In this document: in pieces, positions 1-20,854 of the stretch
Position numbering within the stretch: position 1 is the stretch's first letter
Layout of the letters: every line of letters starts with the position of its first letter
Assembly: GCA_050331235.1 (NCBI GenBank)
Contig: JBHJHA010000028.1
Span: 1-20,854, forward strand
Direction of reading: 5' to 3'
Length of the DNA: 20,854 nt
DNA from: Leptolyngbyaceae cyanobacterium
Lineage (GTDB): Bacteria > Cyanobacteriota > Cyanobacteriia > Phormidesmidales > Phormidesmidaceae
Notes under the pieces: model-generated
What the model saw: only the letters and a program-made list of their open reading frames with translations
Databases searched by the model: none
Told to the model about the DNA's origin: nothing
Translations under genes and position numbers: made by a program

Positions 1-21
1 AGTAGTACAGTCACAGCCCGC

Positions 22-459
22 CTAGCTAGCCGCTGCCCCGCTACGGTCATAGGTTGCCCGGAAAGTAGGGTGGACCTTGCCTTGAATGCGGTTCCAGTAC
101 TGAGTCACATCAGCGTCAAGCCCCACATCCGAAGCCAATCGAGTCAACATTGCTTGCTGGCGACGCTTGACATTGCGGTTATGGCCTAGCAGCAGTGTGC
201 GGGCTTTGAGCTCGATATTAGCTAAAGTTGCAGGTGCATCAGCTACGACGGGGGTGGCTTCTGAAGTAGCGGCAGCCTCACCAGTACGGTAAGCCACGCC
301 ACGATAGATCAAATCCAAGCTGGGCTGATGTACTGGGGCTTTCTTGACCGTCCGAAAACGGATATCAACGCCTCTGTACTTACCCGTAGCGGCTGCTTGG
401 TCAAATTCAACAGCCGGAGGAGTGTAATCGTAATCAACGCCGCGATAAGTGAGTTTCAT
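22..459 (-). CDS. gifB: Glutamine synthetase inactivating factor IF17 (DUF4278 repeats + IF7-like C-terminus), 145 aa
   Basis: Three YRGV motifs (MKLTYRGVDY, GKYRGVDI, LIYRGVAY), then ARTLLLGHNRNVKRRQQAMLTRLASDVG...WNRIQGKVHPTFRATYDRSGAAAS, which matches the IF7/IF17 GS-binding region. ATG at 459 has GAGG upstream. The longer start at 546 falls inside the riboswitch. Confidence 0.92.
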   Translation of the reverse strand: MKLTYRGVDYDYTPPAVEFDQAAATGKYRGVDIRFRTVKKAPVHQPSLDLIYRGVAYRTGEAAATSEATPVVADAPATLANIELKARTLLLGHNRNVKRRQQAMLTRLASDVGLDADVTQYWNRIQGKVHPTFRATYDRSGAAAS

Positions 460-502
460 AATTCGCCTCATACAGTTCTGTTCATTGCCGAAGTGTAGTT
501 TT

Positions 503-575
503 GGCGCGTTCCTTCGGAGTTCGGTGTCTCCTACTTCCGTCCTCATCTCTGATTGAGAGACGAGAGATGAACGTT
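503..575 (-). ncRNA. Type-I glutamine riboswitch (glnA RNA motif) in the gifB 5' UTR
   Basis: Minus strand reads CGTTCATCT-CTCGTCTCT-CAATC-AGAGATGAG-GACGGAAGTA-GGAG-ACACCGAA-CTCC-GAAGGAACGCGCC. This has the conserved CGUUC/GAACG P1 ends, the GACGGAAGUA and GAAG junction segments, and P2/P3 stems. gifB is an established host gene for this motif. Confidence 0.92.
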
Positions 576-590
576 TTTTGGTTTACTTCT

Positions 591-604
591 GTATTATAAG
601 TTAC
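591..604. promoter_or_regulatory. NtcA binding site (GTA-N8-TAC) overlapping a minus-strand TATAAT -10 box of gifB
   Basis: GTATTATAAGTTAC at 591-604. The reverse strand GTAACTTATAATAC contains TATAAT (593-598) about 18 nt upstream of the riboswitch. NtcA repression of gif genes is established. Confidence 0.8.
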
Positions 605-774
605 TGTTTTTGCAATTAACAGGGTTCTCTGACGAAGAATTGGTGGGATTTCCCGTAAAGCGAAAGTCGGTTCCGCCATCGCACTCGGTTAGAATCCTGA
701 CATGGTAATGGAAAGCAAGCACAGACAGCCCTTTGGGGACAGCGATCGCCCGCGAGTCAGATCGTCAAGAATCA

Positions 775-1341
775 TTACAAAACGAACGCTTGATCCACGA
801 TCCATTTGCGGCCAGTATGACGAAGTAGTGTGAAGCTCGTAGCGATAAATATGTATGCGGCTGGTTTATGCTCAAATTCAGACCAGGCTTTGCGAAAAGC
901 AGCGGGCTTGAGATCACGAAAGGCGACCGTCAGGTGGGGTTGAAACGGGCGATCGCGGGCCCGTTGATCGATAATCTGCAACTCCCTGGCAATGTACTGA
1001 CTGAGTGTCGCCTGTAGCTGCATCAGGGCGGGGGTATGGTTAACCGCTAGATAAATGACCCGGGGCGGGAAGGCCCCAAATCCAGAGAGTTCGACTGGGA
1101 CTTCTGAGATGGTAGAGCGAAACTGGGCAAGGGTTTTGATCAGGCGATCGCGATCAGCCTTCACCCACTCAAACGGCGCCTGCAAAGTGATATGGGGCGG
1201 AGATTTGAGTGCCGCTTGACTGCGATAATGCTGCGAAAAGTACTGTTTGAGAGCAGTCGCCTCTGATTGAATTGCCGGGGGCGGTATGAGCGCCAAAAAG
1301 TAGCGGGTCTTGACAAGTGAGGGGGCAGCATCAACAGTCAT
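775..1341 (-). CDS. 2'-5' RNA ligase family / 2H phosphoesterase
   Basis: Two HxT motifs (PPHITLQAPF, QPHLTVAFRD) and an N-terminal YFLALIPP strand. ATG at 1341 preferred; the frame is open to 1431. Confidence 0.85.
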   Translation of the reverse strand: MTVDAAPSLVKTRYFLALIPPPAIQSEATALKQYFSQHYRSQAALKSPPHITLQAPFEWVKADRDRLIKTLAQFRSTISEVPVELSGFGAFPPRVIYLAVNHTPALMQLQATLSQYIARELQIIDQRARDRPFQPHLTVAFRDLKPAAFRKAWSEFEHKPAAYIFIATSFTLLRHTGRKWIVDQAFVL

Positions 1342-1498
1342 GGCATCGGCCGTTTGCCTAGGATTCTCATCAGAGGCGCGATCGCCCTTGATGAGGTGGA
1401 ATTCCGTTACGATTACGGGTGGCGAGGCCACATTATCAGTATGCTAAGAAGAGGCAAATTCCGCTGCTAGAGAGACCTCGTCACCCGAAGCAAAAACT

Positions 1499-1765
1499 AT
1501 GCCCTGGTTTGTCAAAATTGAGCGCGGCATCATTCAAAAAGCGGCCTTTGATCAACACGTGCCGGCCCATGTAGCCTATGTTAAAGACTTGAATACAAAA
1601 GGCCACCAAGCACAAACGGGATACTGGGCCGAGCGGGGCGGCGGAATGCTGGTATTTTGGGCGGAGTCGCTGGCTGAAGCCCAGGCAATAGTTCACGCCG
1701 ATCCGCTGATCATACATAAATGCGTAGAGTACGAACTGCACGAATGGTGCATTGTGGTGGAGTAG
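1499..1765 (+). CDS. YciI family protein
   Basis: 88 aa with HVAYV, GGGML and A..IVHADPL motifs typical of the YCII domain. Confidence 0.85.
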
Positions 1766-1769
1766 TAAG

Positions 1770-2237
1770 ATGTCGGATTCGAGCAACGGTTACAAAATAC
1801 TGAGTGACAACCGTCAGGCCCGTTACCAATACGAAGTTTTAGAGACCTATGAAGCTGGGGTTGAGCTCAAGGGAACCGAGGTGAAATCGATCCGGGCAGG
1901 AAAAGCCAACTTGCGGGACGGGTTTGCCCAACTTCGCAATGGTGAAGTCTGGCTGCACAATGTCCATATTTCGCCGCACAGCAGCACAATTCAGCAATAT
2001 AACCACGATCCGCGCCGTCCACGTAAACTGCTGATGCACAAAGGTGAAATTCGTAAACTTATCGGCAAGGTCGAGCAAAAAGGCTTGACCCTAGTGCCGC
2101 TAAAAATTTACGTGGTGCGTGGATGGATTAAGGTAACGCTGGCTTTGGCTAAGGGTAAAAAGCTGCACGACAAGCGAGATTCTCTCAAGCGGAAACAAGA
2201 GAAGCGGGAAGTCGAACGGGCGCTAAAAGGCCAATAA
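1770..2237 (+). CDS. smpB: SsrA-binding protein SmpB
   Basis: [45 protein letters not shown] motifs. ATG at 1770 lies 4 nt after the yciI stop. Confidence 0.98.
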
Positions 2238-2277
2238 CGACATCAGATACATCGCCGCGCCGCCGCCTAAACCAACG

Positions 2278-3282
2278 CTAGTAATGCCGCTTTTGTGGGA
2301 TACGAAACGAATCAAATGAAGGCGGTGACGCTTGAGTTGCGGCTTGGGGCGATCGTCCTGGCAAATAGCGATTCACTAATTTGTTGTACTGCCCGCCTAG
2401 CAGTAGGCCCAAAGTGCAGCCATACAGCCCCAGCAGAACCCAAATACCCATACTGCCGCCGCTAAAGAGCCAATGGTGATCGGCAAGGGTGCCTAGCTGG
2501 TGTTTGAGCCCGAGGGCCATAGCTAACCAAACTAGGGTTGCCAGCAAGGTTCCGGGAAGCACAGGCGTCGCGCGCGCTGATGATTTTTGGCTGCTGCGAT
2601 ACACCAATCCATAGCTCAGGGCAATAGTAGAGGCCGCAAAGCTCCACCGCAAGATTTGCACAAACAGATTACGTATAAAGCCCAAGACGGTGGTTTCAGC
2701 AGTATTTTGCAAACTACTGGGTAGGGTCAGCAACACCATACCGACGGCAAACATCGTCAACGCTGCACTGGTCAAGGCAACCAGCCCAGTAGTTAACCGC
2801 TGATGTAAAGTCGGGACTAAATGAGAGGCTAAATCGCCATCAGAGCGAATGATCTGTTGGGTCAAGCCGACGACCTTGAGCCAGAGCCCGCAGCCGATAC
2901 TGCCACTCAGAATAAGTAACCACCAGCGATGTCTCAACTGCCACTGACTGGTCAGCTCAACCACCACGGCATCCAGCGGCGGGATGGCTGCTGGCAACCA
3001 ACGCTGGCCTTGGCTGAAGATGAAAGCGGCCACGAGCCCCCACAGGCTAGCCGCCGCGATCGCCGCAAAAGCGCCCAGCAAACAGCAGCACAGAATCCCA
3101 TAGGCGATCGCGGCTCCTTTGAGCCAATAGCGATGCCGCACGGCCTGTTGCATAAGCGCTTTCCACAGGGGATAGCTGAGATAGCTGCTAGCGGTCGGCT
3201 CAGCGACCGGCGTTGCCGCCGGCGGCAACAAAAAAGGCGGAGTAGAGTTTGAGGAAGTCGGACGAGGTGGCGGCAGAGACAT
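2278..3282 (-). CDS. Divergent YihY/BrkB-like multi-pass membrane protein
   Basis: Several hydrophobic helices. The C-terminal half (LRWSF..., YGLVYR, VLPGTLLATLVWL, LYG..LLLGGQYN) resembles the YihY/BrkB pattern. Pro-rich termini. Confidence 0.6.
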   Translation of the reverse strand: MSLPPPRPTSSNSTPPFLLPPAATPVAEPTASSYLSYPLWKALMQQAVRHRYWLKGAAIAYGILCCCLLGAFAAIAAASLWGLVAAFIFSQGQRWLPAAIPPLDAVVVELTSQWQLRHRWWLLILSGSIGCGLWLKVVGLTQQIIRSDGDLASHLVPTLHQRLTTGLVALTSAALTMFAVGMVLLTLPSSLQNTAETTVLGFIRNLFVQILRWSFAASTIALSYGLVYRSSQKSSARATPVLPGTLLATLVWLAMALGLKHQLGTLADHHWLFSGGSMGIWVLLGLYGCTLGLLLGGQYNKLVNRYLPGRSPQAATQASPPSFDSFRIPQKRHY

Positions 3283-3746
3283 CGCGTCAAGCAGTAGATC
3301 GAGAAACAGCTAAGATCAGAAAACTCTTTGCCAAGGCGGGTCAGCCAATTCAAATAACTAAACCCGAACAAACGTTTTGCTTATGCGCTATTATGCCGTG
3401 ATTCCCATAAAAGGGCTCAGGTCAGGTGGGCAGTCAGCCATCTAAATTGAGCAGTTGTGGAGCGCACATGGCCATATACCCATTAAGGATATAGCGAACC
3501 CTAGGGTCCGAAAATTATCTCCGGTAGAGGAACTAAATCCCCGATTAATCAATGATTTTCTGTGATCTCCGCAGATTTTTAGGGAATCCTGCCGACTAGG
3601 CTGAAAGACTATTCAGCACTCATTGGTCAGCGCGCGCTCATTTAATTAATCGCATTGGCTGCTTTAATGAATGGAGATTTTTGCGATCCATTTCTTAATA
3701 GTCAACTCGCTGGCCAATGTCGACCAGGATATAGAGGCGCCCAGGT

Positions 3747-5840
3747 ATGAGGAAATTCGTCAAGTTCAAAGTGTGGATGCTAACCGGTATCCTACTCGGG
3801 ATACTTTCGACCAGTGTCGTGCCTGGGTGGCATCGCGTAGCAGCCTCGACGGGCCAAGTTACCGATAGCCTCTCAGCCTCTCAACTTCAGGAGGCGATCG
3901 CCCAGGGCCAAACGCGCCTGGGCATTCCCCAAGATCTTGACCCGGCTACGCTACCGGACTTTCCGGCTCGCAGCGGCTCCGGGGTGTCCTCTGATCCGGC
4001 GGATCAGATTGCCCCACCTGGACTGCTAGTACGGCCCGGTGCAGCGCCGATTTCTTACTTCTTCGGCATTCGGATGGAAAATGAGCTCGACAGTTTAGTC
4101 GGGCGCTATGAGAGCGCGTTGTTTGCCGCCAACGCTGCAAGTCAACCAATCGAGGTTAGACTTCCTAACGCGGCTGATCCGGTTGCCGAGGCCGAGACCG
4201 AGACCGCAACCTTGATTGCTAGCGCCAGTGATCCCGCTGCAACGATCACCACTCCAGCCCTCGACATGGCTCGCCAACTTAAGCTGGACTGGCCAAACTT
4301 GATGGAGACAGAGTCTTGGGGGGAGGCTCGCAGTCGCTGGCTAGCCGTCCGAGAGGCACTATGGGATGACTTTCCTTTAGATCGGCCCTTTGCTCAAACC
4401 GAAATTCGCGCCATGTGGTTGGACCGGGGCAGCATTGTACGGGCGCGATCACGGCAGGGATTGGCGCGCCTGTTTGACAATATGCAAGCCGCTGGCATTA
4501 ACACCGTGTTTTTAGAAACGGTGAATGCGGGCTTCCCTATCTACCGGAGTCGCGTCGCCCCCCAGCAAAATCCGCTGACTCAAGGCTGGGAGCCGCTAGC
4601 TGAGGCCGTTACCTTGGCCCACGAGCGCAACATGGAGCTGCATGCCTGGATATGGGTATTTGCCGCTGGTAACTTGCGCCACAACACGCTAATGGGCAAG
4701 ACCGATGATTTCCTCGGTCCGTCGTTGGCAGCTCATCCTGACTGGGTGGCCTATGACCAAGCTGGCAGCCCCATTCCCCTAGGACAAACAAAACCGTTTT
4801 ATGACCCAGCCAATCCGGAAGTCCGAGACTATCTGCTACGGCTGATTGACGAAATTATCAGTAACTACGATGTCGATGGTTTGCAGCTAGATTACATTCG
4901 CTATCCGTTTCAAGATCCCAAAGCCGGTCGCACCTATGGCTATGGGGGCGCTGCCCGGCGCGAGTTTCGTCGGCAAACCGGAGTCGATCTGGCAGATGTC
5001 ACCCCGGTCCCCGATCCGTGGTTGCCGCGGGCCGAACTAGAGCGACAGCGATCGCTGTGGACCGCTTGGAATAACTTTCGCATTGAGCAGGTCAATAGCT
5101 TCGTCGCGGAGACTTCAGAGCTGGTGCGCAGCAAGCGCCCAGAGGTCACACTGTCGGCAGCGGTGTTTGCCATGCCCCAAGAAGAACGGTTGCTCAAAAT
5201 TCAGCAGGACTGGAATACCTGGGCAGAGAAAGGCTTGGTTGACTGGATTGTGTTGATGAGCTATGCCCAAGACGCCAACCGCTTTGCTGAGCTCATTACC
5301 CCTTGGGTTGCCGAACAGACCTACGAGTCGACTTTGGTGATTCCTGGCATTCGTCTGTTGGGGATGCCCGTGCCGGTCATGATTGACCAGTTACAAACCC
5401 TGCGAGACTTGCCTGCCACTGGCTATGCACTCTTTGCCACAGACAATCTCGACACGCGCATTCAGAGCGTGTTGAACACCACCCAGGGAGAACATGCCAG
5501 TCCAGTGCCCCAAGAAAATCCCTATGCTACGGCGGCAGCGCGATACCAAACCCTACAGCAAGAGTGGAACTGGCTCTTAGCCAGCGGTCAAATGACCTTG
5601 CAGCCCCGTCTAGCCGATCGCTGGATTGCTGAGGTTAATGCCATGGGCAGCAGTCTGGATGCACTGTTGAGCCACCCGGCTGACCTGGCCGCAGTCCAGA
5701 CACAATTACAAGACCTGCGGCGCAATATTGGCGCGGGGCTCACCCTGGCTACGGCTACCACCCCCGACTATCGATTCCAAACTTGGGACAACCGATTGGA
5801 GACAATCAGTCGATTTCTTAACTATGGGGCGCAGCGGTAA
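3747..5840 (+). CDS. Glycoside hydrolase family 10-like (GHL10/DUF187) exported protein
   Basis: N-terminal signal/TM segment; EIRAMWLDR, GINTVFLET, AHERNMELHAW, DPANPEVR, YDVDGLQLDYIRYP motifs. Confidence 0.88.
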   Translation: MRKFVKFKVWMLTGILLGILSTSVVPGWHRVAASTGQVTDSLSASQLQEAIAQGQTRLGIPQDLDPATLPDFPARSGSGVSSDPADQIAPPGLLVRPGAAPISYFFGIRMENELDSLVGRYESALFAANAASQPIEVRLPNAADPVAEAETETATLIASASDPAATITTPALDMARQLKLDWPNLMETESWGEARSRWLAVREALWDDFPLDRPFAQTEIRAMWLDRGSIVRARSRQGLARLFDNMQAAGINTVFLETVNAGFPIYRSRVAPQQNPLTQGWEPLAEAVTLAHERNMELHAWIWVFAAGNLRHNTLMGKTDDFLGPSLAAHPDWVAYDQAGSPIPLGQTKPFYDPANPEVRDYLLRLIDEIISNYDVDGLQLDYIRYPFQDPKAGRTYGYGGAARREFRRQTGVDLADVTPVPDPWLPRAELERQRSLWTAWNNFRIEQVNSFVAETSELVRSKRPEVTLSAAVFAMPQEERLLKIQQDWNTWAEKGLVDWIVLMSYAQDANRFAELITPWVAEQTYESTLVIPGIRLLGMPVPVMIDQLQTLRDLPATGYALFATDNLDTRIQSVLNTTQGEHASPVPQENPYATAAARYQTLQQEWNWLLASGQMTLQPRLADRWIAEVNAMGSSLDALLSHPADLAAVQTQLQDLRRNIGAGLTLATATTPDYRFQTWDNRLETISRFLNYGAQR

Positions 5841-5849
5841 ATGTCCCCA

Positions 5850-5891
5850 TTCCCGCGCCCGTAGATCCTTCAAAATCTACGGGCGCGGGAA
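5850..5891. terminator. Perfect 17-bp inverted repeat between convergent genes (bidirectional terminator or 3' stabiliser)
   Basis: TTCCCGCGCCCGTAGAT-CCTTCAAA-ATCTACGGGCGCGGGAA. No strong U-tract on either side. Confidence 0.7.
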
Positions 5892-5911
5892 GGCTGAGGC
5901 GCACAGTCTGT

Positions 5912-7501
5912 TTACAAAGGCCGATAGACCCGATAGTTGATATTCGGAAAAATGTTATCGATCGCCTCAACCTTAACCAACCATCCCGCATCAACTTTAT
6001 CGTTGTTGAGGTCTTCCCAGAGTTTCGTAAACCGAGATAGATGCGATCGTGTCCGCCGCACGGCATAGGGCACCATCGTTCCGGTCCGCATGATAAAGGC
6101 CCAGTCAGAAGATTGGGCTAGCAGCAGTTCTCGAGCTGCCTGGTTCAGGGCTCGCCACTCCAAATCATCTGCTGGCTCACGCTTAGCCAAGTCAATCATG
6201 CGCTCGGCCGCTTTGTGCAAATGGGGGTAGATCCAAGAGTTAGTTTCATTCAGCCAATATTCGTGAAAGCCTTTATAGCCCCAGCTCGACTGCGAGGGTT
6301 TAGCCACTTGCTGAGTGGGATTCCCCCGCAGGTAATCGGCCAAATGCGTCATTTCATAGGTGCCTTGGTCAAACCAGGTCTTGCGAAAAAGATAGTCTAA
6401 GAACCAAGGCCCCTCATACCACCAATGGCCAAAGAGCTCCGCATCATAGGGAGACACCACAATCGGTGGGCGTTGCATGATGCCGTGCAAGTGCTCAATC
6501 TGCCGTTCCCGGTTAAACATAAAGTTGGCAGCATGCTCGGCGGCTTTTTCCCGGGCCCAATAGGGGTCATACCAATCCTTATCAGAGAGGCCTAAGCCTT
6601 TGCCAGTAATCTTGTGGTATTTGATGCCAACGTTTTTGCGCTGGCCATTGGGCATCACGTAGGGCTTAATATATTCGTATTCGGCATCCCAGCCTAAGTC
6701 GCGATAAAACTCCCGATATTCAGAGGCTCCTGGGTAGCCCACCTGGGAAGACCAGACCTGCTGCGAAGATTCGTGATCGCGGCCAAAGGCAGCCACGCCC
6801 GTCTCGGTATAAATCGGCGCATAGGAGCCAAAACGAGGCCGGGGGCGAGCATAGAGAATGCCGTGACCATCTGTGAGAAAGTAACGCAACCCAGCGTCAG
6901 CCAACATGCGATCCACCCCTTCGTAGTAGGCGCATTCGGGGAGCCAAATCCCATTGGGGGGCCGGTCAAAATGCTCCGCATAGCTCTCGACGGCGACCTG
7001 GATCTGGGCCCATACCGCTTGGGGATACATCTTCATCAGCGGCAGATAGCCATGGGTAGCGCCACAGGTGATAATTTCTAAATTATTGCTGTCTTGAAAC
7101 TTTTTGAATGCTTTGACAAGGTCGCGATCGTACTTCTCCCAAACCGACCGCACGTGGCTAAATTCACTGGCGTAGTGCTCCGCTAAGTAACGCAGATGGC
7201 CATTGTGTTCGTTGCGATCGACCTCCATTGCGATCAGATCTTCGAGCTTACTGAGATGTTCGTCGTAACGATCTTGAAGCAGCGGATCCCGCAGCATCGA
7301 CACTAGCGGCGGTGTTAAGCTCATGGTGAGCTTGAAATCCACCCCATCCTGCTGTAGCCCCTCAAACATGGTGATGAGAGGGACATAGGTTTCAGTAATC
7401 GCTTCGAATAACCACTCCTCCTCTAACACAAAGTCGCTCTCCGGATGGCGCACAAACGGCAGATGAGCGTGCAGAACGAGGGCGAGATATCCAGTACTCA
7501 T
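5912..7501 (-). CDS. GH57 family 1,4-alpha-glucan branching enzyme (DUF1957 C-terminal domain)
   Basis: LVLHAHLPFVRHP, EEWLFEAITETY, WLPEC (nucleophile Glu), PYDAELFGHWWYEG (acid/base Asp), LLAQSSDWAF. ATG at 7501. Confidence 0.95.
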   Translation of the reverse strand: MSTGYLALVLHAHLPFVRHPESDFVLEEEWLFEAITETYVPLITMFEGLQQDGVDFKLTMSLTPPLVSMLRDPLLQDRYDEHLSKLEDLIAMEVDRNEHNGHLRYLAEHYASEFSHVRSVWEKYDRDLVKAFKKFQDSNNLEIITCGATHGYLPLMKMYPQAVWAQIQVAVESYAEHFDRPPNGIWLPECAYYEGVDRMLADAGLRYFLTDGHGILYARPRPRFGSYAPIYTETGVAAFGRDHESSQQVWSSQVGYPGASEYREFYRDLGWDAEYEYIKPYVMPNGQRKNVGIKYHKITGKGLGLSDKDWYDPYWAREKAAEHAANFMFNRERQIEHLHGIMQRPPIVVSPYDAELFGHWWYEGPWFLDYLFRKTWFDQGTYEMTHLADYLRGNPTQQVAKPSQSSWGYKGFHEYWLNETNSWIYPHLHKAAERMIDLAKREPADDLEWRALNQAARELLLAQSSDWAFIMRTGTMVPYAVRRTRSHLSRFTKLWEDLNNDKVDAGWLVKVEAIDNIFPNINYRVYRPL

Positions 7502-7718
7502 GGCGATCACATTTCTTCGATTGACAGCGGGAAACCCGGCAAAGCAGCAGCCTTAAGCTTTGGACAAATTGTAAAGCAAAGCTAAACCTTTATAAGTGTC
7601 CCGCCAAACGGTTAATTAAGTCCATAGGGGAACGGTCTTTTCCGGGCGGCAGCAGGGCGATCGCGGAGTGAACTACCGGTCAATCAGCTAAAGCCATGCC
7701 CCGCCGCCAGGTTAAGAA

Positions 7719-8528
7719 TTACTGCACCGCGTCCTGCACCAAGGGGCGCAACTGCGAGACCCAATCGACCTGGTTTGTCACTAACGTTGGAAACGGCTGC
7801 CGCTGATAGTTTTTGCCCACCGTCAGTGGAAACGGCATGTGGTCATCCAAGGGAGTCCAAACCGCACCCGCCGCATTGAGAATCGGCCAAATCCCGGCGA
7901 TATCCCACACTTTTGGGGTCGCCTCAACTGCTCCAACGGCGTAGCCTGCGGCCACGATCAGGAGGTTATAAGTCGCCACACCCAACATCCGCACTTTGCA
8001 GGGAAAGGGAGCCTTCAACGCGTCCGTGCTGCGCGAACACAGGCTGAAAAATTGGTTTTTACCCGGTGGCTCAGTCCGCACCTGAATCGGCTCACCATTC
8101 AGAAATGCACCGGTGGGCATCGCCAAACCGCTGCTGGCTGGCCAATAGCCATAAAACCGGTGATTGAGCGTAGGCAGATAAACGTAACCAAACACGGGAA
8201 TGCCGCGATAGAGCAGGCCTAGAGATATGGCCCAGAGGGGGATACCCTGGGTAAAGTTGGTAGTGCCATCAATCGGATCAACGATCCAGCACCACTCATT
8301 ACTAGGAAATACATGAAGCGTCTCTTCGCTCAGGATGCCGTGGTCGGGGAACTGTTGGCGGATGGCCGCAGTCAAATGCTGATCTGACCACTGGTCGAAC
8401 TGAGTAACGAGGCTACCGTCAGATTTTTCCTCAGCTTGAGCATGGCCAAAAGCCTGTAGGAGTTTAGCCCCAACCTCTGTCGTCTGGGTTTCTGAAAAGT
8501 CAAAGACCTGTTTCCAAAAGGCTTGCAT
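7719..8528 (-). CDS. Inositol monophosphatase family protein
   Basis: ILSEE, WIVDPIDGTTNF and WDIAG motifs. Confidence 0.93.
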   Translation of the reverse strand: MQAFWKQVFDFSETQTTEVGAKLLQAFGHAQAEEKSDGSLVTQFDQWSDQHLTAAIRQQFPDHGILSEETLHVFPSNEWCWIVDPIDGTTNFTQGIPLWAISLGLLYRGIPVFGYVYLPTLNHRFYGYWPASSGLAMPTGAFLNGEPIQVRTEPPGKNQFFSLCSRSTDALKAPFPCKVRMLGVATYNLLIVAAGYAVGAVEATPKVWDIAGIWPILNAAGAVWTPLDDHMPFPLTVGKNYQRQPFPTLVTNQVDWVSQLRPLVQDAVQ

Positions 8529-8532
8529 CGGT

Positions 8533-9951
8533 TTAGTCCAGCTCCAGTTCCATTAGGGTGGCGATCGCCCGACCGGACTCCGCCTTAAAATGTGCCACGT
8601 TGATGCGCGTTAGCAGCCCAAAGGCGATGACCATGCCAATGGACTGGCAAGCAAACACAAGGGCAAAAGCCAAAAAGGTTTCACCAAAGGCTTGGCGGCC
8701 CAGATCGAGCAGAGCTCCCCCCAGTACCGTGGCGCTGGCTTGGGCCATGGCCTGGGACAATCCCCAAGCACCGATAAAAGTTCCAGCCGTTTCCGCTGCG
8801 GTGAGATCGAGCATGAGACTAACGGCACTGTTTGTCAAAATGCCTGACGCGAGGCCAAACAGCATCACTGCACTGCGCAAGGTCGTGGGGTTAGCCGTCA
8901 CCCCCGACAAAATCACCAAAATGAAACACGCACTAGTGAACAAACACCCAATCATCGCCGTACGCTGTTTGCCCAATCGCGGCACAATCACAAAGCCTGA
9001 CAAACCAATTCCCACGAGGATGCCGTATCCCCAAAACTGATTGAGGCCAGCGCTCTCGCCAATGCTGAGACCAAACACCTCGCGGGCATAAGGTTCTAGC
9101 ACTGGCTGTTGCAAAAATAGGCTGATGGTCATCACCAGCAAAAAGACGAAAAAAAAGCCCGTTTGTTTAGACGCGGTCAACACCGCGATCGCCTGCCGCA
9201 GGGTGATTTGGTCTTCTCGCCCGACCAGTGAGGAGCGCATGGCATAGCGGGAGTATTTCTTTTCAATGCCGAAAGTAGCCACAATACCCAGGGCCACAAC
9301 CGTCAACGGAAACACCACAAACAGCCGTGTAATCGATGCTTGCAGATCTGCCGCTGCCAAATTGTCGAGCAGGACCTGCCCCACGATCGCTCCCGCAACA
9401 ATCCCCACCATGAGCATGGCCCAAACGATGCCCACGAGCTGCGATCGGTTGTCTTCATCAGACACATCTACCAACAGCGCCGCAAAGGGTGTGGAGCTAC
9501 TGGCAATGCATAGCCCATACAGGGCAAACATCGCCGCGAGGAGAGCCATCCAGCCCGTGGTTGCAGCAGTCCAGCCATCTGCTGCACTAGCACCCAACTG
9601 CCACACCACCTGAATAGCTAAGAATAGACAGACCGCCTGGAGCCCCAATCCGAGCCATACATAGCCCGTTCGGTGATACCCTCGGATAGGCTTGGAATCA
9701 GAAATTTGCCCCATCCAGACCCGCGCCGGTGAGACAAACTGATACATTGCGATCGCCCCCGAAGCCAACACCGCTGGAATCTGCAGCTCCGAGATCAACA
9801 CTTGATTTAAGATGCCGAGGGTCAAGAGCGACAGCAGCCCCAGCCCCATCTGAAACAGCCCTAGACGAAACATCGTAAATAGATTGATACGAGGCAGGGG
9901 GGGCGCTGCAATGGCAGAACTGGAAGATAGCGGGCGATCGCGGGTAGCCAT
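8533..9951 (-). CDS. BCD/PucC family MFS transporter
   Basis: About 12 TM helices; FRLGLFQMGLG, GQISD...HRT, TPFAALLVD, QPVLEPY, AGTFIGAWGLSQA motifs. 4-nt gap to the IMPase gene suggests an operon. Confidence 0.9.
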   Translation of the reverse strand: MATRDRPLSSSSAIAAPPLPRINLFTMFRLGLFQMGLGLLSLLTLGILNQVLISELQIPAVLASGAIAMYQFVSPARVWMGQISDSKPIRGYHRTGYVWLGLGLQAVCLFLAIQVVWQLGASAADGWTAATTGWMALLAAMFALYGLCIASSSTPFAALLVDVSDEDNRSQLVGIVWAMLMVGIVAGAIVGQVLLDNLAAADLQASITRLFVVFPLTVVALGIVATFGIEKKYSRYAMRSSLVGREDQITLRQAIAVLTASKQTGFFFVFLLVMTISLFLQQPVLEPYAREVFGLSIGESAGLNQFWGYGILVGIGLSGFVIVPRLGKQRTAMIGCLFTSACFILVILSGVTANPTTLRSAVMLFGLASGILTNSAVSLMLDLTAAETAGTFIGAWGLSQAMAQASATVLGGALLDLGRQAFGETFLAFALVFACQSIGMVIAFGLLTRINVAHFKAESGRAIATLMELELD

Positions 9952-10054
9952 GGACGTCAGAGAAGTACTGAGGGATAGATCAAAAAAACTGCCGAAGCGT
10001 CTTCATAGACTACCGCGACAGTTAACAGCATAAGCCGTGTTTTGCGTTGCTGGG

Positions 10055-10744
10055 TTAAGCGGGCACCTGACTCAAGAGCTTAACAATCGCCTCGGCGATC
10101 GGTGCCGACGATGGGGGGTTTTGTCCCGTCACGAGCTTGCCATCAGTCACAACATGGGGTTCGAAGGTTTCTGCCTGACTAAACTCTCCTCCCAGCTCTC
10201 GCATCCGAGTTTCCAGGGCAAAGGGCACGACTTGGTCAAGCTCAACTGCTTTTTCTTCAGCATTGGTAAAGCCGGTCACCTGCTTGCCTTGGAGGATGGA
10301 ATGCCCCTCGGGGGTCTGGGCCTTAACCAATGCCGCGGGACCGTGGCAAACTGCACCAATCACTTTGTCTTGACTATAAAACGCCTCAACCAGCTTGGCA
10401 CAGGCATCGCTGTTAGCAAGATCCCACATGGGGCCGTGTCCCCCGGGAAAAAACAAGGCATCGGTATCGGCGACGCTAATCTGCTCTAGGCGGATGGGGT
10501 TCGATAGCTTCGCTTGGGCTGCCGCATCGTTTTGAAAACGCTTGGTCACTTCAGTCTGGCTTTCCGATGATTGGCTGCGGGGATCAATCGGCGGTTGCCC
10601 CGGCGCCGGAGCGGCGATCACGACATCAGCCCCCGCATCAACGAATGCGTAGTAAGGAGCCGCGAACTCTTCGAGCCAAAAACCTGTCTTTTCCCCGGTA
10701 TTTCCCAACTCGCTGTGGGAAGTCAGCACCATGGCAATTCGCAT
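10055..10744 (-). CDS. DJ-1/PfpI (Hsp31-like) type 1 glutamine amidotransferase domain protein
   Basis: VLTSH..LG.TG.KTGFWLEEFAAPYY, FPGGHGPMWDL, GAVCHGPAAL, VTGQNP. ATG at 10744 has a GAGGA RBS. Confidence 0.92.
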   Translation of the reverse strand: MRIAMVLTSHSELGNTGEKTGFWLEEFAAPYYAFVDAGADVVIAAPAPGQPPIDPRSQSSESQTEVTKRFQNDAAAQAKLSNPIRLEQISVADTDALFFPGGHGPMWDLANSDACAKLVEAFYSQDKVIGAVCHGPAALVKAQTPEGHSILQGKQVTGFTNAEEKAVELDQVVPFALETRMRELGGEFSQAETFEPHVVTDGKLVTGQNPPSSAPIAEAIVKLLSQVPA

Positions 10745-10855
10745 TGAGGTTTCCTCTAAAACTGTGGAGTGAGCATCGACATCGCTTTCACTGTAGGCAG
10801 CACTGCCACGATCGCCCTCCATCAGCAGGGCTAAATTGAGTCTTGATGCCGACAA

Positions 10856-11335
10856 CTAACGGGGGTGTTGGAGCGCGCGTTTTTCAAAATATTGCTGATG
10901 GTCGTCAGAGGCTCGCCAATAAGTGTCCGCCGGCTCAATCTGGGTCACAATCGCCTTTTCATATTTCCCCGACTGCTCCAGCGCCGCTTTTGAAGCTTGG
11001 GCGAGCGCCCCCTGCTCGGGGGTGTGATAAAAAATCACCGAACGATACTGATTGCCGCGATCGGCCCCCTGCCGGTTGAGGCTAGTAGGGTCATGACATT
11101 GCCAGAACGTTTCAAGCAAGGCCTCGTAAGTAATCTTGGCGGGGTCATAGCTCACCTGGGCAACTTCGGCATGGCCGGTAATCCGCGACAGTACATCGAG
11201 ATAGCACGGATTTTCAAAATGTCCGCCCATGTAGCCGACTGACGTGTCAATCACCCCTAACAGCCTGCGAAAGGTTGCCTCGGTGCCCCAAAAGCAGCCC
11301 GCCCCAAATGTTGCGATCGCACCAGCATCATCCAT
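10856..11335 (-). CDS. msrA: Peptide-methionine (S)-S-oxide reductase
   Basis: GAGCFWG, GYMGG, TGHAE, HDPT..NRQG.D.G.QYRS, HQQY motifs. Confidence 0.96.
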   Translation of the reverse strand: MDDAGAIATFGAGCFWGTEATFRRLLGVIDTSVGYMGGHFENPCYLDVLSRITGHAEVAQVSYDPAKITYEALLETFWQCHDPTSLNRQGADRGNQYRSVIFYHTPEQGALAQASKAALEQSGKYEKAIVTQIEPADTYWRASDDHQQYFEKRALQHPR

Positions 11336-11616
11336 TAAACGAAAGAAAATTTACGGCTAACGTCTTAATTATCACCGATACCTGAAGCGCGCGGCCCGTT
11401 ACCTGGCCTTTATCATTCTGACAGGGCGATCGCCCAACTCTCATCAAGATTTCTCAAACCAACTTCGCCGCATCTGTGTCAAAGTGACCAATAGTAAAGC
11501 TGCCAAATTCTCATTGTGTTTAGCTTTGACCACCACCCACGGACCTTACCACCAGAGTCTGCCAAAAGTGTGATTGCCGTTACGAAATAAGTTTGTCACG
11601 CTTTGAAGTGGGCATT

Positions 11617-12804
11617 ATGAAACTGTCCAGTGAGGCAACTGCCATGTCACGATCTCGACAATCTTGGATGCAGCATCAGCGCGGGCGATATCTACTACGG
11701 CGTGGACTCAATCTGGCGCAGCAGGGCAACTACCAATCAGCCATTACAGCACTGACAACAGCGCTTACTTACCATTCCCAACCGGCAACCATCCTGCTTA
11801 AGCGAGGAGATATCTACTTACAGCAAAATGCATTTGCTGCGGCGCTGGCTGACTTTAACCGCGCGATCGCCCTAGAACCCGAAAACGTCACTGTCTACGG
11901 CTATCGCGGCTTGGTCCGCTGTCAGCTCGACGACTGGGCAGGAGCCTTGGCCGACTGGTCCTACGCGCTAACTTTGCACCCCCGTGAGGCCACCATTCGC
12001 TACAATCGGGCCTTGCTGTTGACCCATCAAGAGCAGTTTGCAGCAGCCTTAGTTGACTTTGATGTTGCCCTAACTGTCAATCCATTGCTGGCAGAGGCCT
12101 ACCTGCACCGTGGCAAAGTCAAGCAGCAGTTGGGCGACCACAACGGAGCTATCAAAGACTGGGAACTAGCTTTATGTAACGATCTGCGCCTTAGTGAGGC
12201 GCGTCAGCTCCTGATAGAAAATCAAGAGGCGTCTTCCACCCTCCTGCTACAGGAACAATTCCAAGACTTGCTGCCGGAAGGATTTTCCGTCGTGGCTGAG
12301 CAACAGGGCAAGCAGTTGACGCTCACGCTCCAACGTCCTGTTGGGACACCGGTCAATTACTTTAAGTTGCCCAATGCCCTCCGAGATCGCCTAGTTGAGC
12401 TGCAGCTACCAGAAGTCCGCCGTTTTCGATTAGTTGCCAAAGCAGGTGGCTCCTCCCTCTCGGAATGGGACCAGACCTATGGCATTTATGACAAAGCCCC
12501 CTGTCCGCCGTCTCGGTGGCGAGCTGCGGTAGCCACAACGGTACTGCTGTTTCCACCCTTTGGGGTTCTGGCTTTAGTTTTAGCCGCCCAGGTGAAGCCA
12601 GCTTATCGCCGGGGAGACTATCCCATTGCAGCGCGAGCTTCCCAAGCCGTGCAAAAGCTCTGTCTCAGCAGCGGTGCCATCATGGGAGTCATGCTGTTTG
12701 GGCTCGCGAGCTACGGCGTCCATACCTACGTGGAGGGAGAATATCCCAACCCTGGTGCCAAGACGGCCTTCGTGGAATCAGAGGAAGCTGATCAGAAGCT
12801 TTGA
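11617..12804 (+). CDS. TPR-repeat protein with C-terminal CD225/dispanin-like membrane domain
   Basis: About 5 TPR units (A.ADF..A+.L.P pattern). C-terminal PPSRW..AVATTVLLFPPFGVLALVLAAQV...YRRGDY..A..AS..VQKL followed by a second TM fits CD225. Start uncertain (11593, 11617 or 11644). Confidence 0.8.
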   Translation: MKLSSEATAMSRSRQSWMQHQRGRYLLRRGLNLAQQGNYQSAITALTTALTYHSQPATILLKRGDIYLQQNAFAAALADFNRAIALEPENVTVYGYRGLVRCQLDDWAGALADWSYALTLHPREATIRYNRALLLTHQEQFAAALVDFDVALTVNPLLAEAYLHRGKVKQQLGDHNGAIKDWELALCNDLRLSEARQLLIENQEASSTLLLQEQFQDLLPEGFSVVAEQQGKQLTLTLQRPVGTPVNYFKLPNALRDRLVELQLPEVRRFRLVAKAGGSSLSEWDQTYGIYDKAPCPPSRWRAAVATTVLLFPPFGVLALVLAAQVKPAYRRGDYPIAARASQAVQKLCLSSGAIMGVMLFGLASYGVHTYVEGEYPNPGAKTAFVESEEADQKL

Positions 12805-12977
12805 AGCTAGCAAGCTTGACGACTTCCCAATCAGCCAAGGGGGAAACAACTGGTAAAACAGGCACTGGCAGAATCAGGAGAAGTCCTTGAAGCTAGATCT
12901 GCCTCTTTTCATCCTCGGCGAGTCTCCTATTGACCGCCCCTGCGCTCAAACATTCTGATTGGGAGTCCAGATAGAAA

Positions 12978-13011
12978 CTCCTCCTGGCAATCAAGCGATC
13001 GCCAGGAGGAG
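12978..13011 (-). terminator. 11-bp inverted repeat hairpin, likely terminator of the small peptide gene
   Basis: CTCCTCCTGGC-N12-GCCAGGAGGAG, followed by TTTCTAT on the minus strand. It lies 49 nt past the peptide stop, between convergent genes. Confidence 0.6.
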
Positions 13012-13060
13012 GGGAGTGTAATAAACAATTGCTGAGGAAAGGCAAAAATCGGTTTTAGAT

Positions 13061-13240
13061 TCAAGCAGTATAAACTGCATCTTTGTCGAGGTTCTCGCGA
13101 CGCAGTTCATCAAAATCAACGGCGTCCTTGTCCAAATTCTCCTGACGTAATTCATCAAAGTCAACTGCGGCATAAGTAGCCGGAGCAATGGCGATTGTCA
13201 CTGCGGTTAAGGCGGTGAGGGCAAGTGCAAGGCGTTTCAT
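13061..13240 (-). CDS. 59-aa secreted small protein with two tandem 15-aa repeats (absent from ORF track)
   Basis: Manual translation: MKRLALALTALTAVTIAIAPATYA-AVDFDELRQENLDKD-AVDFDELRRENLDKD-AVYTA*. AGGAG RBS just upstream, Sec-type signal peptide, and repeat copies that differ mostly by synonymous changes. Confidence 0.85.
   Translation of the reverse strand: MKRLALALTALTAVTIAIAPATYAAVDFDELRQENLDKDAVDFDELRRENLDKDAVYTA
13073..13168 (-). repeat. 45-bp coding tandem repeat, 2 copies plus a partial third
   Basis: GCAGTTGACTTTGATGAATTACGTCAGGAGAATTTGGACAAGGAC / GCCGTTGATTTTGATGAACTGCGTCGCGAGAACCTCGACAAAGAT / GCAGTT. Confidence 0.9.
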
Positions 13241-13631
13241 AATTTGAACTCCTGTCGCTTGAGCGACTTAATCATCTTGATTTCTATATTGGAGCTCGTT
13301 CCTGAAGCTGCCCTGACCGCCAAATAAGCTATCCCTAATCGGTTCTTGAGAAAGCTGAGCGATCGCTGACTACAACCTGGACACACCCGTTGATATAGCA
13401 GAGGGCCGGAAGGTGGCGGGGCAAAAGTGTAGAGGCGGCTCTCGCCGCAGGTGACCATCGATTGCAACTGACTTCGGTTAGCAATCAGTTTGAACAGCAT
13501 CCGTCCGAACGGTCTAGCAAACAGAAACCGTAGGAAGCCTGAGCCGCAAATGGCACTGCGCCCAAGTCGGCCTTTGAAGACATATCCGCAGTCACCTTTG
13601 TCACGATTTCAGATGCCCGCGAAATCGGAGA

Positions 13632-15083
13632 TTATTCGCGATCGCGATTGCGCAGGGCTTTAGCTTTCACCGCCAAATCCCGGAAAAAGTCAGTGTCGAC
13701 GATTTCTTTGACCTGCTGGTTACGCTTATTCTCATCGATTTCGACCCGTAGCTTTTGCACCTGGAGTCGGAGCCGCTGTTCTCGCTGTTGCACCTCTGCC
13801 GCCATTTTTTGAAAAATGCGGGCCAACTGGCCAATTTCATCCTGACGGGTGCTCGCCGCCTCCAACTGCTGTGGATCGAAAGCGTTAACTTCAATATCTG
13901 CAGCAGCCTGAGCAATATTCATAATCGGCCGGGCAACCAGGCGCTCCGCCAAAAAAATGGCTACGACAGCAATCCCCCCGGTAAATATGACTACTCCAGC
14001 TAGGAGTCGTCGCTTATTACGATCAATGCTGGCCGTATAAGTCGATTCAGGAATCACAGTGCCCACTGTCCAGTCTAGTTGGCCCAGCGGAGTCAGAAAA
14101 ATGTGATAGACCTCTCCAGAAACGGGCTCTGTGTGGATATAGCGCTGCCACGCCTCCAAAGAGATCGTGTCAAATTCTTGGTTTTCCAACACTTCGCTGG
14201 CGTAGCGCAATAAGGGATTACTAACCGCTGAAAATTGAGTGAGGTCAGCAGTAGCTCCGGCCGACGTTTGATCTGGCGTGACTTCAGCTTTGTCGCTGGA
14301 GGCAATCAGCTCCTGTTGAGAATTAATGATAAAAGTCTCACCAGGGCGATCGCCCTGCAATTGTTCTAAATAATCGGAAAGCTGATTGAGTTCGATCCCC
14401 ACTCCAATTACTCCCTGGAGCTCGTCGCCAGACTCGACGGCCTTCGTCATGTCGATCCCCGGTGTTCCGGTAGAGCGATAGACATACACCGTCCAAGAGC
14501 GCTGGTCGCCGCTGGAGGCAGCACCCTGATACCACGGTCTTTCTGGCGCGTAGTAGGGCGGGCTCATCTCATAGGTACGGTTCTCGATGAATGTCAAGTC
14601 TTCATTATTGAGGCGGTAGGTATTGACCGTGGCCAGCGTCGTATCTGACTCGGCGTCCCAGTCGCGATCGTGGTAGTGCAGCTCACTATCACTGATCCGC
14701 TGGGCTCCTAAAAAGTCTCCGTTAGCATCGCCATATTGCACCCAGGTAAACGCGGGCGCGGCAGCCAACAAATTAAGAAAAAAGAATTCGCGATTTTGCG
14801 CATCGGATAAATCTAACAAACCTTTGCTGAGGCTAGATTCAATTAACTGCTGGGCTGATTCGGCATTGCTAAATAAGCGTTCAACCTCCTTAGTCGTACC
14901 GACAGCAATTTCCTTATTGGTCTGGTCAACAATCGTGTTGATGTTGCGTTTAGAAATCCAAGACCAGGGAAGATATACCATGGCGGCTGTCGCTGTCACC
15001 GTCAACAACATCGCACTGAGTAGAGTCGCCTTGAGGCTCAGTGAGGGACGAGTTTTCGGCAGTAAGGAAGCGTTGCGGGTCAT
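13632..15083 (-). CDS. Membrane sensor: TM - dCache-like periplasmic domain - TM - HAMP - short coiled-coil tail
   Basis: TM1 (LLSAMLLTV...), Cache motif YYAPERPWYQGA, GVIGVGIEL..LS.YL, WTVGTVIPES, TM2, HAMP (RPI...RQDEIGQLARIFQKM). No kinase, MCP or cyclase domain. ATG at 15083 preferred. Confidence 0.85.
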   Translation of the reverse strand: MTRNASLLPKTRPSLSLKATLLSAMLLTVTATAAMVYLPWSWISKRNINTIVDQTNKEIAVGTTKEVERLFSNAESAQQLIESSLSKGLLDLSDAQNREFFFLNLLAAAPAFTWVQYGDANGDFLGAQRISDSELHYHDRDWDAESDTTLATVNTYRLNNEDLTFIENRTYEMSPPYYAPERPWYQGAASSGDQRSWTVYVYRSTGTPGIDMTKAVESGDELQGVIGVGIELNQLSDYLEQLQGDRPGETFIINSQQELIASSDKAEVTPDQTSAGATADLTQFSAVSNPLLRYASEVLENQEFDTISLEAWQRYIHTEPVSGEVYHIFLTPLGQLDWTVGTVIPESTYTASIDRNKRRLLAGVVIFTGGIAVVAIFLAERLVARPIMNIAQAAADIEVNAFDPQQLEAASTRQDEIGQLARIFQKMAAEVQQREQRLRLQVQKLRVEIDENKRNQQVKEIVDTDFFRDLAVKAKALRNRDRE

Positions 15084-15894
15084 GGGGCAGAGCAATGATG
15101 GTCCGTTGAGCGAGCAAGCAACCGGCGATCGCACAGACGCTCTATGAAAATGCTACCGGGTACAAAGAATGACTGAGTTTGATTTGAGCGGGAGGAGACG
15201 ACCCTTTTCCCTTCATATCTCGTTATTAAAACTGGTGCCTACACTGCGGCTACGAATGGGATGTTGCCTAACGATTTACGCCAGCCCCTCAATGGGTAGA
15301 GATAACTTGAAGCCTGGAGTTTGTTCCATTCACTCTGTAAGAACGGCATGCAACCTTATCTTGCCCAATCATGCGCTGAGTTCATAGTTGTCATATACCA
15401 ACACTGCAAAGTCTTCATAAAGACCGGCTTCATCACCCTGACTGCGCTTTTTCTTAGCTTAAGCCTTTTTATTTAGGATTTAGGAGGCTACGGCGCTTTC
15501 TAACAGGTTCGTAGGTGGGTCACATCCTAGTTAGATTTGTTACTCACTGACCAGTTAGCGTTTTCGGCCTGTCACGCGGGGCTTCCGTCACCTTTTTCCA
15601 GCTCGGGATTAACGGGTTAGTCATGAGTCTCTATTTCTACAGAAGAGAAAATCGCGAACGCGATACCCCGCCCCTATCCACAAATTGCTCTTTCTCGAGG
15701 TTTAAGGTGAGCATTCCAAGCCGCGATCACCAGCGCTATTTGTCGAGTTGGCCGAGTTGGAATCAGGCAGATTTGCGGTGATTTCCCGAACTGCTTGGGT
15801 ATTCTAATGTCAGCCATACCGTTGAAGTCGGCTCGGCACCGTAATTTCGGCACCGCGTTCTATTAAATTAGCAATCCACTTGGGGAGTTTGAGA

Positions 15895-16788
15895 ATGGCT
15901 GCTGCTCAGTCCAGAAAAGCAAGTAAAGCAAAAATGTTGGTCGTCGACGATGAGCCCGATAATCTAGATTTGCTCTATCGGACCTTCAGACGAGACTTTA
16001 ACGTTTTGCGTGCTGAAAGTGGTCTACAAGCCCTCGAAGTGTTATCTACTCAAGGTGAGGTAGCAGTCATCATTTCTGACCAGCGGATGCCGGAAATGAA
16101 AGGGACAGAGTTTTTAAGCAAGACTGTTCCTGAGTTCCCCGATACTGTCCGGATTATCCTGACTGGCTTTACCGACGTAGAGGACTTGGTCGATGCGATT
16201 AATGCTGGACAGGTCTATCGTTACATCACCAAACCGTGGAATCCGACCGAACTCAAGTTGGTAGTTGACCAAGCAGCCAGCACCTATGAGCTGCTTAAGC
16301 AACGGGGTGAAGCCATTAATTTACTGCAAAACCAGCAGTGGTTGGTCATGGAGATGGTTCAGATTGCCCAAGCCCATCAAAATATGGTGGCGGCCTTGCC
16401 GGCGATCGCTACGATATTGCAAAAGGTGACTGGAGCTACCGGAGTGGCTGTGCACACAGTCGCCCAGTCTGTGTTGGCAGGCGATGTCGGGACGGCTGGG
16501 GAAGTCGTGTCCAGTTTGCTCAAACAAGATCCGTTGGTAGCTGAGGCGATTACCTCATTAGAGCTGAAGTATATTGCCAACGCCAGCCGAATCGTCGACG
16601 CGGATACCAGAGCTGCATACGAAGCAGCAGGAGTACAAGCCCACGGAGTTATCCCTGTGATTTTTCGCGGCGAGGTGATTGCGGTGGTTTCTCTACAGTG
16701 GTCAACGCCGCAGGAATTCTCTCAGCACAGCCAGGACTTTATTAAGCTAGCAGCTCAGCAAGTGGCTCTGACCGTGGCCTGTCTGTAA
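15895..16788 (+). CDS. Response regulator: receiver domain + GAF-like domain
   Basis: LVVDDEPDN, IISDQRMP (phospho-Asp), ILTGF, YITKPW. C-terminal GVQAHGVIPVIFRGEVIAVVSLQ...F...IKLAAQQVALTV is GAF-like. ATG at 15895 follows GGGAG. Confidence 0.9.
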   Translation: MAAAQSRKASKAKMLVVDDEPDNLDLLYRTFRRDFNVLRAESGLQALEVLSTQGEVAVIISDQRMPEMKGTEFLSKTVPEFPDTVRIILTGFTDVEDLVDAINAGQVYRYITKPWNPTELKLVVDQAASTYELLKQRGEAINLLQNQQWLVMEMVQIAQAHQNMVAALPAIATILQKVTGATGVAVHTVAQSVLAGDVGTAGEVVSSLLKQDPLVAEAITSLELKYIANASRIVDADTRAAYEAAGVQAHGVIPVIFRGEVIAVVSLQWSTPQEFSQHSQDFIKLAAQQVALTVACL

Positions 16789-16889
16789 CAGAGGAAAAAT
16801 GTGCTGCTGGAGTCTGATTGGTCGGCGATCGCGATAAGGTCATAGGGAATCATCATTCTTAGCTACGATTTACCCTTGCAGTAACCTTT

Positions 16890-17603
16890 TTGCTTGTGTC
16901 AGCTTCGTCCCCTTCCGCCCAAGAGATTCAACAACTATTTGATCGGATTGCCCCGGTCTACGACGACTTCAATCAACAGTTGAGCTTGGGGTTACACCAG
17001 GTTTGGAAACAGATGGCCGTTGATTGGTGCGACGCTCAAACTGGCGATACTTGTTTGGATGTCTGCTGTGGCAGCGGCGATTTGGCGCTCCTGTTAGCGC
17101 ATCGCGTCGGAACCACAGGACAAGTCTATGGATTAGACTTTGCAGCGGCGCAACTGGCGATCGCCCGGCAAAAAGCGGCGGCTAAAGCCCGACTATCGGC
17201 AGTGCACTGGATCGAAGGAGATGCCTTGGCTCTCCCCTTTGAGGATAACCAGTTTGATGCCGTAACCATGGCCTATGGCTTACGCAACCTGACTAACCTT
17301 TCCCAGGGCTTATCGGAAATTCGGCGGGTGCTCAAGCCCGACGCTAAGGCGGCCATTTTAGATTTTCATCGCCCGGCTTCCCAGTGGCTGCAGCAGTTTC
17401 AACAGTGGTATTTAGCCACGGTGGTTGTCCCCGCGGCCCAGCGCTGCGGTCTGACAGAAGAATATGCCTATATTGCCCCCAGTGTTGATCGCTTTCCGGC
17501 CGGTGCTGAGCAGGTGAGTCTGGCTCGCACCGTAGGATTTACAGCGGCGACCCATTTTCCGTTGGCCGGTGGGTTAATGGGAACCCTTGTTATCACTAAA
17601 TAA
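16890..17603 (+). CDS. menG: Demethylphylloquinol / demethylmenaquinone methyltransferase (UbiE/MenG family)
   Basis: FDRIAPVYD..N..LSLGLH, LDVCCGSGDL, GDALALPF, YGLRN, RVLKP, LDF. Start is TTG 16890 or GTG 16896. Confidence 0.92.
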   Translation: MLVSASSPSAQEIQQLFDRIAPVYDDFNQQLSLGLHQVWKQMAVDWCDAQTGDTCLDVCCGSGDLALLLAHRVGTTGQVYGLDFAAAQLAIARQKAAAKARLSAVHWIEGDALALPFEDNQFDAVTMAYGLRNLTNLSQGLSEIRRVLKPDAKAAILDFHRPASQWLQQFQQWYLATVVVPAAQRCGLTEEYAYIAPSVDRFPAGAEQVSLARTVGFTAATHFPLAGGLMGTLVITK

Positions 17604-17681
17604 ACGATTTGAGGCTCCCCTTAATAAACCCCAGTGGGCGGAGAGCCTACATTCAAAAAACTGGTTGCGCATCTTCCAGGA

Positions 17682-19784
17682 CTAAACCCGAGCGTATTCT
17701 CCGGTAAGTTTATTCAACTGGTTGACCAATAGACTGAGAAATAGCCCCACGTCGGTGACGACACCAATCGACTCTAGCGAACCGCGATCGCTGAGCTTAG
17801 TGACCACAGCTGGGTTAATGTCAACGCAGACCATCTTGACTCCGGCCGGCGTCATATTACCGACCCCAATGGAGTGCAGCATCGTGGAAAGCATCAAAAT
17901 CAAGTCGGCCCCTTCGATCAGGCGGGCATATTCCACCTGAGCCCGAATTAAGTCCATCTGGGTATCGGGGAGCGGACCATCATCGCGGATGGAGCCAGCC
18001 AGGGCAAAAGGAACGGCGTTTTTGACGCATTCATACATCACTCCGCTTTGCAGTACCCCCTGTTCCACAGCAGCAGCGATGCTGCCACAGCGACGAATCG
18101 TGTTGATCGCTTTGAGATGATGGCGGTGCCCGCCGTGGACAGAAACGCCACGCTTCATATCCATACCAAGTGAGGTACCCATCATCGCTTGCTCAATGTC
18201 GTGAACGGCAATGGCATTGCCACCTAGCAAGGCGTGAATGTATCCTTCCCGGATGAGCGATCGCAAATGTTCGCTACCACCGGTGTGAATCACTACAGGA
18301 CCGGCAGTCACAACCACCTTGCCGCCCTGATCGCGAATGCGGCGGAGATCCCACGCGATTTGCTCAACGACGATTTCCACGCGCCGCTCACTCGACACCC
18401 CAGCCCCCATAAAGCTAAATTCCTCAGTTGAAGGCTTTTTCAACGTTGTAGTTGTGCGCTGGGTCCGGATGCCCTCGCTTCCCACGACGACCGACTCCCC
18501 AAGCTGAAGATCTCGCAAGAGTTTGCATCGCGCCACTGGACCATCAGGCGTCTGAGTGATGGCGATCGCGGCATCCATGCGCTGGGCCTGTACCGCAATC
18601 CATTGCCCCTCAATTAAAACTTCCGTTGGGTAAATGGCGGTCACATAGAAATCGTCTGGGGCTACTCCAACCTGCACCACCGGCTCTAAATGGGCATTCG
18701 CCGTTTGTTCAGAAGTAACCACCGCCCCAAGATCGACCAACTGCCCCATAATGTCTTCAATCACAGTGGCATCCGGGGCTGAGACCTTGACTTCGGCCTG
18801 GGATGTATCTTGTCGCTGCTCACCCAAAGTGAAATTTAACACCTGAAAGCTGCCGCCACCGGCCACAATGGTGTCTAAAGCTTGATTAACCAGCCCTGAG
18901 TCGAGCAAATGCCCTTCCAAATACACCACACGACTCTGCACCGATGACGCCTGAGGAGAAACCCGACGTGGTTCGGTCAGCCGGAGGGTAAGACATTTGG
19001 CCGCTCCCCCCGCCTTTAAAAACTCAGTCAGTGGTGTCTCGATCAGCTGAAAGCCTCGAGCCTGCAAAGTTGTCCTTAAACTATCGCTAGCTTGATTAAG
19101 CACAATAGTCTGGTCAACATTCACCGCATTGCAGGCAAAGTTAATCGCGTCTACTTCATCAATCGGAATCCGCTTATCGGCTGGAATACGTCGTTCAATC
19201 AAGTGATTGGAATAAGCGTCAAAGGCCGGTGGATAGTAGAGCAAGTCGCCATTGGTCAGCGGGCAAAAGCAGGTATCTAAGTGATAAAATCGGCGGTCAA
19301 TCAGCCGCAGTGAGAGCACTTCAACGTCTAACCACTGAGCTAAATAAGGATGCGCATCTAACTCAGTACGGAACCCATACCCGGCCCAGAGCCACTCACC
19401 TCCGCGATCCAGCAGGGCATCGCCCGCCCCTTCAAACGGCAAGCCAGGGGGCATGGTTTTAACGGTATATCCTTGCGCTTCAAACCATCGCTGAAAGTGA
19501 GGTTCCTCACCTTGACGTTCCGAGTGAAAGAATCGACTCAAGACAATTGTGTCGCTGAGCACTAATCCAGCATTCGCAGTAAAAACCATATCAGGCCAGC
19601 CTAACTGAGGCTCGACCAGCTCTATGGTGGCCAAATCTTTTAGGATGCGGTGTAGCTGCTCCCACTGCTCCTGGGCGCGATCGCGTGAAGAGCGGTGGAT
19701 ATTACCTTCCATCCAGGGATTAATTACGTAATCAACGTCGTAATGGTGCGGGGCGCACATCAAAATTCGCACAGGATTCGTCAT
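17682..19784 (-). CDS. argZ: Arginine dihydrolase / ornithine cyclodeaminase ArgZ (AgrE), amidinotransferase + TIGR00300-type domains
   Basis: 700 aa. INPWM, PDMVFTANAG, FEGAGD, FYHLDTCF, GGAAKCLTL (catalytic Cys), LEGHLLDSGL, VSSER, GNAIAVHDIE, AGSIRDDGPLPD, MLHSIGVGN. Confidence 0.93.
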   Translation of the reverse strand: MTNPVRILMCAPHHYDVDYVINPWMEGNIHRSSRDRAQEQWEQLHRILKDLATIELVEPQLGWPDMVFTANAGLVLSDTIVLSRFFHSERQGEEPHFQRWFEAQGYTVKTMPPGLPFEGAGDALLDRGGEWLWAGYGFRTELDAHPYLAQWLDVEVLSLRLIDRRFYHLDTCFCPLTNGDLLYYPPAFDAYSNHLIERRIPADKRIPIDEVDAINFACNAVNVDQTIVLNQASDSLRTTLQARGFQLIETPLTEFLKAGGAAKCLTLRLTEPRRVSPQASSVQSRVVYLEGHLLDSGLVNQALDTIVAGGGSFQVLNFTLGEQRQDTSQAEVKVSAPDATVIEDIMGQLVDLGAVVTSEQTANAHLEPVVQVGVAPDDFYVTAIYPTEVLIEGQWIAVQAQRMDAAIAITQTPDGPVARCKLLRDLQLGESVVVGSEGIRTQRTTTTLKKPSTEEFSFMGAGVSSERRVEIVVEQIAWDLRRIRDQGGKVVVTAGPVVIHTGGSEHLRSLIREGYIHALLGGNAIAVHDIEQAMMGTSLGMDMKRGVSVHGGHRHHLKAINTIRRCGSIAAAVEQGVLQSGVMYECVKNAVPFALAGSIRDDGPLPDTQMDLIRAQVEYARLIEGADLILMLSTMLHSIGVGNMTPAGVKMVCVDINPAVVTKLSDRGSLESIGVVTDVGLFLSLLVNQLNKLTGEYARV

Positions 19785-20103
19785 GCTTAACTCAGACTTG
19801 AAGGTGGTTTTCGGCGACAAACAACGCGGACAAACGGATCGAGATCAGCAGCAGGCTAGGATGTCACAAACCTAAAACTACTATCGACCAGAGGGCAACA
19901 ACAATGCGCCACTCAAAAGTTCTTTGCAAGGTCATCAATCCATAACTTGGGGGTGGGCTCAACCATTCCGTATCGGCTCACCTCAAGTCATCAATGAGGG
20001 CATTTATGCTCTTAGTAGCGCGACCATAGCAATGCTCAAACGCCCCAGTATGTAAACCAAAGCTGCAAAGCCTTGTCAATTCCTGACTTCGGAAGAGCAA
20101 CAA

Positions 20104-20337
20104 TTATTCTTTGATGTTTGGTAAGGGTTTCTCTAAATTAGCGAGGCCAACATTGAAGGAAATCCCGTAGGGGTTATCTACCTTAGTTGATGCTTTCCTG
20201 ATTTCCAAGCCAACTACACGACCATCCTCGTCATAGTCGAGCACTAAGCCCGGGGCAATTTGTGCGGTTTCCTCAATTACAGTTGTAACGAAGGCAATTT
20301 GCAAGATGTCTTTATCTTGGTCATAAACGACTTTCAT
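20104..20337 (-). CDS. DUF2283 domain small protein
   Basis: MKVVYDQDKDILQI...ETAQIAPGLVLDYDEDGRVVGLEIRKAS matches the DUF2283 pattern. ATG at 20337. Confidence 0.85.
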   Translation of the reverse strand: MKVVYDQDKDILQIAFVTTVIEETAQIAPGLVLDYDEDGRVVGLEIRKASTKVDNPYGISFNVGLANLEKPLPNIKE

Positions 20338-20469
20338 GCGAAAGTGTGTCCTTAATGATGGTGGCGAACCACTTGCCAAACTAAATTCACAAGGGCCGAA
20401 GCACTTAGCGAACTAATACTTTGCACTCCCAATTATAAACAGTCAGGGAAACAGGACTGAGCTAAAGAG

Positions 20470-20673
20470 CTAGCTTAACCCAAACTGATGGCTACGCATA
20501 TCACAGGCCTCAATAATTTTGGTTTTGCCAAAGTCACCCCCCTCTTCTGTAATCACTAAAATTCCTGCATCAAGGAAAAAATCTTTGTGTTTGGCTGCCT
20601 TCTTAATGGATGAGCACCTTCGAGGAGAGCGATCGCCTACCGCAATAGACGATACTCTTTGAGTCTTAACCAT
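20470..20673 (-). CDS. Possible small hypothetical protein
   Basis: Open frame (MVKTQRVSS...) fills the gap between the psbA terminator and DUF2283 in the same orientation. No recognised motif. Confidence 0.25.
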   Translation of the reverse strand: MVKTQRVSSIAVGDRSPRRCSSIKKAAKHKDFFLDAGILVITEEGGDFGKTKIIEACDMRSHQFGLS

Positions 20674-20732
20674 ATGCTGATTCTGGCTCACTGATTCAGC
20701 CGCAATCGCATCCCGATATCCCCTTCAAACGT

Positions 20733-20768
20733 AAAAAGCGCCCCCTCCGCGATGGAGAGAGCGCTTTT
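20733..20768 (-). terminator. Rho-independent terminator of psbA
   Basis: Minus strand AAAAGCGCTCTCTCC-ATCGC-GGAGGGGGCGCTTTTT. The two non-Watson-Crick positions are G-U pairs only in this orientation, and a U-tract follows. Confidence 0.85.
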
Positions 20769-20804
20769 GCTTAGGCAAACTCAGCGTAGCTGAACTATCG
20801 AGGA

Positions 20805-20854
20805 CTAGCCGATGATTTCGGGTGCCTCAGCAGCCGCTAGGTCGAGAGGGAAGT
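20805..20854 (-). CDS. psbA: Photosystem II D1 protein, 3' end (partial at window edge)
   Basis: Minus strand (A)AC TTC CCT CTC GAC CTA GCG GCT GCT GAG GCA CCC GAA ATC ATC GGC TAG = (N)FPLDLA-AAEAPEIIG*, the D1 C-terminal signature, followed by a strong terminator. Confidence 0.9.
   Translation of the reverse strand, partial: FPLDLAAAEAPEIIG

Follow-up and report, generated by a model that had tools for sequence, protein, structure and literature searches.

The window analyzed here is a 20,854-nucleotide stretch of DNA from a Leptolyngbyaceae cyanobacterium (GenBank assembly GCA_050331235.1, contig JBHJHA010000028.1). Its minus strand carries a gene for a 59-aa precursor, with the following features, listed in the direction of transcription:

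13298..13352, minus strand: five T[C/T]A[G/T/A] boxes with an exact 11-base period, predicted operator array of the OmpR/PhoB family
13283..13288, minus strand: −10-like hexamer TATAGA of putative function, conserved in the promoter alignment
13249..13253, minus strand: ribosome-binding site AGGAG, 8 bases 5' of the ATG
13061..13240, minus strand: precursor gene, 59 aa, a short Sec-type repeat-core member of type A (ORF and homologues)
13169..13240, minus strand: predicted Sec signal peptide, residues 1-24 (sequence, hydropathy, alignment A1)
13127..13165, minus strand: core 1, residues 26-38, 13 aa, predicted helix (core alignment; AlphaFold helix 28-38)
13121..13126, minus strand: Asp-Ala spacer from core 1 to core 2, the commonest spacer
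13082..13120, minus strand: core 2, residues 41-53, 13 aa, predicted helix (core alignment; AlphaFold)
13064..13081, minus strand: C-terminal tail, the truncated start of an inter-cassette linker (relatives' linkers; L053)
12978..13011, minus strand: intrinsic-terminator-like hairpin (stem and folding test)

The precursor gene and its flanks

The open reading frame, the ribosome-binding site, the signal-like N terminus, the two acidic repeats, and the terminator are all present as described in an earlier reading of this DNA (the original prediction). The N terminus consists of MKR, a hydrophobic stretch (9-residue hydropathy peak of 2.3), and P-A-T-Y-A24, from which, on the basis of the −3/−1 rule, we infer a signal-peptidase cut after Ala24. 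The two 15-mers each carry six D/E versus two to three K/R residues and differ at nine synonymous bases versus one replaced codon (two bases), with a pS of 1.06 and a pN of 0.06 (binomial p = 1.6e-5). The gene is real and under selection, and the claim of selection on the peptide is borne out by these counts. The downstream hairpin combines a 15-bp stem and, on the minus strand, a T tail; its folding z is −5.3, with none of 200 shuffles equally stable. AlphaFold returned three helices without packing for the 59-mer (pTM 0.26), and the hydrophobic moment of the core is low (0.10-0.26). An overlapping 87-codon ORF (13237-13500), which spans the promoter, was set aside.

No family had been recognized for the precursor, and our searches agree: Pfam, Rfam, and PDB sequences gave no significant match, the best ESM Atlas score (0.80) was at chance level, and NCBIfam returned a single sub-threshold match, to the MXKDX repeat protein TIGR02953 (20.9 bits, cut-off 41), the precursor having no Met repeats.

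Two details of the repeat architecture had to be redrawn. The unit had been given as AVDF...LDKD; the double-glycine paralogues described below read GG followed directly by VDFD, and therefore the core starts at Val and the unit is VDFDELR[R/Q]ENLDK plus a DA spacer. What had been taken for a partial third copy, AVY, is a cut-short linker: between cassettes, relatives have linkers that begin in this way and read DAVYEVLAKG (21 times) or DAVYEVVAA (7 times). The gene is the minimal form of the architecture, with one doublet and a truncated linker.

The neighbors of the gene are not a conserved module. A TPR gene and msrA recur beside one fetched locus (L053, encoding a 171-aa relative with eight cores), and a DUF7662-HTH gene lies beside eight loci that represent a single syntenic position shared by kin. 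Immediately upstream of the precursor gene (13632-15134, minus strand) is a gene for a dCache-HAMP membrane protein with a coiled-coil end and no output domain; it has a paralogue on C50 and was found beside no other fetched peptide locus.

A family of repeat-core precursors

A word-based homologue search confirmed 54 proteins out of 55 candidates, and a profile search retrieved 117 representatives at E ≤ 0.001, the last few being unrelated low-complexity proteins. With the 35-residue mature part as query, matches were found in 63/173 genomes of the taxonomic family and in all 13 genomes of the genus, with dozens of matches in some genomes and a maximum of 46. A scan of the collection confirmed 180 of 196 stretches, of which the best 80 were examined. 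The family has no Pfam or NCBIfam model. Among 23 pattern matches to the core on viral contigs, none was confirmed.

Homologues and variation in repeat number, both anticipated for such a precursor, are present in the family. Among type A precursors that have more than one core (84 of the Sec type and 26 of the double-glycine type), the number of cores ranges from 2 to 15; single-core forms occur too. Across 605 cores, the F, D, L, R, E, N, L, and K positions are 95%-100% fixed. An Arg-Arg pair sits inside the core and is replaced by Arg-Gln in 25% of cases; Cys, Trp, and Tyr are absent from all 605, Ser is found in 38, and Thr in 25. The mature regions of type A contain 0.2% His and no Met or Cys. 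The DA spacer was counted 244 times in Sec precursors and 32 times in double-glycine ones.

Neighboring cores within 108 precursors have a pN/pS of 0.14. Among the loci of the genome studied here, pS ranges from 0.71 to 1.11 and pN from 0.11 to 0.16 (uncorrected counts). Silent sites are thus near saturation and replacement sites are not, so recent copying does not explain the similarity within this genome.

The idea of a multi-core precursor survives in part. Homologues with 2-15 cores support it, and the double-glycine leader is repeated inside precursors, which implies the release of short units. Its other half, cleavage between KD and AV into monomers, is not supported: type A cores occur mostly as doublets (232/282 Sec runs and 36/38 double-glycine runs). 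In type C, the last core of double-glycine precursors stands alone, and the product may therefore be monomeric in that type. Lys is the final core residue in 544/551 type A, 43/43 type B, 28/32 type D, and 21/59 type C cores (these counts cover types A-D, the type E pattern being without matches). A Lys-directed cut of the cores is possible and, given the type C figure, not general.

Lineage types and the two export routes

Five core types were recognized across at least four families: A, to which the gene in the window belongs, B (RLEHLD-like), C (RFDEAR-like), D (EEF-GLGNK-like), and E. Two routes out of the cytoplasm carry them. The second export route and the upstream operator were both missing from the original prediction. 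The genome has four intact core loci and one decayed: two Sec-type loci, on C28 (the gene at 13061-13240) and C37, two double-glycine loci, on C2 and C34, and a remnant on C82. At the sequence level, the precursors have export and processing signals.

Both routes carry the same core type in 23 of 24 genomes, as judged by the higher scores of double-glycine cores against the Sec precursors of their own genome than against those of any genome of another type; since kin have types in common, these are fewer than 24 independent tests. The exception, G332, combines type D double-glycine cores with Sec cores of type A, which lie on a contig of 1,062 bases. In a separate case (L244 of G400), cores resembling type C and cores resembling type D occur together in a single Sec precursor, which may be an intermediate between the types.

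The C2 precursor, which contains an internal repeat of its double-glycine leader, is divergent from genes for a two-cNMP-domain protein, a short HlyD-like protein, a C39 peptidase transporter, and a second transporter. The scores of this cassette against the respective cut-offs were 257/161 for TIGR03896, 1105/853 for TIGR03796, and 999/709 for TIGR03797, and the Cys and His motifs of the C39 peptidase are present. The gene at 13061-13240 has no TIGR03796 or TIGR03797 transporter as a neighbor.

TIGR03896 scored above its cut-off in 65/173 genomes. At the best 30 of these loci, a family precursor was found in 22 cases; of the other eight, seven have at most 504 upstream bases and one has its precursor beyond the cassette. 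Upstream of 40 further short-HlyD cassettes, there were 19 family precursors, 4 unrelated double-glycine peptides, and 17 cases with no precursor within the fetched stretch, several of which are cut by contig ends.

The fusion protein of these cassettes (the short HlyD-like protein) is 184-240 aa long in 25 of the 26 loci, among the matches listed, in which it was called; the only 516-aa form among them has no family precursor in its 19 kb. The C2 protein, with 192 aa, scores 66 bits against TIGR03794 (cut-off 156). Both ends of the short protein align to the ends of the 516-aa form, while the central ~290 residues are gone, and no lipoyl or HlyD Pfam match was obtained. Full-length matches in open frames of 194-254 aa numbered 53 in 52/401 genomes of the class. 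A single-sequence structure model was too poor for use (pLDDT 44). Without its center, the protein would not reach an outer-membrane channel; it would probably not bridge the outer membrane, and both routes would end in the periplasm. Together with this loss of the center, the presence of the same core behind Sec and double-glycine signals suggests that in a Gram-negative cell a peptidase transporter can serve the periplasm. Furthermore, in five genomes (one closed), Sec precursors are present and no TIGR03796 match exceeds the cut-off, so the Sec route stands alone there.

Other double-glycine precursors, unrelated to the family, lie beside the same type of cassette or beside family precursors (L305, L306, L309, L320, L203:16987-17244, and L218:2025-2231); they have Pro/Asp-rich cores and, in one case, an Arg/His-rich tail. 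In one instance (L148:9705-15361, G167), genes for a caspase-domain protein and a CHAT protease were found beside an orphan double-glycine precursor.

A shared operator and candidate sensors

The five-box array followed by TATAGA aligns in 80 of 101 non-redundant upstream regions of Sec-type genes, types B-E included, and the five-box matrix fits none of 72 double-glycine upstream regions. Direct repeats of 7 + 4 bases are the binding mode of OmpR/PhoB regulators in the accessible text of PMC4832192 (see also PMC2275107), and we predict that the array is an operator of this family. A matrix built from 14 promoters of the other core types, with the register set by the first matrix, ranked C37 first (26.1) and the gene at 13061-13240 second (25.6) in the genome; the highest control scores were 20.0 for three shuffles and 22.1 for wrong periods.

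In the Sec promoters of G061, G063, G064, and G102 (L405-L408), GAACGC/TAACGC repeats at 10-11 bases replace the family boxes. The kinase operon of G061 retains the original boxes, and a joint switch of peptide and kinase promoters, tested in this subclade, was not borne out.

A three-box scan gave scores of at least 15 for 9 of 2850 upstream regions and for none in shuffles. These matches include a Cys-repeat lipoprotein; just below the threshold are a secreted protein of EF-hand-like type and a DM13 protein. DM13 genes were also found in 10 of 28 cassette regions (clustering) and in that on C2; yet they occur in only two of five test genomes.

On C18 (near 16122, minus strand), a 70-aa predicted lipoprotein with repeated ADPCA motifs had the second three-box score (18.8) and is a possible metal-binding member of the regulon. 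A 58-aa secreted protein with one EF-hand-like loop (L358:2173-2349; relative in L203) has the same boxes and no NCBIfam match at 1e-10. The decayed peptide gene on C82 (~17259-17593, minus strand; L004:8260-8600) lies between tsaD and the DUF7662-HTH gene, at a site occupied in relatives by an intact precursor; its five-box array persists in weakened form (score 20.6). On C17 (near 74235, minus strand), a gene with a noise-level five-box score (14.7) has a start that we take to resemble an HtrA-type protease, and it is a lead to a possible processing enzyme.

A two-box form precedes an operon on C80 for a HAMP kinase and an NblR-like regulator. The kinase is found in 141/173 genomes, and in the best 30 loci, mostly of close kin, it is always preceded by the two boxes, with a mean score of 11.7 versus 6.0 for shuffled sequences and 7.8/6.9 at wrong periods. 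A second box pair lies on the opposite strand of the kinase loci; facing it in many relatives is arsS, an arsenosugar radical SAM gene divergent from the kinase operon (L355:1828-2853). In G061 and G134, the kinase and a precursor are no more than ~4 kb apart. The putative periplasmic domain of the kinase covers residues ~42-188, and its best NCBIfam match is the heavy-metal sensor subfamily (216, cut-off 293). No kinase orthologue was found in G062, G063, and G064 (99%-100% complete), which retain type A peptides.

In type B loci (L191, L202, L203, L204, L218, L223, and L327), a NarL-type regulator and a CHASE2 kinase adjoin the precursors. Only type B genera that are related to one another show this linkage, and the two CHASE2/NarL pairs of the genome studied here have no precursor alongside.

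A proposed role in signaling

Our preferred reading, to which we give a probability of roughly 45%, is that the core is a lineage-specific envelope ligand of fixed shape in a two-component signaling loop. An OmpR-family regulator, probably the NblR-like one on C80, would bind the five boxes and turn the gene on. Sec export and the predicted cut after Ala24 would free the 35-residue core doublet into the periplasm, and the paralogues, whose gene layout we observed, would bring the same doublet by means of the double-glycine leader and the C39 transporter. The core would bind the sensor domain of a membrane kinase and so feed back on the loop, with the C80 kinase as the first receptor candidate and the CHASE2 kinase as that of the type B lineage. 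With so many cores in a gene and so many genes in a genome, the dose would increase. A broader proposal appears less likely to us: in filamentous cyanobacteria of several families, a helical, unmodified core, multiplied up to fifteen-fold in a precursor and across many loci, would arrive at the envelope along two independent routes, be sensed by a conserved kinase, and induce its own Sec-type genes through the five boxes, with lineage dialects that serve quorum or kin sensing in mats.

The boxes are common to the Sec genes and the kinase operon, are not on the double-glycine genes, and are replaced in one subclade. They also precede other envelope genes, and on this point an effector of envelope stress fits equally well: a peptide induced by a two-component system, largely uncut, that acts as a multivalent periplasmic binder of a protease, misfolded protein, or hard cations and is not itself sensed. 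CpxP and SilE are induced by their sensors in this way. The strongest operator of the genome lies on the precursor genes, the three-box matches and near-matches described above include the Cys-repeat, EF-hand-like, and DM13 proteins, and the best NCBIfam match of the kinase is a heavy-metal sensor. The peptide is kept where the kinase was lost (G062-G064), and in the five genomes without TIGR03796 above cut-off long polyproteins may stay whole. However, the recurrence of the double-glycine leader inside precursors implies that short units are released, the mature type A regions are poor in His and devoid of Met and Cys, and the sharing of lineage-specific core types between the two routes is easier to reconcile with a co-evolving partner than with an ion. 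We rate the signaling ligand above the stress effector, which we consider unlikely.

It is improbable that the cores are made in bulk and assemble outside the cell into a matrix or a biofilm, in the manner of EbfG1-4 of Synechococcus elongatus. Small proteins exported through double-glycine leaders and a C39 transporter enable biofilms in a cyanobacterium, according to the accessible text of PMC4997328, the copy number is high (up to 46 matches per genome), and a cellulose-synthase-like gene lies near the C2 cassette. Nevertheless, mature EbfG1-4 are described in the same text as having no homologues in other cyanobacteria, the cores are predicted to be helical and are highly charged, and the stunted fusion protein argues against the crossing of the outer membrane.

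Lower still stands a modified RiPP or a bacteriocin with a tailoring enzyme encoded elsewhere. RiPP-type precursors had been named as a parallel in the original prediction, and the cassette is of the NHLP type that the accessible text of PMC2887384 links to RiPP precursors; amide cross-links between Lys and Asp/Glu are conceivable. A modified RiPP is not supported: no recurring tailoring enzyme lies beside the peptide and cassette loci examined (84 mostly Sec loci and 28 cassette loci), YcaO was found in none of five genomes in a search whose control worked (in the ATP-grasp search, the controls gave no match), and the cores offer no Cys, Trp, or Tyr and few Ser or Thr. Moreover, the Sec-exported copies have no leader of the kind a maturase would need, and the cores are acidic and invariant, unlike the hypervariable NHLP cores.

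The calcium-binding alternative of the original prediction fares worst in its helix-loop-helix form, since the doublet junction LDKDAVDFDEL, although it resembles the 12-residue calcium loop of EF-hands minus three residues and doublets dominate type A, yields the loop pattern in 0/187 precursors and no Pfam match, is missing from types C-E (type C double-glycine precursors ending in a single core), and forms no packed pair in the AlphaFold model (pTM 0.26).

If the signaling ligand is the right reading, the core would belong to an undescribed peptide-signaling loop of cyanobacteria. The family bears on signaling in mat-forming cyanobacteria, on orphan double-glycine peptides, and on group V cassettes, and it offers testable handles: short peptides that can be synthesized, five natural types, a named candidate kinase and regulator, and a sharp operator.

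Comparison with known systems

Like the precursor of yeast alpha-factor, a fungal multi-core system, the core precursor places nearly identical cores in tandem, with X-Ala spacers, behind a signal peptide; unlike alpha-factor, it has no flanking dibasic site, its Arg-Arg lying inside the core.

Streptococcal pheromones combine a double-glycine precursor, a peptidase transporter, lineage types, a nearby kinase/regulator, and a direct-repeat operator. All five features have parallels here, the receptor being putative. On the other hand, the host is Gram-negative, there are several cores per precursor and a parallel Sec route, and the operator is on the Sec copies, not on the double-glycine ones. 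The streptococcal examples are ComC/CSP and BlpC, exported via ComAB/BlpAB (see 10.1101/783472 and PMC7595303).

Within cyanobacteria, EbfG1-4 and PteB of S. elongatus also pair small double-glycine proteins with a C39 transporter; in what is accessible of PMC4997328, however, they are described without repeats, without cyanobacterial conservation, and without a Sec twin.

The cassette is the three-gene NHLP/NHLM transport cassette (TIGR03794/03796/03797; Haft et al. 2010, PMC2887384, accessible text), which is also that of the group V bacteriocin clusters (Wang et al. 2011, PMC3140520, accessible text). The double-glycine paralogues are divergent from the same C39 transporter pair and two-cNMP-domain gene. 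Table S3 of PMC3140520, in its accessible part, contains S7335_2492, an acidic group V "NHLP" precursor of 58 residues that is compatible with type B in length and charge, so that a double-glycine member has probably already been catalogued, as a putative bacteriocin. The differences concern the fusion protein (184-240 aa here versus about 420-520 aa) and the cores, which here are repeated and invariant, have no Cys and no recurring tailoring enzyme beside the loci examined, and have Sec-exported twins. The NHLP leader model TIGR03793 matched neither the 13061-13240 protein nor its C2 paralogue and scored 19.7 (cut-off 50.9) with a type C member. The CTB bacteriocin model NF038167 gave 31.8 bits (cut-off 32) with the C2 paralogue, mainly on the leader, 32.6 bits with one type C member, on leader residues, and no match with the 59-aa precursor. 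The accessible portions of PMC2887384 and PMC3140520 do not mention repeats or signal peptides.

The core motifs had no match in the searchable literature, which covers few subscription journals, and the literature searched by topic contained no description of the family. From its sequence features, we place the core family outside the NHLP, MXKDX, and EF-hand families, and in its apparent way of working it resembles known peptide-pheromone and multi-core systems.
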